In this document: piece by piece, positions 1 to 64,000 of the stretch
How the letters are laid out: each line of letters begins with the position of its first letter
How positions within the stretch are numbered: position 1 is the first letter of the stretch
NCBI GenBank assembly: GCA_934155185.1
Contig: CAKPGT010000004.1
Coordinates: 31,910 to 95,909, forward strand
Direction: 5' to 3'
Source: an uncultured Bacilli bacterium
Lineage (GTDB): Bacteria > Bacillota_I > Bacilli_A > RF39 > UBA660
Length of the DNA: 64,000 bases
The notes under the pieces: model-generated
The model's database searches: none
What the model was told of the DNA's origin: nothing
Seen by the model: the letters and a program-made list of their open reading frames with translations, nothing else
Program-made: the position numbers and the translations under genes

Positions 1-1
1 G

Positions 2-319
2 CTTAACTCTAAGTACTTTTCTGATGCTGTGAAGGTTTGCAGGAGGTATCAAAAGGATTATGATAAATTAATAATAATAGCAGGTGCATGCCAGTCGGAA
101 TATGAAAAACTAATCAAGGCTGGAGCTAATTTCGCCTCTAGTCCTAAAAAAATAAACATTCATGCATTAGACCCTGCAATAATAGCACTTTCTCTAAGTT
201 TAACAGATAAGAATAAAAACGTTGATTTACTTGATTTGCTTTCTAAAACCAGTGCCGGAAAAGACGGTTTTGGTGGTGTAAATACACATGGAGTAATGAC
301 TACTGGGTATCCAAGATAA
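2..319 (+). CDS. yabG: sporulation-specific protease YabG, C-terminal fragment (5-prime end outside window)
   Basis: Frame is open from the window edge. LIIIAGACQSEYEKLIKAGANFASSPKKINIHALDP...GFGGVNTHGVMTTGYPR parallels the conserved C-terminal block of Bacillus subtilis YabG as I recall it (AGACQS..L..AGANFASSP..VNIHALDP). It lies directly upstream of veg, as in Bacillus. Confidence 0.75.
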   Translation, partial: LNSKYFSDAVKVCRRYQKDYDKLIIIAGACQSEYEKLIKAGANFASSPKKINIHALDPAIIALSLSLTDKNKNVDLLDLLSKTSAGKDGFGGVNTHGVMTTGYPR

Positions 320-333
320 GGAGACTATAAATT

Positions 334-537
334 ATGATATCTGAGATAAAAAAGCAAATAAATAATTTAAAGGGTAAAAAAATTAAAATAATAGTCGATG
401 TAGGTAGAAATAAAAAAGAAAGTTACGAGGGAAGAATCTTAAATACTTATCAAAATGTATGGACATTTAAGACTGAAACTGATTTAAAGAGTTTTGGATA
501 TAATGATATTCTTATTAATAATGTTGTTATATTTTAA
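334..537 (+). CDS. veg: Veg (DUF1021) small protein
   Basis: 67-aa product with a Veg-like pattern (IKKQINNLKGKKIKIIVDVGRNKKESYEGRILNTYQNVWTF...YNDIL). AAGGAGA Shine-Dalgarno upstream. Follows yabG. Confidence 0.8.
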   Translation: MISEIKKQINNLKGKKIKIIVDVGRNKKESYEGRILNTYQNVWTFKTETDLKSFGYNDILINNVVIF

Positions 538-554
538 ATTATTGATATATATTA

Positions 555-589
555 CTAATTATTAGAAAAACTGATAATTAGTTTTTTTT
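555..589 (+). terminator. AT-rich rho-independent terminator after veg (lies inside direct-repeat copy 1)
   Basis: CTAATTAT (555-562) pairs with ATAATTAG (574-581), followed by T8 (582-589). Confidence 0.5.
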
Positions 590-657
590 ATGTTTAAATT
601 ATATTGCCTCTATTTATGAAAACTTATATACCATATTATTTAATATAAATTAAATTT
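557..657. repeat. direct repeat copy 1 (about 101 bp) flanking the rSAM cassette
   Basis: Hand alignment with 2631-2730 gives about 4 mismatches plus one 1-nt indel. Both copies contain aattattagaaaaactgataattag...tttaaattatattgcctct...aaaacttatataccatattatttaatataaattaaattt. Confidence 0.85.
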
Positions 658-667
658 GATTTAGCGT

Positions 668-712
668 TTTTGATAAAAATATGTTGACATTTATCAAAAT
701 AGGATGTATTTT
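668..712 (+). promoter_or_regulatory. sigma-A-type promoter with a perfect 10-bp inverted repeat embracing the -35 (candidate operator)
   Basis: TTGACA (684-689), 17-nt spacer, TATTTT (707-712). TTTTGATAAA (668-677) and TTTATCAAAA (690-699) are exact reverse complements flanking the -35. Confidence 0.45.
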
Positions 713-803
713 AAGTTTAATGAAATTGTATATAGACATAGGTATAAAAATAATTTTGGTAATTAACCTTTTCTATATTTATTGATTTTTTATAAAAAAA
801 TTT

Positions 804-852
804 AAGGCAGTAACTTTTAGAGACAATTAGTCTTTTAGGTTGCTGCCTTTTG
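804..852. terminator. long stem-loop with flanking A-run and T-run in the leader of the rSAM gene (attenuator, bidirectional terminator or sRNA 3-prime end)
   Basis: AAGGCAGTAAC..AGAGAC-AATTA-GTCTTT..GTTGCTGCCTT forms a stem of about 20 bp with a few G-U pairs and a small bulge. It is followed by TTTGTT and preceded by AAAAAAATTT. It ends 50 nt before the ATG at 902. Confidence 0.5.
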
Positions 853-901
853 TTATATAAGAAGAATTATAAAGAGTTTTGAAAAATGTTGGAGGTGTGT
901 C

Positions 902-2449
902 ATGAATTTAGTTTTACCATGTAAAAAATATGAGAAAGGGTATTATGAACTAGTGAATAGTGCCATAAAAAATAAAGATGTATTAGAGATGGGAAATGCA
1001 TATAGAAATGGTGAAAGTTATCAAGATATGTTAAATAGGTTAAAGGATAGACGTAATGGTATAGGAATTCCAAACAGAGATGTTCCCGCTACTGTTTATT
1101 TCATAATAGATAATCATAAAGTTGTTGGAACAATTGATTTAAGACATAAATTAAATGACAATTATTTTTCTAGGCTGGGTCATGTTGCATATTATATAAA
1201 ACCTGAAGAAAGAAAAAAAGGTTATGCAACTAAAGCACTATCATTAGCTATGAAAAAGTATAAAAAGCATAAAATGAAAAATATATTAATTACTTGTTTT
1301 GAAGATAATTATGCGTCAAGAAAAGTTATAGAAAAAAATGGCGGTAAATTTGAGAAAACATTTTATGACGATGTTACCCAAAAATATATTCAAAGATTTT
1401 GGATTAATATTATTAATGATGAAAATGTAATTCCCAATACCGTATGGTTAACAACCAATATGACTTGTAATAACAATTGTAAATGGTGTTATGCAAAAAA
1501 GTATTTAAAAATAAATAGAAATATGTCGTATCAAAATGTTAAAAAGTATGTTTCTTATTTGAAAGGTATTGGTATAAAAAAGATAATCTTAATAGGCGGA
1601 GAACCAAGTATACATCCTGACATTTTAAAGATAATTAGATATATATCTAGAAATAATATCAAAGTGTCTATGGCAACTAATGGTAGAAAATTTGAAGATA
1701 TAGAATTTTGCAAAAGAGCGTATGAAGCAGGTTTATATAGCATTAATATATCAATAAAAGGTTCAAATGAAGAAGAATATATGATAAATACTAATAGTAA
1801 TGGATTTCTTGAAACTATAAAAGGATATGAAAATGCTAGTTATTGTGGAATTAAAACTAGTTTATCCTATGTTTTATGCAATACTGATACAAAAAAGTTT
1901 GATAATTTTTGGAAAGTTGTAAAAGAGCATCATCTAAATAACATTCTTTTTCAACTTTATAAGCCATCAGCGGAAGATGAAAACCAGATTATTTCTATTG
2001 AAGAGCTTTCAATACTATGTAAGTACGTATATGATAAAATTTATAAAGATGAAATTAACTTTGTTTTTGAAATGTCAATACCATTATGCTCTTTAGATAA
2101 GAATATGCTTACTCATATGATACTTAAAAATAGAATAATAACTTGCTGTCATATAACAAAAGGCACTGGTATGGTTTTTGATCCTGATTTTAATATATTA
2201 CCATGCAATCATTTTATGGGACATCCTTTAAATGACACTAATATTGAATTAGATAAATTAATTGAATTTTGGAATTCGGATGATATTAAGCAATTTAGAA
2301 AGATAATAGGAAAGTATCCTTCTGAAATATGTTCTAGATGTAAAAAATGGTATCAATGTGGTGGTGGATGTGCTATAAGGTGGTTATCATCTAATCCGTC
2401 TGAAGCCATAAATGATAAATATGTTTATACAAGGGAGGTGAGAAAATGA
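902..2449 (+). CDS. fusion protein: N-terminal GNAT (COG3981-like) acetyltransferase domain plus radical SAM/SPASM domain peptide-maturase-like enzyme
   Basis: GGAGGTG SD. Residues 1-170 show GNAT hallmarks (RLGHVAYYIKPEERKKGYATKAL; ITCFEDNYASRKVIEKNGGKFE). The radical SAM cluster motif is C189-x3-C193-x2-C196 (TTNMTCNNNCKWCY, nt 1466-1489). The C-terminal SPASM motif is C477-x2-C480-x5-C486-x3-C490 (CSRCKKWYQCGGGC, nt 2330-2371), with additional upstream Cys (CCHITKGTG...LPC). Confidence 0.85.
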   Translation: MNLVLPCKKYEKGYYELVNSAIKNKDVLEMGNAYRNGESYQDMLNRLKDRRNGIGIPNRDVPATVYFIIDNHKVVGTIDLRHKLNDNYFSRLGHVAYYIKPEERKKGYATKALSLAMKKYKKHKMKNILITCFEDNYASRKVIEKNGGKFEKTFYDDVTQKYIQRFWINIINDENVIPNTVWLTTNMTCNNNCKWCYAKKYLKINRNMSYQNVKKYVSYLKGIGIKKIILIGGEPSIHPDILKIIRYISRNNIKVSMATNGRKFEDIEFCKRAYEAGLYSINISIKGSNEEEYMINTNSNGFLETIKGYENASYCGIKTSLSYVLCNTDTKKFDNFWKVVKEHHLNNILFQLYKPSAEDENQIISIEELSILCKYVYDKIYKDEINFVFEMSIPLCSLDKNMLTHMILKNRIITCCHITKGTGMVFDPDFNILPCNHFMGHPLNDTNIELDKLIEFWNSDDIKQFRKIIGKYPSEICSRCKKWYQCGGGCAIRWLSSNPSEAINDKYVYTREVRK

Positions 2450-2595
2450 CAGCGCTAGAATTAGTAAAGAAAAAAATAACCAATTCTGGTCTTGATTCAT
2501 CGGAAACGATTGGATTATCTTCTACATATCAAATAAGTGATCTTGACTGTGACTGTGTAGATGGAGACTACTCCACTGATGGTTATGAATCTTAA
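2446..2595 (+). CDS. 49-aa candidate RiPP precursor peptide (below the 60-aa cutoff of the ORF track)
   Basis: The ATG at 2446 overlaps the TGA of the rSAM gene (ATGA). AAGGGAGGTG SD at 2431-2440. My translation is MTALELVKKKITNSGLDSSETIGLSSTYQISDLDCDCVDGDYSTDGYES. A terminator hairpin follows at 2608-2630. Confidence 0.7.
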   Translation: MTALELVKKKITNSGLDSSETIGLSSTYQISDLDCDCVDGDYSTDGYES

Positions 2596-2607
2596 TGATA
2601 CAAAATT

Positions 2608-2630
2608 AAAACAGGCAAATGTCCTGTTTT
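2608..2630 (+). terminator. rho-independent terminator after the precursor ORF
   Basis: AAAACAGG (2608-2615) pairs with CCTGTTTT (2623-2630) around a 7-nt loop. The terminator-like hairpin of repeat copy 2 follows immediately. Confidence 0.6.
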
Positions 2631-2730
2631 AATTATTAGAAAAACTGATAATTAGTTTTTTAATGTTTAAATTATATTGCCTCTTTTCATAAAAACTTAT
2701 ATACCATATTATTTAATATAAATTAAATTT
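2631..2730. repeat. direct repeat copy 2 (about 100 bp)
   Basis: See copy 1. Same orientation, roughly 95 percent identical by hand alignment. Confidence 0.85.
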
Positions 2731-2807
2731 TTATGTCAGATTTATTGATTTTTAATCATATTTGTGATTAAATTAAACTGTATTATAATATACTGGAGGG
2801 ACATATT

Positions 2808-5800
2808 ATGAAGTCTAGAATAAATGTTGAGAAAATTAAAAATAACATTATAATAGGATGGATAAAGTTCAAAAACTTAGTTAAGGAACATAAATATATT
2901 TCATCAGTTTTGGGTTTGTTTTTAATTTCTTGTATAATAGGTTTAGCAGTTTATGCTCAAGAAGATGAATATGCGGGAAAAATTGCAGCTGAAATAAATG
3001 AAATTGAAACTTATACAATAAACGAAAGTGGCGTACTAGGTAAAAGTGAAACAGTATACAGTTTTGATACAATTGTATTTGGTGTAAAATACTACTTAAA
3101 TGGCGCTTTACCAAGCGGTGCTACATTATCAAGGGATGCTATTATTGAAGCTACAGTTGATACCGAAGATGTTGATGTATATTGGTACCATATGGATCAA
3201 GATGATGGCAATTATGAAATAGGAAGTAATAAAGTTAAGGTAGAAATGTATGATAAAGCAGTAGGAACCAATAACAGTTCGTTAAATGAGATAAAATTAT
3301 ATTTAAAAGTTAATAATGTAGAAAATGATAAAGAGATAAGTGTTACTATTAAAGTATATGAATCCACTTCTGAAGAAAAATCAAATAGTAAAAGGAAAAG
3401 TTTTAAAGTTAGTAGTACTCTTCAACCTTTAACAGCTAAAATAAGAAATGGCAGTGCATATAAAAAAGATGAATTTAAAGGAAGATATGTTCCTTATGGT
3501 ATATTACTTGGTTTTGAAGGTGATTCTTTAAAAGGCAAATATTTTTCAAAGACTGAAATAATATTAGAGGCATCGCAGGAATTAAATGGCCAAATTCAAC
3601 AGCTTTCGTTAGATACAACCGATGACTATTATGGCGTTTATGACAAAGATAAAAAATTATTGTCAAATTTTCCAAACGGAAAATATGATGATACAGACAG
3701 CTCGGTTAAGGACTCGGGCAGTGTTTTATTAGAAAAGTTAGAAAGTGAAACCAAATCTAGCCAAATACAAGAAAAAAAATCGAGTCCATTATATTTACTA
3801 GGCGATAAAAGCATAATTTTGGAAGTTGGTGAGGAATATAATGATCCAGGCGTTAGTTTATCAAACAAAGGGACAGCGCTAGGTAATGACAAGTATAAGA
3901 CGATTTTCAAAAATTCTGAAAACAAAGAAATAAGTGATTATAATGCGATGGTTTCAAAGGAAGGCACGTATAAAATAGGCTATGTATATGAGAATGGCCC
4001 ATCTAAAACAACAATATATAGAAATGTTGAAGTTATAGCTAGCAGCGGCGATAAAAGCGTTAGTGTTGATGGCAATACATATTCTCTTAATGGCAACACC
4101 AACATTAACTTAATAAAAGGTGAAAAATACGAAGAACCAGGAATATTAAAAAATGGCAAACGTATTGAAGATATGAATAGTGACAACGGTGTTACTATTG
4201 AAATTACAAAAGATGATAATATCGAAACTGCTGGTGGCAAAATTATATATACAATTATTTCAAAGAATAATTCATCAACTCAGAAGCTTCTAAAAAGAAA
4301 TGTAAATGTTATAGAGAAAGTTGGTGAAGTTGGTGTAGATGAGAAAGTATTAAATGCTTCAACAGTTGAGCAATGTACTGGTGCAGAATGTAAAATTAGT
4401 TATTATAAAGATAATGAAGAAATCAAGGATATTTCGTCTGTTCAATCAGGAACTTATGATGTTGAATATAAGCTATCAAATGAAGATTACGAAGTTGTAA
4501 TTAGAAGTACGATGACGATTGAAAAGAAAGTTCAGTACAAATTAAAGATTGATAATATAAAAACAGATGATATATATTATAAAGATAATAATTTTATAGC
4601 ATTAGGTGCTTACTTTGTTAATGTAATGTCAGAAAGACCGGAGGGTAATACCAATGATATTCCTGTCTCATTAAAGATAGTTAAGATAGGTAGTACGGAA
4701 GCTGATATTACTTCGGTACCTTCAATTAATCTAAACGTTTCCGAAGGAACAAAAACTAGTACGTTAGATTTTTATACTGGAGATGAAGACAGCATAGATT
4801 TGTTAGACAATGGTAGTTATTTAGCGTACGGAGAAGAGACAATATTAAGATCACAATTTAGCTATTCAAAAGATGGTGATAATACTATAAAAAGTTTATC
4901 AGTCAAAGTTCCTGTAAATACTGGTGATAATCAATTTTCAATGGTAGAATACTCAACAGATTCTGAATCGCCTGCATATGATGTTAATTATAATGTAAAG
5001 GTAGAATATTATGATAAAGACGGAAAAACGGTAAAGTTCAGTGATGAGACATTAGCTTATATTATATATACAGCTGAAGGTGTATCACCGGGAACAAATA
5101 TCGACTTTAGAGTAAGACTTAAGGTCAATAGTATAAACCATGGTAAATCTGTTAAATTATCAGGTGCTACATGTAGTGCAGATGGAAAAAATATCAATGT
5201 TGATATTAAACAAACATTAAATATAACTTCATTTAAAGCTAGAACTACTATTTCAGTGGATGGTAATGAATCTGATATTGAAGTCGATGGTTCTAAAAAG
5301 TCAACATGGACAATATATCCTACAGTGTCAAGACCTGCTTCAGTAATTAATACTCAAGTCGCTGGTACGAACCAACTAGATTATGTTAATATAACTGTGG
5401 AACTTCCAGAAGGAATAAATTATGTATACAATGATGAATATGATAAGCCTACTATAACAGAAAATGGAAGAAAGTTAACTTATAAAATACTAGGCAAAAA
5501 AATTAACGATTGGTTTGAACCTATATATTTTGATACAAATTATGATATTAATATTGAAAATGGTAAAAAATTAACTGTAAAATCTATAATTGATGCTACA
5601 ACTAAGGATGAAACACCTATTACTGACATATCTAGTGAAGCTCTAAGAACAACTAGTCGAAGCGTTATATTCCAAAATGTCAATAACATAAGATTTTCAC
5701 TTACAACGGATTATAGTGCGGTCTCTAAAAACCAGCCTTTTACTTTTTCTTCAAATGTGTATAATTCACAATCAGAAAATACCAGTACGGTTATAATTCT

Positions 5801-6971
5801 TCCTTATAATGAGGATATTGAAGGTAGTAAAAAGTTTAATGGAACATACTCTTTAGATTTATCAAGTATTTCATCTAATAAAGAAGTGTATTGTACTAAA
5901 GAAAATTCATCAAATATGGTAACCAATTCTGACAGCCTAGCATCCTCTGAAATATGGAATACATGTGATGATTATAGTGGTGTGACAGCAATTAAGATTG
6001 TTGGTTCGGATAATACAATGAAAAATATTATTAAGATTATTCCGGAAAATAATAAATCAGATGATAATTACGAAATCAGAGCTTACTTATATGATAATGG
6101 ATTAAAAAAAGTTTCTGATAAAAAAACAAATGTTAGTGTAATAAGTAAAAAAATAACTGGTATTGTTTGGGAAGATTTTGATGATAATGGTATAATGGAT
6201 ATAGATGAGTCTATGGTTTCTGATGTTATATTAAAATTATATAATGCAGAGACTGACGAATATATTAATCAAACTGTTTCAGATGTAAAAGGACAATACA
6301 CCTTATCGGATTTGGAGCCTGGAAAGTATTATATTAGTGCAGAATTTAATACAGCTAAATATGGATTAACCCAGTATAGGGCTAGCGAAAATAAATCCGA
6401 AACATCGTCATTTAAAACAAGTTCTTCAGATTATATTACAGATGAAATAGAAATTACTAATAATACAAGAACAATTAATAATATAAACTTAGGATTATCA
6501 TTGAAGAAGGTATACAAGCTAAAATTATCTAAGTATGTAAACAAAGTAATTATTACTGATAAACTTGGAATACCTTCAACGAGAGACTTTAATAATGTGA
6601 CACTTGCAAAAGTAGATGTTAAAGATTTTGCTAATGTGAAAATGAAGGTAGTATATGTATTAGAATTAGAAAACATTGGATATTATCCTGGTTATGTTTA
6701 TAGAATAAAAGATTATATTCCAGATGGCATGACATTTAATGCGGAATATGAAGAAAATACGGGCTGGGAGTTAAATGAAGATGGATATCTTGAAAACAAT
6801 ACACTATCAGATGAGTTGATATATGGTGGTCAAAAAAAATATTTAACTATAGCATTTGATGTTACAAGAAAAGAGGCCGGCTCATTTATTAATTATGCTG
6901 AAGTAAATGATGATGATTTGTTTATTTTAAGTAGTGAAACAGGCGAAGATGGAGATGATAGTAATGAATAA
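2808..6971 (+). CDS. 1387-aa secreted or cell-surface multidomain protein (Ig-like DUF5011-type repeats, SdrD-B/Cna-B-like domain, DUF11-like C-terminal domain); no C-terminal anchor seen
   Basis: GGAGGG SD. N-terminal hydrophobic segment YISSVLGLFLISCIIGLAVYA. GEEYNDPGVSL and GEKYEEPGILK resemble DUF5011 Ig-like repeats. ITGIVWEDFDDNGIMDIDE...VSDVKGQYTLSDLEPGKYYISAEF resembles the SD-repeat B/Cna-B fold. VVYVLELENIGYYPGYVYRIKDYIPDGMTF...NYAEV resembles DUF11. It ends in an acidic tail with no LPXTG or TM segment. Confidence 0.8.
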   Translation: MKSRINVEKIKNNIIIGWIKFKNLVKEHKYISSVLGLFLISCIIGLAVYAQEDEYAGKIAAEINEIETYTINESGVLGKSETVYSFDTIVFGVKYYLNGALPSGATLSRDAIIEATVDTEDVDVYWYHMDQDDGNYEIGSNKVKVEMYDKAVGTNNSSLNEIKLYLKVNNVENDKEISVTIKVYESTSEEKSNSKRKSFKVSSTLQPLTAKIRNGSAYKKDEFKGRYVPYGILLGFEGDSLKGKYFSKTEIILEASQELNGQIQQLSLDTTDDYYGVYDKDKKLLSNFPNGKYDDTDSSVKDSGSVLLEKLESETKSSQIQEKKSSPLYLLGDKSIILEVGEEYNDPGVSLSNKGTALGNDKYKTIFKNSENKEISDYNAMVSKEGTYKIGYVYENGPSKTTIYRNVEVIASSGDKSVSVDGNTYSLNGNTNINLIKGEKYEEPGILKNGKRIEDMNSDNGVTIEITKDDNIETAGGKIIYTIISKNNSSTQKLLKRNVNVIEKVGEVGVDEKVLNASTVEQCTGAECKISYYKDNEEIKDISSVQSGTYDVEYKLSNEDYEVVIRSTMTIEKKVQYKLKIDNIKTDDIYYKDNNFIALGAYFVNVMSERPEGNTNDIPVSLKIVKIGSTEADITSVPSINLNVSEGTKTSTLDFYTGDEDSIDLLDNGSYLAYGEETILRSQFSYSKDGDNTIKSLSVKVPVNTGDNQFSMVEYSTDSESPAYDVNYNVKVEYYDKDGKTVKFSDETLAYIIYTAEGVSPGTNIDFRVRLKVNSINHGKSVKLSGATCSADGKNINVDIKQTLNITSFKARTTISVDGNESDIEVDGSKKSTWTIYPTVSRPASVINTQVAGTNQLDYVNITVELPEGINYVYNDEYDKPTITENGRKLTYKILGKKINDWFEPIYFDTNYDINIENGKKLTVKSIIDATTKDETPITDISSEALRTTSRSVIFQNVNNIRFSLTTDYSAVSKNQPFTFSSNVYNSQSENTSTVIILPYNEDIEGSKKFNGTYSLDLSSISSNKEVYCTKENSSNMVTNSDSLASSEIWNTCDDYSGVTAIKIVGSDNTMKNIIKIIPENNKSDDNYEIRAYLYDNGLKKVSDKKTNVSVISKKITGIVWEDFDDNGIMDIDESMVSDVILKLYNAETDEYINQTVSDVKGQYTLSDLEPGKYYISAEFNTAKYGLTQYRASENKSETSSFKTSSSDYITDEIEITNNTRTINNINLGLSLKKVYKLKLSKYVNKVIITDKLGIPSTRDFNNVTLAKVDVKDFANVKMKVVYVLELENIGYYPGYVYRIKDYIPDGMTFNAEYEENTGWELNEDGYLENNTLSDELIYGGQKKYLTIAFDVTRKEAGSFINYAEVNDDDLFILSSETGEDGDDSNE

Positions 6972-9153
6972 TAAAGCAAAAAAAATAATTAGTTATATTT
7001 TTATTTCCGTTTTACTATCAATATTGATGATTGATAAGGTCTTTGCTGCAAATTTTACTTCAACGGTTATAGAAGATAAGTCTTTCAATTCAAAAAAGTA
7101 CCCAACGAACTATTCATATGATTATGTTAATGGAACTATAAAAAAGGGTACGAGTTATACAAGGTATATATTAAAACCATGGGCATTTTATGTAACTCAA
7201 GGAAGTACTAAAAGGCAAGTATTTTGTATAGAGCAATATAGAAATGCATACTCTCAAAAAACTTATGAAAAATATAACTGTGAAAAAAATAACAGTAGTT
7301 GTGTTGTGTCAGAAAATAAAAAGAAGGATTTAATTAAACAAGCTATATCGGTCGGATATCATGTGACTTCTGCACCTGATAATAAAAATTTTGACAAGGA
7401 GATTGGGACCCTAAATAAGCTTACAAATGACAAGACATACGAGACAATCGCTCTTCAGGAAATAATATGGGAAATAATTAGAGGTGAAAGAACTTCATTT
7501 ACTTATTATGCACCGGACACTTGTAAGAGCAGTGTTAATGAAAAAAAATGTTTATTTTATTCTAAAATTTACAATAAAGGTAGTGGCACTCCCGAGGGAA
7601 AGCTTTTAACCAAATATAAAAGTATAATTAAAAAAGCTAAATATACATTTGATAAAATACCAAAGAATTTTGGTACTAATAGTAAGCCAGGAAGTGTTCA
7701 ACTTACTTACAATGAAAAGAAAAAGGTTTTTACGGCAGATTTACATGATAGTAATGGAGCATATAATAATTTTAATTTCAATTCAAGTAATAAAAACATA
7801 AAATTATCGGCTTCAGCTGATGGAAAAACTCTTACTATTACTAGTACTATAGCAATAGAAAAGGATACTCCAATTAAGATAACAGCTACAAACATAGTAA
7901 ATGATAAAAGCGACTATATTGAATATCATACAACTCAAAACTCTTTATTTCAAAAGTTTGGTTATGGAACAGCCGAGATACAATATTTTTTGGGTGTATA
8001 TACTCCTAAATATAAAATAGAGATAGTAAAACAAGATCAAAATGGAAATACTTTAGCTGGTGCGGAGTTTAAAATTTGTAATAAGAAAGGGTGCCCTAAA
8101 GGCTCAGTTATAGTTTCAAATCTAAAGACTAATAGTGCTGGTGTTGCTGCATATGATCAAATTGCTAAGCCTGGAACTTACTATGTTAGGGAGACTAAAG
8201 CCCCAACTGGTTATAACTTATACAGTAAAGAAATAAGTGTTACCGTAAATAAGAATGTCAAAATTCCAGTTAAGAATACGCCTAATACTTTTAAATTAAA
8301 AAAGTATATATATAATGAGACTGATAATTCAAATAACTTATTAGATACAAATTGTAACTTAGATACGGGTCCAATATTTGAAATTTATCATAAAAATAAT
8401 GGAAAGTATGAGAAAATATATTTTACTGAAAATAAAATTGGATCATATGATTATTATGGAACAAAAAGTGGTGGAAATACTACTTCTAGATTAACTACTT
8501 GTAAAGGAACGTTTGAGGCTTTCAAGTTTCCGGATTGTAAAGATTATAAGATAGTTGAAATACAGGCTCCAGAAGGAGTAACATTATCAAATTTTTCTGG
8601 TGAAATAAGTAACATATGTAATAAAACCCAAGAAGTTATAAATGGTTTTACTGGCCTTGAATTTCAAAAGAAAAATGATGACGGTGAGCTTTTGGATGGT
8701 GGAACATACATTCTTCAAACAAAAATAAACAATGTTTATACTGATGTACTTTTGAAAAAAACTCGAGATGGTGAGTATAGTTATCAAAAAGACTTAGATG
8801 ATTCTGAAAAAGATGCGACTTATGAATTAAAAACTAATAATGGAAAATTTTTAGTGAAGAATTTGCCACCGGGGGAATACAGAATTGTAGAGGCAGAAGC
8901 ACCAGAAGGCTATGAATTAATTAAAGATAAAGATTCTAAAGCGCTTGTTACAATAACCGATGAAAACAAAGATGGATATTATTTAGTTGAGATGATTAAT
9001 TACAAAGTTAATAAAGATGGTGATAATGCTTTCGCTGAGTTAATAGTCACGATAACAACAGGTAGAAAAGTTCTTAACTATGTATTTATAATTTCTGGAT
9101 TAGCCATTTTATTGGGCGCTGTAATAATTATAAGAAAAAAAATAAAGAAATAA
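6964..9153 (+). CDS. surface adhesin-like protein with signal peptide, possible N-terminal thioester domain, three SpaA/Cna-B-type (prealbumin-fold) repeats and a C-terminal TM plus basic tail
   Basis: I prefer the start at MNNKAKKIISYIFISVLLSILMIDKVFA (signal peptide); the track ORF starts at 6934. Repeats: IEIVKQDQNGNTLAGAEFKI...GTYYVRETKAPTGYNL; FEAFKF..YKIVEIQAPEGVTL; LEFQKKNDDGELLDGGTYIL...GEYRIVEAEAPEGYEL. C-terminus is ...VTITTGRKVLNYVFIISGLAILLGAVIIIRKKIKK. It overlaps the upstream gene by 8 nt. Confidence 0.8.
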   Translation: MNNKAKKIISYIFISVLLSILMIDKVFAANFTSTVIEDKSFNSKKYPTNYSYDYVNGTIKKGTSYTRYILKPWAFYVTQGSTKRQVFCIEQYRNAYSQKTYEKYNCEKNNSSCVVSENKKKDLIKQAISVGYHVTSAPDNKNFDKEIGTLNKLTNDKTYETIALQEIIWEIIRGERTSFTYYAPDTCKSSVNEKKCLFYSKIYNKGSGTPEGKLLTKYKSIIKKAKYTFDKIPKNFGTNSKPGSVQLTYNEKKKVFTADLHDSNGAYNNFNFNSSNKNIKLSASADGKTLTITSTIAIEKDTPIKITATNIVNDKSDYIEYHTTQNSLFQKFGYGTAEIQYFLGVYTPKYKIEIVKQDQNGNTLAGAEFKICNKKGCPKGSVIVSNLKTNSAGVAAYDQIAKPGTYYVRETKAPTGYNLYSKEISVTVNKNVKIPVKNTPNTFKLKKYIYNETDNSNNLLDTNCNLDTGPIFEIYHKNNGKYEKIYFTENKIGSYDYYGTKSGGNTTSRLTTCKGTFEAFKFPDCKDYKIVEIQAPEGVTLSNFSGEISNICNKTQEVINGFTGLEFQKKNDDGELLDGGTYILQTKINNVYTDVLLKKTRDGEYSYQKDLDDSEKDATYELKTNNGKFLVKNLPPGEYRIVEAEAPEGYELIKDKDSKALVTITDENKDGYYLVEMINYKVNKDGDNAFAELIVTITTGRKVLNYVFIISGLAILLGAVIIIRKKIKK

Positions 9154-9157
9154 GTAT

Positions 9158-9198
9158 AAAATAGAAAGTATGGTAGATGCATATTTTCTATTTTTTTT
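9158..9198 (+). terminator. rho-independent terminator after the adhesin pair
   Basis: AAAATAGAAA (9158-9167) pairs with TTTCTATTTT (9185-9194), followed by a T-run. Confidence 0.6.
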
Positions 9199-9225
9199 AA
9201 TATATTTTATAGGGGAGAGAACTTT

Positions 9226-9516
9226 ATGAATAAAGAAATTGAAAGACCAGATTTAATAAATCATAACATTAGCATAGTAGAAAGACAAAATATATCTATA
9301 ACTGGTGTAACCAAAATAGATAGTTTTGATAGTGAAGAATTTATGCTTGAGACAACGGCTGGTGCGCTTGGCATTAAGGGGAGAGAACTTGAAATAATTA
9401 AATTAGATACATATGAAGGTAAGATAATGATTAAAGGAATAATAGATGGATTTTCATATCTTGAAGAAAAAAATGGAAAGAAAGAGCCAGGCATGTTATC
9501 TAGGCTGTTTAAATAA
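9226..9516 (+). CDS. yabP: sporulation protein YabP
   Basis: 96 aa. ISIVERQNISITGVTKIDSFDSEEFMLETTAGALGIKGRELEIIKLDTYEGKIMIKG is typical of the YabP family. GGGGAGAG SD. Confidence 0.85.
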   Translation: MNKEIERPDLINHNISIVERQNISITGVTKIDSFDSEEFMLETTAGALGIKGRELEIIKLDTYEGKIMIKGIIDGFSYLEEKNGKKEPGMLSRLFK

Positions 9517-9791
9517 TGAATTTAGAGGAGCAATTTAAAGTAATATTTTATTCCTTTATATATGGTATGTTCTTTTTCTTTACTTATAGGATGTTTAAAT
9601 CAATTCATATTAAAAAAAAGATATTAAAATATATACTTGAATTATTATATTGTATATTAAATATTTTGATATTTTATTTTTTACTATATAAAATAAATAG
9701 TGGCATAATAAGCATCTATGTTTTTATTTTCTTAATTATTGGTGCTATTTTTTGTAAACTATTTTACTTTGCAGACAAAAAACTCTTGTAA
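9516..9791 (+). CDS. yabQ: spore cortex biosynthesis protein YabQ (small membrane protein)
   Basis: 91-aa hydrophobic protein immediately after yabP with a 1-nt overlap (TAATG), matching the conserved yabP-yabQ-divIC order. Confidence 0.7.
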   Translation: MNLEEQFKVIFYSFIYGMFFFFTYRMFKSIHIKKKILKYILELLYCILNILIFYFLLYKINSGIISIYVFIFLIIGAIFCKLFYFADKKLL

Positions 9792-9846
9792 AAATATCAA
9801 GGCTTGCTATAATAATATTAGGAGTGTAGATAAAGGAAGGGATATA

Positions 9847-10125
9847 ATGAAATATAAAAATAGACGTAGAGTAATATTGACCGCGATTTTGTGTTTCTTT
9901 ATAATTGGTTTATCAGTTGCATCATCCATAAATAATATATCTAAAATACGCGAAAAAAGGTTAGAAAAGGCAGGACTAATTAGACGACTTGAAGAATTAA
10001 AGGACGAGCAAAAGACATTATCTGATGATGTAGAAAAACTTAAAAATCCGGAATATGCTGCAAGATATGCAAGAGAGAAATATCTTTACTCAAAAAATGG
10101 CGAAAAAATACTAAAAATAGATTAA
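9847..10125 (+). CDS. divIC: septum formation initiator DivIC/FtsB family
   Basis: I prefer the internal ATG at 9847 (AAAGGAAGGG SD). N-terminal TM segment (VILTAILCFFIIGLSVA) followed by a coiled coil, and ...NPEYAARYAREKYLYSKNGE, typical of DivIC. Confidence 0.8.
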   Translation: MKYKNRRRVILTAILCFFIIGLSVASSINNISKIREKRLEKAGLIRRLEELKDEQKTLSDDVEKLKNPEYAARYAREKYLYSKNGEKILKID

Positions 10126-10149
10126 GCAAGGTATGTACCTTGTTTTTTG
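10126..10149 (+). terminator. terminator after divIC
   Basis: CAAGGT (10127-10132) pairs with ACCTTG (10137-10142), followed by T6. Confidence 0.5.
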
Positions 10150-10184
10150 ATTGTTTTATGATAAAATGTATATGGGCGATTGAA

Positions 10185-10559
10185 ATGAATATAGATGAAA
10201 TTAACATAGCTTCATTAGCATATTTAGGTGATTCAGTTTATGAATTAGAAATTAGAAATCATTTGTTAGCAAATAGTAAGGCTAAGGTAAATGACTTAAA
10301 AAATGAATCAATAAAATATGTAAGTGCGGTATCACAGGCTGGGATTTTAGATAGATTAATAGAAAACGGTATTATATCTTATGATGAGCTTAGTTTAGTT
10401 AAAAGGGCAAGAAATTATAGAACAAACTCAAAACCTAGATATACTGATATCAAATTGTATAAAAAAGCAACTGCACTTGAGGCTCTATTTGGGTATTTGT
10501 ATTTAAGTAATAATACTAATAGAATAAAACAATTAATAAAGGAAATATTTGGTGATTAA
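10185..10559 (+). CDS. mrnC: mini-ribonuclease 3 (Mini-III)
   Basis: ASLAYLGDSVYELEIRNHLL is the RNase III-like signature, and ...ATALEALFGYLYL follows. The start is chosen downstream of the divIC terminator and an extended -10 (TGATAAAAT, 10159-10167). In-frame alternative start at 10158. Confidence 0.75.
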   Translation: MNIDEINIASLAYLGDSVYELEIRNHLLANSKAKVNDLKNESIKYVSAVSQAGILDRLIENGIISYDELSLVKRARNYRTNSKPRYTDIKLYKKATALEALFGYLYLSNNTNRIKQLIKEIFGD

Positions 10560-10560
10560 T

Positions 10561-11265
10561 ATGTATGTATATGGTAAAAATGTTATAAAAGCGTTAATAG
10601 ATAATAATAAAAAAATTAAGAAAGTATATCTTTCTGATAACTTTAATGATTCTAGCTTGTTAGATAGTATCAATAATTTAAATGTAGAAATTAAAACTTT
10701 ACCAAAACAAGAACTTGATAAAATCGAAAAAGGTAACCATCAAGGAATAATAGCCTTAACAGATGATTATAAATATGTTAGTGAAAATGAAATGTTATCT
10801 AATATGAGTGAAAATCCATTCGTGGTAATATTAGACCATTTAGAAGACCCGCATAATTTTGGTGCTATAATAAGAACCTGTGAAGCCGCGGGGGTAGAGT
10901 ATATTATTATACCAAAGGATAGAAGCGTTGGCGTTACTTCAACTGTTGTAAAAACGAGTGTAGGAGCTATATATAATGTTAATATAGTAATGGTAACAAA
11001 CTTAAATAATACCATAAAGAAATTGAAGGAAAAAGGATTATGGATAGTTGGAACAGATATGGTTAATAGCACTTTATATGATGAAATAGATTATAAAGTA
11101 CCTATTGGTATCATAATAGGAAATGAAGGTTCTGGTATGAAGAGTCTTGTTGGCAAAAACTGTGATTTTATAGCGAGAATACCTATGATAGGAAAGGTAA
11201 ATAGTTTAAATGCTTCAGTAGCAGCAGGAATTATGATATATGAAGTTTTAAGGCAAAGAAAGTAA
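10561..11265 (+). CDS. rlmB: 23S rRNA (guanosine-2-prime-O)-methyltransferase RlmB/YacO (SpoU/TrmH family)
   Basis: LDHLEDPHNFGAIIRTCEAAGV...IIIGNEGSGM...IPMIGKVNSLNASVAAGIMIYE are SpoU-family motifs. Confidence 0.85.
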   Translation: MYVYGKNVIKALIDNNKKIKKVYLSDNFNDSSLLDSINNLNVEIKTLPKQELDKIEKGNHQGIIALTDDYKYVSENEMLSNMSENPFVVILDHLEDPHNFGAIIRTCEAAGVEYIIIPKDRSVGVTSTVVKTSVGAIYNVNIVMVTNLNNTIKKLKEKGLWIVGTDMVNSTLYDEIDYKVPIGIIIGNEGSGMKSLVGKNCDFIARIPMIGKVNSLNASVAAGIMIYEVLRQRK

Positions 11266-11274
11266 GGAGGACTA

Positions 11275-11910
11275 ATTACGACTACAACTAAAAAAAACGT
11301 AAAAGAGTATGAGGATGATTTTGAACTTCTTTATTTAGTTTCTGAGGCCGGGGATGTAACAGAAAAAGTTATATATAATAAGTACAAGCCTGTTATTGAA
11401 TATTATTCTAAGATGTTTTTAAGGATGGCTTTAACTAAAGGTTTAGATTATAATGACTTATTTCAGGAAGGTATGATTGGGCTTCAGTCTGCTATTGATA
11501 ATTATAAGGAGCAAAAAAATATCAAATTTTCAACATTTGCATTTATATGTATTAAAAGAAAGATACTTACTGCTGTAAAATTAGCTAGTTCAAAAAAACA
11601 TAGTATACTAAATGAATCATATTCATTAGATTATCAAACAGATGATGATAACTATGATTTTTCAAATACTGTATATATTACTGAAAATAATGCAGAAGAC
11701 TTGCTTGTTGGAAAAGAAAATAAAGAATACTTTAATAAGCGAATTAATGAAGAGTTTACTAATCTTGAAAAGCAAGTATACGAACTTAGATTAAATGATT
11801 TTACTAATGAGGAGATATCTAACATGCTTGGTAAATCATATAAGTCAATTGAAAGCACTTTATTTAGAATAAGAATTAAGTTAAAAAAGATATTAAATGA
11901 AATTGACTAA
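11275..11910 (+). CDS. sigH: RNA polymerase sigma-H factor, apparently initiated at ATT
   Basis: Regions 2-4 are recognisable (DLFQEGMIGLQSAIDNYKEQKNIKFSTFAFICIKRKILTAV; C-terminal LGKSYKSIESTLFRIRIKLKK). The conserved region 2.1-like sequence YEDDFELLYLVSEAGDVTEKVIYNKYKPVIEYYSK lies in frame upstream of the first ATG (11413). There is no ATG, GTG or TTG back to the TAA at 11263. AAGGAGG is at 11264-11270 and ATT at 11275. Confidence 0.6.
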   Translation: MTTTTKKNVKEYEDDFELLYLVSEAGDVTEKVIYNKYKPVIEYYSKMFLRMALTKGLDYNDLFQEGMIGLQSAIDNYKEQKNIKFSTFAFICIKRKILTAVKLASSKKHSILNESYSLDYQTDDDNYDFSNTVYITENNAEDLLVGKENKEYFNKRINEEFTNLEKQVYELRLNDFTNEEISNMLGKSYKSIESTLFRIRIKLKKILNEID

Positions 11911-12006
11911 TTATTATATTTGTGCTAATATCTACTTAGAGGCACGTTTTAGTGTTTTTTATGTACATAAAAATATTTAAACTATTGTATGGATTGGAGA
12001 TGCAAA

Positions 12007-12225
12007 ATGGCAAAAAATAAAAAGAAGAGAGGATTATTTAAATTCCTTAAGGATTTCTTTGAAGACGTAAAAAAAGAAACTAAAAAAGTTCTATGGACTA
12101 GTAAGAAGAACTTATTTAAATATTCATTAATTACAATATTATTTATGGTATTTATATGTTTATTCTTTGTTGGAACTGATTTAATTATAGCGTTAGTATC
12201 ATATGTGAAGGAGTTAATTAGTTAG
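12007..12225 (+). CDS. secE: preprotein translocase subunit SecE
   Basis: Small basic N-terminus plus a single TM helix. Located immediately upstream of nusG. TGGAGA SD 6 nt before the ATG at 12007. Confidence 0.8.
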   Translation: MAKNKKKRGLFKFLKDFFEDVKKETKKVLWTSKKNLFKYSLITILFMVFICLFFVGTDLIIALVSYVKELIS

Positions 12226-12226
12226 T

Positions 12227-12766
12227 ATGGAAGAAGAAAAGAAATGGTATGTTGTTAATACATATTCAGGGCACGAAGCAAAAGTAAAAGAAAAGCTTGA
12301 TATGAGAATTAACTCTATGGATATGCAAGAAAATATATTTAGAGTAATTGTTCCTGAAAGAAAAGAAGTAGAAATAAAAGATGGTAAAAAGGTTGAAAAA
12401 ACAAAAAAACTATTCCCAGGTTATGTTTTAGTTGAAATGATAATGTCTGATGAATCTTGGTATATAGTTCGTAATACACCTGGTGTAACTGGTTTTTTAG
12501 GATCATCAGGTAAGGGTGCAAAACCAGTTCCATTATATGACTATGAAGTAGAAAGATTATTCAAAGAAATAGGAATGGATAAAGATAATATTGTCGTTAA
12601 TTATGAAGTTGGTGATAAAGTTAAGATTACTGATGGTCCATTTAAGATGCTTGCAGGTAAGATAGTAAACCTTGATTTAGAAGATGGAAAGGCAAATGTA
12701 TCAGTCGACTTATTTGGACAAGAAACGAATGTTGAATTAGAATTAACGCAATTTACAAAGGAATAA
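12227..12766 (+). CDS. nusG: transcription termination/antitermination factor NusG
   Basis: KWYVVNTYSGHEAKVKEKL...FPGYVLVEM...VRNTPGVTGFLG...GDKVKITDGPF (NGN plus KOW). Confidence 0.95.
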   Translation: MEEEKKWYVVNTYSGHEAKVKEKLDMRINSMDMQENIFRVIVPERKEVEIKDGKKVEKTKKLFPGYVLVEMIMSDESWYIVRNTPGVTGFLGSSGKGAKPVPLYDYEVERLFKEIGMDKDNIVVNYEVGDKVKITDGPFKMLAGKIVNLDLEDGKANVSVDLFGQETNVELELTQFTKE

Positions 12767-12780
12767 GTTATAAAAAACTA

Positions 12781-12810
12781 TTGCTTTTATCTTATATGCT
12801 GTGATAAAAT
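12781..12810 (+). promoter_or_regulatory. candidate promoter for rplK-rplA
   Basis: TTGCTT (12781-12786), 18-nt spacer, TAAAAT (12805-12810), with TG at 12802-12803 (extended -10). Confidence 0.45.
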
Positions 12811-12852
12811 GTTAGACGCAGCTATATATTTTATATAGATGAAAGAAAAAAA

Positions 12853-12889
12853 GTGGAAGGCGCGGATTAAAATAAGGCTATTTGACCAC
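12853..12889 (+). promoter_or_regulatory. GC-rich structured element in the rplK leader resembling the L1-stalk rRNA motif
   Basis: GTGGAAGG...TTGACCAC can close a helix (GTGG/CCAC). It resembles the better mimic before rplA. It is a GC-rich island in an otherwise AT-rich spacer. Confidence 0.3.
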
Positions 12890-12919
12890 TCGCGAAAAAA
12901 AGTATAGGAGGTGTTTTTC

Positions 12920-13345
12920 GTGGCAAAGGAATTAATTAGAAAATTAAAACTACAATTACCAGCAGGTAAAGCTACACCTGCTCCACCAGTAGGTACTGCA
13001 CTAGGACCATTAGGTGTTAACTCTGGTGAATTTTGTGTTAAATATAATGACGCAACAAGAGATAGAATGGGAGATATAGTTCCAGTTGAAATATCTGTTT
13101 ATGACGATAGAAGTTTTGAACTTAGATTTTTAACTCCACCAACTGCATTCTTAATTAAGAAAGTTGCAAAAGTTAAGAAAGGATCTACAAAGGGTTCTTC
13201 AGAAATTGTTGGTTCTTTAACTACTGAACAATTAAAAGAAATTGCTGAAATTAAATTACCTGATTTAAATGCTTATACTGTTGAAGGAGCTATGAAAATA
13301 GTTGCAGGGACAGCTAAGAATATGGGTATTGAAATAAAAGATTAA
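12920..13345 (+). CDS. rplK: 50S ribosomal protein L11
   Basis: GTG start 7 nt after TAGGAGGTG. AKELIRKLKLQLPAGKATPAPPVGTALGPLGVN. Confidence 0.95.
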   Translation: MAKELIRKLKLQLPAGKATPAPPVGTALGPLGVNSGEFCVKYNDATRDRMGDIVPVEISVYDDRSFELRFLTPPTAFLIKKVAKVKKGSTKGSSEIVGSLTTEQLKEIAEIKLPDLNAYTVEGAMKIVAGTAKNMGIEIKD

Positions 13346-13382
13346 TTAAAATAAAAAATAACAATCATATAGAGATATCTAT

Positions 13383-13410
13383 GTGGGAGGATAATCCGCT
13401 ATAAACCACA
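13383..13410 (+). promoter_or_regulatory. putative L1 autoregulatory site (mimic of the 23S rRNA L1-stalk binding site) just upstream of the rplA SD
   Basis: GTGGGAGG-N12-ATAAACCAC resembles the 23S rRNA H76-78 strands GGUGGGAGG...GAAAUACCACC as I recall them. It directly abuts the GGGAGG SD of rplA. Confidence 0.5.
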
Positions 13411-13423
13411 GGGAGGTAAGAAA

Positions 13424-14122
13424 ATGAAAAAGAAAAGTAAGAAATATCAAGAGGCTTTAAACAAGATTGAAAAAGGTAAACTTTATTCTCTTGAAGAAGC
13501 TGTAAAATTGGTAAAGGAAACTTCTGTATCAAAATTTGATGGTACTGTTGAAATAGCAGTTAGATTAAACTTAGATACAAAGAAAAATGACCAACAATTA
13601 AGAGGAGCAATAGTATTGCCTCATGGTACTGGTAAAACTAAAAAGGTTTTAGTACTAGCTAAAGGTGATGCTGCAAAGTCTGCTACTGAAGCAGGTGCTG
13701 ATTATGTTGGTGATGTTGACATGATTACAAAGATTGACAAGGAAAATTGGTTTGATTTTGATGTAATTATTGCAACACCTGAGATGATGCCTTTATTAGG
13801 TAGATTAGGTAAGGTTTTAGGACCAAAAGGATTAATGCCTAACCCTAAGACTGGTACAGTTACAATGGATACTAAGAAAGCAGTAGAAGACGTTAAGAAG
13901 GGACGTGTTGAATACCGTACTGATTCTTACGCAAACGTACATGCTATCGTTGGTAAAGTTTCATTTACTGAAGAAGATTTAGCTGATAACATTAAAGCAT
14001 TCATGGATGTTATTATTAAATCAAAACCACAAGCAGCTAAAGGTATATATTTAAAGAATGTTTCCTTAGCTTCAACAATGGGTCCTGGCATTAAAGTTAG
14101 CTTAGACTCATTTGACAAATAA
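13424..14122 (+). CDS. rplA: 50S ribosomal protein L1
   Basis: [35 protein letters not shown]...[15 protein letters not shown]. Confidence 0.95.
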
Positions 14123-14149
14123 TAATAAATATTATATTATTAGTAGTAG

Positions 14150-14305
14150 TTATTGCCAAAGTGCAATTAATTATAGGTACCAAAGACAGTAGGAGCTTTA
14201 AATGTAGCGTAACTTATATTCCTACCGAGGACTAAAGCAAATATGTTTTTTAGGGTCTTTATTTGGTATCAAGTAAAGGCCTTTTTAGGTACTTATTAAT
14301 ATAGT
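14150..14305 (+). promoter_or_regulatory. putative rplJ (L10) leader with terminator-like hairpin
   Basis: 198-nt untranslated spacer before rplJ. GGTCTTTA...TAAAGGCC hairpin followed by TTTTTA, just upstream of the AAAGGAGG SD. An L10(L12)4-binding leader is known at this position in Firmicutes. Confidence 0.45.
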
Positions 14306-14320
14306 AAAGGAGGCAACCAA

Positions 14321-14821
14321 ATGGCAAATAAAGCTATCATAGCTAAAAAAGAAGAGATAGTAAATGAAATAGCTGACCGCGTTAAAAACGCAAATGGTGT
14401 TGTTTTATTTGACTATCGTGGTTTAACTGATACTGAAATCACTGAATTACGTCGTAAGTTACGTGATGCTGATGCTTCTTATAAAGTATATAAAAATACT
14501 TTAACAAAAAGAGCATTTGATAAAATATCAGTTAACTTAGATGATTGTTTAGAAGGACCATCTGCAATTGCAACTTCAGATGATGCTATTGCTCCTGTTA
14601 AGATATTAGCAGAGTTTGCAAAAGATCATCCAGCATTAGAGCTAAAGGGTGGAATTGTTGATGGAAAAGAAACAAGTCTAGCAGAATTAAACGAGTTAGC
14701 AACTATACCATCAAGAGATGGATTACTTACTATGCTTGCTGCTGGCTTAATGGAACATGTTAAAAATGTTGCAATATGCCTTGACTTACATAGTCAAAAT
14801 TTAGAAGAAAAAGAAAATTAA
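14321..14821 (+). CDS. rplJ: 50S ribosomal protein L10
   Basis: VVLFDYRGLTDTEITELRRKLRDADASYKVYKNTL. Confidence 0.95.
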   Translation: MANKAIIAKKEEIVNEIADRVKNANGVVLFDYRGLTDTEITELRRKLRDADASYKVYKNTLTKRAFDKISVNLDDCLEGPSAIATSDDAIAPVKILAEFAKDHPALELKGGIVDGKETSLAELNELATIPSRDGLLTMLAAGLMEHVKNVAICLDLHSQNLEEKEN

Positions 14822-14841
14822 AAAAATAGGAGGAAAATAAA

Positions 14842-15207
14842 ATGGCAAAATTAAGTACACAAGAAATTATTGATGCAATAAAAGAAATGAAAATTCTTGA
14901 AGTTAAAGAATTAGTAGATGCAATGAAAGAGGAATTTGGTGTTGATCCAAGTGCTGTTGCTGTAGCAGCTGCACCTGCACAAGCTGCAGCTGAAGAAAAG
15001 ACTTCTGCAACTGTAGTATTAAAAGAAGCTGGAGCATCTAAAATCCAAGTAATCAAAGTAATTAGAGATATTACTGGTTTAGGATTAATGGATGCTAAGA
15101 AATTAGCTGACGAAGGTGGAAACGTTAAGGAAAACGCTCCAATGGATGAAGCTAATGACATTAAAGCTAAGCTAGAAGAAGCTGGCGCAACTGTAGAACT
15201 TGCATAA
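14842..15207 (+). CDS. rplL: 50S ribosomal protein L7/L12
   Basis: IIDAIKEMKILEVKELVDAMKEEFGV...KIQVIKVIRDITGLGLMDAKKL. Confidence 0.95.
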   Translation: MAKLSTQEIIDAIKEMKILEVKELVDAMKEEFGVDPSAVAVAAAPAQAAAEEKTSATVVLKEAGASKIQVIKVIRDITGLGLMDAKKLADEGGNVKENAPMDEANDIKAKLEEAGATVELA

Positions 15208-15221
15208 TTAATTAGTATAAT

Positions 15222-15248
15222 GGAACCATAATTACTATGGTTCTTTTA
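15222..15248 (+). terminator. terminator after rplL
   Basis: GAACCATA (15223-15230) pairs with TATGGTTC (15236-15243), followed by TTTT. Confidence 0.7.
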
Positions 15249-15309
15249 TATTGACTATTTGTTTAAAAACATGTAATATATCTGTTAAATTTATATAAAG
15301 AGGGATTAT

Positions 15310-16077
15310 ATGCAAATAATTAAAAATAATAATAGGATACTTGTCGCAAGGCAGGACGATTATATAATAAAAAAGTATAAAAATCTTTCACAAAAAAGTA
15401 ATGCTTATTTACGTATGAAATTAGAAAAGATGAGCGATTTGGAAAACATTAATGAGTTAGTTTTGCCTTATTATTATGAACTAAGAAATGGTATGGTTGA
15501 AGAAATTTATACAAAATATATTGATTTTCCTAATCTTTGCTATGATGTAACTAAGAATTTTATATCATTTGAAACTATTACTGATTGTTTTGAAAGTTTA
15601 GAAAAAGCACTCATAAAGCTACATGATAAAGATGTTATCTTAGCAGACTTTTCAACCGAAGGCAATTTAAAGTATGATCCTACAACCAAGCGTATATATA
15701 TTCTTGATTACATGGATATGCAAATAGATAATACTCCGGCATTTTCTTACAGTTATTACCTGAAAGATTTTTTATCTATAAACGCACCTAAGTATTTTAA
15801 ACACAATAGATTTACTAAAAATGCGGATATATATTTGCTAGCAAATCTTTGGCTCAGACTTTGCACTTCCCAAAGATTATGCAATTTAACTGATAGTCCT
15901 TTTAACACTCTTGAAAAAGCTGGGATATTAAAAGGTGATATTGCTAAAAAAATATTAGCATGTTATGATTTAAAAGAAGATAACAGTTATTTTGGTAAAA
16001 CATTTTTAGAGGCATATCAATTTTATACATTAAAGTATAGTGATGGTGGGTTATCAAGAAAATTTGTTGTGAGATAG
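15310..16077 (+). CDS. hypothetical 255-aa protein with a small protein-kinase-like signature
   Basis: LHDKDVILADFSTEGNLKYDPTTKRIYILDYMD resembles the catalytic-loop (D..x..N) and metal-binding (iDf/iDy) segments of Bud32/RIO/CotS-type small kinases. IIKKYKN is a possible beta-3 lysine. The assignment is tentative. Confidence 0.35.
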   Translation: MQIIKNNNRILVARQDDYIIKKYKNLSQKSNAYLRMKLEKMSDLENINELVLPYYYELRNGMVEEIYTKYIDFPNLCYDVTKNFISFETITDCFESLEKALIKLHDKDVILADFSTEGNLKYDPTTKRIYILDYMDMQIDNTPAFSYSYYLKDFLSINAPKYFKHNRFTKNADIYLLANLWLRLCTSQRLCNLTDSPFNTLEKAGILKGDIAKKILACYDLKEDNSYFGKTFLEAYQFYTLKYSDGGLSRKFVVR

Positions 16078-16092
16078 CAGGGAGGTTATATT

Positions 16093-16683
16093 GTGGAACA
16101 TTATTTTACGAATAGTTGCAATTTAAAATCAGAGATAGTAAGAGTTGATACAGAAGTAAATTCAGTTTCCTATTATTTTTACACGGATAATGGGGTTTTT
16201 TCTAAAGGTGAACTTGATTTTGGTACGGAACTTTTGTTAAAAACTTTCAAATATACTTATCCACAGGAAAAATCATTATTAGATATAGGTTGTGGATGTG
16301 GACCTATTGGTATTTATGCATTAAAACTAGGTTTTACTGTGGATATGTCTGATATAAATAAACGAGCGCTTCATTTATCAAGGATGGCTACTAAAGAGCA
16401 AAAGTTAGATGTAAATATATTTGAGTCTGATGCATATGAAAATATAAACGGAAAATATGACTATATAGTATCAAATCCACCAATAAGGGTTGGGAAAGAA
16501 AAACTTTACGAAATAGTTATGAATGCTAAGGACCACTTAAAGAGTAATGGTGCGCTATGGCTAGTTGTAAGAAAGAAACAAGGTGCAGATTCATTGGTAA
16601 AAGATATGAAACAGGTATATAATACTGTTAGCATTGAAAATAAAAAGAAAGGTTTTTGTATAATAAAAGCAACTATAAATTAA
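16093..16683 (+). CDS. class I SAM-dependent methyltransferase (RsmC/YbxB-like)
   Basis: GTG start. LLDIGCGCGPIG (motif I) and VSNPPIRVG (NPP motif). It occupies the usual position between rplL and rpoB in Firmicutes. Confidence 0.85.
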   Translation: MEHYFTNSCNLKSEIVRVDTEVNSVSYYFYTDNGVFSKGELDFGTELLLKTFKYTYPQEKSLLDIGCGCGPIGIYALKLGFTVDMSDINKRALHLSRMATKEQKLDVNIFESDAYENINGKYDYIVSNPPIRVGKEKLYEIVMNAKDHLKSNGALWLVVRKKQGADSLVKDMKQVYNTVSIENKKKGFCIIKATIN

Positions 16684-16722
16684 AAAAATAGTATTTTATT
16701 ATATAAAAGTCGTAAAAGAAAG

Positions 16723-16752
16723 CATAAATTTTGAAATAATTTATGTTTTTTT
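16723..16752 (+). terminator. terminator after the methyltransferase gene
   Basis: CATAAATT (16723-16730) pairs with AATTTATG (16738-16745), followed by T7. Confidence 0.6.
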
Positions 16753-16762
16753 GTAAAATTTA

Positions 16763-16791
16763 TTGACAACACTAGCTTTTTCCTGTAGTAT
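16763..16791 (+). promoter_or_regulatory. candidate rpoBC promoter
   Basis: TTGACA (16763-16768), 17-nt spacer, TAGTAT (16786-16791). Confidence 0.5.
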
Positions 16792-16861
16792 TTTAAATTG
16801 GTACTATGTCTTTAATTTTAGACATGTTCTTTAAAATATTATAGTTTAGGGGTGGAAACGC

Positions 16862-19800
16862 GTGGCTTACAAGATAAGAAAAGTAAATGAATACCGTGAA
16901 AGAAGGGACTTTTCTAGAGTTAATAATTCCCTAGAATTGTCTGGACTATTAGAAGTTCAAACCAAGTCATATAATTGGTTTGTTCAAGAAGGAATAAAGG
17001 AAGTATTAGAAGAGATAAGCCCAGTAGAAAATTTCTCTGGAACACAATCACTAGAATTTGGCGAATACTCTTTTGATGAACCAAGACATACAATAAAAGA
17101 GTGTAAGGAGAAAAAGACGACTTATGCCGCACCTTTAAAGGTTCAAACTCGTTTATTCAATAATGAGACTGGAGAAGTTAAAGAACAGGAAATTTTCTTA
17201 GGAGATATGCCTGTTATGACTGATTCTGGGTCATTTATATTTAATGGGTCTGAACGTGTTATAGTATCACAATTAGTTAGATCTCCAAGTGTATATTATG
17301 GTAGAGAAATAGATAAAAATGGACGTTCTATAATATCATCACAGATTATACCTAATAAAGGTACTTGGTTAGAATACAAACTTAACAGTAAAGACGTTGT
17401 AGACGTTAGAATAGACCGTAATAGAAAAGTTGTTATTACTGCATTCTTAAGAGCATTTGGCCTTTCTAGTGACGAAGATATACTAAAAGTGTTTGGCAAT
17501 GATGAGTATTTAGTTAACAGTTTAAGCAAAGACTTTACTAAAAATACTGATGAAGCTTTACTTGAAATATATGAAAAACTAAAACCAGGAGAGCCTGCAA
17601 CATTAGATAGTGCTAAAAATCAGTTAATTACAAGATTTTTTGATAGCTTTAGATATGATTTAGCTAAAGTTGGACGTTATAAATTTAACAAAAAACTTAA
17701 TGTGTCAGATAGATTATTAAATCAAAAAATAGCACAGGATGTTGAAGTTGATGGAAACATTATAATTAAAAATGGTACTGTTTTAACTAAAGAAGAATTA
17801 GAAAAACTAAAACCATTACTAGCTGATGGATACGGTATGGTTGATGCAACTGATAACAAAGAGTTAGATGACCATACTATGGTTCAAGTAATAAATATAT
17901 ACTCACCAATGGATCCAGAAAAAGTTATAAAAGTTATTGGTAATGACCAATCAATTAACGTAAGAACACTTACTATATCGGATATATATGCATCAGTTTC
18001 ATATTATTTGAATTTATTACAAAATGTAGGTCATATAGATGAAATTGATCACTTATCTAACCGTCGTTTAAGACAAGTGGGTGAATTATTGCAAAACCAA
18101 TTTAGAGTTGGTGTTGCGCGTATGGAAAGGGTTATTCGTGAAAGAATGACTACTATGGATATTGAAACTGCAACTCCTAAGACTCTTATCAATATAAGAC
18201 CTATAACAGCAGTTATAAAAGAATTCTTTGGATCAAGCCCGTTATCACAGTTCATGGATCAGATTAATCCATTATCAGAGTTAAATAATAAAAGGCGTTT
18301 ATCTGCATTAGGCCCTGGTGGTTTATCTCGTGATAGAGCTGCTATGGAAGTTCGTGACGTAAACGAATCTCACTATGGTAGAATTTGTCCTATTGAATCT
18401 CCAGAAGGTGCTAATATCGGACTTATTACATCACTTGCAAACTATGCAAAAGTAAATGAATATGGATTTATTATGACACCATACAGAAGAGTAAAAGACG
18501 GTGTTTTACAAGATGAAATAGACTATTTAACTGCAGACGAGGAAAATGGTCATATAATTGTTCAAGCAAAAGTTGATATGGATGGAAATAAAATTATTCA
18601 AGAACATTGCCCAGCTCGTCATGATGGTGAAAACATATTAGCAAAACCAAATGAAATAGATTATATAGACGTTGCACCACAACAAATTGTATCTGTTACA
18701 ACAAGCTGTATTCCATTCCTTGATCATGATGATGGAAAACGTGCACTAATGGGTTGTAACATGCAACGTCAAGCATTACCTTTATTAAAGTCAGAAGCTG
18801 CTTTAGTAGCAACTGGTGCAGAAGCACAAGCTGCAAAGGACTCAGGAGTAGTTATTTTAGCTAAATCTGATGGTGTTGTAGAATATGCTGATGGTAAGAA
18901 GATAGTAGTTAAGACGTTAAAGGCAAAAGACATATATTTACTTAAGAACTTTGAAGGTTCAAATGCTGGTACATGTTATCACCAAAGACCAATAGTTCGT
19001 ATAGGTGATACCGTAAAACGCGGGCAAGTAATTGCAGATGGCCCATCTACAGATAAAGGTGAAGTAGCACTAGGTAAGAACTTAGTTGTAGCATTCATGA
19101 CTTACAATGGTTATGACTATGAGGACGCTGTAATATTAAATGAAAAAATGGTTAAGGATGATGTTTTAACATCTATATACTTAGAAGATTATGAAATTCA
19201 GTGCCGTGACACTAAGTTAGGACCTGAGGAAATTACAAGAGATATTCCAAACGTAAGTGAAGAAGCTCGTAAAAACCTAGATTCAAACGGAATAATTAGA
19301 ATAGGTACAGAAGTTAAGGAAGGCGACATTCTAGTTGGTAAAGTAACTCCAAAAGGAATGGTAGAATTAACTTCAGAAGAAAAACTATTACACGCTATTT
19401 TTGGTGAAAAAACTCGTGAAGTTAGAGATACATCACTACGTGTTCCACATGGCGGTGCAGGTATAGTTCATGATATTAAAATATATACTAAGAAAGATTC
19501 AGATGAACTTCCTAGTGGAGTTTCTAAAGAAATTCGTGTATACATTGTTCAAAAACGTAAAATACAAGTTGGAGATAAAATGGCAGGTCGTCACGGAAAC
19601 AAAGGTGTTGTATCACTAGTAGTTCCACAAGAAGATATGCCATATCTACCAGATGGTACTCCAGTTGATATATTACTTAACCCACTTGGCGTTCCATCTC
19701 GTATGAACCCAGGACAAGTTTTGGAAATGCATTTAGGTATGGCTGCTAAGAAATTAGGTGTTTATACTGCAACTCCAGTATTTGATGGTGCTACATGGGA

Positions 19801-20491
19801 AGACATTCAAGAAATGATGGATGAAGCTGGTATGGCTCCTGATGGAAAAACTGTTTTATATAATGGTAAAACAGGTGAACCATTTGATAATCGTGTAGCA
19901 GTTGGTGTAATGTACATGATAAAACTTGACCACATGGTTGACGATAAATTACACGCTCGTGCAACTGGACCATATTCATTAGTTACACAACAACCACTTG
20001 GTGGTAAAGCACAATTTGGTGGACAGAGATTTGGAGAAATGGAAGTTTGGGCACTTTATGCTTATGGTGCTGCTCACGTTTTACAAGAAATTTTAACTGT
20101 CAAATCAGATGACGTTGTAGGTCGTGTAAAAGTATATGAATCAATTGTTAAAGGTAAACCAATTAATCAAGCTGGTGTTCCAGAAAGCTTTAGGGTACTT
20201 GTAAAAGAGTTCCAAGCTTTAGGATTAAACATTGCCATGATTAATGAAGATGGTAAAGAAGTAGATGTTAAGACCTTAGAACAAGAAGAAGATAAAGAAG
20301 TCTCTCCTATATCTATTGAAGAAGTAGATAATGTATCAATGCTAAATAAGCAAAAACAAGCAATAGATGCAGAAGATGAGGAAGACGAAGAAGAGTCTGA
20401 TGAGGAATTGAAAGACGATTATGAGGCTGAATTAGAAGACAGGTTAGATGAATCAGATGATTCTTTAGATTATGAAGGGAGTGAAGAATAA
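16862..20491 (+). CDS. rpoB: DNA-directed RNA polymerase subunit beta, with an acidic C-terminal extension of about 70 aa
   Basis: GTG start. Conserved blocks include SQLSQFMDQ-like [23 protein letters not shown] and [10 protein letters not shown]. Confidence 0.97.
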
Positions 20492-23400
20492 TGATGGATG
20501 CAAATAAATTTGAAGGTATAAAGATATCCATAGCTTCCCCTGAACAAATTCGTGAGTGGTCATACGGAGAGGTTAAAAAACCAGAAACAATAAACTATCG
20601 TACTTTAAAACCTGAAAGAGATGGTTTATTCTGCGAAAAGATTTTTGGACCTACTAAGGATTATGAATGTGCTTGCGGAAAATATAAGAGATTAAGATAT
20701 AAAGATATAGTATGTGATAGATGTGGTGTTGAAGTTACTAAGTCTAAAGTTCGTCGTGAACGTATGGGACATATTGAGCTTGCAACTCCAGTATCTCACA
20801 TATGGTTCTTTAAAGGCGTTCCATCACGTATGGGATTAGTTCTTGATATGTCTCCAAGAGATTTAGAAGAAGTATTATACTTTGTATCATATGTTGTAAT
20901 AAATCCAGGAGCAGCTCCTTTAGAGAAAAAACAAACCTTATCTGACAAAGAATATAGAGCATATTATGAAAAATATGGTAATACATTTGAAGTTGGTATG
21001 GGTGCTGAAGCTATTCTTAAGCTTCTAAAAGAAATAAATGTCGAAGAAGAAATTAAGAAAATAGAAGAGGAACTAGAAGGTGCTCAAGAGCAAAAGAAGA
21101 CTCGTCTACTAAAGAGACTTGATATTTTAGATTCATTTGCAAAATCAGGTAATAAGCCTGAATGGATGATATTAACAGCACTTCCTGTAATACCTCCTGA
21201 GTTAAGACCTATGATTCAGTTAGACGGTGGTCGTTTTGCAACTAGTGATTTAAATGATTTATATAGACGAGTTATAAACCGTAATAATCGTTTAAAGAAA
21301 TTATTAGAGCTTAATGCTCCTTCAATAATAGTACAAAACGAAAAGAGAATGCTTCAAGAAGCTGTTGATGCTTTATTTGATAATGGAAGACGTGGTAGAA
21401 ATGTTACTGGTCCATCAAATAGACCCCTTAAGTCAATTTCTAGCATGTTAAAAGGTAAACAGGGACGTTTCCGTCAAAACTTACTTGGTAAACGTGTTGA
21501 TTACTCTGGACGTAGCGTTATCGCTGTTGGACCAGAACTTAAGATGTATCAATGTGGTATTCCAAAGGAAATGGCGCTAGAGCTATTTAAACCACATGTA
21601 ATTCATGGATTAGTAGAAAGAGATATCGTTCATAATATAAAATCTGCTAAAAAGATGATTGAAAATCAAGATGAAAGAGTATGGGACGTTGTTGAAGATG
21701 TTATAAAAGAACACCCAGTAATGTTAAACCGTGCTCCAACACTTCACAGATTAGGTATTCAAGCATTTGAACCTAAACTAGTAAGTGGTAAAGCTATTAG
21801 ATTACATCCACTAGTTTGTGCTGGATTTAACGCAGACTTTGATGGTGACCAAATGGCTGTTCACGTTCCACTTTCTGAAGCAGCTCAAGCAGAAGCTAGA
21901 TTATTAATGTTATCTTCAAATAACATTCTTGACCCTAAAGATGGTAAACCAATCGTTACTCCATCACAGGACATGGTTTTAGGTAACTATTATATAACTA
22001 CTGAAAAAGCTGGAGAAGAAGGAGAAGGAAGAGTATTTAAAGATGCTAATGAAGCAGTTGGAGCTTATGAAAGAAGAGAAATTACCCTTCATACGAGAAT
22101 TGCTCTGCCAGCAAAATCATTTAAATATAAGATATTTACTGATGAGCAAAAGGATATGTATTTAGTAACTACTGTAGGTAAACTATTATTTAATGAAATT
22201 TTACCAGACGGATTTCAATACATAAATGAACCTTCTAAAGCTAATTATGCTGGTTTTACACCAATGGAACATTTCCTTAAAAAAGGTTCAAATATTCCTG
22301 AGGAAATAAAGAAAAAAGAGCTTGTTAAGCCATTTGCTAAAGGTGATTTAAAGAAGATAATTGCGCAAGTATTTAAACGCTATAAGACAACTGAAACTTC
22401 AATATATCTAGATAAGCTTAAAAACTTAGGTTTTAAATATTCTACATTATCAGGAATTTCAATATCTATTGCTGACGTTGTAAAAAGTGAACATAAGAAT
22501 GAAATTATTGATAAATCTCAAAAAGTTGTTGATACAATAAATAAACAATATAGACGTGGTCTAATAACTGATAGAGAACGTTATGAAAAAGTTTGTGAAG
22601 TATGGAACAATACAACAAGCGAAGTAGAAAAAGAGTTAAAGCAAAAGGTAGTAACTTTGACAGATAACCCAATAATGATGATGGTTAATTCTGGTGCTCG
22701 TGGTTCAATTGGACAGTATAACCAGATGGCTGGTATGCGAGGACTTCTTGCTAAGCCAAATGGTGAACCTGTTGAGATCCCAGTAACATCTTCATTCGTA
22801 GAGGGTCTATCAGTTTCTGAATACTTTATTTCAACACACGGTACCCGTAAAGGTAACGCTGATACTGCACTTAAAACAGCAGACTCTGGTTACTTAACAA
22901 GACGTTTAGTTGATGTAGTTCAAGATGTTATAGTAAGAGAAGAAGATTGTGGAACAATTCAAGGTGTTAATGTTAAAGCGTTTATAGATGACAATGCTGG
23001 AACAGTAATTGAAAGCCTTCATGAACGTATAGCAGGTCGTTATACTAATAAAAAGGTAGTTAATCCAGAAACTAAAGAATTAATAATTGACAAAAATCAA
23101 TTAATTACAGAACCTATTGCTGATAAGATAGATAAAGCTGGTATAACAGAAGTTGAAATTAGAACAGCTCTTACTTGTAAGACAGAAAATGGTATTTGTA
23201 AACATTGCTATGGTATTAACCTAGCTACCGGTAACTTAGTTGAAATTGGTGAAGCTGTTGGTATTATGGCTGCACAGTCAATTGGTGAACCAGGTACTCA
23301 GCTTACAATGCGTACATTCCATAATGGTGGTGTTGCGTCAGGTGCAGATATTACTCAAGGTTTACCTCGTGTACAAGAGTTATTTGAAGCTAGAATGCCA

Positions 23401-24123
23401 AAAGCTAAATCAACAATAGCTGAAATAGATGGTAAGATTACTAAGATTGATGAACTAAACGGAAAATATAAGATTGAAATTTCAAATGATGTTGAATCAA
23501 GAGAACATACAACTAACTATGGTGTTAAACTATGTGTTGAACTTGGTCAAGAAGTTAAAGCAGGAGATAAGTTAAATATAGGTTCTGTAAGTCCTAAGGA
23601 ATTACTTGCGGTAACAGATCCAATAACTGCTCAAAACTATATATTATCTGAAGTTCAAAAAGTTTATAAGTCTCAAGGTGTTGACGTTTCTGATAAACAT
23701 ATAGAAATATTAGCACGCCGTATGATTGCAAGAATAAAAATAGTTGATGGTGGTGAAACTACATTAGTATCTGGTAAACTTGTTTCAATGCATGAATTTA
23801 CTAGAATTAATAAAGAAGCTATTATTCAAGGAAAGAAACCAGCTACTGGTCGTCCAATAATGCTTGGTATTACTAAGGCATCACTAGAAACGGATTCATT
23901 CTTATCAGCTGCATCATTCCAAGAAACTACAAGAATACTAACTGATGCTGCTATAAAAGGAAAAATTGATAATTTAACAGGTCTTAAAGAAAACGTTATA
24001 ATTGGTAAATTAATCCCAGCAGGTACAGGTTCAAAATACTATTCTAATGTTAAGTATACTTTAGAAAGTGAACAAGTAGATGATGATGCGCTTGATGTGT
24101 TAGAAGAACAATTAGTAGATTAA
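20491..24123 (+). CDS. rpoC: DNA-directed RNA polymerase subunit beta-prime
   Basis: Zinc motif [20 protein letters not shown]. Catalytic [12 protein letters not shown]. The start overlaps the rpoB stop (TAATGATG). Confidence 0.97.
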
Positions 24124-24150
24124 GAAGGTCAATGTTGACTTTCTTTTTTT
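24124..24150 (+). terminator. terminator after rpoC
   Basis: GAAGGTCA...TGACTTTC stem with one G-U pair, followed by T7. Confidence 0.7.
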
Positions 24151-24187
24151 ATTCTGCTATTATATTTGTCAAATTGGAGTTGATATT

Positions 24188-24571
24188 ATGTATAAAAAGT
24201 TAAAAAAACCTAATAAAAATTATTCAAATTTGAAATTACAAAATTATTGTAGTGATTTATTAGCATATAATCCAGATGCTACACTTATCATATCAAAACG
24301 TTTTATAGAAAATGCAAATGATAAAGGATTTGTAGAAATAAAGGAAAAAAATATACCTATTATTTATAGTTCTGTTGATCCTGGAGAGCTTATAAACCCT
24401 AAGTCTCTTACAATAAGAAAAATATATGAAGGCGATGAAGAGTACTACTATTTAACAATCTGGTGTGATAAGGAAATTCCACTTGCAAAAATTGTTCATA
24501 AACAATTAGTATTTACTGATGGAGATATTAAAGGAAAGGAAATTAAAAATTTATATCTTGATATAAAATAA
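24188..24571 (+). CDS. hypothetical protein (127 aa)
   Basis: ORF with TGGAG SD. An AT-rich hairpin plus T-run follows at about 24593-24628. I recognise no family. Confidence 0.5.
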   Translation: MYKKLKKPNKNYSNLKLQNYCSDLLAYNPDATLIISKRFIENANDKGFVEIKEKNIPIIYSSVDPGELINPKSLTIRKIYEGDEEYYYLTIWCDKEIPLAKIVHKQLVFTDGDIKGKEIKNLYLDIK

Positions 24572-24655
24572 TACATAACCTTAAAAATTATTAAAATGCT
24601 ATATAATATATAGTATTTTATTTTTTTTGTGTTACAATATCTTCTAGGTGGTTTT

Positions 24656-25984
24656 ATGAAAGACGTACTAAAATTTTTAGATACTTTAAATATAAAAAAA
24701 GACTCAAAGCTTATTGTTGCAGTATCTTATGGACCTGACTCAATGGCACTACTTAATATACTAAAGAATAAATTTGGATATTCAAGTATAGTATGTGCCC
24801 ATGTGCACCATAACCATAGAAAGGAAAGCGACATAGAGGCATTAAATTTAAAATCTTTTTGTGATAGAAATAATATCATCTTTGAAATGATGAAAATTGA
24901 AAATTATACTGGTGGAAGATTTACTGAGGAGGATGCTAGGTATAAAAGATATGCATTTTTTGAAAGCTTGTTAAAAAAATATGGTTCTAAATATCTTTTT
25001 ACGGCACACCATGGAGATGATTTAACGGAAACAGTTCTAATGAGACTAGTTAGAGGATCAAGTATCAAAGGATACGGAGGGATTCCTTTAATTAGTAAAA
25101 GAGAAAATTATCAAATTATAAGACCACTACTATTTATAACTAAATCTGAGATAATAGATTATTGTAATAAGAATAAAATAGATTATGCAACTGATATATC
25201 AAACGATTCAGATTATTATACAAGAAATAGATATAGAAAGTACATTTTGCCTAAGTTAAAAGAAGAAAATAAGAATGTTCATAAAAAAATACTTAAATTT
25301 TCACTTATGTTAAATGAAAATGAAGATTATTTTAATAGGATAGTAAATAAGGTTTATAGTAAAGTTTTAAAAAGCAATTCTATTAATTTAGAAGAACTTA
25401 AAAAAGAAGAACCCTTAATTGTTAAAAGGGTTATAATGAGGTATATGTTTGATTATTATAAAGATGACATAAAAAAGATAAATGATGCACATGTTAATGA
25501 AATTCTTAAAGCCATAAATGATAGTAAGCCTAATATAGAAATTAAATTACCAAATAAGATAAATTTAATAAAATCTTATGATAGTATATATTTCGACAAA
25601 GAGAAGGCCTATAATAGTTATTGCTTTTTATTTAATGGTTATTTATCTTTGCCAAATAATTATTGTATAACTAAGATAGAAGATACTAGCGATAAATCGA
25701 ATTTTACTATAAGACTAAATAGCAAGGAAGTAAAATTACCATTATATGTTCGAAATAAAAGGGATGGAGATATAATTGAAATATTAAACTTAGGTGGTAA
25801 GAAAAAAATAAAAGACATATTTATTGATGGGAAAGTTCCAAAACAGATAAGAAATAATTATCCATTATTAATAGATTCAAAAGAAAATATATTATGGATT
25901 CCAGGAATTAAGAAATCAAAATATGATAGGTCAAAAAATGGAAATTATGATATAATATTAAAGTATCAAAAGGAGGAAAAATAA
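24656..25984 (+). CDS. tilS: tRNA(Ile)-lysidine synthetase
   Basis: PP-loop variant VAVSYGPDSMALL. HVHHNHRKESD...FTAHHGDDLTETVLMRLVRG. Start chosen after the extended -10 TGTTACAAT (24628-24636). Confidence 0.9.
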   Translation: MKDVLKFLDTLNIKKDSKLIVAVSYGPDSMALLNILKNKFGYSSIVCAHVHHNHRKESDIEALNLKSFCDRNNIIFEMMKIENYTGGRFTEEDARYKRYAFFESLLKKYGSKYLFTAHHGDDLTETVLMRLVRGSSIKGYGGIPLISKRENYQIIRPLLFITKSEIIDYCNKNKIDYATDISNDSDYYTRNRYRKYILPKLKEENKNVHKKILKFSLMLNENEDYFNRIVNKVYSKVLKSNSINLEELKKEEPLIVKRVIMRYMFDYYKDDIKKINDAHVNEILKAINDSKPNIEIKLPNKINLIKSYDSIYFDKEKAYNSYCFLFNGYLSLPNNYCITKIEDTSDKSNFTIRLNSKEVKLPLYVRNKRDGDIIEILNLGGKKKIKDIFIDGKVPKQIRNNYPLLIDSKENILWIPGIKKSKYDRSKNGNYDIILKYQKEEK

Positions 25985-25985
25985 T

Positions 25986-27965
25986 ATGAAACAAAACAGT
26001 CAAAATATGAAAAAGGGTGCTTTTCCATATGCACTATTATTTTTAATAGCTATTTCGATAATGTTTTTCTATAGTATGACTAATACTTCAAATAAAGAGT
26101 TAAGTTATAATGAATTTAATAAGGCTCTTTCAAATAATAATGTTAAAGAAGTTGTTATAACACCTAGTAGATCAGCATACACCTATCAGATTACTGGTAA
26201 GTTAAAAGATGCTAAAGAAGGTGAAACATTTAATGTTAGAACACCACTTTCAGATACTGTTATAAATGAAATAGTAGAATCTAGTAAGGTTAAAGATTTT
26301 AAAATAATATCAAAATCGGATCCGTCTGCTAGTACTTGGTATTTATTCTTAATGAATGTTGCTCCATACTTGGTTGTAATTGGTATCGCATTTTGGTTCT
26401 TTACTAAACAACTTAATGGTCAAAAGGGTTCTATGGATTTTGGAAGAAGTAAGGCAAAATTAAACCCAGATAATGGAAGAGTAACATTTAAAGATGTTGC
26501 GGGACTTCCTGAAGAAAAAGAGGAATTACAAGAGTTAATAGATTTTCTAAAGTATCCTAAGAAATTTCAAAAGCTAGGGGCTAGAATACCTAAAGGAGTA
26601 CTATTAGTAGGTCCTCCAGGAACTGGTAAAACTTTGCTTGCAAAAGCAGTCGCTGGAGAAGCTAAAGCACCATTTTACTTTATATCAGGTTCTGACTTTG
26701 TAGAATTATATGTTGGTGTTGGAGCTAGCCGTGTAAGAGATATGTTTAAACAAGCAAAACAAAATGCACCTTGTTTAATATTTATAGATGAAATAGATGC
26801 AGTAGGTCGTCAACGTGGTACAGGTATTGGTGGAGGACATGATGAAAGAGAGCAAACACTTAACCAATTATTAACGGAAATGGACGGATTTGGAGCAAAT
26901 GAAGGTATAATTATTATTGCAGCGACAAATAGACCAGATGTACTTGATCCAGCCCTTTTAAGACCAGGAAGATTTGATAGACAAGTTACTGTTGCACTTC
27001 CTGAAATGAAAGCAAGGGAAGAAATACTTAAAGTTCATGCAAGAAATAAAATATTATCAAAAGGTGTTCATTTAGATAGCATTGCTAAAAGAACTGTTGG
27101 TTTTTCAGGAGCAGACTTAGAAAACCTTCTTAATGAATCAGCTTTACTTGCTGTTAGAAGAGAAAAAAGCGCTATTACTATGTTAGAAATTGATGAAGCA
27201 ATAGATAGAGTTATAATGGGACCTGCTAAGGTAACAAAAAAGTATACTGCTAAGGAAAAGAAACTAGTAGCATACCACGAAGCCGGTCATGCAGTGCTTG
27301 GAATTAAGCTTGATGATGCAAATGATGTTCAAAAAGTAACTATCATTCCACGTGGACAAGCTGGTGGATATAACTTAATGCTTCCGAAAGAAGAAAAATA
27401 TACTGCAACAAAAACTGAACTATTAGAACAGATTATGGGACTTTTAGGAGGACGTGTTGCAGAAGAGGTTGTATTTGGTGAGATAACAACTGGAGCTCAT
27501 AATGATTTTTCTAAGGCAACTAAGATAGCACGTAGTATGGTAACTGAATATGGAATGTCTAGCTTGGGACCAGTTCAATTAGAAACCCCTGAAGGCAGTT
27601 CATTCTTAGGAAGAGATTATAATAAAAATAGGAATTTCTCTGATCAAGTTGCACTTGAAATAGATAATGAAGTAAGAAAAATAATCAATGAATGTTATGC
27701 TAAGGCTAAAAAGATTATTGAAAAGAATAGAGATTTACTTGATTTAATAGCAACAAGCCTAATTGAGCATGAAACATTAACTAAAGAGCAAATCGACTAT
27801 TTAGCAGAAAACGGCAAGATGCCTGAAGAAGATATGCTAGATGATGTTAACATATCAAAACTTAAGGAAATGGCTAAAGAAAAAGGAATAAAAGGCTATT
27901 CTTCAATGAGTAAGGAAGAACTAAAGAAAAATTTAGCAGGCGAGCTAAAAGAAGAAAATAAATAG
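25986..27965 (+). CDS. ftsH: ATP-dependent zinc metalloprotease FtsH
   Basis: Walker [12 protein letters not shown] region, and the HEAGH zinc motif. Confidence 0.97.
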
Positions 27966-27980
27966 CTTTAAATATAGAAT

Positions 27981-28013
27981 ATCAGAGATTGTGGGAACTT
28001 TCTCTGATTTTTA
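27981..28013 (+). terminator. terminator after ftsH
   Basis: ATCAGAGA (27981-27988) pairs with TCTCTGAT (28001-28008), followed by TTTTT. Confidence 0.7.
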
Positions 28014-28021
28014 TTTTAGCT

Positions 28022-28050
28022 TTGACTGACTCTTACAATTGTGATATTAT
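28022..28050 (+). promoter_or_regulatory. near-consensus extended -10 promoter of the four-gene unknown operon
   Basis: TTGACT (28022-28027), 17-nt spacer, TATTAT (28045-28050), with TG at 28042-28043. Confidence 0.6.
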
Positions 28051-28092
28051 TATATTGGGATACTAGGAAGATATCAGAAGGGAGTTTGCGTA

Positions 28093-28674
28093 ATGAATAA
28101 AGAAGAGCTAGTTAATAAGATAATGGATAATTTTTATGAGGGAATGCCTGAGGATGAAAGACATTTATTAATTAGAGTACTGAATGCTGTAAAAAATAGC
28201 AAAGATGTATCGAAAGAACCATCTAAAGATTTATTTGAAATACAAAAAACTTGGGATAAAGTATCAAGTAAATTGTATAACAATAGTATTAGAAATTCAG
28301 ACGTAATATTTAAAAGTAATACAAATGATTTTAAATTTGAAGACTATGCATCTAACCATGGAAAACTAGATGAAACTACTTCTGATGAGTTTAGAAAAAA
28401 CGATATCAGTTATCTTAAGACCAAGGTTGAAATTTCAGACAAAAATATATATAAGCTTGAGACTAGATTGCTTGAAGATTATATAATGGCAGATGATTGT
28501 TTGAAAAACTATGAAAGTGATAAAGCCAAGAAGAAAATACTTATTTTACTAACAGAAATGGAAATATTACTTAAAATGCAAATAACTTTTCCTTCACAGC
28601 TTCCATCTTGTATCGATAGTTTAACAAGTAAAGAATCAGTTAAAAAGAGAGGGGAAATTAAACATGGTAAGTAA
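28093..28674 (+). CDS. hypothetical protein 1 of the unknown operon (193 aa, soluble, helical)
   Basis: GAAGGGAG SD. I recognise no motif. The end overlaps the next ORF by 11 nt. Confidence 0.65.
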   Translation: MNKEELVNKIMDNFYEGMPEDERHLLIRVLNAVKNSKDVSKEPSKDLFEIQKTWDKVSSKLYNNSIRNSDVIFKSNTNDFKFEDYASNHGKLDETTSDEFRKNDISYLKTKVEISDKNIYKLETRLLEDYIMADDCLKNYESDKAKKKILILLTEMEILLKMQITFPSQLPSCIDSLTSKESVKKRGEIKHGK

Positions 28675-30535
28675 TGTTATAAATAAAGTTAATGATAGCA
28701 TATTAAAATCATCTGATTCTTTAAATTTAAACATAGACGAAATAAATGAATATATAGATTACCTAAAAAGAGTTAGCTCTGCCATAAAAGAATTTTTAAA
28801 TGAATATGAAAGGACGGGGAACCCTGATTTTAGTATCCTTGTTGGTTTTGAAAATTTTCTTATTGAAAACCACGTATATAAAAGTGGAGTAGATTATAAT
28901 GAACTTGTATCAATTAAACTTGAGCTTAATAAGAGCTTTCCAGGTAGAATATTTGATATAGATAAAGAATTAGATGACCTACTTAGAAAAATGCCATCTG
29001 CATTAAGAACGTCAATTAATGAATATAGAAGATATGTAACTGAAAAAAGAATAGCTATGGATAGAATTGATGAACTTAATAAAATAAAACGGTTTATTAA
29101 AAAGATAGAGGATGGATACGATATATTAGGTTCTGATGAAATAAGTTTAATAGAGCGTTTAGATATTAATGAGGAAGAACGTTTAGAATTATATTCATAT
29201 GTAGTTACTAATAATTCTAAATTAATGCTTGAAATACTTAATAGAAGAAAAGAGGCAGATAAAAAAGCAGCCAAGGAGGTAGAACGAAGAAAACTTGAAG
29301 AAGCCCGCAAAAGAAATGCTGATGATAAGCAGGCTGAGCAAAGAAACAGCGTTGAACCTAAACCTGTTATGTCTGAACACTCTTTAAGTGAACAAGAAAA
29401 GAGTTTACTTAATTATGCAAGACATATAATAAAAGAAAATGACATCACAGACAAAAGCTTTTTAGCTTTAGTTGAAGGGTGCACACCACTAGAAATATAC
29501 GAGTTTTTATATGACTATGGAGATGCTACAAATAATATAGCCTTGGTATTAAATGATGTAATCATCCCAAAGATTAATGATAGGTCGCTAAATAATATAG
29601 AAGAAGTATTACATAAATATATATCTACTTATAGTGAAATAAAAAGAAATAATAGTATACCATGCAAGTTAAAAAATGCAAATATGCAAGATGTACTAGA
29701 AGTAATGCAAAAGGCTGAAAATCTTATTGAATATTATAATGAGAATGAAGAGGAATTAAGTAAAACAATGATTGGATATTTTAACTCATTAAAGAATCTT
29801 CATCATGATGTTGAATTTTCAATTTTAGACGATGAGGTATTTGCAACATCTTTATTCCTTGATACATTTGCTGATTTAAAGAAGGCTGTAGATTATATAG
29901 AAAAGTTAATGAATAGTAATAAAAAGACTAATGATGATGACAAATTAGAAGAAGATGTTTATACGGCAGAAGATTTTTATAAAGGTTCAAATAGCATAAT
30001 CTTTTTCCCACCAGGAGTTAATCTTTCTGAGCAGATTGATGAAGATGGGTCTTTAGAATCAGTTGATAAAAAAAGGGTGTTATTAAGTTTAAAGAAGTTT
30101 TGTAATAAAGAAAAAGCATATTTAGGCACTATGCATTCACATCACGTGTCTGACCATGATAATATTGATTTATTTAGAAAATTAAAAAGCTTTAGAACTG
30201 AAGAATACAGAATATTTTATAGAGTTCTTTCAGCACCTATTTTAGAAAAAATATATGGTAAAAAGCTTGATATACTGTTTGTATTTAAAGTGGGTTACGG
30301 GGAAATGAATAAGAAAAAAAAGGATAGGTTAAATAATGCAGCTAAAACAATATATTTAGCTTCAAGTGATTATATTTCACAAATTGACACTATTTTAAAG
30401 TCAAATGATATTGAAAAAATAAAAGCCTTAGTTAATGAACAATTTGATAAAATGAATGATTATATTAAAGAAAGTAGTATTAGGCAGGATGTGCCTTCTA
30501 GTATAGGCTCTAAGGGAGGTTCTGAAGATGAATAG
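28664..30535 (+). CDS. hypothetical protein 2 (623 aa): helical/coiled-coil N-terminal part, RelE/ParE-like C-terminal domain
   Basis: GAGAGGGG SD. Charged coiled coil RRKEADKKAAKEVERRKLEEARKRNADDKQAEQ. The C-terminal LFRKLKSFRTEEYRIFYRVLS...LDILFVFKVGYGEMNKKKKD aligns by eye with E. coli RelE ...IKLRSSGYRLVYQVIDEKVVVFVISVGKRERSEVY. Confidence 0.65.
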   Translation: MVSNVINKVNDSILKSSDSLNLNIDEINEYIDYLKRVSSAIKEFLNEYERTGNPDFSILVGFENFLIENHVYKSGVDYNELVSIKLELNKSFPGRIFDIDKELDDLLRKMPSALRTSINEYRRYVTEKRIAMDRIDELNKIKRFIKKIEDGYDILGSDEISLIERLDINEEERLELYSYVVTNNSKLMLEILNRRKEADKKAAKEVERRKLEEARKRNADDKQAEQRNSVEPKPVMSEHSLSEQEKSLLNYARHIIKENDITDKSFLALVEGCTPLEIYEFLYDYGDATNNIALVLNDVIIPKINDRSLNNIEEVLHKYISTYSEIKRNNSIPCKLKNANMQDVLEVMQKAENLIEYYNENEEELSKTMIGYFNSLKNLHHDVEFSILDDEVFATSLFLDTFADLKKAVDYIEKLMNSNKKTNDDDKLEEDVYTAEDFYKGSNSIIFFPPGVNLSEQIDEDGSLESVDKKRVLLSLKKFCNKEKAYLGTMHSHHVSDHDNIDLFRKLKSFRTEEYRIFYRVLSAPILEKIYGKKLDILFVFKVGYGEMNKKKKDRLNNAAKTIYLASSDYISQIDTILKSNDIEKIKALVNEQFDKMNDYIKESSIRQDVPSSIGSKGGSEDE

Positions 30536-32306
30536 TATTGACAAACTATGTGAAATGCTTGAAAGTAAAAATCAGGAAAGCAGTGAAATAATAGGCGAGT
30601 TAGAAAGTCTGCAAGTAATTCTAGAAAACCCATTAAATTACACCAGTGATTCTATTTCTAAATTAAAAGATATTTTATCTTCAGAAAACAGATTAGATGA
30701 AAAAGAGTTAGAATTTCTATTTAAGTTTACAAGTCTTAGTGAAATAACAAAGAAATATTTCTTAAGTAAAGGACTTAAAGATTCTGAAAGAAGTATTCTT
30801 GACAGTATTGATAAAAGAATTAAAAATAGTATATCATGCTATAAATCTAATAATATTAGTATAATTAATATAAAAGAGTTATTACTTAAATTAAAAAAAC
30901 GTAGTAATGAATTTATAACTCAAGAAGAAATAAACTATATATTAAAAATTATTAAAGATGAATTAAAAACTCCTGAAAAAATAGAAATACTTATAGAAAT
31001 AGATAAATATAACCAAGTTTTATTTAAAAATTATGGCTTAACTTCTAATTTGCCACTTGGTATAGATGAAGCAGAATTAATAGAAACTAATATAGAGATA
31101 GATAAAATTAAAGAGTTATTAAATGAATTTGGCATTGATATATCAAAGTTTAAAGATATTGAATTAAATAAGTTATCAAAATATGGCAACTTGGAAAAAA
31201 TGAGAGATATTTTAGAACTACTAAGAACAGAAAAAATTATTGGTGATAATATAAAACTTTCATCAGAAATTCTCTCTAAGACTTTAATATATTCATCAGC
31301 TCTTAACATATTATCTGTAAAGGAAAAGAATGACGTAGATTTTAGGGAGTTAGTTAGAAAAATACCAACTGTTTTGTTTCCAACTGTAAAAGAAAGTGGC
31401 AAGAAAAAAGGTGGCACTGGAGAATGGACAATTGGTAGTAGTGGTGCTATGAATAACTATATTAAGAATAGTGAATTATTAGAATCTTTAGATATACCTT
31501 TTGAAGCGGTATGGAGACAATGCTTTTCATTCTTTTCTGCCAGCAATAAAACAATAGTAGGTAATATTAGTGATTTAGAGTTGTATGGAATTCCTTTAGT
31601 TAGAAATGATAATGGTATTAACAACGTGTTTAGTTCGTTAAAATACTTAAATGTTATTGATGCATATGATGTTGCCTTGGAAAATAATGCTAAAGAGTAT
31701 GCTCTTAATAATTTATCTGCCATATCTCCACATCTGTCATATAAATTTAGTATGATTAAACTAGCAAATAAGATGGGACTTAGTGAAGAACAAATTTTTG
31801 GTTACTATACCACTCCAATAAGAAAACCATTTTTAAAGGAGAAAACTCTAAAAAATCATTTTATTCCTATTAATTTAGAAGAAATATATAAAGAATATGA
31901 TGCAGTTAGTATAAATATTCCTAATAAGAGTATATATGACAATATATTTGATATAACCGATAATTGGCAAATACCAGCTTCTATATTTGATGATTCTAAC
32001 ATAAGAGCACTTGAGAAATTTTCTGAATCTGATGATTTGTATAACTTCAATGGTACAAAAATTTCTAAAAAGAAAGTATTAAGAAGGTATGCAGCACTAA
32101 AATTAAATGGTAAAGATAATGACATGTCATCTATTATGTACTGTATAATATATGGAAGTATGCTAGATGAAAAAGATTTTGAAAATATTTATAGTTTAGT
32201 AAAGGAAAGTGTTTTATTTAAACCAGATCCTGATATATATGTTTCACACAAGTATGTAGACGATGCGCTTGAAAAGAAAGCAAGTCTAAGGTTGGAGGGA
32301 AACTAA
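30528..32306 (+). CDS. hypothetical protein 3 (592 aa) with mTERF-like helical repeats
   Basis: AAGGGAGG SD. 8-nt overlap with protein 2. Repeated units of about 30 aa such as IDKIKELLNEFGIDISKF, MRDILELLRTEKIIGDNI, NISDLELYGIPLV and MIKLANKMGLSEEQIF. Confidence 0.65.
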   Translation: MNSIDKLCEMLESKNQESSEIIGELESLQVILENPLNYTSDSISKLKDILSSENRLDEKELEFLFKFTSLSEITKKYFLSKGLKDSERSILDSIDKRIKNSISCYKSNNISIINIKELLLKLKKRSNEFITQEEINYILKIIKDELKTPEKIEILIEIDKYNQVLFKNYGLTSNLPLGIDEAELIETNIEIDKIKELLNEFGIDISKFKDIELNKLSKYGNLEKMRDILELLRTEKIIGDNIKLSSEILSKTLIYSSALNILSVKEKNDVDFRELVRKIPTVLFPTVKESGKKKGGTGEWTIGSSGAMNNYIKNSELLESLDIPFEAVWRQCFSFFSASNKTIVGNISDLELYGIPLVRNDNGINNVFSSLKYLNVIDAYDVALENNAKEYALNNLSAISPHLSYKFSMIKLANKMGLSEEQIFGYYTTPIRKPFLKEKTLKNHFIPINLEEIYKEYDAVSINIPNKSIYDNIFDITDNWQIPASIFDDSNIRALEKFSESDDLYNFNGTKISKKKVLRRYAALKLNGKDNDMSSIMYCIIYGSMLDEKDFENIYSLVKESVLFKPDPDIYVSHKYVDDALEKKASLRLEGN

Positions 32307-32600
32307 ATGATTGAAAATATTAATAAAATAAATGTAAGTAAAAATTGTATAGAAAAGCTTAAAGACACTTTAAGCTATGATGAACTTATTTCTATAGATA
32401 GCAATTATGAGATTATTAATAATAATATTAAACTATTACAGTCATATGGTATAGAAAATATGGACGAGTTATTTCTTAACAAATATTATATTTTTATTGA
32501 AGAAACGGAGACTTTAGTAAAAAGGTTTTCTAAATATAACATACCTGTTTATGTTCAAATAATTAATAATGATTTTAGTGCAATTGATGAAATAATGTAA
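32307..32600 (+). CDS. hypothetical protein 4 (97 aa), with the same repeat flavour as protein 3
   Basis: GGAGGGA SD. The ATG directly abuts the TAA of protein 3. NNNIKLLQSYGIENMDELFLNKYYIFIEETETLVKRF. Confidence 0.6.
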   Translation: MIENINKINVSKNCIEKLKDTLSYDELISIDSNYEIINNNIKLLQSYGIENMDELFLNKYYIFIEETETLVKRFSKYNIPVYVQIINNDFSAIDEIM

Positions 32601-32628
32601 AAAACGACTACTTTTTAGTCGCTTTTTT
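32601..32628. terminator. bidirectional terminator between the unknown operon and the convergent PBP gene
   Basis: CGACTA (32605-32610) pairs with TAGTCG (32616-32621), flanked by an A-run and a T-run. It overlaps the last codons of the PBP gene. Confidence 0.6.
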
Positions 32629-34575
32629 AATGTTAACAATAGACTTACTTTTACTGTATCCAGGTTCTGTTCCCTTAATATAATACAGTACTTTTTTTAA
32701 TTTAGAATCATTAGTTGCAACAAAACCAGTATTTACGTCAGTTAAAACACCAACCACGTTGCTTGGTTTATCATACCATTTTTCTTCTTTTTCTCTTAGA
32801 TAGCCTTCTATTGCATCAGCCCAGATATTTTTAGAATACTTAAGCTCTTTATTGGATAGTTTTCTATTATCATCATACCCGGTCCATACGCCTACTACAA
32901 TGTCCGGTGTATATCCAACAGTCCATAAGTCATAATCAGTCGTACCAGACTTTACAGCGTATTTTTTAGTAAGTTTAGTGGATATTGATGCACATGTTGG
33001 AGCGGTATAACTTTTTAGGGAAACATCATATGTGTTTGCTAATAATTCATTTAATATATATGTATAAGACTCATTTAAAATCTTATCTTTCTTTTCTTTA
33101 TATTTGTATAAAACAGTTCCTGATGCATCTTCAACCCTTCTTATTAAATGATTTTTAACACTATACCCGCTGTTAGCTAAACTAGCATAAGCAGATACAA
33201 ATTCCTTTATTGTAAGCTCATTTGTTCCTAAGGGAAGGGATGCATTAGCTTCTAATTTACTTTTAATACCCATCTTTCTTGCATACTTAACAAGTGAGTC
33301 TTCTCCTAAAAATAGATGTGTTTTAATAGCATATATATTATCAGAATATGCTATAGCAAGTGCCATTGTAATTTTATCATTTGGATATATGTCACCATAA
33401 TTACTAGGTGAGTAAGTAAGACCGTTATCTAAAGAAAAAGTAGTTGGCTTACTTAAAAACGTGGTTGATGCTGTAAGACCATTTTCTAAAGCTGAATAAT
33501 AAAGTATAGGTTTCATTGTAGAACCTACTTGTCTTTTTGATTGAACAGCTCTATTAAACTGAGATTTAGAGTAGTCTTTTCCGCCAGCAAGTGCAATAAT
33601 CTCTCCATTATTAGGGTTCATTACAACTACTGATGTTTGCATTTCATCTTTGCCTTCTAAGTTAGTTTTAATACTGCCTTCTAGTGCACTTTGCGCCTCT
33701 ATATCAAGTGATGTATATATTTTAAGTCCACCTTGTCTTATAGTTTTATCACTTACTATTTTAAGGTCTTGTAATTCTCTTATTACAGCATCCTGATAAT
33801 ACATGATGGTAGACAGATTTAGGTTTTCTTTCTTGCCATAATATGTAAGTTTGGTATTTAATGCTTCATTTTTCTGCTTTTCTGTAATTACATTATTTTT
33901 AATCATCGCATTTAATATTACTTTTTGCCTTTTTAAAGCGACTTTTTCGTCATTTAAAGGTGAGTAGTTATTTGGTGACTTAGGTATTCCAGCTAGCATG
34001 GAGCTTTCAGCTAAGTTTAAATCTTTAGCAGATTTATTAAAATAATATAGTGAGGCATTTTCTATTCCTAATATTCCATTACCATAATTTATTGTATTTA
34101 AATATCCTTCTAATATTTGGTCTTTTGAATACTCATTTTCTAATTTAAAAGCATACCATGCTTCTTTTATTTTTCTTTCCCAGGTTTTATCAAATGTTAA
34201 AAATAAATTTCTAGCATATTGCTGTGTTATTGTTGATGCGCCTTCCTTTAAATCTTTGGTTCTTATATTTGTAATACTTGATTTTATTATTCTTGGTATA
34301 TCAAACCCATTGTGTTTGTAAAAATTTTTATCTTCTGAATATATAGTTGCATTTATTAACTCTTTTGATATATCTTTTAATTTAACCCATTTTCTAGTGC
34401 CATTATTACCCTCATAAAAGCTTTTATTATCCTTATCATACATATATATACTATTTGTACTTTTAATGTCTATTTTGCTGCTTAATTTAGCTATTACAAA
34501 TAATACACTATATGAGACGCAAAATATAAGTAATAAAGCGATTATTAATTTGCATATGTAATTTAATTTTTTCAA
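32608..34575 (-). CDS. class A penicillin-binding protein (glycosyltransferase plus transpeptidase)
   Basis: GT51 motifs EDKNFYKHNGFD, GASTITQQYARN and RKIKEAWYAFKLE. Transpeptidase motifs STMKP (SxxK) and KSGTT. N-terminal TM anchor. Confidence 0.92.
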   Translation of the reverse strand: MKKLNYICKLIIALLLIFCVSYSVLFVIAKLSSKIDIKSTNSIYMYDKDNKSFYEGNNGTRKWVKLKDISKELINATIYSEDKNFYKHNGFDIPRIIKSSITNIRTKDLKEGASTITQQYARNLFLTFDKTWERKIKEAWYAFKLENEYSKDQILEGYLNTINYGNGILGIENASLYYFNKSAKDLNLAESSMLAGIPKSPNNYSPLNDEKVALKRQKVILNAMIKNNVITEKQKNEALNTKLTYYGKKENLNLSTIMYYQDAVIRELQDLKIVSDKTIRQGGLKIYTSLDIEAQSALEGSIKTNLEGKDEMQTSVVVMNPNNGEIIALAGGKDYSKSQFNRAVQSKRQVGSTMKPILYYSALENGLTASTTFLSKPTTFSLDNGLTYSPSNYGDIYPNDKITMALAIAYSDNIYAIKTHLFLGEDSLVKYARKMGIKSKLEANASLPLGTNELTIKEFVSAYASLANSGYSVKNHLIRRVEDASGTVLYKYKEKKDKILNESYTYILNELLANTYDVSLKSYTAPTCASISTKLTKKYAVKSGTTDYDLWTVGYTPDIVVGVWTGYDDNRKLSNKELKYSKNIWADAIEGYLREKEEKWYDKPSNVVGVLTDVNTGFVATNDSKLKKVLYYIKGTEPGYSKSKSIVNIKKATKK

Positions 34576-34636
34576 ATAAAATCGCCTTCTTTCTAATTTT
34601 AGTATTGCTAAAATTGCATAAAATATTAGTATTTTG

Positions 34637-34665
34637 TTGACCTTTTTTATTATCTATGCTATATT
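34637..34665 (+). promoter_or_regulatory. promoter for the DUF1934-argS unit
   Basis: TTGACC (34637-34642), 17-nt spacer, TATATT (34660-34665). Confidence 0.55.
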
Positions 34666-34695
34666 GACACTAGAAAAATTTTAAAGGTGTTTTTT

Positions 34696-35067
34696 ATGTC
34701 TAAGATTATAGTTGAACATAGTGTTAAATCATCTTTATATGATGAAGTAGCACAAAAGAAAAAAGGTATATTAAAAGATAACTGTATCACATATAACGTT
34801 GATGGAATAATAAGAATAAATGTTAATGATAATATAGTATTATTTGAAAAAGAAAATGATAGTATAAAAATAAATTTGAAATTTGAAAAGAATAAGTCTA
34901 TAATAACTAAGTATTTTATTAAAGATTTAAATACCGAAATTAAGCTTGAGACTAGAACTAAGGAGCTTATCATAAATGAAAATAGTATATTTGTTAAGTA
35001 TGATTTATATATGAATGGTGAGTTTAGTGATACTTTCGAGTATAAAATAGAATGGAGAGATTTATAG
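34696..35067 (+). CDS. DUF1934 (YwiB-like) protein
   Basis: Small beta-rich protein immediately upstream of argS, the characteristic neighbourhood of DUF1934. ATG 6 nt after AAAGGTG. Confidence 0.6.
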   Translation: MSKIIVEHSVKSSLYDEVAQKKKGILKDNCITYNVDGIIRINVNDNIVLFEKENDSIKINLKFEKNKSIITKYFIKDLNTEIKLETRTKELIINENSIFVKYDLYMNGEFSDTFEYKIEWRDL

Positions 35068-36698
35068 TGAACTTAAAACAAAGAATAAAAGTAATTATTT
35101 TTTGCGCTTTAAATAATTTAAATATTGAATTTAATTTAGATGATATAATGGTTGAAGTGCCAAAAAGTAGAGATAATGGTGATTTTTCTAGTAATATAGC
35201 GATGCAGCTAGCTAAGACTTTGAAGGATAACCCTAGAAATATTGCTGAAAAGATAGTAGACGAAATAAGTAAAAATACTAATGAAATAGAAAAAGTAGAA
35301 ACAGCAGGACCAGGTTTTATTAATATTTATCTTAATAATGAATATGTTTTTAGCGGAATATCAGAAATAATAAAAAAAGAAGATAATTACGGAAGTTCTA
35401 ATATCGGAAACAATAAAAAGATAGATATAGAGTTCGTTAGTGCTAATCCAACGGGTATTCTTCACCTGGGAACAGCAAGAGGTGCTGCTTATGGGTCTAA
35501 TTTAGCTAACGTAATGTCCTTTGCAGGATTTGATGTTACAAAAGAATACTATATTAATGATGCTGGTAACCAAATTAATAATCTTGGTATGTCATTAAAA
35601 GAAAGATATAAAGAGGCATGTGGCTTAGAGTATAATATGCCAGAAGATGGATATTATGGTTCTGAAATAATAGATTTAGCTAACAAAGTTAAAAATAAAT
35701 ATAATACAGAAAAATTAGATAGTGATATAGAATTTTTTAAGAAGACAGCAGTTGATTATTTGCTTAACATAATAAAAACAGATTTATCAAATTTTGGTGT
35801 TGCGTTTGATGTATGGACTTCTGAGAAAGATATTCGTGCTAAAGGCAGAATAGAAGAATCATTAGATATACTTGATAAAAAAGGATTAGTATTTAAAAAA
35901 GATGATGCATTATGGCTTAAAACAACGGTTTATGGCGATGATAAAGATAGGGTTTTAGTAAAATCAGATGGTTCTTATACATACTTAGTTCCTGATATAG
36001 CTTATCACCTAGATAAATTTGATAGGGGTTTTGATTATTTAATTGATGTTTTTGGGGCAGACCATCATAGTTATGTTTCAAGATTAAAAGCAAGTATAGA
36101 AGCACTTGGTTATGATAAAGATAAATTAGAGGTAAGACTTCTTCAAATGGTTAGATTACTTCGTGATGGAAATATTGTTAAAATGAGTAAGAGAACCGGT
36201 GGAAATATTACCATTTCTGAATTAGTTGATGAAATAGGATGTGATTCAGCAAGATACTTTTTTGCAACAAGGAGCCTAGATGGTCAAATGGACTTTGATA
36301 TTAACCTAGCTCTTAAAAAATCAAATGAAAATCCATTCTTTTATGTTGGGTACGCTCATGCTAGAATATGTTCAATATTAAATGATGCAAAAGAAAAGAA
36401 TCTTAAAATAAATTGTAGTATTAAAGATGCAATTGATGCTGATTCAAAGGCTCTAATATTAAAAGTTTATGAATTTACTGATGTAATTGAAGCTGCTGCT
36501 TTGAAAAAAGAGCCGCATTTAATTACTAATTATGTGTATGAATTAGCTAGCATGTTCCATAATTATTATGGTAAACATAGAATATTAACTGATGATGTTA
36601 ATATATCAGAGCAGCGCTTAGGAATAATTAAAAGCGTTGGTATAACAATAAATAATGCTTTAAGACTTATCGGTGTTAAAGCACCATCAAAAATGTAG
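35067..36698 (+). CDS. argS: arginine--tRNA ligase
   Basis: SANPTGILHLGTARGAAYG (HIGH-type) and KMSKRTG (KMSKS). I prefer the GTG at 35067 (GGAGAG SD 7 nt upstream, overlapping the TAG of the upstream gene). The ATG at 35052 is the alternative. Confidence 0.93.
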   Translation: MNLKQRIKVIIFCALNNLNIEFNLDDIMVEVPKSRDNGDFSSNIAMQLAKTLKDNPRNIAEKIVDEISKNTNEIEKVETAGPGFINIYLNNEYVFSGISEIIKKEDNYGSSNIGNNKKIDIEFVSANPTGILHLGTARGAAYGSNLANVMSFAGFDVTKEYYINDAGNQINNLGMSLKERYKEACGLEYNMPEDGYYGSEIIDLANKVKNKYNTEKLDSDIEFFKKTAVDYLLNIIKTDLSNFGVAFDVWTSEKDIRAKGRIEESLDILDKKGLVFKKDDALWLKTTVYGDDKDRVLVKSDGSYTYLVPDIAYHLDKFDRGFDYLIDVFGADHHSYVSRLKASIEALGYDKDKLEVRLLQMVRLLRDGNIVKMSKRTGGNITISELVDEIGCDSARYFFATRSLDGQMDFDINLALKKSNENPFFYVGYAHARICSILNDAKEKNLKINCSIKDAIDADSKALILKVYEFTDVIEAAALKKEPHLITNYVYELASMFHNYYGKHRILTDDVNISEQRLGIIKSVGITINNALRLIGVKAPSKM

Positions 36699-36710
36699 GA
36701 GGAAATGATT

Positions 36711-37148
36711 ATGAATGTTAGAGAGTTACCTTTAGAGGAATTAGAATTATTATCATATACTGATATAGCATATGAATTATTAAAACTAGATAAAAAACCA
36801 AAAACAACACCTGCTTTATTTAAAGAAGTATGTGATTTATTAAAGATAAATGAAGATAATATGATGGATATGATAGGAGACTTTTATACAACCCTAACTA
36901 CTGATAAGAGGTTTATACTTCTTGATAGTGCTGAATGGGATTTAAAAGAATTTCATTCTGTTAAGACAGTAGTTGATGACGAAGATGATGAAGAACAAGA
37001 AGAGGAAGAAGATGAGGAAGTAATTGAGGGTACTGAGGATGATGCAGTAGCTATTGATGATGATACTTCTGACTTTGATGATGTTGATGATGACTTAGAT
37101 GATTTAGATGACCTAGCGATAGTATCAGAAGATGAGTTAGAGGAATAA
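36711..37148 (+). CDS. rpoE: RNA polymerase delta subunit
   Basis: N-terminal HARE-HTH-like [12 protein letters not shown]...[24 protein letters not shown], followed by a long Asp/Glu tail. SD spacing favours the ATG at 36711 over 36705. Confidence 0.88.
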
Positions 37149-37149
37149 T

Positions 37150-38205
37150 ATGTTTGAAAGACTAGAAAATATAAAAAAGAGAAATGATTTTATAACAGAA
37201 GAATTAACTAAGCCAGAAGTTATTAGTGATGTTAGTAAAACAATGAAATTATCTAAGGAACAATCAGACTTATCTGAAATAATAGAATGTTATAATGAAT
37301 ATTTAAAAGCAAAAAAAGATTATGAAGAAGCTAAGGAATTAGCAAATGATCCTGAATTTGCTTCCTTCGCTAAGGATGAAGAGGCAAAACAAGAGGAAAG
37401 ACAAAAAAAGCTAGAAAAAGAACTAGAAATACTTTTACTTCCAAAAGACCCTAACGATAGCAAAAACATTATTGTTGAAATAAGAGGCGCTGCTGGTGGT
37501 GATGAAGCTAATATATTTGCAGGGGATTTATACAATATGTATGTTAGATATGCTGAGGCTCAGGGATTTAAAATAGAAGATTTAGAAAGCACGCCTGGGC
37601 AATCAGGTGGTTTTTCTGAAATATCATTTATGGTAAAAGGAAATGGTGCATACTCTAAGTTAAAGTACGAATCAGGAGCACATAGGGTTCAAAGAGTACC
37701 TGCAACGGAATCGCAGGGCAGGGTTCACACATCAACTGCAACTGTTCTTGTAATGCCTGAGGTTGATGATATAGATTTTGATTTAGATATGAATGACGTT
37801 AGGGTTGATATTACAAGGTCATCAGGTTGCGGTGGTCAAGGGGTTAATACAACAGATTCAGCGGTTAGACTTACTCATATACCTACTGGAATAGTTGTAT
37901 ACTCTCAAACAGAAAGATCGCAAATAAGAAACAAAGAAAAAGCAATTAAGATATTAAAATCAAGAGTATATGATCTTAAACTTAGAGAGCAGGAAGAAGA
38001 ACTTGGAGCAGAAAGAAGAAGTAAGATTGGTACCGGAGATAGATCGGAAAAAATAAGAACTTATAATTATCCACAAAACAGGGTAACAGATCATCGTATA
38101 GGCTATACTACTAACTCATTAGATAGAGTAATGAATGGTAAACTAGATGATATAATAGAAGCCTTAATAACCGAAGATCAAAGAAGAAAATTAGCTGGGG
38201 AATAA
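37150..38205 (+). CDS. prfA: peptide chain release factor 1
   Basis: PATES tripeptide-anticodon region ([13 protein letters not shown]) and the GGQ motif ([10 protein letters not shown]). Confidence 0.96.
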
Positions 38206-38256
38206 CTCTTCAGCTTTTTCATATGTTATAATAATTAAGATAGGTGGGTGTTTTAA

Positions 38257-39369
38257 ATGGAATATATGTTTCCAGATTACAATAAAGGGTTAATAAACGT
38301 TATTAGTTCTTTAGAAAAATACTTTGGAGTTAAACCAAAGCATAATTCTTTAAAACTTTTAGATGAAGTATTAGATGAAAATAGTAGTAAAAACGTAGTT
38401 TTATTCTTATTTGATGGACTAGGCTATAATCTCCTTTGCGATAATAGAGATATATGCCCATTTTTATATAAGCATTTGAAAGGAAAGATATCATCTAATT
38501 TTCCATCTACTACAATGTCAGCTAGAACAACTGTAGAATCAGGTCTTACCCCAAAAGAGCATGGGTGGCTAGGCTGGGATATGTATTTTAAGAAGTTTGA
38601 TAATGTTATATGTCTTAGTAAGAATGTTATTAAAGGAACCAAAACAAAACCAGCAAATTATCACGTTGGAAGGACTCTTTTAAAATATACTCCAGTTACG
38701 GACATAATAAATGAAAAAAATGATACTATTGGTAAAACACTTAGAGTATATAGTAATCATAAACACGAATCACTAAGAAAAATGAAAGGGCAAATAAAAA
38801 GACTTACTAGAAAAAAAGAAAAAGTATTTGTCTATGCATATTATAATGAACCTGATCATGTTATGCATCATTATGGAACAAATGATAACTTGACCATAAA
38901 GTATTTAAAGCATATTGAAAAGTGGTTTAAAAAAACATGTAAATCACTAAAAAATACTACTGTAATAGCGATTGCAGATCACGGGCATATAGACGTAAAT
39001 TATATAAATTTAACAGACTATTCTAACATTACAAAGATGCTTGATAAGAACATATCAATGGATGATAGAGCTACAAGTTTTATGGTGAAAAAAGAATATA
39101 AAAAGACTTTTCCTATAGAGCTAAAGAAAGTACTTAAAGATGATTTTATCATAATGAGTAAAAAAGAAGTTATAGAAAAAGGACTATATGGTAGTGGAAA
39201 TGAAAATGATTATTTTATGGATGGATTAGGGGATTATTTTGCGCTTGGAATAGGTGATAAAGCAATTAGATATGATAATAATAAAAACCCTCATAAATCA
39301 GCACACTCTGGTTTAACATTAGATGAGATGCTTGTACCATTAATAATTGTTAATTCAGATAAAATATAA
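38257..39369 (+). CDS. alkaline phosphatase superfamily protein (nucleotide pyrophosphatase/phosphodiesterase or PglZ-like)
   Basis: LFLFDGLGYN (metal Asp), FPSTTMSARTTVESGLTPKEHG (Thr/Ser nucleophile region), AIADHGH, and HSGLTLDEMLVPL. Confidence 0.7.
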   Translation: MEYMFPDYNKGLINVISSLEKYFGVKPKHNSLKLLDEVLDENSSKNVVLFLFDGLGYNLLCDNRDICPFLYKHLKGKISSNFPSTTMSARTTVESGLTPKEHGWLGWDMYFKKFDNVICLSKNVIKGTKTKPANYHVGRTLLKYTPVTDIINEKNDTIGKTLRVYSNHKHESLRKMKGQIKRLTRKKEKVFVYAYYNEPDHVMHHYGTNDNLTIKYLKHIEKWFKKTCKSLKNTTVIAIADHGHIDVNYINLTDYSNITKMLDKNISMDDRATSFMVKKEYKKTFPIELKKVLKDDFIIMSKKEVIEKGLYGSGNENDYFMDGLGDYFALGIGDKAIRYDNNKNPHKSAHSGLTLDEMLVPLIIVNSDKI

Positions 39370-39400
39370 TAACTGTGATATAATCTAAAAGAGGTGCTAA

Positions 39401-41176
39401 ATGAAAGAATTTTATAAATATAATAAAGAATGTCTTACGAATTATGTTTTAAATACTGAAGATAAAAAGATGTTACTAAGTGATGAAGAATTTAAAGATT
39501 ATTTATTAGAAGAAGATAATCACTGTATTTTTATAGAACTCATGTATAAATTAAATAAACAAGATGTAAAAATGTTATTAACCTTGGATTATTTAGAAAA
39601 AATAATTGATAGCAATACAAATGCATTACATAAATATGGTGTTATATTAGAGTGCCATAGTGATGTTTTTATTAAAACAAGTAATAAAGTAAAAGCTTAC
39701 ATAATTAATAATTTTTCTGAATATTTTAAAATTGTATGTCAAGAGTTAGGTGAGCATTTAGCATATCATATTGTTTATTTTATGCCCGATAAGATGAGCC
39801 TGTTAAAGTATTTTAGTAAAGAGGTTCAAAATAAAGTATTGGACTTAGAAGCTCTTACTGTAATAAGTAAACTAAATGGATTTAAAAAAATACTTATAAA
39901 TCTTTCACCCAAAGTTATTAATAAATCAATTAATAGTGGTATATTTTCTAGTATTATTAAAGATTTAGATAAGGAAGAATTGGCACAGTTTTCTAATACC
40001 ATGCAGAATGAAGACTTACTTGGTTTAATTAATAATTCTGAATTTATTATATCCATATCCTCAATTGAAAATCCTAATTATTATCGTTATATAATTAATA
40101 ATTTGCTTATTAATAACTATGAATTAGCGAATAAAATAGAAAAATACAGATTATCATATATAATTTGCCAGTTTAATCTGGAAAATAGTGAGGGTATATT
40201 TGAAAATTATATAGAACTAGTTGATAAGTTCCTAAATGGGATAATATCAAAATCTGAACTTGACAGAATTCCAGAAGAAATAGAATATTTTTATGGTATT
40301 GAAATTAATACCAGATTTTTAAAAGAGCTTACAATAAAAAGAAAAAAGCAATTATTATGTGACTATTATTTTAAGGATTATAGCGAGAATATATTACATA
40401 ATTTAAAAGAAATAGTTAGGTTCGATAATAATCGAAAAATTATATCAAATAAAAATTTAGAACTTTATTATAAGTTTTTGAATTTTGAAATGCTGTCAGA
40501 TGAATCTATAAATGAATTATTATCTAGTGCAAATAAAGAAGATTATTCTAAGACGCTATATAATGATATTTTAGCATGTAAGCGTTTTTCTTATGAATTA
40601 TATAATAATGAATTTTTTAAACCAAATAACAGTAATTTGCGTAATGAAAGTATGTCAAAAAAGTTTGGATTAGACGTATATAATCTTAATGGAGAAAAAT
40701 TTTTAGCATGCGTTCATTGCGGGCGTTTTTATGAAGGTAAAAATAAGAAAACTATATCTCTTTCAATAATAGGAAGTGAGAACATAGGATTGTTTGATAA
40801 GACAAGAGTGATAGTTGGTTATACATATTTAGAGCCAGATAAGATTATGCACGTTTATAATAAAGACTCTTATACTAATGGACAAATTGGAACAAATAGA
40901 ATAAACAAAATATATAAACCACATGAGCTTTTAGAAAATACATATTTTTATAATGAAATATTATATAGTGAAAAAAGTTATCAGTTAATACCTGATTATG
41001 TTATTTGTATTGATGATATTAATGCTGAAAGCTATAATTATGCCAATGAAAACAAATTACCTATAGTTATAATAAACAGCAGTAAATATAAAATTTCACG
41101 TAATTATACTGATGATATTGATTATAGAGATACATATTTAACTAGGGAGGAGGACTATTATGGGACGTCAAAATAA
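39401..41176 (+). CDS. hypothetical protein (591 aa)
   Basis: AGAGGTG SD. A perfect extended -10 (TG-A-TATAAT, 39376-39384) lies just upstream. The 3-prime end overlaps prmC by 17 nt. I recognise no family. Confidence 0.6.
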   Translation: MKEFYKYNKECLTNYVLNTEDKKMLLSDEEFKDYLLEEDNHCIFIELMYKLNKQDVKMLLTLDYLEKIIDSNTNALHKYGVILECHSDVFIKTSNKVKAYIINNFSEYFKIVCQELGEHLAYHIVYFMPDKMSLLKYFSKEVQNKVLDLEALTVISKLNGFKKILINLSPKVINKSINSGIFSSIIKDLDKEELAQFSNTMQNEDLLGLINNSEFIISISSIENPNYYRYIINNLLINNYELANKIEKYRLSYIICQFNLENSEGIFENYIELVDKFLNGIISKSELDRIPEEIEYFYGIEINTRFLKELTIKRKKQLLCDYYFKDYSENILHNLKEIVRFDNNRKIISNKNLELYYKFLNFEMLSDESINELLSSANKEDYSKTLYNDILACKRFSYELYNNEFFKPNNSNLRNESMSKKFGLDVYNLNGEKFLACVHCGRFYEGKNKKTISLSIIGSENIGLFDKTRVIVGYTYLEPDKIMHVYNKDSYTNGQIGTNRINKIYKPHELLENTYFYNEILYSEKSYQLIPDYVICIDDINAESYNYANENKLPIVIINSSKYKISRNYTDDIDYRDTYLTREEDYYGTSK

Positions 41177-41882
41177 TATAGAGTATTTAAAAAAGTATTA
41201 TAACGGAGATATTTCTGATGCCATTAAAAGGCTAGATAAAGGTGAGCCTGTTCAGTATATAGTTGGTAATGTTGACTTTTACGGATACATATTAGATGTT
41301 AATAAAAACGTTCTTATTCCAAGAAGAGAAACTGAGGAATTAACAGAGATGGTTTTAAAACGTATCCGGGAGTTTTCAAATCCTACTATAGCAGATATTG
41401 CAACTGGCTCTGGTGCTATAGCTATCACGCTATCTAAAAAGCTTAATACTAATGTTTATGCATCTGATATAAGCTTAGATGCCTTAGAAGTTGCGTCTTT
41501 AAATATCAAGAAAAATGATGCAGACGTTACTATACTTAATGGTGATATGCTAAAACCATATATAGATAATAAAATAAAATTAGATGTTATAGTAAGCAAT
41601 CCACCATACATTATGGAAGATGAAGAAATAGAAGACATAGTTAAAAATAATGAGCCACATATAGCTTTATATGCTAAAAATAATGGGTTAGAGTTTTATG
41701 AAAGCATTTTAAAAGATGCTAGTAAAGTTTTAAATGATAAATTCTTAATTGCGTTTGAAATAGGTGAAACCCAAGGTCATGCTATAGAGTTTTTAGCTAA
41801 AAAATATTTAAAAGATATAACAGTCGAAATTGTAAAAGATTTGTCAGGTAAAAATAGATTTTTATTTGTATATAATTATTAA
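41160..41882 (+). CDS. prmC: release factor glutamine N5-methyltransferase PrmC/HemK
   Basis: PIQYIVG-like PVQYIVGNVDF, LIPRRETEEL, DIATGSGAIA, and VSNPPYI. Confidence 0.92.
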   Translation: MGRQNNIEYLKKYYNGDISDAIKRLDKGEPVQYIVGNVDFYGYILDVNKNVLIPRRETEELTEMVLKRIREFSNPTIADIATGSGAIAITLSKKLNTNVYASDISLDALEVASLNIKKNDADVTILNGDMLKPYIDNKIKLDVIVSNPPYIMEDEEIEDIVKNNEPHIALYAKNNGLEFYESILKDASKVLNDKFLIAFEIGETQGHAIEFLAKKYLKDITVEIVKDLSGKNRFLFVYNY

Positions 41883-41917
41883 AAATTACTCACTAATTAA
41901 TAGAGGGTGATTTTTAA

Positions 41918-42448
41918 ATGAAAAAACTAATATTGATATTTTTAAGTGTTTTATCAATATATATGGTATATAACAGAAGTATAGAAAAAGAAACCGTAAG
42001 AATACCAGAGTCTGCAATAAGATTTAGAGTACTAGCTAACAGTAATTCTTTAAGAGACCAAAAAATAAAAGAAAACATAAGAGATAAGATGCAGAAAGAA
42101 TTATATGACCTTCTTAAGGATTCAAAAAGTATTAACCATGCTAGAAATTTAATAACTAGTAACATTGATAATTTTGATAATTTGTTAGCTAGTGAAATGA
42201 AAGATACCGAGTATTCATATAAAATAGATTACGGAATACATGATTTCCCTGAGAAAAAATATAAAGGTATTACATATGAAGCTGGGGAGTATGAGTCATT
42301 ATTAGTTACGTTAGGAGAAGGAAAAGGTGATAATTGGTGGTGTGTTCTTTTTCCACCACTATGCCTTTTAGAAGCAGAAGAAAACGTAGAGGAAAATGAT
42401 GTAGAATATAAATCTTTTATAAAAGAGATAATAGAAAAATATTTTTAG
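41918..42448 (+). CDS. spoIIR: stage II sporulation protein R
   Basis: IRFRVLANSNSLRDQKIKENIRD...GKGDNWWCVLFPPLC. Confidence 0.88.
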   Translation: MKKLILIFLSVLSIYMVYNRSIEKETVRIPESAIRFRVLANSNSLRDQKIKENIRDKMQKELYDLLKDSKSINHARNLITSNIDNFDNLLASEMKDTEYSYKIDYGIHDFPEKKYKGITYEAGEYESLLVTLGEGKGDNWWCVLFPPLCLLEAEENVEENDVEYKSFIKEIIEKYF

Positions 42449-42484
42449 TATAAATGTAATATTATAATGTAGAGGTGATTTATC

Positions 42485-43009
42485 ATCATAAACATTATAT
42501 TAATAGGTATTGCCCTTAGTATGGATGCATTTACGTTAGCATTTTCGTATGGTATAAAAAAAGTTGATAATAAAAGTTTGATTATAACTTCCATAGTTAC
42601 TGGTATTTTTCACTTTATAATGCCTCTTATGGGCAACATAATAGGAATACCTTTATTTGAATATACATTAATTAAACCAAGGTATATTTTGTTTTTGGTA
42701 TTTTTAATTATATCAATAGATATGTTTATAAATTTCTTTAATGAAAACTCAAAGCTTAGAAACTTAAACATTGCGGGGATTATACTATTTGCTTTTTCTG
42801 TAAGCTTTGATAGTTTTTCTGTTGGGCTTGGAATAAATTATATATGTAGTAACGTTGTATTATCAGTATCTATTTTTTGCTTTGTTAGTATGCTATTTAC
42901 TTTCTTAGGCTTTATGTTAGGAAAAGTTCTTTCTCAAAAAATTGGAAAGTATGCGTTTTTGTTTGGAAGCCTGGTCCTATTTATATATTCGCTGGTGCTA
43001 TTGACTTAG
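42485..43009 (+). CDS. MntP/YtaF-family membrane protein (DUF204 repeats), start probably non-canonical (ATC)
   Basis: The SMDAFTLAF motif sits in what should be the middle of TM1. The in-frame sequence FIIINIILIGIALS precedes the first ATG (42521), and there is no ATG, GTG or TTG after the TGA at 42476. AGAGGTG SD at 42471-42477. Confidence 0.55.
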   Translation: MINIILIGIALSMDAFTLAFSYGIKKVDNKSLIITSIVTGIFHFIMPLMGNIIGIPLFEYTLIKPRYILFLVFLIISIDMFINFFNENSKLRNLNIAGIILFAFSVSFDSFSVGLGINYICSNVVLSVSIFCFVSMLFTFLGFMLGKVLSQKIGKYAFLFGSLVLFIYSLVLLT

Positions 43010-43061
43010 ATGGCATTTTGTGCTATCATAGTGGGCATTCAAACAAAAGGGGGAGATTTGA

Positions 43062-44459
43062 ATGGCATTAATTAGCGAGCAAACTAGCTCATTAAAAAAG
43101 AAAATCACATCACTTATTACGGCAGGAGCACTTATCATTACTGGTAGTGCTGGTATTGCTCATTTGAGCAAGAAAAATGATAACAAAAATGTAGATATAT
43201 CTACTACAACTAGTGTAAGTACTACTGTAGTTGATAGTCCAGTAGTTAAAGACGAATTATTTAAACAACTAAAACTAACTGCTAATTTTGATATAAATGA
43301 TAAAGCTGCGGTTAGAAAAAGAGCTAAAGCTATCTACAAAATATCAGAAAAAGAAGTTTCAGTAGGTACAATAGTAAACTTAATATACCTTATAAATGGT
43401 AAATATAAACGTATTAATTTTTCTGGTAAAGAGTTTGGAGCTAAAGATTTACAGAATTTGTTTGTTTCATTAACAAGATTATTAGATGATAATATGACTG
43501 CTTTAGAAAAAAAACAGATTGGTGAAAATTGGAAGCCAAACTATAACGGAACAATTTATGCATATATGTTTATGGCAAAAACGCAACCTAATACTAGTGA
43601 CTATGTGGTAACAAAACAAGAGGCTATCGAATCTGCAAAAATTGTAGAGGAACAAAAGAATAATATTAAAAAAGATAAAAAGGGGAATTATTCTAAAACT
43701 GCTGCAAAATATTATGAATTATTTAATGTGTTAAGAAACAGAATTGATAAAAACAAAAACGCTAAGGTTTTAGCAGGATATCCATATGTATTCTTTAGAG
43801 ATTATACATGTAAGAATGCAATAATGTCAGCTTATTTGAGTAAAGAAAAACAACAAGATAAAATTGACGAGAATTATACAGAAACATATGCTGGAAAACT
43901 TACGGGTTTTGTTGAAGAAGCATTTAATGTTAGTTTACAAAAAGAAATTCAAGAGGCAATAGCTTCTGGTCAATTTGGATATGATGTTCCTAATTTTGGC
44001 TCAGGTTATAGTTCTTCTGATGCTAAAGGCGCTGATTCACAAATTGATGCTACTAGAGTGTCAGCAAGGGATGTAGTTGACTCTGGTGGAAGAGAAGTTA
44101 CATCTTATAGTGAACGTGCTAATACGCCAACTACAAGTGTTACAAGAGAATCATATACTGTAACTCCAACTACTAATGTTGTAGAGGAAACTTATGTAGC
44201 TGAACCAATAACTGAAGGAACAACTAAAAAAGCAGAAACAACGACTAAAAAGTCAGAGACTACAACTAAAAGGGAAGAAGGTACAAAAAATAATACAGTT
44301 ACAACTACAACAACTCCTTCTACAAAGAAAAATGAGGAAGTTCTAGATGAAGGTGGAGACGTTGTTTTTGAAGGTAGTGAAGATGAATTAGAAGAGTTTT
44401 TAAAAGGTCAAAGATATGTTGATGCTGACAAGACTAATTCTTATGTAAAAACAAAATAA
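43062..44459 (+). CDS. hypothetical membrane-anchored protein with a Thr/Lys-rich C-terminal region
   Basis: GGGGGAGA SD. N-terminal TM segment (ITSLITAGALIITGSAGIA). Low-complexity TTKKAETTTKKSETTTKREEGTKNNTVTTTTTPSTKK. Confidence 0.6.
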   Translation: MALISEQTSSLKKKITSLITAGALIITGSAGIAHLSKKNDNKNVDISTTTSVSTTVVDSPVVKDELFKQLKLTANFDINDKAAVRKRAKAIYKISEKEVSVGTIVNLIYLINGKYKRINFSGKEFGAKDLQNLFVSLTRLLDDNMTALEKKQIGENWKPNYNGTIYAYMFMAKTQPNTSDYVVTKQEAIESAKIVEEQKNNIKKDKKGNYSKTAAKYYELFNVLRNRIDKNKNAKVLAGYPYVFFRDYTCKNAIMSAYLSKEKQQDKIDENYTETYAGKLTGFVEEAFNVSLQKEIQEAIASGQFGYDVPNFGSGYSSSDAKGADSQIDATRVSARDVVDSGGREVTSYSERANTPTTSVTRESYTVTPTTNVVEETYVAEPITEGTTKKAETTTKKSETTTKREEGTKNNTVTTTTTPSTKKNEEVLDEGGDVVFEGSEDELEEFLKGQRYVDADKTNSYVKTK

Positions 44460-44465
44460 TTTATG

Positions 44466-44493
44466 CACTAGGATGTAAATCCTGGTGTTTTTC
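44466..44493 (+). terminator. terminator
   Basis: CACTAGGAT (44466-44474) pairs with ATCCTGGTG (44479-44487) with one G-U pair, followed by TTTTT. Confidence 0.65.
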
Positions 44494-44494
44494 T

Positions 44495-44523
44495 TTGACT
44501 ATAAGCTTAAAATGTAATAGAAT
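44495..44523 (+). promoter_or_regulatory. promoter for fba
   Basis: TTGACT (44495-44500), 17-nt spacer, TAGAAT (44518-44523). Confidence 0.5.
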
Positions 44524-44543
44524 TAACATAGAAGGTGGATAGT

Positions 44544-45377
44544 ATGTTAGTAAATAGTGAGCATTTATTAAGTGAGGCATTAAAAAATGGGTATGCAGTT
44601 CCTGCTTATAATATAAATAATCTTGAGTGGACAAAGTCTATATTGGAGGTTTGTAGTGAAGATAACAGTCCCGTTATATTAGCCGTAACACCAGGTAGCA
44701 TTAAGTATTTTGGTGGATATGATGTTGTTTTTAATACAGTTAAATCACTTATGTTTGATTTAAAAATAAAGATTCCTGTAGTTCTTCATCTAGATCATGC
44801 AACTTCTTTTGAAGAATGCAAAAGAGCAATAGATGCAGGCTTTACATCTGTTATGATTGATGCATCAAAAAGTAGTATAGAAGAGAATATAAATATTACA
44901 AATTCAGTTATAGATTATGCTAGCAAAAAGAATGTAACTGTTGAGGCAGAAGTTGGTTCATTTGATGGTAAAGATTTGCATGCAAGTTTAGATGATGTTT
45001 CTAAATTTGTATTAAGAACAGGTGTTAATTCTATTGCGCCTGCCATAGGAAATTATCATGGTTTTTACAAAGAAGAGGTAAACTTAGATTTTGAACTTCT
45101 TGGTGCAATTGCTAAAGAAACAAGAATTCCACTGGTTCTTCATGGAGCAAGTTTCCTTGATGAGAACAAAATCAAAACAGCTATCTTTTGCGGAGTAAGT
45201 AAAATTAATATTAATACTGATTTACAAAAAGCTTGGTCGGATAATGTAAGGGGTTTTCTAGATTATAATAAAGATATTTGTGATCCTAGATTAATAATAG
45301 GATCAGGAATGAGTGCCCTAAAAAAGAGAGTTCATTATAATAATTCATTATTTGGTTCAAAAAATAGGGCTTTTTAA
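44544..45377 (+). CDS. fba: class II fructose-bisphosphate aldolase
   Basis: GYAVPAYNINNLEW...PVVLHLDHATSFEECKRAIDAGFTSVMIDAS...LVLHGAS. Confidence 0.92.
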   Translation: MLVNSEHLLSEALKNGYAVPAYNINNLEWTKSILEVCSEDNSPVILAVTPGSIKYFGGYDVVFNTVKSLMFDLKIKIPVVLHLDHATSFEECKRAIDAGFTSVMIDASKSSIEENINITNSVIDYASKKNVTVEAEVGSFDGKDLHASLDDVSKFVLRTGVNSIAPAIGNYHGFYKEEVNLDFELLGAIAKETRIPLVLHGASFLDENKIKTAIFCGVSKININTDLQKAWSDNVRGFLDYNKDICDPRLIIGSGMSALKKRVHYNNSLFGSKNRAF

Positions 45378-45423
45378 TCACTTTTTATGGTGTAAATAAT
45401 AAAATACAGTGTGGAGGAGTAAA

Positions 45424-46683
45424 ATGCATAGGATAATAATTGAAGGTGGAAAAAAATTAACTGGAGAAATAAAAATTAGTGGCTCAAAGAATAGTGCGGT
45501 AGCTTTAGTACCAGCTGCTATTTTGTGTGATGAAGAGGTTACTATAGCTAACGTACCTAATATTTCTGATATTACGGCACTTGATAAAATATTAAATCAT
45601 TTAGGCGCTAAGGTAACAAAGCATGCTGATGTTATGAAAATAGATGCATCTAATATAGAAAATAAACTAGTACCAGAAGATATAGCAAAAAAGCTAAGGG
45701 CATCATATTATTTTATGGGAGCGTTACTTGGAAGATTTAAAAAAGTAGAAATATACTTTCCTGGAGGATGCTCTATAGGCGCAAGACCAATTAATCTTCA
45801 TATAAAAGGGTTTAAAGCATTAGGTGCCAAGGTAGCTGAGAAAAACAACTTATTTACCATAACTGCTGATAAGCTTATTGGTAATAAGATTAATCTTGAT
45901 TTTGCATCAGTTGGAGCAACGATTAATCTTATGCTGGCAGCTGTTAAAGCGGAAGGAACTACGATAATAACTAATGCTGCAAAAGAACCACATATAGTAA
46001 ATGTTGCAACGTTTTTAAATAACATGGGCGCTAAAATCACAGGTGCTGGAACAAGTGAGATAAAAATTGAAGGGGTAAAATACTTACATTCTTGTTTCCA
46101 TGAGGTTGTACCAGATTATATTGAAACGGGTACTTATATGATTTTAGCTAGTGCAATAGGCGATAAGATTACTATTAAAAATATTATTCCTGATCATGTT
46201 GAATCTCTTATATCAAAACTTGAAGAAGCTGGCGTTCCAATGGAAATAGGCGTTGATTTAATAAATATAAGTGCACCTTCTGTTATTAATCCAGTAAATA
46301 TTAAAACACAGGTTTATCCTGGATTCCCAACAGACTTGCAGCAACCTATGGCAACACTATTAACACAGGCAAATGGAAAATCTATTATAAATGAAACTAT
46401 ATGGGAAAATAGATTCTTAAATTTGATAGAGCTAAATAAAATGGGCGCGACAACAACGGAAATTACAAACAGTAAAGCTGTTATACTAGGCCCATCTAAA
46501 TTAAAAGGCAAAAGGGTTTGCGCAACGGATTTAAGAGCAGGCGCATCACTTGTCATAGCAGGATTAATAGCAGATGGAACAACTATTATAGATAATGCCG
46601 ATTATATATTAAGAGGTTATGAAAATATAGTTGAAAAACTTAAGAATGTAGGTGCTAAAATAGAACTTCTAGAAATAGAATAG
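45424..46683 (+). CDS. murA: UDP-N-acetylglucosamine 1-carboxyvinyltransferase
   Basis: ISGSKNSAVALVPAA. Active-site Cys loop PGGCSIGARPINLH. GGAGGAG SD before the ATG at 45424. Confidence 0.94.
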   Translation: MHRIIIEGGKKLTGEIKISGSKNSAVALVPAAILCDEEVTIANVPNISDITALDKILNHLGAKVTKHADVMKIDASNIENKLVPEDIAKKLRASYYFMGALLGRFKKVEIYFPGGCSIGARPINLHIKGFKALGAKVAEKNNLFTITADKLIGNKINLDFASVGATINLMLAAVKAEGTTIITNAAKEPHIVNVATFLNNMGAKITGAGTSEIKIEGVKYLHSCFHEVVPDYIETGTYMILASAIGDKITIKNIIPDHVESLISKLEEAGVPMEIGVDLINISAPSVINPVNIKTQVYPGFPTDLQQPMATLLTQANGKSIINETIWENRFLNLIELNKMGATTTEITNSKAVILGPSKLKGKRVCATDLRAGASLVIAGLIADGTTIIDNADYILRGYENIVEKLKNVGAKIELLEIE

Positions 46684-46706
46684 TATTGTAATAAATACTA
46701 TTTTTT
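46681..46706 (+). terminator. terminator after murA
   Basis: TAGTATT (46681-46687) pairs with AATACTA (46694-46700), followed by T6. Confidence 0.6.
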
Positions 46707-46723
46707 ATTTTGGGGTGATTATT

Positions 46724-47485
46724 TTGAAAAGAAGGTATAAATTACTTATAGGTTTTATAATATCTGGAATTATATTAATTTCTATCTTTTTTATTACTAA
46801 GGATAGAAAAATATATTATTTATCTTTGGGCGATTCTTTAGCAGCAGGTCAAACTCCTAACAATACTATTTCTGATAGTTATGGGGAGTATGTTGCAGAA
46901 TATTTAAAAGATCATGAAGTCCTTGAATTTTATACTAAGAAATTTGCAAGGAGTGGGTATCGTTCTATAGACGTTTTAAATGATATAAATGAAAACAAAA
47001 AAATAAAAGAAGGAAAAAAAGAAATAACTATTAAAAATGCACTAATAAAAGCAGACTTGGTAACTGTAAGTGTTGGTGCTAATGACCTATTTTATAAATT
47101 AAACTTTAAAAGCGGGCTTGATATTAATCAGTTTGATGATTTATATACATATGTTGATGAAGCTTTAAAAGATGTAGATAAATTACTTTATGAACTTAGA
47201 AAGTCTTGTAAGGAGCAAATAATGGTACTTGGCTTTTATAATCCTTTTACTAGTTTTTCTAAATCATTATCTACCACTGTTGAGCCAGTAATCATATATG
47301 GTAATAATAAAATGAGAAGTATTGTAAAGAAGTATGATATGACTTTCGTTGATATACATAATGCTTTTTTAGCTAATGATAATTATTTGCCTTCTAAACC
47401 TGAAATTCATCCTACAAAAGAAGGGTATAGAGCTATTTCCAAAATTATAATTAGTCTTATCGACAATAAAATGCTTGCAAAATAG
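46724..47485 (+). CDS. SGNH/GDSL family hydrolase with N-terminal membrane anchor
   Basis: YLSLGDSLAAG (block I) and GANDL (block III). TTG start 6 nt after GGGGTG. The GTG at 46715 is the alternative. Confidence 0.8.
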   Translation: MKRRYKLLIGFIISGIILISIFFITKDRKIYYLSLGDSLAAGQTPNNTISDSYGEYVAEYLKDHEVLEFYTKKFARSGYRSIDVLNDINENKKIKEGKKEITIKNALIKADLVTVSVGANDLFYKLNFKSGLDINQFDDLYTYVDEALKDVDKLLYELRKSCKEQIMVLGFYNPFTSFSKSLSTTVEPVIIYGNNKMRSIVKKYDMTFVDIHNAFLANDNYLPSKPEIHPTKEGYRAISKIIISLIDNKMLAK

Positions 47486-47559
47486 TTATGCAACTGCTAT
47501 AATATAAGGGATTTTATATCTATGACTTATATTTAGTCATGGCGAAAGGAGCTGGAAGT

Positions 47560-47775
47560 ATGCCAAAAAAGGAAAGTATTTATAAAGAAAGTACTGTTAC
47601 TTGTACTTGTGGACACACTTTTAAGACTTACTCAACTAAAGAAAATATTTCAACTGAAGTATGTTCTAAGTGTCATCCATTCTATACTGGTCAAGCTACA
47701 ATGCAATCAAAGACTGGTAAAGCTGAAAAGTTCAATCAAAAATATGGCTTTAAGAGTACAACTAAAAATGCATAG
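47560..47775 (+). CDS. rpmE: 50S ribosomal protein L31 (Cys-containing type A)
   Basis: TCTCGHTF...VCSKCHPFYTG. AAAGGAG SD 7 nt before the ATG at 47560. Confidence 0.9.
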   Translation: MPKKESIYKESTVTCTCGHTFKTYSTKENISTEVCSKCHPFYTGQATMQSKTGKAEKFNQKYGFKSTTKNA

Positions 47776-47791
47776 TTTTGGTTAGAAACTA

Positions 47792-47821
47792 TTGACAACA
47801 AACTTATAAAAGTGTTATATT
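47792..47821 (+). promoter_or_regulatory. promoter of the str operon (rpsL-rpsG-fusA-tuf)
   Basis: TTGACA (47792-47797), then TG (47813-47814) and TATATT (47816-47821). A leader of about 95 nt with hairpins follows (TTAAGTCTT/AAGACTTAA; ACACC/GGTGT). Confidence 0.6.
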
Positions 47822-47918
47822 ATATTAGCTTATATTTAAGTCTTGCTGTTTTTGGTAAGACTTAAAAATATATCACTAATGAAACACCAGGTGGTGTGTT
47901 AAGAAAGGAGTAGAAATC

Positions 47919-48332
47919 ATGCCTACAATTAATCAAATTCTTCGTCGTGGAAGAAAAGATAAGAAACGTAAACCTAAAGCACCTGTTTTACTAGTTAGAA
48001 CTAATACTCTAAAGAAGAAAAACATAGCTGCTAACTCTCCACAAAAGCGTGGAGTATGTACTCGTGTTGGAACAATGACTCCAAAGAAACCAAACTCAGC
48101 ATTACGTAAGTATGCTCGTGTTCGTTTGAGTAATGGTTATGAAGTTACTGCTTATATTCCAGGACAAGGACACAATTTACAAGAACATAGCGTAGTTTTA
48201 ATACGTGGTGGTCGTGTAAAAGACTTAATCGGTGTGCGTTATCACATCATAAGAGGTACATTAGATACTCAAGGTGTTGCTGATAGAAAGCAAGCAAGAT
48301 CTAAGTATGGTGCTAAAAAACCAAAGAAATAA
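47919..48332 (+). CDS. rpsL: 30S ribosomal protein S12
   Basis: [11 protein letters not shown]...[19 protein letters not shown]. Confidence 0.97.
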
Positions 48333-48353
48333 AAACAATAATAAATATAGTAA

Positions 48354-48833
<480 letters not shown>

Positions 48834-48847
48834 GAAAGGATTAGTAT

Positions 48848-50920
48848 ATGGCTCGTGAATATTCATTAGAAAATACTCGTAACATTGGTATTATGGCACA
48901 CGTTGATGCCGGTAAAACTACTGTTACTGAACGTGTTTTGTTCCATACTCATAAAATCCATAAAATTGGTGAAACACATGATGGCGCATCACAGATGGAC
49001 TGGATGGAGCAAGAAAAAGAACGTGGTATTACCATTACTTCCGCTGCTACTACTGCATTCTGGAAGGGTAATCGTTTAAATATCATTGATACTCCAGGTC
49101 ACGTAGACTTCACAATAGAAGTTACAAGATCTCTTAGAGTACTTGATGGCGCCGTAACAGTACTTGATTCACAAAATGGTGTTGAACCTCAAACTGAAAA
49201 CGTTTGGCGTCAAGCTACTGACATGGGAGTTCCAAGACTTGTTTTCTCAAACAAGATGGACAAAATGGGTGCAGACTTTGCAGCTAGTGTTGAATCAATT
49301 AAGTCAAGATTAGGTGTTAAGGCTACTGCAATACAATGGCCAATTGGTGCTGAATCAGAATTTGATGGCATTATTGACCTAGTTACAATGAAGGCTTACC
49401 ATTATGATGGTAAACCAGAGGAAAATCCAACAGAAATCGAAATTCCAGCTGAATTAAAGAATATTGCTGAAGAAAAACGTATCCAAATGATAGAGGATGC
49501 AGCTGAGTTTGATGAAGAATTAATGGAAAAATACTTAGAGGGTGCTGAAATCTCAATTGATCTAATTAAAAGAGCAATTAGAAAGGGCGTATTATCAGTT
49601 AAGATGTTCCCAGTTATGTGCGGTACTGCACTTGGAAACATTGGTGTTAAGTTAATGCTTGATGCTGTAGTTGATTATCTACCTGCACCAACTGATATTC
49701 CATCTATTAAAGGTCACGATTTAAATGACAAAGAAGTAGAAAGACATGCATCTGACTCTGAACCATTTTCAGCATTAGCATTTAAGATAATGACTGATCC
49801 GTTTGTTGGTAGATTATCATTCTTCCGTGTTTACTCTGGAACATTAAAGAGTGGTTCTTATGTATTAAATGCTAATAAGGATGTTAAAGAAAGAATCGGA
49901 CGTATTTTACAAATGCATGCTAATAATCGTACTGAAATATCTGAAGTATATGCAGGTGATATAGCTGCTGCTGTAGGTTTAAAAAATACAACTACAGGTG
50001 ATACTCTATGTGATGAAAAGCATCCTGTAATATTAGAAAAAATGGTTATTCCTGAACCCGTTATTTCAATTGCAATTGAACCAAAGAGTAAGGGCGACCA
50101 AGAAAAGATGTCTACAGCTTTACAAAAACTAGCTGAGGAAGATCCAACATTTAGAGCAGAATCTGATCAAGAATCAGGACAAACTGTTATTTCTGGTATG
50201 GGAGAGCTTCACCTAGATGTACTAGTAGACAGAATGAGAAGAGAATTTGGTGTTGAAGCTAATATTGGTAAACCTCAGGTTGCTTACCGTGAAACTTTAA
50301 CTTGCGCTGGTGATTGTGAAGGTAAATATATTAAACAATCAGGTGGACGTGGACAATATGGACATGTTTGGGTTAAGTTTGAACCAAATAAGGATAACGG
50401 TTATGAATTCGTTGATGCTATTGTAGGTGGTGTTGTTCCTCGTGAATACATCCCAGTAGTAGACAAGGGATTACAAGAGGCTTTAAAAACTGGTGTTTTA
50501 GCTGGATATCCAATGATTGATGTTAAAGCAACATTATTTGATGGTTCATACCATGATGTTGACTCTAACGAAATGGCATTTAAGGTTGCTGCTTCTTTAG
50601 CACTTAAGGAAGCTAAAAATAAATGTAAACCTGTTCTTCTAGAACCAATAATGAAAGTAGATATTACTGTACCAGATGAATATATGGGTAACGTTATGGG
50701 TGATATAACATCTAGAAGAGGTCGTCCTATGGGACAAGAGTCTGTTGGTAATGCTCTTAAGATTAATGCATACGTACCATTATCAGAAATGTTTGGTTAT
50801 GCAACAAGCTTAAGATCAAATACACAAGGACGTGGAACTTTCATTATGTTCTTCGATCACTATGAAGAAGTTCCAAAAAGCATTGCTGAAGAAATCATTA
50901 AGAAAAATGGTGGACAATAA
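48848..50920 (+). CDS. fusA: elongation factor G
   Basis: [22 protein letters not shown], and NKMD. Confidence 0.97.
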
Positions 50921-51004
50921 TGAATAATCCTGAGGGAAAATACTTGATATTTTCCCTTAGATTAGATAAAATAATAATGTAATTTATATAGGAGGAAAAA
51001 TAAT

Positions 51005-52189
51005 ATGGCAAAAGAAAAATTTGATCGTTCTAAACCACACGTTAATATTGGTACTATTGGACACGTTGACCATGGTAAAACAACATTAACTGCAGCGATC
51101 ACAAAAAGATTATCTGAAAAAGGTCAAGCAGAATTTAAAGATTATTCTACAATTGATGGTACTCCAGAAGAACGTCAACGTGGTATAACTATTAATACTG
51201 CTCACGTTGAGTATGAAACTGACAAGCGTCACTATGCTCACGTAGACTGCCCAGGACACGCTGATTATGTTAAAAACATGATTACAGGTGCAGCTCAAAT
51301 GGACGGAGCAATCCTAGTTTTAGCAGCAACTGATGGTCCAATGGCACAAACTAAGGAACACATCTTACTTGCTCGTCAAGTTGGAGTTCCTAGAATCGTA
51401 GTATTCATGAACAAATGCGACATGGTAGACGATCCAGAAATGCTAGATTTAGTTGAAATGGATGTTCGTGAATTATTAAACAAATACGAATATGATGGAG
51501 ATAATACTCCAGTAATTCGTGGTTCTGCACTTAAAGCTCTAGAAGGAGATCCTAAGTGGGAAGAAAAAATTGATGAATTAATGGATGCTGTTGATGAATG
51601 GATCCCAACTCCAGAAAGAGACAATACAAAACCATTCTTGATGTCAATTGAAGATGTATTCACTATCACTGGTCGTGGAACAGTTGTTACAGGACGTGTT
51701 GAACGTGGTACATTAAAACTTAACGACGAAGTTGAAATCGTTGGTTTAAAACCAACTAAAAAAACAGTTGTTACTGGTATCGAAATGTTCCGTAAGCAAC
51801 TAGACTTTGCTGAAGCTGGAGATAACGCTGGTGTATTACTACGTGGTATTTCTCGTGAAGATGTACAACGTGGACAAGTTCTTGCTAAACCAGGAACAGT
51901 TACTCCTCATACTAAATTTGAGGCTCAAGTTTATGTATTAAGCAAAGAAGAAGGTGGAAGACATACTCCATTCTTCTCAAACTACAGACCACAATTCTAT
52001 TTCAGAACTACTGACGTAACAGGTGTTGTTACACTTCCAGAAGGAACTGAAATGGTTATGCCTGGTGACAATGTTAGTATGACAGTTGAATTAATTGCTC
52101 CAATCGCAATTGAAAATGGTACTAAGTTCTCTATCCGTGAGGGTGGACGTACTGTTGGTGCTGGTACTGTTACTAAAATTGATGCATAG
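51005..52189 (+). CDS. tuf: elongation factor Tu
   Basis: [18 protein letters not shown], and NKCD. Confidence 0.98.
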
Positions 52190-52199
52190 TTAATAAATT

Positions 52200-52230
52200 A
52201 AGACATTCTAAATAGGGTGTCTTTTTTTGT
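52200..52230 (+). terminator. terminator after tuf
   Basis: AAGACA (52200-52205) pairs with TGTCTT (52218-52223), followed by a T-run. Confidence 0.6.
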
Positions 52231-52278
52231 AGTAAATTTTCTTTTCATATAGTATAATTAAATTAGGAAGTGAGTTTT

Positions 52279-52704
52279 ATGTCGTTTACATGGATTATTT
52301 TATTTGCAGTATTAATATTGATTGAAATATTTACTATCAATCTAGTTTCTATTTGGTTTGCAATTGGAGCATTAACATCCTTTTTAGTGAGCTTACTAAC
52401 TGATAGTACTTGGATTCAAATACTAACATTTATTTTAGTTAGTATTATAACCCTTCTACTTACTAAAAAGATTGTAAGTAAGCTAAAAGATAAGGAAGTA
52501 ACACCAACAAACCTAGATAGAGTAATTGGAACGGTAGGGTTAGTTACCAAGAAAATAAGCCTATTAGAACCTGGTGAGGTAAAAGCTGGAGGAAAAATGT
52601 GGAGTGCTATTTCAAATGAAAATATAGATATTAATACAGAAGTTAAAATACTTTCAATAGAAGGCGTAAAACTTATAGTAAAGAAGGTAGAGGAGGAAAA
52701 ATAG
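52279..52704 (+). CDS. NfeD-family membrane protein
   Basis: Hydrophobic N-terminal part plus C-terminal OB-like GEVKAGGKMWSAIS. Paired with the downstream SPFH gene. Confidence 0.8.
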   Translation: MSFTWIILFAVLILIEIFTINLVSIWFAIGALTSFLVSLLTDSTWIQILTFILVSIITLLLTKKIVSKLKDKEVTPTNLDRVIGTVGLVTKKISLLEPGEVKAGGKMWSAISNENIDINTEVKILSIEGVKLIVKKVEEEK

Positions 52705-52705
52705 T

Positions 52706-53599
52706 ATGATATGGATAATTCCAATAATTATTTTAGTAATAGTTGTAGCAGGAGTTAAAATAATTCCACAATCAAGATCGAAAGTTGTAGAAAGACTAGG
52801 TAGTTATCATGCAACACTTCAAACTGGTGTTCATTATGTAATTCCATTTATAGATAGAGTTGCTAATGATGTTAGTTTAAAAGAGATTGTTAAAGATTTT
52901 GCACCACAACCAGTTATTACTAAAGATAATGTTACAATGCAAATAGATACAGTTGTATACTTCCAAATAACTGATCCTAAGCTATATACATATGGTGTTG
53001 AAAATCCGGTAAATGCAATAGAAAACTTAACTGCAACAACACTTCGTAATATCATAGGTGAACTTGAGCTTGACCAAACTTTAACTAGCCGTGATATTAT
53101 AAACTCTAAGATGCGTTCAATTCTTGATGAAGCAACTGATCCTTGGGGTATAAAGGTAAATAGAGTAGAGGTTAAGAATATTATTCCACCAAGAGATATT
53201 CAGGAAGCGATGGAAAAACAAATGCGTGCAGAGCGTGAGCGTCGTGAAAAAATCCTTCAAGCAGAAGGAGAAAAGAAAGCAGCAATTTTAATTGCTGAAG
53301 GTGAAAAAGAAAGTGCTATATTAAGAGCAGATGCAAAAAGAGAAACTCATATTAAAGAGGCAGAAGGAGAAGCACAAGCAATTTTAAAAATATCTTCTGC
53401 AAAAGCTGATGCTCTAAAACTACTAAAAGATGCTAACGCTGATGATGCAGTACTTAAGTTAAAAAGCTATGAGGCAATGGTTGATGTTGCTAATGGAAAC
53501 GCAACAAAAATTATTATTCCAAGTGATTTACAAAATTTAGTTACAGCTAGTACAATTATATCTGATAGTATAAAAAATTCTAAAAAAAATGAAAAATAA
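52706..53599 (+). CDS. SPFH/band 7 (stomatin-like) protein
   Basis: VERLGSYHATLQTGVHYVIPFIDRV...TKDNVTMQIDTVVYFQITDP...RAEGEK repeats. Confidence 0.9.
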   Translation: MIWIIPIIILVIVVAGVKIIPQSRSKVVERLGSYHATLQTGVHYVIPFIDRVANDVSLKEIVKDFAPQPVITKDNVTMQIDTVVYFQITDPKLYTYGVENPVNAIENLTATTLRNIIGELELDQTLTSRDIINSKMRSILDEATDPWGIKVNRVEVKNIIPPRDIQEAMEKQMRAERERREKILQAEGEKKAAILIAEGEKESAILRADAKRETHIKEAEGEAQAILKISSAKADALKLLKDANADDAVLKLKSYEAMVDVANGNATKIIIPSDLQNLVTASTIISDSIKNSKKNEK

Positions 53600-53602
53600 A
53601 AA

Positions 53603-53628
53603 AGAGCAGAAGTTAATTCTGCTTTTTA
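53603..53628. terminator. bidirectional terminator between the SPFH gene and the convergent femX-like gene
   Basis: AGCAGAA (53605-53611) pairs with TTCTGCT (53617-53623), flanked by an A-run and a T-run. Confidence 0.65.
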
Positions 53629-54876
53629 TATTGGTGTGTTAAGCCAGTTTAATATAGGGTTAAGTTTACTGCCAGTATAATATGATTTTTTATTAATTAC
53701 TAAGTCAAATTCACCAACATATTCTACTATCTTATTTGATAGTTCTATTTTTTCTATATTGCTTGGATCATTTTTTAAACTGCCTGTTATTCCGTTAAAA
53801 TCAGCAAGTGAGTATCCTTGTCTTCCAAATTCTTGCATTAACTGCCACATAAGAAGATAATTAGGATTTTGATCTTTAAATGAACTATTAACTGCACAAA
53901 CAGCAAAAGTTATTGTTTTATTATATTTTATAAGTATTACGCCTGACGTAACAATTCCACTAGGATATTTTTGGAACATGTTAATTGCTTCAATCATGTT
54001 TTTTTTGTACTTTGCAAGAAGCTCATCAGACTTTAATTTGTTGTTAATTATTTCATTTTTATTAGGATTGTTCCAATCTTGTATCTGCATATTTAAATCA
54101 TTATTTCTTTGCTCTTCTTTTTCATAACATAATTTACTTGAGTTTACAAAACTAGCTGGTTCAAGTTTAGAAAAGTATATCTCACAACCTTCGTTTTGTC
54201 CATAAAACTGATAATAGTCAGTAAGAAGTGCCATTGGAACTTCGTCTTTTTCAAAAAGTGAGTGCAGTAAACTTATGTCATTAGCACTTCCTTTATATAT
54301 TTTGTTTCCTAATCTAGCTGCCTCATTAATTTTTGCTTTAGCTTCTTTTGTTAGTGAGTTAAAAAGTGAAATATTATTTATATTTAGTTCAGTTAAAGCA
54401 TTCCACCTTAAGTTACTAGCTTCTGTTCCATTATTATATCCCATGTGAATATAACCTAATTTTTGTAATTTTTGCACAAAACTTAAATTACTTTCACCAA
54501 CTACCTTTTCATTTCCGGTATTATCATATTCTTTATATACAATATATGGATCTACTTTTAAGTAGGTAAAACCTCTTTTTGATAAGTAAGTTTTTAGTTT
54601 TTCGGTAAATTCTTTAACTAGTTCCTCATCATTCCAATCAATTAGAAATCCTCTAGGAGCATAACCCATTTTTCTTTTATTACTACTTTCACTTTTAACA
54701 GCAACTAAAGTAGCCGCTTTTATACTACCTAAATTATCTGCTAATCCCAAATAATAGGCATTATATCCATGACTACTCATTAGTTTTCCATAATTACTTG
54801 TTTGATAGTAATTAGAGTTAGGATGACTTATAGCAAATTGGTCAAACCTGTTTTCATCCAGTAAAACAATTTCCAT
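53626..54876 (-). CDS. FemABX-family peptidoglycan interpeptide-bridge aminoacyltransferase
   Basis: FDQFAISHPNSNYYQTSNYGKLMSSHGYNAYYLGL...GYAPRGFLIDW...RWNA. SD spacing (AGGAGGG) favours the second ATG (54876) over 54882. Confidence 0.82.
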   Translation of the reverse strand: MEIVLLDENRFDQFAISHPNSNYYQTSNYGKLMSSHGYNAYYLGLADNLGSIKAATLVAVKSESSNKRKMGYAPRGFLIDWNDEELVKEFTEKLKTYLSKRGFTYLKVDPYIVYKEYDNTGNEKVVGESNLSFVQKLQKLGYIHMGYNNGTEASNLRWNALTELNINNISLFNSLTKEAKAKINEAARLGNKIYKGSANDISLLHSLFEKDEVPMALLTDYYQFYGQNEGCEIYFSKLEPASFVNSSKLCYEKEEQRNNDLNMQIQDWNNPNKNEIINNKLKSDELLAKYKKNMIEAINMFQKYPSGIVTSGVILIKYNKTITFAVCAVNSSFKDQNPNYLLMWQLMQEFGRQGYSLADFNGITGSLKNDPSNIEKIELSNKIVEYVGEFDLVINKKSYYTGSKLNPILNWLNTPI

Positions 54877-55022
54877 AGTCATCCCTCCTCTTATCCTATT
54901 ATTTATTATACTCCGAAAGCTATGATAAAGTCAATTTACATATATGCCAATTTATAAACAAAAAATAAAAATATTTATTCGATAAGTGTTATAATGTTAA
55001 TAGTTAAAGTAAGGAGGACAAA

Positions 55023-56252
55023 ATGAAAATAAAAGATATTAAAGCTAGAGAAATATTGGATTCTAGGGGAAACCCTACGGTAGAAGTTGATGTTGTATTA
55101 GAAAATGGTATTTTAGCTAGAGCAGCAGTACCATCAGGTGCATCAACTGGTGAAAGAGAAGCTCTTGAAATGAGGGATAACGATAAATCTCGTTTTTGTG
55201 GAAAAGGTGTTTTAAACGCAGTTGAAAATGTTAATGAAAAAATAAAACCAATAATTGTTGGGATGGAAGTTTCTAAACAAGAAGAAATTGATAATGCTAT
55301 GATTAAACTAGATGGAACTAAAACTAAGAGTAATTTAGGCGCTAATGCTATTTTAGGCGTTTCAATGGCTTGTTTAAAAGCAGCTGCTATGGAAAGTAAT
55401 ATGCCTTTATATAAATATGTTGGTAATGGAAACACTTTACCTGTGCCTATGATGAATATTTTAAATGGTGGTGCTCATGCTGATAATAAGCTAGATTTTC
55501 AAGAATTTATGATTATCCCGCAAAGAGATACTATTCATGAAAGGGTTCGCGTAGGATCAGAAGTATTTCATGCATTAAAGAGAGTCTTAAACCAAAGAAA
55601 TTTATCAACCGGTGTTGGCGATGAGGGGGGATTTGCGCCTGATTTAGAGTCTAACACAGAAGGTTTTGAACTTATTATGGAAGCTATTAAAAAGGCTGGA
55701 TATGAGCCTGGGGTTGATGTAAAACTTGCAATTGATGTTGCAGCATCAGAATTTTATAAAGATGGAAAATATAACTTAGTTGGCGAAGGAAGATGCCTTA
55801 CAACAGATGAGTTAATAGAATTCTATAAGGAATTAATAAGTAAATATCCTATTATATCAATTGAGGATCCTGTAGATGAAAATGATTGGAAAGGATTTAC
55901 TAAAATAACCAAAGAGTTAGGTAATAAAGTACAATTAGTAGGTGATGATTTATTTGTTACAAATAAAGAATGTTTGCAAAAAGGTATTGATATGAAAGCA
56001 GGAAATGCTATATTACTTAAAGTAAATCAAATTGGAACAATTACTGAGACAATGGAAACTATTAAGCTTGCTAGAGAAAATGGTTATAAAACTATTATTT
56101 CACACAGAAGTGGTGAAACGGAAGACACTACCATAGCAGATTTAGCTGTTGGACTTAATTTGGGACAGATAAAAACTGGCTCAATGTCTAGAACTGATAG
56201 AATATGTAAATATAATCAGTTAATGAGAATAGAAGAAGAATTAGAGTGTTAA
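55023..56252 (+). CDS. eno: enolase
   Basis: [17 protein letters not shown]...[12 protein letters not shown]...[17 protein letters not shown]. An extended -10 (TGTTATAAT, 54987-54995) lies upstream. Confidence 0.96.
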
Positions 56253-56280
56253 GAAGCAATATAGATGCTTCTTTTCTTTT
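56251..56280 (+). terminator. terminator after eno
   Basis: GAAGCA (56253-56258) pairs with TGCTTC (56266-56271), followed by TTTTCTTTT. Confidence 0.65.
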
Positions 56281-56288
56281 GATTTTAA

Positions 56289-56317
56289 TTGACTATATGG
56301 ATTTATCGTGATATTAT
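56289..56317 (+). promoter_or_regulatory. near-consensus extended -10 promoter of the atypical sigma gene
   Basis: TTGACT (56289-56294), 17-nt spacer, TATTAT (56312-56317), with TG two nt upstream. Confidence 0.55.
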
Positions 56318-56351
56318 AAAGCATGTAAATTTTTGGGGGTAATGTAATATT

Positions 56352-58145
56352 ATGAAAGAAAATAAAATTAGAGACATTATAAAATCAAAAGTATCAATAA
56401 TAAATAATCAAAAAATATTATCATATGATATATTAGATAAAATGCTTACTTCTAATATTATAAGTGAAGATGATATGGATTTGGTAATGACTATATTAGA
56501 AAAAGAGGAAATTGAATTAGAAGAGACTTTATCTATTAAAGAAGATTATTCAGTCAATGACTTAACTGATGATGGGATAAAAGATTATTTGAAATGGATT
56601 TCAAGGTATCCACTATTAGATAGAGATGAAGAAGTTTTTTATGCATCATTAATGGAGGATGGTAAAACCGAGGACGAAAGGAAAACTGCTAAGGAAAAAT
56701 TAATAAATTCAAATTTGAGATTAGTTGTTTCAATTGCTAAAAAGTATACAAATAGTGGAGTACAATTTAATGATTTGATACAGGATGGTAACCAAGGACT
56801 TATAACGGCAATTGATAAATATGATTATAAAAAGGGTTATAAACTATCTACATATGCAACATGGTGGATAAGGCAGAGCATTACTAGAAGTATTTGTAAT
56901 TGTTCCAGAACAGTTAGAATTCCTGTTCATGCATATGAAAGATTTGGTGAAGTAAAAAAAATATACGACGATTATGCTGATAAATATGATTTAAAATTAG
57001 GCTCTTATGAATTAGCACTGCTATTGTGCAATAAAAACAGATACAAGAAAGTTATAGCTGAGAATGAATGCATTTCTTTTGAAGAAATTGAGACGGTATT
57101 AAAGAAACTATTTGATAAATTTCAAGTTGATAAAATAGCATCAGATATGAATTTAGACAAAGAAATTGTATATAGCATTAATTCGTATGTAGAAAGAATA
57201 TCAAAAAATATAAACGATATTTTAATTGCTGATAATATTACATCGTTAGATTCACAATTAAAAGATGATAATGATTCGGTTTTAGGTGATTTTGTATCAG
57301 ACGATAAAACACCTGATGTTTATAAAGATTCTGAAGACAAAAGTATAATGGAATTTTTAAACACTCTATTGGAAGAACATTATTTAAGTAAAACGCAAGC
57401 ATATAACTATTCAAAAAAACAGATGGACACTGTAATGAAGTTCGGTATAGCATACAATAAATTTCTGACTTTTGGAGAAGAAAAAAATAATGATAAGGAA
57501 GATATGCTAATTAATCTTGAGAGTATGAATAAAGCTCTTAATAATGTAATCACATACTTAGATGTTAAGCAAAAAACTTTAAAAATTAAAAACAAATTTA
57601 ATAATATTTTAACTAGCCTTTTAAAAACATCGGAAATTGATAGGTTATCAATAAGAAACATTGTTAATGCAATAGACAATAGTTTTGCATTTGATGTATC
57701 TTCATTGATTTCAGAAGACTCTGATTATGTTTTGCTTAATGAATTTAAAATATCATATATAAATCATATAATAAATTGTTTAAGTGATCTAAAAATTTCT
57801 AGTGAACATTTGATTTTAGCTTTTAAAGGATATTATGATAATGATGAAGATTTATACAAGGTTAAAAAAAGTTCTAATGGTATAGAGGAAAATTATAAAA
57901 TATACAAAGCATCATATAGCGGTATGCGAGCTATAGAGATCATTAGAAATAGAATTTTAGAACCAGAATATTATTCACTAGTTAGGCTTGGAAATAAATT
58001 TTCTATTACGAGAGAGAGGGTTAGGCAAATAGAACAGAAAGGTCTACGTTATTTAAGTAGACAAAAACCTCTTCGTGAATTATTAAATGTTCAAAGTGAC
58101 AATAGTAATTCTAATACCCCGTATGCAAAAAGAATGACAAAATAA
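56352..58145 (+). CDS. sigma-70 family factor (group 1/2-like regions 1.2-3.2 and 4.2) with a large non-conserved insertion
   Basis: Region 2: [65 protein letters not shown]. Region 3.0: RTVRIPVH. Region 3.2-like: [21 protein letters not shown]. Region 4.2: [19 protein letters not shown]. At 597 aa it is much longer than typical Firmicute SigA. Confidence 0.8.
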
Positions 58146-58201
58146 TTATTGAATTTATTTATATATTATGGTAAAATTAACATTGTTAAGGAGGAATTAT
58201 T

Positions 58202-58414
58202 ATGCTTACATTATTAATGGTAGTATCAATTCTACTTATTATCATTGTTTTACTTCAAAGTGGTAAAGCAGAAAGCACAGGTAATATTATTACTGGTGGT
58301 AATTCTGATTTGTTTATGAACCGTAAAGAACGTGGCGGTGAACTTTTTATAACTAGACTTACTTATGTATTAGGTATTGCATTTTTCATTTTATGTATAA
58401 TTATAGACATGTAA
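58202..58414 (+). CDS. secG: preprotein translocase subunit SecG
   Basis: LLIIIVLLQSGKAESTGNIITGG, two TM helices, 70 aa. Confidence 0.88.
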   Translation: MLTLLMVVSILLIIIVLLQSGKAESTGNIITGGNSDLFMNRKERGGELFITRLTYVLGIAFFILCIIIDM

Positions 58415-58478
58415 TTTAAAAAAGGCTTTGTAGAAGTCTTTTTTTGTTTTATAATATAAGTATAGGGAAGGTGCATTT

Positions 58479-60617
58479 ATGAAAGATAAAATATTAAATG
58501 TTTTAAGAAGAGAAGATAAGGCATATACCTTAAACGAACTAAGTGACGCTATTGGTATATATACTACTGAGGAAACTGAAGAGCTTTTGAGTATTTTAAA
58601 TGAATTAGAAAATAATTTAACTATATATCATACTAATAAGGACAAATATATGGCACTTGAATTTAGTCACTTGAAAAAAGGAAAAATAGAAGTTTCTCAA
58701 AAAGGTTATGGCTTTGTTTTAATGGAAGATGAAGAAGATATACATATTAGTTATGAGAATCTAAATGGTGCTATAGATGGAGACTTTGTTATAGCTGAGA
58801 TTATTAACAAAAATACAGGTGCAAAAAAAGAAGGACGTATCCTTAGAATTGCATCAAGAAATTATGGTGTTATTGTTGGTGAGTATAGATATAACGATGG
58901 AAAACCAACTGTTATACCTAATGACAAGAAATTGAAACAAAAAATAGTATTAACAAATGAAAGTACCAAAAATGCAGTAGATGGACATATAGTTGTTTTA
59001 AATGTATTAAAAGAACTTGATAGACATACTATATTAGCTGAAATAACTACTATTATAGGTCATAAAAATGATGTTGGTGTTGACGTTGAATCAATTGTAT
59101 ATAAGCATATGTTTTCACCAAAATTTCCTGAGGATGTATTAAAAGAAGCTGATGAAATTCCAAATGAAGTAAGAGATGAAGATAAAGTAGGAAGACGCGA
59201 TTTAACAGATTTAACTATATTTACAATAGATGGAGATGATACTAAGGATATTGATGATGCTATATCAATTAAAAAGCTTAAGAATGGTAATTATGAATTA
59301 GGGGTTCATATTGCTGATGTATCATATTATGTAAAACCAGGTACTAAATTATATGATGAGGCATATGAAAGAGGTACAAGTGTATATTTAGTTGATAGAG
59401 TTATTCCTATGTTACCACATAAATTATCAAATGGTATTTGTTCACTAAACCCTAATGTTGAAAGATTAGCACAAAGCTGTGTAATGGAGATAGATAATAA
59501 GGGAAAAGTTGTATCACATGAAATATTTGAAAGTGTAATAAAATCAAGAATTCAAATGACATATAACAAAGTAAATAAATGGTTAGATGAGAAAATAGTA
59601 GAAGATGGATATGAAGATTTTAAAGATGATTTAACTTTAATGAAAGAATTAGCGGATATTTTAAGAGAAAGTAGAAAAAGAAGAGGTGCTATAGATTTTG
59701 ATACTGATGAGGCAAAAATCATTGCAGATGATAAAGGAAAACCTATAGATGTAGTATTGAGAAATAGAGCATCTGGAGAAAAGATGATAGAAGACTTTAT
59801 GATAGTAGCTAATGAAACAGTTGCATCACATATCTTTTATATGGAACTTCCTTTTGTATATCGTGTTCATGGTACACCTAAGGAAGAAAAGGTAAATGAT
59901 TTCTTAAACTTTATTGGAATGCTAGGTTATAAGATAACTGGGAAGGTAAATATTAAATACCCGTCATCAATTGAAAATGTGCTTGTTCAGTTAAAAGACA
60001 AAAAAGAATATAAAATATTGTCTTCACTTATGTTAAGAGCTATGCAAAAAGCAGTTTATCAAACTGATAATATAGGGCATTTTGGATTAGCAAGTAAGAT
60101 ATATACTCATTTTACATCACCAATTAGAAGATTTCCTGATACAACAGTTCATAGATTATTAAGAACATATCTTTATGAAAATGATGAATCTAAGAAAACC
60201 ATAGAGTATTTCAAAGATTATCTACCTATGCTAGCAGATCACGCATCATTAAAAGAAAGAGATGCTATCGAGTGTGAGAGGGAAGTTGAAGATATGAAAA
60301 TGGCAGAGTATATGATGGACCATGTTGGTGAGGAGTTTACCGGCATGATAAGTGGTGTAACCTCATTTGGAATGTTTGTTGAACTTCCTAACATGATAGA
60401 AGGACTAATTCATATAACTGATATTCCGGGAGATTATTATAATTATGATGAAAGAACTATGTCACTTATAGGACAAAGAACTAAAAAAAGATACAGAATA
60501 GGTGATGAAGTAACTGTAATATGTAAGAGTGCTTCTAAGGAGGAATCATTTATTGATTTTGAAATAAAAAAGGAGAAAGTAGAAGATGAACAAGGCAGTG
60601 AAGAAAAGGAAACTTAA
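58479..60617 (+). CDS. rnr: ribonuclease R
   Basis: RNB domain motifs (FTIDGDDTKDIDDAISI; HFGLA...YTHFTSPIRRFPD) and a C-terminal S1 domain (FTGMISGVTSFGMFVEL). Confidence 0.95.
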   Translation: MKDKILNVLRREDKAYTLNELSDAIGIYTTEETEELLSILNELENNLTIYHTNKDKYMALEFSHLKKGKIEVSQKGYGFVLMEDEEDIHISYENLNGAIDGDFVIAEIINKNTGAKKEGRILRIASRNYGVIVGEYRYNDGKPTVIPNDKKLKQKIVLTNESTKNAVDGHIVVLNVLKELDRHTILAEITTIIGHKNDVGVDVESIVYKHMFSPKFPEDVLKEADEIPNEVRDEDKVGRRDLTDLTIFTIDGDDTKDIDDAISIKKLKNGNYELGVHIADVSYYVKPGTKLYDEAYERGTSVYLVDRVIPMLPHKLSNGICSLNPNVERLAQSCVMEIDNKGKVVSHEIFESVIKSRIQMTYNKVNKWLDEKIVEDGYEDFKDDLTLMKELADILRESRKRRGAIDFDTDEAKIIADDKGKPIDVVLRNRASGEKMIEDFMIVANETVASHIFYMELPFVYRVHGTPKEEKVNDFLNFIGMLGYKITGKVNIKYPSSIENVLVQLKDKKEYKILSSLMLRAMQKAVYQTDNIGHFGLASKIYTHFTSPIRRFPDTTVHRLLRTYLYENDESKKTIEYFKDYLPMLADHASLKERDAIECEREVEDMKMAEYMMDHVGEEFTGMISGVTSFGMFVELPNMIEGLIHITDIPGDYYNYDERTMSLIGQRTKKRYRIGDEVTVICKSASKEESFIDFEIKKEKVEDEQGSEEKET

Positions 60618-61743
60618 AAAGTGGGTTAAATTTGTAATATTATTACTAATTTTGGCTATTATTTGTCTTTTTGCTTTAATTGTTATGAATAAAGATAAAA
60701 CCACGTATAAACATGATAGTAGGGTTAAAACAACTACGAAAACAACAAAAGAAGAAAAAAATGAATTTTCTATGGTTATGGTTGGTGATTGCTTAATACA
60801 CAGATTTGTATATGAAGATGCCTTTTTAGGTAATAATACATATTCTTTTGATAAAATGTTTACAGAAGTTGAACCACTTATAAAAAATCATGATCTGGCT
60901 TATTATAATCAAGAAAGTACAATTGGTGGTAAAGCTCTTGGTTTGTCTGCTTACCCAAGATTTAATTCTCCAGAAGAAATTGGCGACAGTATGGTTAATT
61001 TAGGATTTAATTTAGTTAGTTTAGCTAATAATCATACAATGGATAAAGGAGAAGTAGGAGTAACTAATTCAGTTAACTATTGGAAAACTAAGCCAGGCGT
61101 TTATTATACGGGGCAAGCATTATCAAATGAAGATAGAGAAAGTAATATTAAGGTATTAGAAAAAAATGGTATTAAGTATGCGTTTTTCTCTTATACCACG
61201 GTTACTAACGGCTTATTACCACCATCTGGCAAAGAGTATTTAACTAATATATATTCTAAAGAAAAAGTGCAAAATGATATAAACAAGGTTAAGGATAAAA
61301 CAGACATGATTATTGTAGCTATGCACTGGGGTGAAGAGTACACTACAGTTCCTAATGCAAGTCAAAAGCAGATAGCTAAAGATTTATCTAATATGGGTGT
61401 TAATCTAATAATAGGTAATCATGCCCATTCAATTCAACCAGTAGAAATGATTAATGATACGCTAGTTTTTTACGCACTAGGTAACTTCATTTCAGCTCAA
61501 AATACAGTGGATAAACAAACAGGAGCGTTAGCAAGTTTAATTGTTAAGAAAGAAAAAGATGGTAAAATAACATTTAATAATATTAAAATGAATATTTTAT
61601 ATACATATTTCAAAAACGCACGTAATTTTAAGGTATATCCATATACAAAATTGAATGATAGCCTTTTAAATAATTATCAAGTATATTATAATAAATATAA
61701 ATCAGTTCTTTTGAAATATACTGATAAGATAGAGGTTGAATAA
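60586..61743 (+). CDS. CapA-family (PGA_cap metallophosphatase-like) membrane-anchored protein
   Basis: N-terminal TM segment. [17 protein letters not shown] and HWGEEY are CapA-type motifs. Overlaps the rnr end by 32 nt. Confidence 0.8.
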
Positions 61744-62189
61744 TGATTGAAATAAAAAATAGAAAAGCAAATTTTGATTTCTTTATTGAAGAAACGTATG
61801 AGTGCGGAATAGTTTTAACAGGAACAGAGATTAAATCTATTAGAAAAGGCAGCGCTAATTTAAAAGATAGCTATGCAAGAATTAAAAACGGTGAAGTCTT
61901 TTTAATTAATATGTTTATAAGTACATATGAAGAGGGAAACAGATTTAACCATGATGAAAGAAGAGAAAGAAAACTCTTATTAAAAAAGAAGGAAATCCAT
62001 AAGATAAGAGATAAGATAGAAAAAGAAGGTTATTCTCTAGTCCCTGTTAAATTATATTTAAAAAATGGAAGAGCGAAGATTTTACTTGGAGTAGCTAGAG
62101 GGAAAAAACTCTATGATAAAAGGGCTTCTATTAAGGAAAAAGATATAAAAAGGGATACTCAAAAAACAATTTCATGGTATAATAAATAG
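61743..62189 (+). CDS. smpB: SsrA-binding protein SmpB
   Basis: [29 protein letters not shown]...[10 protein letters not shown]. Confidence 0.95.
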
Positions 62190-62209
62190 CACGAAAGGAG
62201 TGCCTTATT

Positions 62210-62524
62210 GTGAGAAAAAATAAAAAGATTTCTACAAAGAACTTATATATTGGAAGAATTGTTAGATATAAAGCTTTTGATTATACAAAGTATACATTAG
62301 AAGAGCTCAATCCACCATTATATACTATCGTTAGAACAGACGGTTATATTGGTGTTAAGGATATTTTTAATGAAACTTATTATACCATGGAACATTTTGG
62401 AAACAGTGGTCGTATGGTAGCTGTTTTAGAACAACCAATAATTACTAATGATGGTAAAATTAGATATAAAGATGCAGAAGAAATTCTAGAAAAATACAAA
62501 GAAAAAGTAAAAACTAAGAACTAG
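62210..62524 (+). CDS. hypothetical protein (104 aa)
   Basis: GTG start 9 nt after AAAGGAG. A terminator follows. I recognise no family. Confidence 0.5.
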   Translation: MRKNKKISTKNLYIGRIVRYKAFDYTKYTLEELNPPLYTIVRTDGYIGVKDIFNETYYTMEHFGNSGRMVAVLEQPIITNDGKIRYKDAEEILEKYKEKVKTKN

Positions 62525-62538
62525 CTGTTCTTTTTTTT
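62516..62538 (+). terminator. terminator
   Basis: AAGAAC (62516-62521) pairs with GTTCTT (62527-62532), followed by a T-run. The stop codon lies in the loop. Confidence 0.65.
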
Positions 62539-62625
62539 ATAATTTTTCTTTATATAAGTTATAAAAAATAAGTATTTTACATATCACATCATTCTTGTTA
62601 GACTAAAGTTGAAAGAGGTGATATT

Positions 62626-63624
62626 GTGGATATATATAAGGTTGTATTTACTGGGGGTCCATGCTCAGGAAAAAGTAAAACAGTTAGTGAGATGAAAAAA
62701 AGACTTGAAGAAGATGGATATGATGTGGTTTTAGTTTCTGAGACTGCACGTGAATTAGATGAATATAGAAAAGGATTATATAACAACAATAAAGATGTAA
62801 AATTATATCAACAGATGATTTTAGATTTTCAGTCTTTAAAGGAAAGATGCGCATATATTTATGCAAAAAACATTTATTGCTTAAAACCAGTTGTAATTCT
62901 TTTTGATAGAGCAATTCTTGATAATAGAGCATATTTAGAAAATGATGAAATATTTGATAATATGCTTTCTAAAAAGGGTTTAAATGAAATAGAAATAGCA
63001 AATAGTTATGACTTAGTAATTAATTTTATTTCATTGTCGTCATTAAGGCCTGATTTATATAAAAGCGATAATGAAAGAATTGAAGATACAAGGGCTGCAG
63101 CTGAACTTGATAGAAAAACTTCAGAGGCGTGGATGACTAGTGAAAATATGATAATAATTAAACCTACTGATAATATAAATGAAAAATATAACATAGTATA
63201 TGAAAAAATAAAGGATTTAATAGATAATAAGGCATATAAAAAAGGAAATGATGTTGGTTACAATATATCTGATATACCTCAATATGAACATGTCAAAAAT
63301 ACGAAGACAGTAAGTATAGATGAATACATGGTTAAAGTACATGAGTTATGTAAGCTTAGAAAAATAGGATATAAGGATAGCAACGCGTATCTTCTAAGAA
63401 AGATTATAATTGATGAGGAAGGCAGTATGCTTGAATGCAGAAATAAGAGCATAAACGAAAGTACATTTAACTATATATTAGAAAATAGTGAACTTAAGGA
63501 AAATAAGTCATATCAAAGATTAAATTATATAGATGATGATTTTAACTTAATAAGAATCGATTATAATGATGAAATGGAAAAAAACATAGATGATAATAGC
63601 TTATGTTTAGTATTAAAAAAGTAA
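62626..63624 (+). CDS. P-loop NTPase (AAA_28/NadR-kinase-like N-terminal domain) with an uncharacterised C-terminal domain
   Basis: GTG start after AAGAGGTG. Walker A FTGGPCSGKSKT. VLVSETAREL and FDRAILDNRAY resemble AAA_28-type ATPases. I do not recognise the C-terminal 130 aa or so. Confidence 0.6.
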   Translation: MDIYKVVFTGGPCSGKSKTVSEMKKRLEEDGYDVVLVSETARELDEYRKGLYNNNKDVKLYQQMILDFQSLKERCAYIYAKNIYCLKPVVILFDRAILDNRAYLENDEIFDNMLSKKGLNEIEIANSYDLVINFISLSSLRPDLYKSDNERIEDTRAAAELDRKTSEAWMTSENMIIIKPTDNINEKYNIVYEKIKDLIDNKAYKKGNDVGYNISDIPQYEHVKNTKTVSIDEYMVKVHELCKLRKIGYKDSNAYLLRKIIIDEEGSMLECRNKSINESTFNYILENSELKENKSYQRLNYIDDDFNLIRIDYNDEMEKNIDDNSLCLVLKK

Positions 63625-63661
63625 GAAATATGTTAATATATATTTATTAGTGGAGGATGTT

Positions 63662-64000
63662 ATGGGTATATTTGATAATGATGGTGATTTTAATAAGTAT
63701 CGTGTATTTTATGCAGTTGGTTTATGTAAAAGCTTTTCTAAAGCTACAGAATACTTACATATATCGCAACCAGCTATAAGTTATGCAATTAAGGATTTGG
63801 AAAGTCAGTTAAACACAAAACTATTTATAAGAAATAATAAGTCAGTTACTTTGACAGAGGCTGGAGAAAAACTTATGTATTATGTTAGTAAAGCTTTTGA
63901 TAATATTAATATGGGTGAAAGAACTTTAAAAGAAAATAAGGATGATTTAACAGGCATAATACGAATAGGTATATATACTCACATTTCGCTATTTATGCTT
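63662..64000 (+). CDS. LysR-family transcriptional regulator, N-terminal part (runs off the window)
   Basis: My translation is MGIFDNDGDFNKYRVFYAVGLCKSFSKATEYLHISQPAISYAIKDLESQLNTKLFIRNNKSVTLTEAGEKL..., a typical LysR winged-HTH. GGAGGA SD. No stop before the window end. Confidence 0.85.
   Translation, partial: MGIFDNDGDFNKYRVFYAVGLCKSFSKATEYLHISQPAISYAIKDLESQLNTKLFIRNNKSVTLTEAGEKLMYYVSKAFDNINMGERTLKENKDDLTGIIRIGIYTHISLFML

Follow-up and report, generated by a model that had tools for sequence, protein, structure and literature searches.

A mobile two-gene cassette pairing a GNAT-radical SAM/SPASM fusion enzyme with a candidate RiPP precursor peptide

Architecture and mobility of the cassette

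Two overlapping genes on the forward strand define the locus described here, which lies in a 64,000-nt window (the whole stretch of DNA analysed) from an uncultured gut Bacilli bacterium. The first gene (902–2449) encodes a 515-aa, putatively bifunctional GNAT-radical SAM/SPASM enzyme, as indicated by open reading frame calling, Pfam matches and alignment, and the second (2446–2595) a 49-aa putative precursor peptide, backed by reading frame calling, conservation and dN/dS. The ATG of the peptide gene (2446–2448) shares bases with the TGA of the enzyme gene (2447–2449) in an ATGA overlap, and a Shine-Dalgarno sequence, GGGAGGTG, is located within the enzyme reading frame (2433–2440), 5 nt before this ATG; both elements formed part of the original prediction and were confirmed from the sequence. 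Upstream of the enzyme gene, the 5' region (658–901) displays a promoter-like TTGACA-17-TATTTT arrangement (684–712), a strong hairpin followed by a U-run (around 806–856; fold z = −2.85) and the Shine-Dalgarno sequence GGAGGTG of the enzyme gene (891–897), and these features are conserved in the copies of Clostridium sp. CAG:710 and CAG:594. An Rfam scan of positions 1–3000 returned no match, ruling out a known riboswitch or RNA element in this leader. Downstream of the peptide gene, a terminator-like hairpin (AAAACAGG..CCTGTTTT) with a T-run can be recognized by eye at 2608–2630; a stricter consensus-scan rule returned no terminator after this gene.

The cassette is flanked by two direct copies of a repeat of about 102 nt (R), which are 95–100% identical. 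The left copy (556–657) contains a veg-proximal hairpin (TAATTATTAG..CTGATAATTAG) followed by a T-run, and the right copy (2630–2730) accompanies the cassette in CAG:710. With only two copies in the window, R is neither a dispersed repeat nor a MITE. In strains of the same species, precisely bases 658–2629 are missing and R is present as a single copy, as seen in the comparison of empty sites (L090, L091 and L095) with filled ones (L094, L096 and L097), whose flanks are 93–98% identical. The same cassette is found in unrelated genomic contexts in CAG:710 (97.7% identity) and CAG:594 (91%). The exact absence of 658–2629 from some strains and the presence of copies in unrelated contexts hence establish that the two genes constitute the whole of a horizontally mobile unit, in agreement with the initial description of the system as minimal. 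The cassette encodes no protease, exporter or immunity gene, and no recombinase or transposase lies beside it in any of the three contexts. Carriage by phages or plasmids was discarded, given that no phage match was obtained and that plasmid matches were confined to stand-alone GNATs at about 33% identity, and so was a defence system, for which PADLOC gave merely a generic radical SAM similarity to pVip.

Domains and affiliation of the fusion enzyme

As originally proposed, GNAT, radical SAM and SPASM domains coincide in a single 515-aa chain (AlphaFold2 model, pLDDT 93.3), all matched above their Pfam gathering scores: Acetyltransf_3 (PF13302) at residues 63–148 (45 bits against 25.4), Radical_SAM (PF04055) at residues 188–328 (74 bits against 29.5) and SPASM (PF13186) at residues 418–481 (25.2 bits against 21.5). 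The predicted GNAT domain, of Acetyltransf_3 type, spans residues ~1–175 (902–1426) according to Pfam and profile/structure matches, and its assignment is reinforced by a match to PF00583 (37.6 bits, cut-off 20.7) and by an R/Q-x-x-G-x-G/A acetyl-CoA loop, present as R-K-K-G-Y-A at residues ~104–109 and kept across the fused clade in the family alignment. The CX3CX2C cluster motif at C189/C193/C196 (1466–1489) and the PF04055 match place the central region, by sequence, in the radical SAM superfamily. The SPASM auxiliary-cluster region (2087–2371), delineated by Pfam, alignment and structural neighbours, comprises C396, C415/C416, C435 and C477-X2-C480-X5-C486-X3-C490. These cysteines and those of the CX3CX2C motif are invariant or nearly so in a 104-sequence family alignment, which bears out the two cluster motifs of the original prediction; the final Cys that usually follows CX3C is missing from this region. 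The PF13186 match, the conserved Cys set and the SPASM/twitch fold of its structural neighbours assign the enzyme to the SPASM subfamily. In comparisons with the model, these neighbours are BlsE, SuiB, anSME, SkfB and PqqE, of which the last four are peptide-modifying enzymes.

The affiliation of the enzyme with characterised families is far less apparent. Sequence and structure comparison against the PDB identified no close relative, with PqqE as a weak match only, and the enzyme reaches no curated NCBIfam cut-off and has no NCBIfam equivalog. Its scores fall far below the cut-offs of the models for anaerobic sulfatase maturases (TIGR03942; 45 bits, cut-off 349.45), mycofactocin MftC (TIGR03962; 57 bits, cut-off 265) and MoaA (86 bits, cut-off 325), which argues against the sulfatase-maturase and cofactor-biosynthesis families, either of which had been named as an assignment that would refute the proposal. 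The SCIFF maturase model is not among its best 25 NCBIfam matches, and no Elp3 model is among its NCBIfam matches. To our knowledge, Elp3 is the only well-known protein that joins radical SAM and GNAT domains in one chain, a feature it shares with the enzyme of the window. Elp3 is a radical SAM/KAT fusion involved in tRNA cm5U34 modification; its radical SAM domain is N-terminal, it has neither SPASM domain nor partner peptide, and its substrate is tRNA. The reversed order of the window's enzyme, GNAT followed by radical SAM/SPASM, separates it from Elp3.

The family that includes the enzyme comprises about 200 clusters at 50% identity and is distributed among gut Firmicutes and Patescibacteria, a reduced-genome lineage; some relatives derive from bins labelled as Woesearchaeota, at whose loci no Cys-rich peptides were detected with the filters used. 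The enzyme gives no Pfam match to a PqqD/RRE domain and the cassette has no third gene, setting it apart from RRE-dependent maturases. Relatives without a GNAT domain start some eight residues upstream of CX3CX2C, and their partner peptides share the leader motif. Since GNAT-less members begin at the radical SAM core, the whole family is devoid of an RRE and the GNAT domain is not a substitute for one. The idea that the GNAT domain takes the place of the RRE was consequently not sustained, as relatives lacking both domains still pair with peptides bearing the same leader.

There is evidence of decay within the clade of the window's enzyme. In two loci (L004/L014) the gene is interrupted by a TGA at the codon for Trp182, which accounts for what had the appearance of a split-gene arrangement; genetic code 4 was rejected in this case, as long neighbouring genes remain uninterrupted under code 11. 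The enzyme is fragmented in L061, the GNAT gene is frameshifted in L042, and in the fusions P0042/P0048 the radical SAM domain is degenerate and the peptide is absent. Three proteins from the representative search, considered as older, distant fusions (P0127, P0151 and P0222), were found to be tandem GNAT repeats with no radical SAM domain. Housekeeping genes (relA-like, dnaG/rpoD) flank the cassette in some genomes, and a general link to relA was discarded, since direct adjacency is limited to L001 and L007, with a looser arrangement in L032.

The small reading frame and its pairing with the enzyme

The small open reading frame displays a dN/dS of 0.11–0.36, and its other five frames are closed. 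It is hence under purifying selection and constitutes a real gene, and its conservation in sequence and position among relatives (offset of −4 to +25 nt from the enzyme stop) substantiates the proposal of a conserved downstream gene. The peptide gene overlaps the enzyme stop or directly adjoins it in the window and in L001, L004/L014, L007, L011–L021, L023, L028, L042 and L061. A small acidic Cys-containing reading frame adjoins every GNAT-linked relative with available downstream sequence, apart from the degenerate P0042/P0048, so that the predicted association of fusion homologues with such peptides withstood neighbourhood inspection. A leader HMM detects the peptide in 53 of 90 loci, including Patescibacteria relatives at 31–34% enzyme identity.

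In the window, the putative leader comprises roughly residues 1–30 and begins with MTALELVKKKITNSGLDSSETIGL. Across the family the leader motif approximates L-x-x-Y-x-G-T-x-I-x-A-P-I-A-x-G-[VIL], and in the window's clade it takes the form K-x-x-N-S-G-[LI]-D-x-x-E-T-I-G-L. The cores differ in length and repeat number, with DCHCGSDDC repeats, CDCDCD runs and QCPCKCQCQCDC, yet (D/N)-C units are universal among them, and the residue preceding a core Cys is D, E, N or Q in ~77–90% of cases. A conserved leader followed by a variable Cys/Asp-rich core is what a RiPP precursor should display, and the location of such a peptide next to a modifying enzyme suggests a RiPP system in the generic sense. 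The acidic core of the window's peptide, DLDCDCVDGD(Y)STDGYES, presents Asp at positions −1 and −3 of each Cys and two C-X3-D motifs. The core of the CAG:710 peptide, CCZ59673.1, which has Cys42, contains seven Asp/Glu, three Cys and no Lys or Arg; the window carries a rare C42Y allele with two Cys, found on ~3–4 contigs of the public assembly collection, against 786 contigs with Cys42. Because Tyr replaces the third conserved Cys in this allele, the copy in the window may yield an altered or defective product. The Tyr near the C-terminus (GYE[YS]) is conserved, but relatives without a GNAT have no such Tyr-containing tail, and the GYES ending is also absent from two natural alleles. The correlations of GNAT linkage with an N-terminal M-x-A-L and a C-terminal CS[TI]xxY in the peptide lack phylogenetic independence.

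The peptide matches no NCBIfam model, including SCIFF, at E ≤ 10, and the peptides match no Pfam peptide family. Literature searching and a term search within one paper found no description of this enzyme-peptide family. As far as it could be tested, the system therefore remains undescribed, with no NCBIfam or Pfam peptide model, no close PDB relative and no paper found. A likeness to SCIFF had also been put forward. Cassettes of the SCIFF (CteA/CteB) type are likewise minimal units of low-GC Firmicutes, in which a SPASM maturase accompanies a Cys-rich peptide of ~45–50 aa, and the likeness holds for the two-gene layout and the shared absence of protease and transporter genes. It does not extend to SCIFF membership, as the peptide matches no SCIFF model and the SCIFF maturase is not among the best 25 matches of the enzyme, none of which reaches a curated cut-off. 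The SCIFF maturase CteB carries an N-terminal RRE, which the window's enzyme lacks, and SCIFF is a conserved core locus, as opposed to an accessory and mobile cassette; the cassette of the window is not a SCIFF system.

Proposed chemistry and the role of the GNAT domain

Taken together, these observations make it moderately likely that bases 658–2629, with repeat R, constitute an autonomous, horizontally mobile two-gene cassette of RiPP type operating as follows. The 49-aa product would act as a precursor with an N-terminal leader, which, given that the family has no RRE, would dock straight onto the radical SAM/SPASM domain; that enzyme and peptide form an enzyme-substrate pair is very likely. 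SAM would be reductively cleaved at the C189/C193/C196 cluster, leading to H-atom abstraction within the acidic core (DLDC-DC-VDGDC), and the conserved Cys would be crosslinked with the aid of the SPASM auxiliary clusters. The likeliest product would contain thioethers from Cys sulfur to a carbon of adjacent Asp/Asn, of ranthipeptide or sactipeptide type. Before or after crosslinking, the fused GNAT domain would transfer an acetyl or acyl group from CoA onto a peptide amine, most plausibly the alpha-amino terminus, since the core has no Lys. The overall chemistry probably consists of Cys thioether crosslinks plus acetylation. For thioether chemistry taken by itself our confidence is tentative, somewhat short of an even chance, and acetylation at the N-terminus specifically is possible though doubtful.

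Parallels for this chemistry are found among ranthipeptides. NxxcA/NxxcB is a ranthipeptide system with an N-x-x-C motif, to which the D-x-x-C of the window's core (Asp at −3 of each Cys) is comparable. In the PapA/PapB (freyrasin) system, a SPASM enzyme is likewise encoded beside a small precursor in which Cys is paired with Asp/Asn. PapB forms Cys-Asp/Glu thioethers at C-X3-D/E motifs (PMC9413430). With respect to both systems, the cassette differs in the absence of an RRE and of curated maturase membership, in its leader motif and in the fused GNAT domain.

The radical SAM domain could instead perform a non-crosslinking reaction on Cys, such as the formation of formylglycine by anSME, or a C-C or C-O crosslink involving Tyr. 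anSME oxidises Cys and forms no crosslink; like the window's enzyme, it is an RRE-less SPASM protein; it binds a Cys-containing peptide directly, as would be the case here, and it provides the closest superposition by rmsd (TM ~0.66–0.68, rmsd ~4.2–4.8 Å over ~360 columns). Two further structural neighbours are SPASM link-makers, SuiB joining Lys to Trp and PqqE joining Glu to Tyr. We nonetheless regard these reactions as very unlikely: the score against the anSME model lies far below its cut-off and the peptide contains no sulfatase motif of the form C/S-x-P/A-x-R, which excludes the enzyme from the anaerobic sulfatase maturases, and the Tyr tail is missing where the (D/N)-C units persist. 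anSME systems also differ in having no dedicated small partner peptide.

A second question concerns the fate of the peptide. It could remain in the cell as a metal-binding or redox peptide, or as a cofactor precursor comparable to those of PQQ or mycofactocin, or it could resemble the SCIFF peptides. Such a role would account for a two-gene cassette lacking protease and transporter genes, and it fits the extremely acidic, thiol-rich core, the conserved GYE[YS] Tyr, the occurrence of relatives in Patescibacteria and Woesearchaeota-labelled bins, and the housekeeping flanks. We give little credence to this alternative, however. Presence/absence within a species and movement between genomes are typical of accessory traits of the competition type and not of cofactors; cofactor precursors do not show the hypervariability seen in the cores of this family; the GYES tail is missing from two natural alleles; and the MftC and PqqE models score far below cut-off. 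Mycofactocin and PQQ systems have a PqqD/MftB partner and a precursor with C-terminal Val-Tyr or Glu-X3-Tyr. The cassette belongs to neither, as shown by its low TIGR03962 score, the absence of PqqD and a precursor ending in GYES/GYEY, itself absent in some alleles. Since strains of one species differ in whether they carry the cassette, an ecological effect (competition, metal acquisition or signalling) could be tested across natural strains.

The GNAT domain is confined to one sub-branch of the enzyme family and linked to the system in four forms: fused to the enzyme (about 30 clusters at 90% identity), encoded between radical SAM enzyme and peptide (L028), encoded after the peptide (L042), or encoded in that last position by a GNAT of a different subfamily (L023). 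This restricted distribution, the several gene orders and the single recruitment of another subfamily point to an add-on with a tailoring or immunity role. There are precedents for both. In microcin C producers, MccE consists of a tailoring domain fused to a RimL-like GNAT, and acetylation inactivates the product in the producer; microviridin MdnD and the selidamide acyltransferases are GNAT tailoring enzymes of RiPPs. All are RimL/RimJ-like GNATs that N-acetylate or detoxify the product of a ribosomal peptide pathway, as may be the case here, and we know of none fused to a radical SAM maturase. On balance, we favour a GNAT domain whose substrate is the peptide or its product. A self-immunity device of the MccE kind, acetylating and inactivating the mature or processed product in the producer, would be consistent with the absence of any other immunity gene or exporter, with the RimJ/RimL/MccE type of the domain (weak PDB matches to RimJ, 3igr, and MccE, 3r95), with the many GNAT-less family members, which imply that the core chemistry can proceed without it, and with the variable position and alternative subfamily expected of an accessory function. 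We consider it unlikely nevertheless, since the covalent fusion has been kept over 50–97% sequence divergence, which is better explained by consecutive reactions on a single bound substrate, and the domain resembles MccE no more than marginally (E = 0.06).

Should the pairing prove functional, the cassette would offer a compact and tractable RiPP system, in which an enzyme gene and a 49-codon gene, within ~2 kb and with their own promoter, should suffice. It would also add a radical SAM maturase family that recognizes a leader without an RRE, supply a conserved (D/N)-C repeat substrate and, as the first GNAT-radical SAM/SPASM fusion found in our searches, allow the study of two modifications coordinated on one scaffold. 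A bolder reading, which we think rather improbable, would make this locus the first known member of a new RiPP class, produced by an RRE-independent radical SAM/SPASM family common to gut Firmicutes and Patescibacteria. The enzyme would join repeated (Asp/Asn)-Cys units by crosslinks of a new topology and, in one branch, having captured a GNAT, would both cyclise and acylate its substrate, so that a 2-kb mobile module would yield a small polyanionic thioether peptide that might chelate metals.

As a minor observation, the core of the window's peptide contains two kinds of sequence motif compatible with thioether formation, C-X3-D and D-x-D-C.

The radical SAM enzyme and its co-encoded peptide

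The forward-strand open reading frame at 902-2449 (515 codons) encodes a protein in which Pfam recognizes three domains, each above its gathering score: a GNAT domain (Acetyltransf_3/Acetyltransf_1, residues about 58-148), Radical_SAM (188-328) and SPASM (418-481). Its TGA (2447-2449) is overlapped by the ATG (2446-2448) of a 49-codon ORF on the same strand (2446-2595), with GGGAGGTG located 5 nt 5' of that ATG. Two alignments, one of 36 relatives and one of 104, show C189/C193/C196 and C477/C480/C486/C490 to be invariant or nearly so, with C396, C415/C416 and C435 conserved as well. The ORFs, the Pfam matches and the cysteine alignments thus confirm in every detail the originally predicted GNAT, radical SAM and SPASM polypeptide overlapping a small ORF. 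None of the curated NCBIfam cut-offs is reached by the enzyme (the top score, for MoaA, is 86 bits against a required 325), which shows weak, full-length matches to the GeoRSP, NirJ2, ScmF, mycofactocin, ACGX and anSME models, and a sequence search of solved structures returned none close to it. Its AlphaFold2 model (pLDDT 93.3, pTM 0.76) superposes on BlsE, SuiB, anSME, MoaA, SkfB and PqqE at 14-18% identity; as judged from this predicted fold, its structural neighbours are generic SPASM/twitch proteins. A fusion of radical SAM and GNAT domains is known in Elp3, but the substrate of Elp3 is tRNA, a SPASM domain is absent, and the domain order is opposite to that of the window enzyme, where GNAT precedes radical SAM.

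Among relatives of the fusion drawn from public assemblies and from a set of one genome per species, an ORF of 48-58 codons abuts or overlaps the enzyme stop codon in every GNAT-linked locus having downstream sequence. Its products align with the window peptide, bearing out the expected tie between the small ORF and fusion homologues, and share a start (M-x-A-L-x-L), a middle (N-S-G-[LI]-D...E-T-I-G-L or Y-x-G-T-x-I...G-[IL]) and an end ([DN]-L-D-C-[DN]-C-[VI]-D...D-C-S-T-x-x-Y-E-[YS]). Across six orthologues the peptide gene has a dN/dS of 0.11-0.36, and the remaining frames are all closed. These observations establish an intact, predicted bifunctional enzyme, an obligatory co-encoded leader/core peptide and translational coupling of the two. 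For the peptides, NCBIfam and Pfam gave no matching model. The form found in Clostridium sp. CAG:710, annotated just as 'unknown', occurs on 786 contigs in public metagenome assemblies; the system is abundant there, tractable and chemically open. The peptide allele of the window itself has lost a conserved cysteine: codon 42 (2569-2571) is TAC, encoding Tyr, whereas this position is the third conserved Cys in nearly every relative. This C42Y allele is rare, yet it recurs in an independent sample and is therefore not a sequencing error; other natural alleles in the population include a C42R variant and two truncated after DCSH.

Boundaries, mobility and internal signals of the cassette

Two classes can be distinguished among contigs that encode an identical Veg protein. 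In the empty class (L090, L091 and L095), veg is followed by one copy of a direct repeat of about 102 nt (R) and directly by the gene for a 1391-aa surface protein; in the filled class (L094, L096, L097 and the window), the segment 658-2629 lies between two R copies, located in the window at 556-657 and 2630-2730. Filled and empty sites have flanks that are 93-98% identical and so represent a presence/absence polymorphism of the cassette in a single species-level population. Copies of the segment also occur in unrelated contexts in two other genomes. In CAG:710 the copy corresponds to window 667-2728, is 97.7% identical and takes in the right-hand R; it has GtrA/glycosyltransferase genes on one side and an ABC-2 transporter on the other. 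CAG:594 carries 660-2634 at 91% identity between PP-loop ATPase and TetR genes. The description of the system as a minimal cassette proves literally correct, as empty-site strains have one R and no 658-2629, and copies move as a segment of about 2 kb. No recombinase was found near the cassette in the window, CAG:710 or CAG:594 contexts, and the window holds no dispersed copies of R; a single crossover at R by a circular molecule composed of cassette and R would give the 102-nt duplication.

The cassette contains a promoter-like site (684-712), a 5' leader (715-901) with a strong hairpin and U-run at about 806-856 (GGCAGUAAC...GUUGCUGCC, then UUUUGUU), lying between that site and the enzyme start codon, and a terminator-like hairpin 3' of the peptide gene. 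Because the cassette has these signals of its own, the surface-protein genes that follow it and yabG/veg before it are bystanders. The leader hairpin, unmatched in Rfam, recurs in both the CAG:710 and the CAG:594 copy and could act as an attenuator or be what is left of a terminator. The two large overlapping genes immediately downstream (2808-6971, 1387 aa; 6934-9153, 739 aa) lie outside the cassette, given that empty-site strains have them too; Pfam identifies SdrD_B in the first and SpaA in the second of their L090 orthologues, and the 739-aa product ends in a hydrophobic segment.

A wider family of enzymes and leader-bearing peptides

A phmmer search of 1.84 billion representative proteins yielded 199 clusters at E <= 1e-30. 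Among relatives carrying the fusion, those of CAG:710 (97%) and CAG:594 (92%) are closest to the window; the other fused proteins are from MAGs whose labels read uncultured Bacilli, Mollicutes or Tenericutes. Most family members are about 335 aa long and begin about 8 residues before CX3CX2C, with neither a GNAT domain nor an RRE, the PqqD-like leader-binding domain of many RiPP maturases. A leader HMM detected a small ORF with a shared motif, roughly L-x-x-Y-x-G-T-x-I-x-A-P-I-A-x-G-[VIL], in 53 of 90 loci, almost always directly downstream of the enzyme gene, including loci of Clostridia and Patescibacteria whose enzymes are merely 31-45% identical to that of the window. The cores are hypervariable and of one kind, with Cys alternating with Asp/Asn/His/Gln (DCNCVDGDC, two to four DCHCGSDDC repeats, CDCDCD runs and QCPCKCQCQCDC), and about 77-90% of core Cys residues are preceded by D/E/N/Q. 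A conserved leader and a variable, repeat-expanding core beside a SPASM enzyme are the signature of a RiPP precursor-maturase pair, and the system lies within the established radical SAM RiPP paradigm. It belongs to none of the curated families tested; the ranthipeptide/SCIFF-type two-gene systems are nearest in function, but the cassette differs from them in the absence of an RRE and in its fused GNAT. A literature search found no description of such an enzyme-peptide family, which is real, conserved, RiPP-like and apparently undescribed; one of its clades has a novel bifunctional maturase.

Several loci depart from the simple pair. The Clostridiales locus L009 (3497-6511) contains two tandem radical SAM-peptide pairs with quite different cores (SEYCQ repeats versus NCDNDCNCNCSDCDC), followed by another Cys-containing ORF of 40 aa, and the same arrangement is seen in L010 and L045. 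A conserved HExxH ORF of about 100 aa, absent from the window cassette and weakly resembling Peptidase_M76/M78, lies about 350-450 nt downstream of the radical SAM gene (after the peptide gene, where present) in Patescibacteria (L050, L053, L059, L060, L063, L089) and in bins labelled Woesearchaeota (L052-L058, L078, L080, L088); it may encode a leader peptidase. A search of the Woesearchaeota-labelled loci turned up no Cys-rich peptide. In two species whose enzymes are 74% and 54% identical to that of the window, a RelA/SpoT-like gene (HD, RelA_SpoT, TGS; L001, 3543-4988, and L007, 3555-4994) ends 6-12 nt before the cassette, a spacing that suggests co-transcription there, an arrangement not general across the clade.

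The GNAT domain and the predicted chemistry

The proposal that GNAT stands in place of an RRE is refuted by the GNAT-free relatives, which use the same leader; the enzyme family as a whole uses no RRE. An HMM of the domain confines GNAT to the sub-branch nearest the window, where the N-terminal fusion accounts for about 30 clusters, formed at 90% identity, that range in identity from 50 to 97%. Other loci encode GNAT separately, in the overlapping gene order radical SAM, GNAT, peptide (L028), in the order radical SAM, peptide, GNAT (L042), or as radical SAM, peptide and then a canonical Acetyltransf_3 GNAT from another subfamily (L023). That the association recurs, in different arrangements and partly with non-orthologous GNATs, argues for acyl transfer as part of the pathway of the GNAT-bearing branch. 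The domain is of generic RimJ/RimL/SSAT-like type with an intact acetyl-CoA loop, and its stand-alone and tandem-repeat relatives have no connection with radical SAM enzymes; alternatively, it could serve as a self-immunity device similar to MccE. For peptide acetylation, the most plausible acceptor is the alpha-amine, as the core has no Lys. The M-[TNSD]-A-L N-terminus and C-S-[TI]-x-x-[YW] tail are common to GNAT-linked peptides and both missing from GNAT-free relatives, a correlation that constitutes weak evidence because the two groups are also phylogenetically nested.

By analogy with the SPASM maturases SuiB, CteB, PapB, anSME and PqqE, the leader would bind the enzyme, SAM cleavage would generate a 5'-deoxyadenosyl radical, this radical would take a hydrogen atom from the core, and the auxiliary clusters would help coupling. 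The Cys-Asp/Glu thioethers formed by PapB arise at C-X3-D/E motifs, with other spacings also tolerated (PMC9413430). The window core, DLDC-DC-VDGDC, has Asp at -1 and -3 of each Cys and two C-X3-D motifs, and its match to the PapB precedent favours a reading in which Cys would be crosslinked to neighbouring Asp/Asn by thioethers, with GNAT-catalysed acetylation before or after. Rival explanations invoke a chemistry other than thioether formation (oxidation as in anSME, or crosslinks involving Tyr) or an intracellular product with a metal, redox or cofactor role.

Two altered forms of the fusion were also observed. In L004 an in-frame TGA (4986-4988) replaces the near-invariant Trp182 codon, as in L014, yielding a 181-aa GNAT and a 329-aa radical SAM piece without strand beta-1. 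Its exact position at the Trp codon led to rejection of a split into separate GNAT and radical SAM genes, and genetic code 4 was rejected because neighbouring genes are uninterrupted; tRNA-Trp may read through the UGA. The same 90% cluster also contains an intact 515-aa allele, which is on fewer contigs than the TGA allele. In L100 (5001-6560), protein P0042, like P0048, fuses GNAT to a degenerate radical SAM/SPASM region in which CX3CX2C and several SPASM cysteines have been lost, and no Cys-rich peptide gene follows either fusion. ATP-grasp, alanine racemase and flippase genes neighbour P0042, and these proteins may represent a pseudoenzyme put to new use.

What the first reader, a model, noticed from the sequence alone, without database searches (positions are those of the whole stretch)
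2446..2595. Unlisted 49-aa ORF with leader-like N-terminus and an acidic core carrying two overlapping Cys-x3-Asp motifs
The peptide is MTALELVKKKITNSGLDSSETIGLSSTYQISDLDCDCVDGDYSTDGYES.

The first 30 residues or so look like a leader: an amphipathic LELVKKKI followed by a Ser/Thr/Gly linker. The last 18 residues are highly acidic, with 7 Asp/Glu, 2 Cys and 2 Tyr.

C35-D36-C37-V38-D39 and C37-V38-D39-G40-D41 form two interleaved CX3D motifs. CX3D is the unit in which the ranthipeptide maturase PapB (freyrasin pathway) links the Cys sulfur to the Asp beta-carbon. On that basis I predict two nested or overlapping Cys-Asp thioether rings.

Other chemistry cannot be excluded, for example Tyr crosslinks as in PQQ or mycofactocin-type substrates (DGDY and DGYE).

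The ORF falls below the 60-aa cutoff of the supplied track, and small ORFs like this are easily missed by gene callers.
Basis: partly seen in the sequence, partly recalled or inferred. Interest (0 to 1): 0.8.

Follow-up and report, generated by a model that had tools for sequence, protein, structure and literature searches.

The report
Cys/Asp-rich radical-SAM precursor peptide
The 49-codon ORF is a real, conserved gene for a small acidic Cys/Asp-rich peptide that is always paired with an unusual radical-SAM enzyme, here fused to an acetyltransferase, and together they define an unnamed modified-peptide family of gut anaerobes whose chemistry is still unknown.

Summary
ORF 2446-2595 (+) encodes the stated 49-aa peptide. 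It has a GGAGG Shine-Dalgarno site, an ATGA overlap with the upstream gene and a hairpin after its stop.

The upstream gene (902-2449) is a GNAT + radical-SAM/SPASM fusion.

In 45 of 47 related loci examined (enzyme identity about 27-97%), a small ORF with a homologous leader and a Cys/Asp-rich core lies next to the enzyme. No other neighbour is conserved. Core codons are saturated at synonymous sites but barely change in amino acid, so the peptide is translated and is almost certainly the enzyme's substrate.

The PapB-type "two interleaved CX3D rings" reading is not established:
- The enzyme has no RRE domain, reaches no curated family, and is no closer to the ranthipeptide maturase CteB than to SuiB, SkfB or anSME.
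- The family-wide invariant is only hydrophobic-Asp-Cys-[Asp/Asn/His]. An abundant subfamily has a single Cys, ending ...NYDCDP.
- Tyr42 of the window is a rare allele that replaces a conserved third Cys (DCxCxxxDC).

A GNAT is linked to the system in four different gene arrangements.

Verdict: an uncharacterised rSAM(+GNAT) RiPP family. Cys-centred thioether chemistry is most likely but unproven.

The parts
556..657 (.). Left copy of a ~102-bp direct repeat that brackets the cassette
   Evidence: About 96% identical to 2630-2730. These are the only two copies in the 64 kb.
684..712 (+). Promoter-like site (TTGACA-17-TATTTT) inside the cassette, upstream of the enzyme gene
   Evidence: a consensus scan only. 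It lies inside the 97.7%-conserved block shared with CAG:710.
902..2449 (+). Gene for a 515-aa GNAT + radical-SAM/SPASM fusion enzyme, the presumed maturase
   Evidence: Pfam Acetyltransf_3, Radical_SAM, Fer4_12 and SPASM all pass their cutoffs. No NCBIfam family reaches its cutoff. AF2 model pLDDT 93.4.
902..1411 (+). GNAT (Acetyltransf_3-type) domain, residues ~1-170, with an R104-x-x-G107-x-A109 acyl-CoA motif
   Evidence: plus direct reading of the sequence. Homologous GNATs are fused, split or encoded downstream in relatives.
1466..1489 (+). Radical-SAM cluster motif C189-x3-C193-x2-C196
   Evidence: Nearly invariant across 90 homologues.
2087..2371 (+). SPASM region with eight conserved Cys (C396, C415, C416, C435, C477, C480, C486, C490)
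   Evidence: The Cys are invariant or at least 90% conserved. This number would suffice for two auxiliary 4Fe-4S clusters (inference).
2434..2438 (+). Shine-Dalgarno GGAGG, 7 nt before the peptide ATG
   Evidence: direct reading.
2446..2595 (+). Precursor peptide ORF (49 aa + stop). Its ATG overlaps the enzyme's TGA (ATGA).
2446..2538 (+). Leader, residues 1-31. Family motif: M-x-A-L-x-x-hydrophobic ... [Y/hydrophobic]-x-[G/S]-[T/S]-x-hydrophobic ... T-x-G-hydrophobic. The leader/core boundary is approximate.
   Evidence: Alignment A3. The leader aligns across all subfamilies, including the single-Cys one.
2539..2592 (+). Core, residues 32-49: DLDCDCVDGDYSTDGYES. The conserved family unit is D34-C35-x-C37-x3-D41-[C42].
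2569..2571 (+). Codon 42, TAC (Tyr). Nearly all relatives have Cys here (TGT in L001).
   Evidence: Y42 is on 3 contigs, R42 on 7 and C42 on 786. An independent contig, L062, is 100% identical to the window.
2604..2634 (+). Hairpin followed by a U-rich run, a likely intrinsic terminator of the two-gene operon
   Evidence: dG -12.6 kcal/mol, z -4.46. The consensus terminator scan did not list it.
2630..2730 (.). Right copy of the ~102-bp direct repeat
   Evidence: This copy is also present next to the cassette in CAG:710 (L001 5729-5827).

Best explanation
ORF 2446-2595 encodes the precursor of an uncharacterised family of ribosomally made, radical-SAM-modified peptides.

Proposed mechanism, step by step:
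1. Expression. The ORF is co-transcribed and translationally coupled with the upstream GNAT + rSAM/SPASM enzyme. The signals are shown in the sequence. Actual expression is inferred.
2. Recognition. The ~30-residue leader, whose motif is conserved across the family, is bound directly by the RRE-less enzyme. This is inferred.
3. Modification. The enzyme acts on the invariant Asp-Cys-[Asp/Asn/His] unit or units of the acidic core. The most likely chemistry is as follows. A 5'-deoxyadenosyl radical abstracts an H atom from a side-chain carbon of an Asp or Asn near each Cys. The Cys sulfur is then coupled to that carbon, giving intramolecular thioether rings. This is inferred by analogy with QhpD, PapB and NxxcB and was not tested.
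4. Number of rings. The common allele has three donor Cys (C35, C37, C42). The window allele has lost the third (C42Y), so it could form at most two such links.
5. GNAT step. The GNAT domain probably adds an acyl group to the peptide. This is inferred from the repeated genetic linkage.
6. Maturation. Leader removal and export would be supplied by unlinked functions.

The biological role is unknown. The product is very acidic and the cassette has no exporter or immunity gene. A signalling, metal-binding or cofactor-like role is therefore more likely than a classical bacteriocin.
For: The gene is real and translated:
- SD site, ATGA coupling and terminator hairpin.
- pN/pS 0.19-0.56, with the core saturated at synonymous sites but nearly unchanged in protein.

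The peptide is linked to the enzyme:
- In 47 loci with enzyme homologues, the only conserved neighbour is a small ORF with a homologous leader and a Cys/Asp core. It is found in 45 of the 47.
- A profile of these peptides retrieves 75 unnamed clusters.
- The window holds a single precursor and a single rSAM gene.

The enzyme looks competent:
- CxxxCxxC plus eight conserved SPASM Cys.
- A confident SPASM-type fold.

Cys and Asp are the selected residues:
- The cores are 24% Cys and 27% Asp.
- Asp precedes the first Cys in 100 of 114 cores.
- Every core has Cys next to Asp or Asn.
- C35 and C37 never vary among the 17 population alleles read.

Cys-Asp/Glu and Cys-Asn thioethers made by rSAM/SPASM enzymes are established chemistry (PMC9413430; PMC8326336).

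GNAT linkage appears in four arrangements: fused, split, downstream, and a different GNAT type upstream in the single-Cys subfamily.

The 2-kb cassette moves as a unit. It is 97.7% identical to CAG:710 but sits in unrelated flanks.
Against: - No chemistry was observed, so thioether formation is an analogy only.
- The enzyme is not in the ranthisynthase clade and lacks an RRE.
- Its best geometric fit is to anSME, which oxidises Cys rather than cross-linking it.
- All eight SPASM Cys are conserved, so an open iron site for a substrate thiolate, as seen in CteB, cannot be asserted.
- The single-Cys cores leave only immediate neighbours or upstream N/Y as acceptors.
- The window allele lacks a conserved Cys and could be a degenerate substrate.
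- No protease or exporter gene is linked in the window.
- No expression data were available.
Confidence: 0.6

Rival explanations
1. The peptide is a PapB/freyrasin-type ranthipeptide in which C35 links to the beta-carbon of D39 and C37 links to that of D41, giving two interleaved CX3D rings.
For: - Both CX3D motifs are present.
- CX3[D/E] is kept at the first Cys in 67 of 93 multi-Cys cores and at the second Cys in 67 of 93.
- PapB makes in-line and nested Cys-Asp S-C(beta) links and prefers CX3D (PMC9413430).
Against: - The enzyme is not PapB/CteB-like and has no RRE.
- 21 of 114 cores have one Cys and end two residues after it, so CX3D cannot be the family's common reaction.
- D39 is replaced by S, G, P or N in several subfamilies.
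- In a core that is 27% Asp, Asp at +4 is expected often by composition alone.
- The conserved third Cys (C42) has only a CX2D partner (D45).
Confidence: 0.15
2. The enzyme performs anSME-like or other chemistry on the invariant Cys without cross-linking. One example is C(beta)-H abstraction giving formylglycine or a thioaldehyde. Another is epimerisation or another change of the flanking Asp. The remaining Cys and Asp would then act as metal ligands of a small acidic chelator or cofactor-like peptide.
For: - The enzyme is RRE-less and about 335 aa, like anSME.
- anSMEcpe gives the best superposition (TM 0.66-0.68, rmsd ~4.2 A) and a full-length profile alignment.
- All eight SPASM Cys are conserved, as in the fully ligated anSME clusters (the comparison to anSME is from my own knowledge).
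- Relatives have (DC)n and CxCxxxxC repeat cores that resemble metal-binding peptides, and four such loci have an ArsP_2-type 10-TM exporter nearby.
- The cassette carries no bacteriocin-type exporter or immunity gene.
Against: - The anSME substrate motif (C/S-x-P/A-x-R) is absent.
- Similarity to anSME is no better than to SuiB or BlsE by E-value.
- Metal-exporter neighbours occur in only 4 of 47 loci.
- No metal data exist.
Confidence: 0.15
3. Tyr-based chemistry of the PQQ or mycofactocin type acts on DGDY or DGYE.
For: - Y47 is conserved in the GNAT-fused subfamily (..YE[S/Y]).
- PqqE and MftC appear among weak hits.
Against: - Y42 is a rare allele of a conserved Cys.
- Most subfamilies have no Tyr in the core.
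- Natural alleles truncated to ...GDCSH lack Y47 and occur on 28 contigs.
- The MftC and PqqE models score far below their cutoffs, and no PqqD/MftB-type partner gene is linked.
Confidence: 0.03
4. The ORF is a chance or non-functional reading frame, or the window allele (C42Y) is a decaying pseudogene-like substrate that is no longer processed.
For: - The window allele lacks a family-conserved Cys and is rare (3 contigs).
- R42 and truncated alleles also exist.
Against: - The chance-ORF reading is excluded by conservation and purifying selection.
- The window's enzyme gene is intact, with all conserved Cys.
- The Y42 allele recurs in an independent sample at 100% identity.
- C35 and C37 are retained.
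Confidence: 0.07

Closest known systems
Freyrasin system PapA/PapB (ranthipeptide; Cys S to Asp C-beta in CX3D motifs)
   Same: - A Cys/Asp-rich acidic core behind a leader.
- An rSAM/SPASM maturase encoded next to it.
- CX3D spacing present in the window and in about 70% of multi-Cys relatives.
   Different: - The enzyme has no RRE and is not detectably closer to the ranthisynthase CteB than to other SPASM enzymes.
- It is fused to a GNAT.
- The conserved unit is DCxCxxxDC, or a single DCD, rather than repeated CX3D.
- The chemistry is unverified.
SCIFF peptides and their maturases (CteA/CteB, Tte1186a)
   Same: - A two-gene cassette (small Cys-rich peptide + rSAM/SPASM) with no exporter or immunity gene.
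- Widespread in anaerobic Firmicutes.
- Function unknown, probably not antibiotic (PMC8326336).
   Different: - No NCBIfam family, SCIFF models included, reaches its cutoff for either the peptide or the enzyme.
- The leader and core motifs are different.
- No RRE.
- GNAT partner.
NxxcA/NxxcB (Cys23 S to Asn20 C-beta)
   Same: - The single-Cys subfamily core N-Y-D-C fits N-x-x-C.
- Many multi-Cys cores have [D/N]-x-D-C.
   Different: - Position -3 is D or N in only 25 of 43 aligned peptides.
- Similarity of the enzyme to NxxcB could not be tested, because no sequence was at hand.
- The taxa and operon type differ (not Rgg/SHP-regulated streptococcal clusters).
QhpD/QhpC (Cys-Asp and Cys-Glu thioethers in quinohemoprotein amine dehydrogenase)
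   Same: It is a precedent for rSAM/SPASM-made Cys-Asp links.
   Different: - The substrate is an enzyme subunit, not a leader-core peptide.
- No qhp genes are present here.
- QhpD does not appear among the best family hits.
Anaerobic sulfatase-maturating enzyme (anSME)
   Same: - An RRE-less SPASM enzyme of similar size.
- The best structural superposition.
- It acts on a peptidyl Cys.
   Different: - No sulfatase is present and the C/S-x-P/A-x-R motif is absent.
- A dedicated small precursor with a leader is present.
- The anSME model (TIGR03942) scores 45 bits against a cutoff of 349.
GNAT tailoring enzymes of RiPP pathways (for example N-terminal acetylation in microviridin and goadsporin pathways; from my own knowledge)
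   Same: A GNAT is genetically tied to a RiPP precursor and its main maturase.
   Different: - Here the GNAT is fused to the rSAM enzyme.
- No paper in the searched library combines GNAT, SPASM and a precursor peptide in this way.
- The acceptor site is unknown, and most cores (96 of 114) have no Lys or Arg.

Membership tests
Radical-SAM/SPASM-dependent RiPP (generic class) | Maturase with a CxxxCxxC radical-SAM motif and a Cys-rich SPASM extension | tested here: met
   Pfam Radical_SAM 74 bits, SPASM 25.2 bits (cutoff 21.5) and Fer4_12. C189/C193/C196 and eight SPASM Cys are conserved in 90 homologues. SPASM-type fold, pLDDT 93.
Radical-SAM/SPASM-dependent RiPP (generic class) | A small precursor gene adjacent to the maturase and conserved with it, with a variable-length leader and a conserved core | tested here: met
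   A small ORF lies directly next to the enzyme in 45 of 47 loci, downstream in most and upstream in six. The leader and core align. Purifying selection.
Radical-SAM/SPASM-dependent RiPP (generic class) | The peptide is actually modified by the enzyme | not testable with these tools
   Requires co-expression and mass spectrometry.
Ranthipeptides, freyrasin/PapB type | Maturase belongs to the mutually similar ranthisynthase/SCIFF-maturase/QhpD-like group | tested here: not met
   All NCBIfam hits are far below their cutoffs and the top ones are MoaA, NirJ and GeoRSP. CteB (5wgg) matches only the rSAM core, at E 4e-6 for the single sequence and 5e-14 for the profile, behind SuiB, GDGT-MAS, SkfB and MoaA. 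CteB is not in the Foldseek top 50. PapB itself could not be compared because no sequence was at hand.
Ranthipeptides, freyrasin/PapB type | N-terminal RRE domain that binds the leader | tested here: not met
   Stand-alone homologues (~335 aa) start about 10 residues before CxxxCxxC. Profile alignments to SuiB, SkfB and CteB begin after their RREs, at chain residues 135, 113 and 95. In the window the N-terminus is a GNAT.
Ranthipeptides, freyrasin/PapB type | Repeated CX3D motifs as cross-linking units | tested here: inconclusive
   Two are present in the window. They are conserved in 67 of 93 multi-Cys cores at each of the first two Cys, and are impossible in the 21 single-Cys cores.
Ranthipeptides, freyrasin/PapB type | Thioether from Cys S to a non-alpha carbon | not testable with these tools
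   Needs MS/MS and NMR.
SCIFF (six Cys in forty-five) | Peptide and maturase match the curated SCIFF models | tested here: not met
   The peptide and ten relatives match no peptide family in NCBIfam. No enzyme model reaches its cutoff.
NxxC-type beta-thioether peptides (NxxcA/B) | Asn three residues before the donor Cys | tested here: inconclusive
   N-Y-D-C occurs in the single-Cys subfamily. The window has D32-L-D-C35. Position -3 is D or N in 25 of 43 peptides.
anSME (Cys/Ser to formylglycine) | Substrate motif C/S-x-P/A-x-R and a match to TIGR03942 | tested here: not met
   The motif is absent from all cores. TIGR03942 scores 45 bits against a cutoff of 349. The only resemblance is in fold.
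PQQ / mycofactocin-type Tyr chemistry | PqqE/MftC-family enzyme with a PqqD/MftB partner, and a conserved Tyr in the substrate | tested here: not met
   The mycofactocin maturase model scores 57 bits against a cutoff of 265. No partner gene is conserved. Y42 is a rare allele, and Tyr is absent from most cores.
GNAT acyltransferase domain | GNAT fold with an R/Q-x-x-G-x-G/A acyl-CoA-binding motif | tested here: met
   Acetyltransf_3 45 bits (cutoff 25.4) and Acetyltransf_1 37.6 bits. R104-K-K-G107-Y-A109 is read from the sequence. The substrate and acyl donor were not tested.

The most novel reading that the evidence does not exclude
The invariant hydrophobic-Asp-Cys-Asp/Asn unit is the site of a radical-SAM reaction not yet described. 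It would be carried out by an RRE-less SPASM enzyme working together with a fused acyltransferase. The reaction would differ from CX3D ranthionine formation. It could be, for example, a link between Cys and an immediately adjacent Asp or Asn, or a Cys-derived warhead or ligand. This would define a new RiPP class of small, highly acidic thio-peptides, possibly metal-binding or cofactor-like, that is common in human-gut Bacilli and Clostridia and also occurs in CPR bacteria.
Probability: 0.3. Interest if true: 0.8.

Novelty: new variant of a known kind. Interest (0 to 1): 0.6.

Why it matters
- The peptide and its enzyme are abundant in gut metagenomes. The closest allele alone is indexed in about 1,500 assembly blocks. 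Yet every member found is unnamed or 'hypothetical'.
- Large rSAM-RiPP surveys that start from RRE-associated enzymes (PMC10288494) would miss this RRE-less family.
- The family offers a very small natural substrate (...NYDCDP, one Cys) for working out the reaction.
- It also offers a natural fusion of a radical-SAM maturase with a GNAT, and natural alleles that remove one donor Cys.
- If the chemistry is Cys-Asp thioether formation, the family would be an RRE-independent thioether ligase, of interest for peptide stapling. If it is not, it is new chemistry.

Tried and rejected
- NCBIfam and Pfam scans of the peptide and ten diverse relatives found no family. The only hits were low-complexity (DC)n matches to MSCRAMM repeats.
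- Sequence, profile and fold searches of the enzyme against the PDB gave only generic SPASM/twitch relatives. The GNAT part gave one weak hit, 3fbu.
- Clustering of all ORFs within 3.5 kb in 47 loci found no conserved protease, exporter, immunity or regulator gene. The occasional neighbours are:
  - a Peptidase_MA_2-like HExxH protein, below the Pfam cutoff;
  - an ArsP_2 exporter;
  - TraG;
  - housekeeping genes.
- The stand-alone GNAT of the single-Cys subfamily shows no BLAST similarity to the fused GNAT. I therefore treat the two as independent recruitments rather than one ancestral partner.
- The cassette has no counterpart in the plasmid or phage collections.
- A metagenome scan with the flanking repeat found only more cassette-bearing CAG:710-type contigs and no empty site.
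- Full-text searches for six core motif strings and for GNAT + SPASM + precursor peptide found nothing relevant.
- The Tyr-crosslink idea was rejected because Y42 is a rare allele and Tyr is not conserved in the family.
- The taxonomy look-up of 'CAG:710' failed on the name format.
Full report
**1. The observation**

Window 2446-2595 (+) translates to MTALELVKKKITNSGLDSSETIGLSSTYQISDLDCDCVDGDYSTDGYES followed by a stop, exactly as reported. The counts hold: 7 Asp/Glu, 2 Cys and 2 Tyr in the last 18 residues. The two CX3D spacings (C35..D39 and C37..D41) are also correct.

Expression signals are read directly from the sequence:
- A GGAGG site lies at 2434-2438, 7 nt before the ATG.
- The ATG overlaps the TGA of the upstream gene (ATGA at 2446-2449).
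- A hairpin at 2604-2634 has dG -12.6 kcal/mol and z -4.5, and is followed by a U-rich run.

The ORF is 'unlisted' only with respect to a 60-aa cutoff. A 96%-identical peptide is deposited as 'unknown [Clostridium sp. CAG:710]' and occurs on 786 contigs. The exact window allele is on 3 contigs.

**2. The neighbouring gene**

The upstream gene (902-2449, 515 aa) has three parts:
- an N-terminal GNAT (Acetyltransf_3, with R104-x-x-G107-x-A109);
- a radical-SAM core (C189-x3-C193-x2-C196);
- a SPASM extension.

Eight SPASM-region Cys are conserved in 90 homologues. No NCBIfam family comes near its cutoff. The best hits are MoaA, NirJ and GeoRSP at 60-86 bits against cutoffs of 230-650.

Comparison with solved structures gives only distant, generic relatives:
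- By single sequence, the best PDB matches are weak.
- By family profile, the order is SuiB, GDGT-MAS, SkfB, MoaA, then CteB. The CteB match covers the rSAM core only. anSME aligns over its full length.
- An AlphaFold model built on the 90-sequence alignment has pLDDT 93.4.
- Foldseek against the PDB returns BlsE, SuiB, MoaA, anSMEcpe (TM 0.66-0.68, rmsd about 4.2 A), SkfB and PqqE. CteB is not in the top 50.

The alignments to SuiB, SkfB and CteB start after their RRE domains. Stand-alone homologues begin about 10 residues before CxxxCxxC. The family therefore has no RRE.

**3. Related loci**

A scan of one genome per species returned 53 loci, of which 47 were examined in detail. They come from Clostridium sp. 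CAG:710 and CAG:594, from MAGs labelled Bacilli, Mollicutes or Tenericutes, from many Clostridia, and from a few Patescibacteria.

In 45 of the 47 loci a small ORF lies directly next to the enzyme gene. It is downstream in most and upstream in six (L014, L015, L021, L024, L026, L027). The two exceptions are L030 and L037.

The peptides align over both leader and core:
- Leader: M-x-A-L-x-x-hydrophobic ... [Y/hydrophobic]-x-[G/S]-[T/S]-x-hydrophobic ... T-x-G-hydrophobic.
- Core: it starts at hydrophobic-Asp-Cys.

A profile of the peptides finds 75 clusters (at 90% identity) in 5.8 billion proteins. All are unnamed or 'hypothetical'.

Clustering every ORF within 3.5 kb shows no other conserved neighbour. 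The functional unit is therefore enzyme + peptide.

Nei-Gojobori counts among five orthologues give pN/pS 0.19-0.56. In the core, synonymous sites are saturated while few nonsynonymous sites changed, for example 10 of 10.3 synonymous against 6 of 43.7 nonsynonymous. The ORF is translated and under selection.

**4. What is conserved in the core**

Across 114 distinct cores:

| Feature | Count |
|---|---|
| Cys share of core residues | 24% |
| Asp share of core residues | 27% |
| Asp directly before the first Cys | 100 of 114 |
| C-x-C | 90 of 114 |
| Cys adjacent to Asp or Asn | 114 of 114 |
| C-x-C-x4-C (multi-Cys cores) | 66 of 93 |
| CX3[D/E] at the first Cys (multi-Cys cores) | 67 of 93 |
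| CX3[D/E] at the second Cys (multi-Cys cores) | 67 of 93 |
| Single-Cys cores ending DCD[P/L/A] | 21 of 114 |

The commonest unit is D-C-[D/N/H]-C-x-x-x-D-C.

The single-Cys peptides read ...GNV[S/A]NYDCDP. One of them is on 163 contigs.

Other subfamilies include:
- DCNC[V/I]DCxxDAxC;
- three-fold repeats of DCHCxSDDCxDCY;
- (DC)n runs.

**5. The window allele is atypical**

All orthologues and almost all population variants have Cys at position 42 (DLDCDCVDGDCSTDGYES). The window has TAC (Tyr) where L001 has TGT.

| Allele at position 42 | Contigs |
|---|---|
| C42 | 786 (representative alone) |
| R42 | 7 |
| Y42 (window) | 3 |
| Truncated ...GDCSH | 28 |

C35 and C37 never change among the 17 alleles read. 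An independent 2,032-bp contig is 100% identical to window 628-2659, so Y42 is not a sequencing error. The window peptide therefore carries two of the usual three donor Cys.

**6. The GNAT partner**

An Acetyltransf_3-type GNAT homologous to the window's domain appears in several arrangements:
- fused N-terminally (L001-L010, L034);
- apparently fused, but with the GNAT region matched in three separate pieces (L040);
- split into an adjacent ORF (L004);
- encoded downstream of the rSAM gene (L016, L030).

The single-Cys subfamily has a different, Acetyltransf_1-type GNAT gene just upstream of the peptide. It has no BLAST similarity to the fused one.

This repeated and rearranged linkage argues for a functional role. 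Peptides from loci with an Acetyltransf_3-type GNAT mostly carry an aromatic C-terminal tail (..STxxYE[S/Y] or ..STPW). The exception seen is L040, whose peptide ends CSTID. Peptides without a GNAT mostly end ..C[T/S]NCD or ..CAISD. What the GNAT acylates is unknown. Most cores (96 of 114) contain no Lys or Arg.

**7. The most likely mechanism**

Shown:
- a coupled two-gene operon;
- a competent-looking rSAM/SPASM enzyme;
- a selected leader + Cys/Asp core.

Inferred:
- The leader docks directly on the RRE-less enzyme.
- 5'-deoxyadenosyl radical chemistry targets the Asp-Cys-Asp/Asn unit.

The best-supported chemistry is Cys-S to side-chain-carbon thioether formation. Three precedents support it:
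- QhpD makes Cys-Asp/Glu links.
- PapB makes Cys-Asp links. CX3D is preferred, but CX0-6D is accepted.
- NxxcB links Asn(i-3) to Cys (PMC9413430, PMC8326336).

My confidence, by claim:

| Claim | Confidence |
|---|---|
| Genuine rSAM-modified precursor | about 0.9 |
| Thioether chemistry of some register | about 0.4-0.5 |
| The specific C35-D39 / C37-D41 topology | about 0.15 |

An anSME-like oxidation, or another non-cross-linking reaction with a metal-binding product, is the main rival (about 0.15). Its support is the fold fit to anSME, the fully conserved eight SPASM Cys, and the metallothionein-like repeat cores.

**8. Comparison with known systems and novelty**

In its workings the system resembles SCIFF and freyrasin-type cassettes. 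It fails the tested membership criteria for ranthisynthases (clade, RRE), SCIFF, anSME, and PQQ/mycofactocin.

No paper in the searchable library contains the core motifs. None combines GNAT, SPASM and a precursor peptide beyond a general review. Surveys that start from RRE-associated rSAM enzymes (PMC10288494) would not capture this family.

I rate it a new variant of a known kind. It is an uncharacterised, RRE-less, GNAT-linked rSAM RiPP family. It is of moderate-to-high interest to RiPP enzymologists, but its chemistry is unproven.

**9. Side observation**

The cassette behaves as a portable 2-kb module:
- Window 667-2728 is 97.7% identical to CAG:710, but the flanks are unrelated.
- In the window the cassette lies between veg and a surface-protein gene.
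- In CAG:710 it lies between GtrA/glycosyltransferase genes and ABC-2 transporter genes.
- In the window it is bracketed by a ~102-bp direct repeat (556-657 and 2630-2730). CAG:710-type contigs carry only the right-hand copy.

Noticed in passing
window 556-657 and 2630-2730: A ~102-bp direct repeat (~96% identical, the only two copies in 64 kb) brackets the enzyme + peptide cassette. The 2.06-kb block 667-2728 is 97.7% identical to Clostridium sp. CAG:710, but the flanking genes are unrelated. CAG:710-type contigs carry only the right-hand repeat copy. This suggests the cassette was acquired or relocated as a unit. No empty site was found.
   Followed up: partly
window 2569-2571 (codon 42): The window has Tyr (TAC) where the family has a conserved Cys. 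Population alleles also include Arg42 and peptides truncated to ...GDCSH. These are natural 'mutants' of the third donor Cys and of the C-terminal tail.
   Followed up: yes
L014, L015, L024, L026, L027 (upstream of the rSAM gene, for example L024 ~700-1079): A subfamily has the gene order GNAT (Acetyltransf_1 type), then a 34-aa peptide ending NYDCDP (single Cys), then the rSAM gene. The peptide is abundant in metagenomes (one variant on 163 contigs). It is the smallest natural substrate of the family.
   Followed up: partly
L019, L022, L025, L028, L032 (downstream of the rSAM gene): Relatives have cores built from three tandem DCHCxSDDCxDCY-type repeats. In these loci and L023, a TraG/VirD4-like coupling protein is nearby (six loci). 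In four of them (L019, L022, L028, L032) an ArsP_2-type 10-TM exporter is also nearby. This hints at carriage on a conjugative element and a possible link to metals.
   Followed up: partly
L012, L013, L031 (just after the peptide gene); L011 (upstream): A ~230-260-aa protein with an HExxH motif gives a weak Peptidase_MA_2 match, below the Pfam cutoff. It follows the precursor gene in one subfamily and is a candidate leader peptidase. There is no counterpart next to the cassette in the window.
   Followed up: partly
L044, L047 (downstream of the rSAM gene): ~94-aa precursors have extreme (DC)n / CxC repeat cores with more than 30 Cys, next to a distant (29% identical) member of the enzyme family in Bacilli MAGs.
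   Followed up: no
window 2808-6971 and 6934-9153: Two very large surface-protein genes lie directly downstream of the cassette. One is 1387 aa with an SdrD B-like domain. The other is 739 aa with SpaA-type pilin domains and a C-terminal membrane anchor. Nothing links them to the peptide system in other loci.
   Followed up: no
window 14162-14296 and 47520-47551: Rfam matches to the ribosomal protein L10 leader and the L31-Firmicutes leader. These are ordinary housekeeping cis-regulators.
   Followed up: no
P0042, P0048 (homologues of the enzyme, 519 aa, 40% identity): These GNAT-fused homologues have only weak or absent precomputed Radical_SAM Pfam hits. They may be divergent or degenerate rSAM cores. 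I did not check them for the CxxxCxxC motif.
   Followed up: no

Follow-up and report, generated by a model that had tools for sequence, protein, structure and literature searches.

A four-gene cassette, designated P1-P2-P3-P4, was found on the forward strand between ftsH and a PBP gene in the window, a stretch of 64,000 nucleotides from an uncultured Bacilli bacterium. It is a portable, conserved, and previously undescribed accessory module of very AT-rich gut Bacillota. As to its function, the cassette is tentatively read as an undescribed multi-subunit conflict module of the toxin/defence type, a reading that is considered possible rather than probable. The genes and their expression signals are as follows.

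27981-28017, forward strand: ftsH intrinsic terminator (hairpin 27981-28008, 8-bp core stem AUCAGAGA/UCUCUGAU, U tract)
28022-28050, forward strand: sigma-70-type promoter with extended -10 (TTGACT, 17 nt, TGaTATTAT)
28077-84, forward strand: SD of P1, GAAGGGAG
28093-28674, forward strand: P1, 193 aa, ORF with SD
28647-54, forward strand: SD of P2, GAGAGGGG
28664-30535, forward strand: P2, 623 aa, ORF with SD; large helical subunit
30512-19, forward strand: SD of P3, AAGGGAGG
30528-32306, forward strand: P3, 592 aa, ORF; large subunit and core family marker
32294-300, forward strand: SD of P4, GGAGGGA
32307-32600, forward strand: P4, 97 aa, ORF; ATG directly abuts the P3 stop codon
32599-32627, bidirectional: intrinsic terminator common to the cassette and the convergent PBP gene

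An earlier note on this DNA had described four coupled ORFs of 193, 623, 592, and 97 aa, each with a strong SD, and the ORFs, overlaps, and SDs were all confirmed. P1 and P2 overlap by 11 nt, P2 and P3 overlap by 8 nt, P3 and P4 abut as TAA-ATG, and the SD-to-ATG spacing is 6-9 nt in all four genes. The family as a whole keeps this coupling: P3 and P4 overlap by 4 nt in 27 of 38 unique cassettes. The promoter that had been proposed at 28022-28050 is the top-scoring site of the region, with 10/12 matches, and the sole 10/12 site with TG, set against a class of promoter-like sites that is not enriched in this AT-rich DNA (46 versus 38.9 +/- 6.7 in shuffles); it is kept in locus L165 and partly in L009. 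Likewise, both of the flanking terminators fold better than shuffled sequences. The ftsH terminator folds at -15.9 kcal/mol (z = -4.07; 0/200 shuffles fold equally well) and is the left boundary of the inserted cassette. The bidirectional terminator (z = -4.1 and -5.2, one per strand) is homologous to the lone ftsH/PBP terminator of genomes in which the slot is empty, based on alignment with the empty-slot locus L010. Promoter, terminators, and junctions together support the self-contained, translationally coupled unit that had been claimed.

Among 34 congeneric genomes, ftsH and the PBP gene are adjacent in approximately 20, enclose unrelated cargo in eight, and enclose the cassette in three. 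The cassette is an accessory insertion, not a core operon, and most congeners leave this variable slot empty. Presence and absence are seen between close relatives: the ftsH nucleotide identity is 97.4 % between L004, which has the cassette, and L011, which has an empty slot, and 97.2 % for the equivalent pair L036 and L028. Compared with the empty slot of L010, the insertion is clean, the composition of the cassette is that of its flanks, and no flanking repeats, att repeats, or integrase were found at the cassette. The slot cargo is diverse, mostly unannotated, and without mobility genes, often consisting in congeners of large sigma-70-like proteins; it matched no known defence system, except for a sigma-70-like protein with a PADLOC MzaA match. 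In L004, the same slot additionally holds a 1580-aa DEAD/ResIII helicase. As in defence hotspots, the slot is mostly empty and elsewhere holds diverse cargo, including this giant helicase. Unlike in defence hotspots, the cargo is mostly unannotated and the cassettes of other lineages stand alone among housekeeping genes.

Co-occurrence and fixed order of the genes, set previously as a check, are strongly borne out. The arrangement P1-P2-P3-P4, in the same order and on one strand, is present in at least 21 lineages (approximately 60 % P3 identity), and the order is kept in essentially every locus with room for it. The sites differ by lineage, including positions after ftsZ, gpr-spoIIP, or prfA and beside uvrA, and outside the ftsH slot the cassette stands among ordinary housekeeping genes rather than in defence islands; no secretion genes were present in any cassette neighbourhood examined. 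One locus (L098) has a tandem duplicate of the cassette, another (L151) has a decayed copy, and P2 is frameshifted or split in several assemblies, including those of 16x and 202x coverage. This pattern of gain, loss, and decay is the patchy accessory distribution seen in type II toxin-antitoxin modules. All cassette loci sampled are very AT-rich, with a GC content of 21-32 %, and the carriers here are mainly human-gut metagenome assemblies of uncultured Bacilli-type organisms. Searches of 50,697 phage genomes, of IMG/VR viral contigs, and of PLSDB plasmids found no homologue.

All four genes are under purifying selection. Relative to L165, a relative that is 97-99 % identical, dN/dS is 0.22 for P1, 0.28 for P2, 0.19 for P3, and 0.63 for P4, the last on few substitutions; the flanking ftsH, PBP, and argS genes have values of 0.04-0.14. 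Orthologues of P1-P4 are 27-62 % identical with order unchanged, and those of P1 and P2 are approximately 30 % identical where FtsH is 92 % and PBP is 83 % identical. The products had been described as soluble and highly charged, which agrees with a maximum 19-residue Kyte-Doolittle mean of 1.38 and 26-36 % charged residues; all are acidic (pI 4.4-6.4). That they could be placed in no named family also stands, since P1-P4 have no significant match in Pfam, NCBIfam, PADLOC, PHROGs, PDB, or Foldseek. In PADLOC-DB v2.0, no component matches a known or candidate defence protein, the sole match being a chance-level one between 55 residues of P2 and type IV Cas11 (E = 0.005). P1-P4 have no detectable ATPase, nuclease, or other enzymatic domain, and there is no match to LXG, WXG100, or T7SS families.

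Within the two large subunits, the following regions were delimited.

28682-29239, forward strand: P2 N-terminal helical domain, aa 7-192, paralogous by profile comparison to the P3 N-terminal domain
29972-30343, forward strand: candidate RelE/ParE-like (BECR-fold-like) domain of P2, approximately aa 437-560, from sub-threshold Pfam matches and hhalign
30540-31031, forward strand: P3 N-terminal helical domain, aa 5-168, paralogous by profile comparison to the P2 N-terminal domain
31422-31595, forward strand: P3 segment aa 299-356 resembling P4, a helical repeat with the motif L..[FY]G[IL] and invariant G306 and Y353
31647-32207, forward strand: P3 conserved C-terminal alpha/beta region, aa 374-560, from an alignment of 42 diverse representatives

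Judged from their sequence profiles, P2 and P3 are paralogous in their N-terminal domains, a relationship newly recognized here. Comparison of the two families by hhalign gave a probability of 91 % (E = 1e-6, 166 columns), and reversed and column-shuffled controls gave no more than 0.4 %. The P3 family has 278 representative clusters (50 % identity) at E <= 1e-3, and its members are nearly all 560-650 aa and align end to end. The AF2 model of P3 has a pLDDT of 72, with approximately aa 21-100 modelled at about 87-94, and no Foldseek, PDB, or Pfam neighbour was found for P3; the top-probability PDB matches of the model are TALE repeat arrays, which are not significant (probability 0.38). In the C-terminal region of P3, residues D381, E385, Y505, S513, K516, and R519 are invariant across the family, within the motifs DxxIE and YNFNGxxISRxKVLRxY.

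P4 is the most conserved subunit, its orthologues being 53-62 % identical where those of P2 are approximately 30 % identical. Its consensus has three helical repeats of approximately 30 aa with the mTERF-like pattern [FY]L..xG[IL]. In mTERF and pTERF proteins, three-helix repeats of approximately 30-35 aa are arrayed into a solenoid. The earlier note had claimed mTERF-like repeats in both P3 and P4, a claim with weak but recurrent support below threshold. Among the weak families that recur for P4, mTERF (PF02536) ranks first, with matches in 4/21 sequences, all sub-threshold (best E = 0.017), and P3 aa 299-356 resembles P4 (hhalign score 34, probability 50 %, E = 1.7e-4; reversed control score 18.5, probability 1 %). 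P3 itself never matches mTERF (0/42 diverse P3 sequences), and in the window neither P3 nor P4 has an mTERF match.

The RelE/ParE-like domain that had been claimed near the C-terminus of P2 is suggested by recurrent weak clan matches, none of which is at threshold. P2 orthologues are 512-722 aa in length and have a conserved helical tail after the toxin-like domain. The full-length P2 of the window has no ParE match in Pfam. When close P2 C-terminal domains were searched in isolation, 4/6 matched ParE_toxin sub-threshold, and among 17 diverse P2 C-terminal domains sub-threshold matches were to ParE_toxin (3/17, best E = 0.023), Gp49 (1/17, E = 5e-4), and MqsR (1/17). No Pfam family outside the RelE/ParE clan recurs among the weak matches of the domain, and the curated thresholds of the families tested (ParE_toxin PF05016, Gp49 PF05973, and MqsR_toxin PF15723) were not reached. 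Over the beta-hairpin, hhalign gave 55 % against a sequence taken as that of E. coli RelE. For P2, the AF2 model is poor (pLDDT 42); its low-confidence secondary structure (E444-446, H466-480, H501-506, E515-523, and E536-545) has the predicted order beta-alpha-alpha-beta-beta, which would be compatible with the microbial-RNase-like beta-alpha-alpha-beta-beta-beta fold of the RelE/ParE superfamily as far as so unreliable a model can be read, and Foldseek searches with it returned no toxin match.

Across 17 lineages, a single residue of this domain does not vary, namely Arg516 of the YRIFY strand, and hhalign aligns it to R61 of this RelE sequence. The conserved basic/aromatic active-site sets are K52/K54/R61/R81/Y87 in RelE and E46/R65/H83/Y84 in YoeB. 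Judged by alignment, such a RelE/YoeB-type catalytic set is not kept family-wide; conservation of His493, Tyr519, Tyr545, and Lys553 is confined to the sub-clade of the window, and in the variant at L160/L162 P2 is without the toxin-like domain altogether.

P1 is a small, fast-evolving helical protein with a variable middle between the conserved motifs LL.RLY (N-terminal) and LITEmE.LL.L.ITF.S (C-terminal). Its orthologues, of 134-224 aa, stand first in most cassettes. The PDB profile search with P1 gave coiled-coil noise only, and it has no recognizable antitoxin DNA-binding fold.

Type II toxin-antitoxin modules are two-gene operons, in which a toxin of approximately 90-130 aa is adjacent to an antitoxin with a DNA-binding fold. 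Like RelBE, ParDE, and HigBA, the cassette has a possible BECR-like domain with a conserved strand Arg, a small, fast-evolving, translationally coupled gene directly upstream, and a patchy accessory distribution. Unlike them, it comprises four genes in 4.5 kb instead of a gene pair, its toxin-like domain is one part of the 623-aa P2, P1 is without a recognizable antitoxin fold, the catalytic residues are not family-wide, and no family model is at threshold. With its four genes, the embedded domain, and the coiled-coil-type similarity of P1, the cassette does not have the layout of a classical type II module.

BECR-fold domains are also reported as C-terminal modules in candidate defence operons of several genes, for example in PtuZ of ptuXYZ, the function of which is likewise predicted only (Gerdes, mBio 2025, PMC11980606). 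As in PtuZ, the RelE/ParE-clan-like domain of P2 would follow a helical linker and lie towards the C-terminal end of a larger protein, and as in ptuXYZ the setting is a conserved multi-gene operon and not a two-gene toxin-antitoxin pair. In contrast to ptuXYZ, the cassette has no DUF262 nuclease or P-loop ATPase partner, the partners being putative helical-repeat proteins; the N-terminal part of P2 is long, helical, and paralogous to P3 rather than PIN-like; and the BECR assignment is sub-threshold in P2, whereas PtuZ has a confident model. For P3 and P4, the comparison is with pTERFs, prokaryotic mTERF-like DNA-binding proteins reported from Bacillota gut metagenome-assembled genomes, which are stand-alone proteins with 3-11 tandem 35-aa units (NAR 2024, PMC11417379). 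By description (pTERF1 is MBQ3414883.1), P4 and the P3 segment are similar to pTERF/mTERF in their putative three-helix-style repeats of approximately 30 aa, and the hosts are again uncultured gut Bacillota. Unlike pTERFs, P4 is a 97-aa operon subunit and P3 has extra N- and C-terminal domains.

If the cassette is a conflict module, P1-P4 would be subunits of a single stoichiometric cytoplasmic complex, in which P2 may pair with P3 via their paralogous N-terminal helical domains. P3 and P4 would together form an mTERF/pTERF-style helical-repeat surface, its putative ligand being nucleic acid or the ribosome, and this surface could act as a sensor or targeting arm. The RelE/ParE-fold (BECR-like) domain of P2 is the candidate effector, and P1, as the small and fastest-evolving first gene, the putative neutralizer or regulator. 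A trigger, for example phage infection in a putative defence role or loss of the cassette, may then lead the effector domain to arrest growth, this putative toxicity being exerted through translation (RelE-like) or DNA topology (ParE-like). In the RelE/ParE superfamily, toxins act by ribosome-dependent mRNA cleavage or by gyrase poisoning.

The conflict-module reading is supported by the tight coupling, strict order, accessory gain and loss, and uneven rates of evolution of the genes, and by the recurrent RelE/ParE-clan matches and the invariant Arg aligned with RelE R61. It is further supported by the mTERF matches of P4, the likeness of P4 to P3, the P2/P3 homology, the literature precedents, and the helicase that shares the slot with the cassette in L004; the weak domain signals of P2 and P4 and the P2/P3 paralogy are consistent with one another. 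Against it are the absence of a PADLOC match and of any significant or enzymatic domain, the poor P2 model, the restriction of the catalytic set to a sub-clade, and the L160/L162 variant. The housekeeping neighbours outside the ftsH slot, the absence of copies in phages, plasmids, and viral contigs, and the very AT-rich nature of every carrier sampled, a smaller host range than horizontally spreading defence systems usually have, likewise argue against it. If this reading is true, the cassette is a widespread and wholly unannotated four-protein module. It would bring a large architecture of several subunits into the RelE/ParE toxin world and set the newly recognized prokaryotic mTERF-like repeats in a genomic and functional context. 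Should the defence idea prove wrong, there are still four new strictly co-occurring protein families, the P2/P3 paralogy, and the variable ftsH/PBP slot, all now defined well enough for direct testing.

The cassette could instead encode a lineage-specific, non-toxic, nucleic-acid-associated complex, with P3 and P4 as mTERF/pTERF-like DNA or RNA binders in transcription, RNA metabolism, or nucleoid organization and the RelE/ParE-like domain of P2 being merely structural or binding. This is judged rather unlikely. It would accommodate the single invariant residue in the putative toxin domain, the variant without that domain, P3 and P4 as the most conserved parts, the sequence-specific DNA binding of pTERF proteins from similar organisms, the housekeeping neighbours, the confinement of the family to very AT-rich Bacillota, the often sigma-70-like, i.e. 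transcription-related, slot cargo, and the lack of a defence-model match. However, presence and absence at approximately 97 % ftsH identity, together with a tandem duplicate and with copies that are decayed or frameshifted, would be more typically expected of conflict genes that are dispensable, the mTERF similarity is sub-threshold and absent for P3, and no structural neighbour was found. A further reading, which is unlikely, makes the cassette a machine of a new class, directed at nucleic acid or the ribosome and a variant of neither toxin-antitoxin nor defence systems. Such a machine would combine a paralogous P2/P3 heterodimer, an mTERF-like, possibly sequence-specific arm of P3 and P4, and a BECR-fold module, without ATPase or canonical nuclease. 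Were this so, the cassette would define a new category of function in AT-rich gut Bacillota, with recognition that might be reprogrammable, as has been proposed for pTERF.

Selfish addiction, in which a toxin-antitoxin-like module is kept by post-segregational killing without benefit to the host, would explain the RelE/ParE-like domain, the fast-evolving small upstream partner, the patchy distribution, and the occasional decay; it is nonetheless distinctly improbable, given the absence of the genes from plasmids, phages, and recognizable mobile elements, the lack of flanking repeats or integrase, a size of four genes and 4.5 kb that far exceeds need, and the strongest sequence conservation lying in P3 and P4. 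LXG loci encode a protein with an LXG domain at its N-terminus and a toxin domain at its extreme C-terminus, together with WXG100-type partners and a small immunity gene. A secreted LXG/type VII polymorphic-toxin locus, with P1 as helical chaperone, P2 as toxin, and P3/P4 as immunity or accessory proteins, fits the superficial layout in Bacillota of a small helical protein followed by a long one with a toxin-like domain near its C-terminus. It is very improbable, with no LXG, WXG100, or T7SS match, a conserved helical tail beyond the toxin-like domain, neighbourhoods free of secretion genes, and an 'immunity' position taken by a protein of approximately 600 aa that is the member of the family with the best conservation and is N-terminally paralogous to P2. 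Scarcely credible is a functionless remnant of a phage or mobile element, for example of structural or replication genes. Although the cassette is inserted in a variable slot, and P3 has a weak, non-significant Foldseek likeness to phage tape-measure proteins, which is due to long helices, this explanation is largely refuted by the phage, viral, and plasmid searches, by the lack of integrase and att repeats and the flank-like composition, and by purifying selection together with a four-gene order kept in at least 21 lineages.

The four genes between ftsH and the penicillin-binding-protein (PBP) gene, encoding the proteins P1 to P4, form a cassette that is undescribed in all libraries searched. 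The open reading frames (ORFs) proposed in the earlier note were confirmed, with sizes matching the ORF calls exactly. The cassette and its flanking signals are as follows.

27981-28017, terminator of ftsH, fold z = -4.1
28022-28050, promoter-like site, TTGACT-17-TATTAT with an upstream TG
28093-28674, + strand, P1, 193 aa
28664-30535, + strand, P2, 623 aa
30528-32306, + strand, P3, 592 aa
32307-32600, + strand, P4, 97 aa
32599-32627, bidirectional terminator, fold z = -4.1 and -5.2

The claimed translational coupling is read directly in the sequence: P1 and P2 overlap by 11 nt, P2 and P3 overlap by 8 nt, P3 and P4 abut as TAA-ATG, and each of the four genes has a strong Shine-Dalgarno site 6-9 nt 5′ of its ATG. 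Both terminators fold well below shuffles, as the claim of a delimited unit implied, and the promoter attributed to the cassette is the top site of the region, although such sites are not above shuffles in this AT-rich DNA. There are no Rfam elements in or near the cassette, and no conserved operator-like palindrome was found 5′ of P1 across the lineages compared. The sole Rfam matches in the window are an L10 leader (14162-14296, 72 bits) and an L31-Firmicutes leader (47520-47551, 36 bits). The cassette has the same composition as its flanks, with no compositional island. Compared with locus L165, a relative that is 97-99 % identical, dN/dS is 0.22 for P1, 0.28 for P2, and 0.19 for P3, against 0.04-0.14 for ftsH, PBP, and argS. 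Judged on these sequences, the cassette ORFs are real, constrained genes. Computed protein properties support the claim of soluble, highly charged products; all four are also acidic.

The exact cassette proteins are present in human-gut metagenome assemblies (Hadza and other), and by its FtsH relatives the organism belongs with uncultured gut Bacilli; the labels of these relatives include 'Bacilli bacterium', 'Clostridium sp. CAG:594', Ca. Aphodocola, and 'Tenericutes' metagenome-assembled genomes. The slot between ftsH and PBP was surveyed in 34 congeneric species representatives with 84-96 % identical FtsH. In about 20 of these the slot is empty, ftsH lying directly beside PBP with a gap of roughly 20-240 nt. 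Eight carry unrelated cargo, three carry the cassette (L036, and at contig ends L012 and probably L042), and in three the slot is cut by contig ends. The slot of the closest genome (L010) holds one bidirectional terminator that is homologous to the right-hand terminator of the window, and relative to this slot the cassette is therefore cleanly inserted, adding about 4.6 kb. No att-like repeats flank it. The ftsH genes of L004, which has the cassette and extra cargo, and L011, where the slot is empty, are 97.4 % identical in nucleotides, and those of L036 (cassette) and L028 (empty) are 97.2 % identical. On these identities, gain or loss of the cassette is recent.

The unrelated cargo in the slot includes large sigma-70-like proteins, one DUF4116 protein, and unknowns. 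Very large sigma-70-like proteins (459-692 aa) are encoded in L023 (12095-14173), L029 (12015-13616), L033 (11446-12825), and L034 (6518-8518), the last followed by two unknown genes (269 and 177 aa). The one that was scanned, from L029, has Pfam regions 2 and 4 with a long insert between them and matches PADLOC MzaA (E = 3e-36). Two further genes lie 3′ of the cassette in L004 (12936-19771). They encode an unknown protein of 605 aa and a DEAD/ResIII/SNF2-like helicase of 1580 aa, whose C-terminus carries a tandem array of 6-7 repeats, each about 68 aa long. L036 (16656-18395) also has a protein 3′ of the cassette, of 579 aa, that looks by eye like the 605-aa one, and in L019 (12078-13397) the slot encodes a 439-aa protein that corresponds, again by eye, to the N-terminal domain of the helicase on its own.

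The cassette is not confined to this slot. Relatives of P3 at 41-47 % identity have the four genes in order at the same site, and more distant members have the same layout at quite different chromosomal sites. An exhaustive profile search with P3 identified 278 representative clusters at E <= 1e-3, and 162 at 1e-10, nearly all of 560-650 aa and matching end to end; none has a name or a Pfam domain. A scan of genome contigs with P3 patterns, which were overly specific, found no match. Co-occurrence was assessed in 64 further metagenome loci with iterated HMMs of the four proteins. Wherever the contig is long enough, the order is P1-P2-P3-P4 on one strand, in at least 21 lineages counted at about 60 % identity of P3, and the co-occurrence in order that the earlier note proposed to check is borne out. 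Of 38 unique cassettes, 27 have P3 and P4 overlapping by 4 nt.

Sizes (aa) of the four cassette genes in divergent loci, in gene order
L090: 153, 721, 608, 97
L092: 143, 648, 605, 99
L095: 134, 620, 590, 102
L097: 163, 651, 746, 100

Duplication and decay are also seen. L098 (3822-12540) has two divergent cassettes in tandem, with prfA and a YitT-like gene before them; in the second copy, P2 is broken into parts of 567 and 84 aa. In L151 (4293-8345) the cassette is fully decayed, with every gene fragmented. P2 is split in several loci, and in L141 (5060-7074, 202x coverage) and L107 (5850-8001, 16x coverage) single-base frameshifts split P2 only, leaving P1, P3, and P4 intact. Among loci in which the HMMs detected only P3 and P4, L099 (a five-gene variant), L153, and L163 have divergent proteins in the P2 position ending in a RelE-like hairpin, and the variant in L160 (4340-5590) and L162 (1-768) has a 416-aa protein there without the RelE/ParE-like end, and no P1. 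Both this variant and the five-gene one sit 3′ of gpr-spoIIP.

That none of the four products belongs to a named family held in every search made. Scans of Pfam, NCBIfam, PADLOC, and PHROGs gave no match, and PDB searches by sequence and by profile, made for each protein and for the C-terminal domain of P2, returned noise alone, namely designed proteins, coiled coils, and foldon tags. In its AF2 model (mean pLDDT 72), P3 is helical in the N-terminal two-thirds and alpha/beta in the C-terminal region; Foldseek found nothing with E < 0.05 for this model in PDB or BFVD. The P2 model, from a shallow alignment, is unusable (pLDDT 42), and the Foldseek result for it is therefore meaningless. A word-indexed search for homologues, run with the P2 alignment, did not widen the P2 family beyond its six close clusters.

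For the RelE/ParE-like C-terminal domain that had been proposed in P2, there is weak support from orthologous domains. When these were scanned singly, RelE/ParE-clan toxins were the sole recurrent Pfam families, all weak: ParE_toxin in four of six close domains, and among 17 diverse ones ParE_toxin three times, Gp49 (E = 5e-4), and MqsR. Alignment to E. coli RelE gave 55 % in hhalign over a YRxxY...VxFVxxVG hairpin. Arg516 is the only invariant residue of the domain across 17 lineages, and the His/Tyr/Tyr/Lys set is kept only within the sub-clade of the window. Just one YafQ-like ORF was present in the comparison DNA, which gave no RelE/ParE control family.

The mTERF-like repeats that the earlier note placed in both P3 and P4 find weak backing in P4, where mTERF leads the recurrent weak families (hits in 4 of 21 sequences, best E = 0.017); P3 itself has no recurrent family. 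Conservation among the subunits is highest in P4, with 53-62 % identity where P2 reaches about 30 %. The P4 consensus has three repeats of roughly 30 aa each, and P4 aligns to P3 residues 299-356 (score 34; reversed control, 18.5). Residues G306, Y353, D381, E385, Y505, S513, K516, and R519 are invariant in the P3 family. Within their first 170-190 residues, P2 and P3 align over 166 columns (hhalign 91 %, E = 1e-6; reversed and shuffled controls, 0.4 % or less). By this profile alignment the two N-termini are homologous, a paralogy that is new here, and P2 may be joined to P3 through them. P1 is fast-evolving and helical with conserved ends; its similarities are of coiled-coil type only, and none to P2 or P3 was found.

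Co-occurrence, coupling, gain and loss, the many sites, duplication and decay, and fast P1 and P2 versus conserved P3 and P4 point to a single complex of the four products, which would be stoichiometric, cytoplasmic, and dispensable. From the weak domain signals, P2 may carry a RelE/ParE-fold module, and P3 and P4 an mTERF/pTERF-like repeat surface that would bind nucleic acid. A new multi-subunit conflict module of toxin or defence type is tentatively favoured. There are parallels for both signals. In ptuXYZ, BECR-fold domains are C-terminal modules of multi-gene candidate defence operons (PMC11980606), and pTERF proteins are DNA-binding prokaryotic mTERF-like proteins, likewise from Bacillota gut metagenome-assembled genomes (PMC11417379); the present cassette is described in neither. 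The literature searched holds no mention of mTERF together with anti-phage or toxin-antitoxin terms.

Several observations count against a defence role. The GC content of all 81 carrier loci is 21-32 % (median 24.6 %), a narrow, AT-rich host range; searches of 50,697 phage genomes, of PLSDB plasmids, and of IMG/VR contigs gave no copy; and at sites other than the ftsH slot the cassette lies among housekeeping genes. P1 to P4 have no PADLOC match, no enzymatic domain was detected in them, and the catalytic residues appear not to be conserved family-wide. The main rival, a non-toxic, lineage-specific, nucleic-acid-associated complex, is rather unlikely, and there is a smaller but real chance that the cassette is something categorically new. 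A core housekeeping operon, a prophage remnant, and an LXG/T7SS toxin locus were rejected on the evidence of this analysis. Under the best explanation, the toxin or defence type, the cassette would be a multi-component module. It is in any case a well-defined, widespread, wholly unannotated four-protein system of human-gut bacteria.

Other ORFs of the window were also seen. By eye, the C-terminal tail of FtsH (27840-27965) resembles a Rho_N/SAP-type helix-extension-helix motif, which would, if true, be an unusual appendage for FtsH. A 127-aa ORF between rpoC and tilS (24188-24571) has no recorded Pfam match; it is conserved in the relatives L165 and L004, at 127-128 aa. Also by eye, a 515-aa ORF (902-2449) resembles a radical-SAM/SPASM-like protein with a fused GNAT-like domain, and overlapping ORFs of 1387 aa (2808-6971) and 739 aa (6934-9153) resemble signal-anchored surface or adhesin-type proteins, the latter with a C-terminal membrane anchor.
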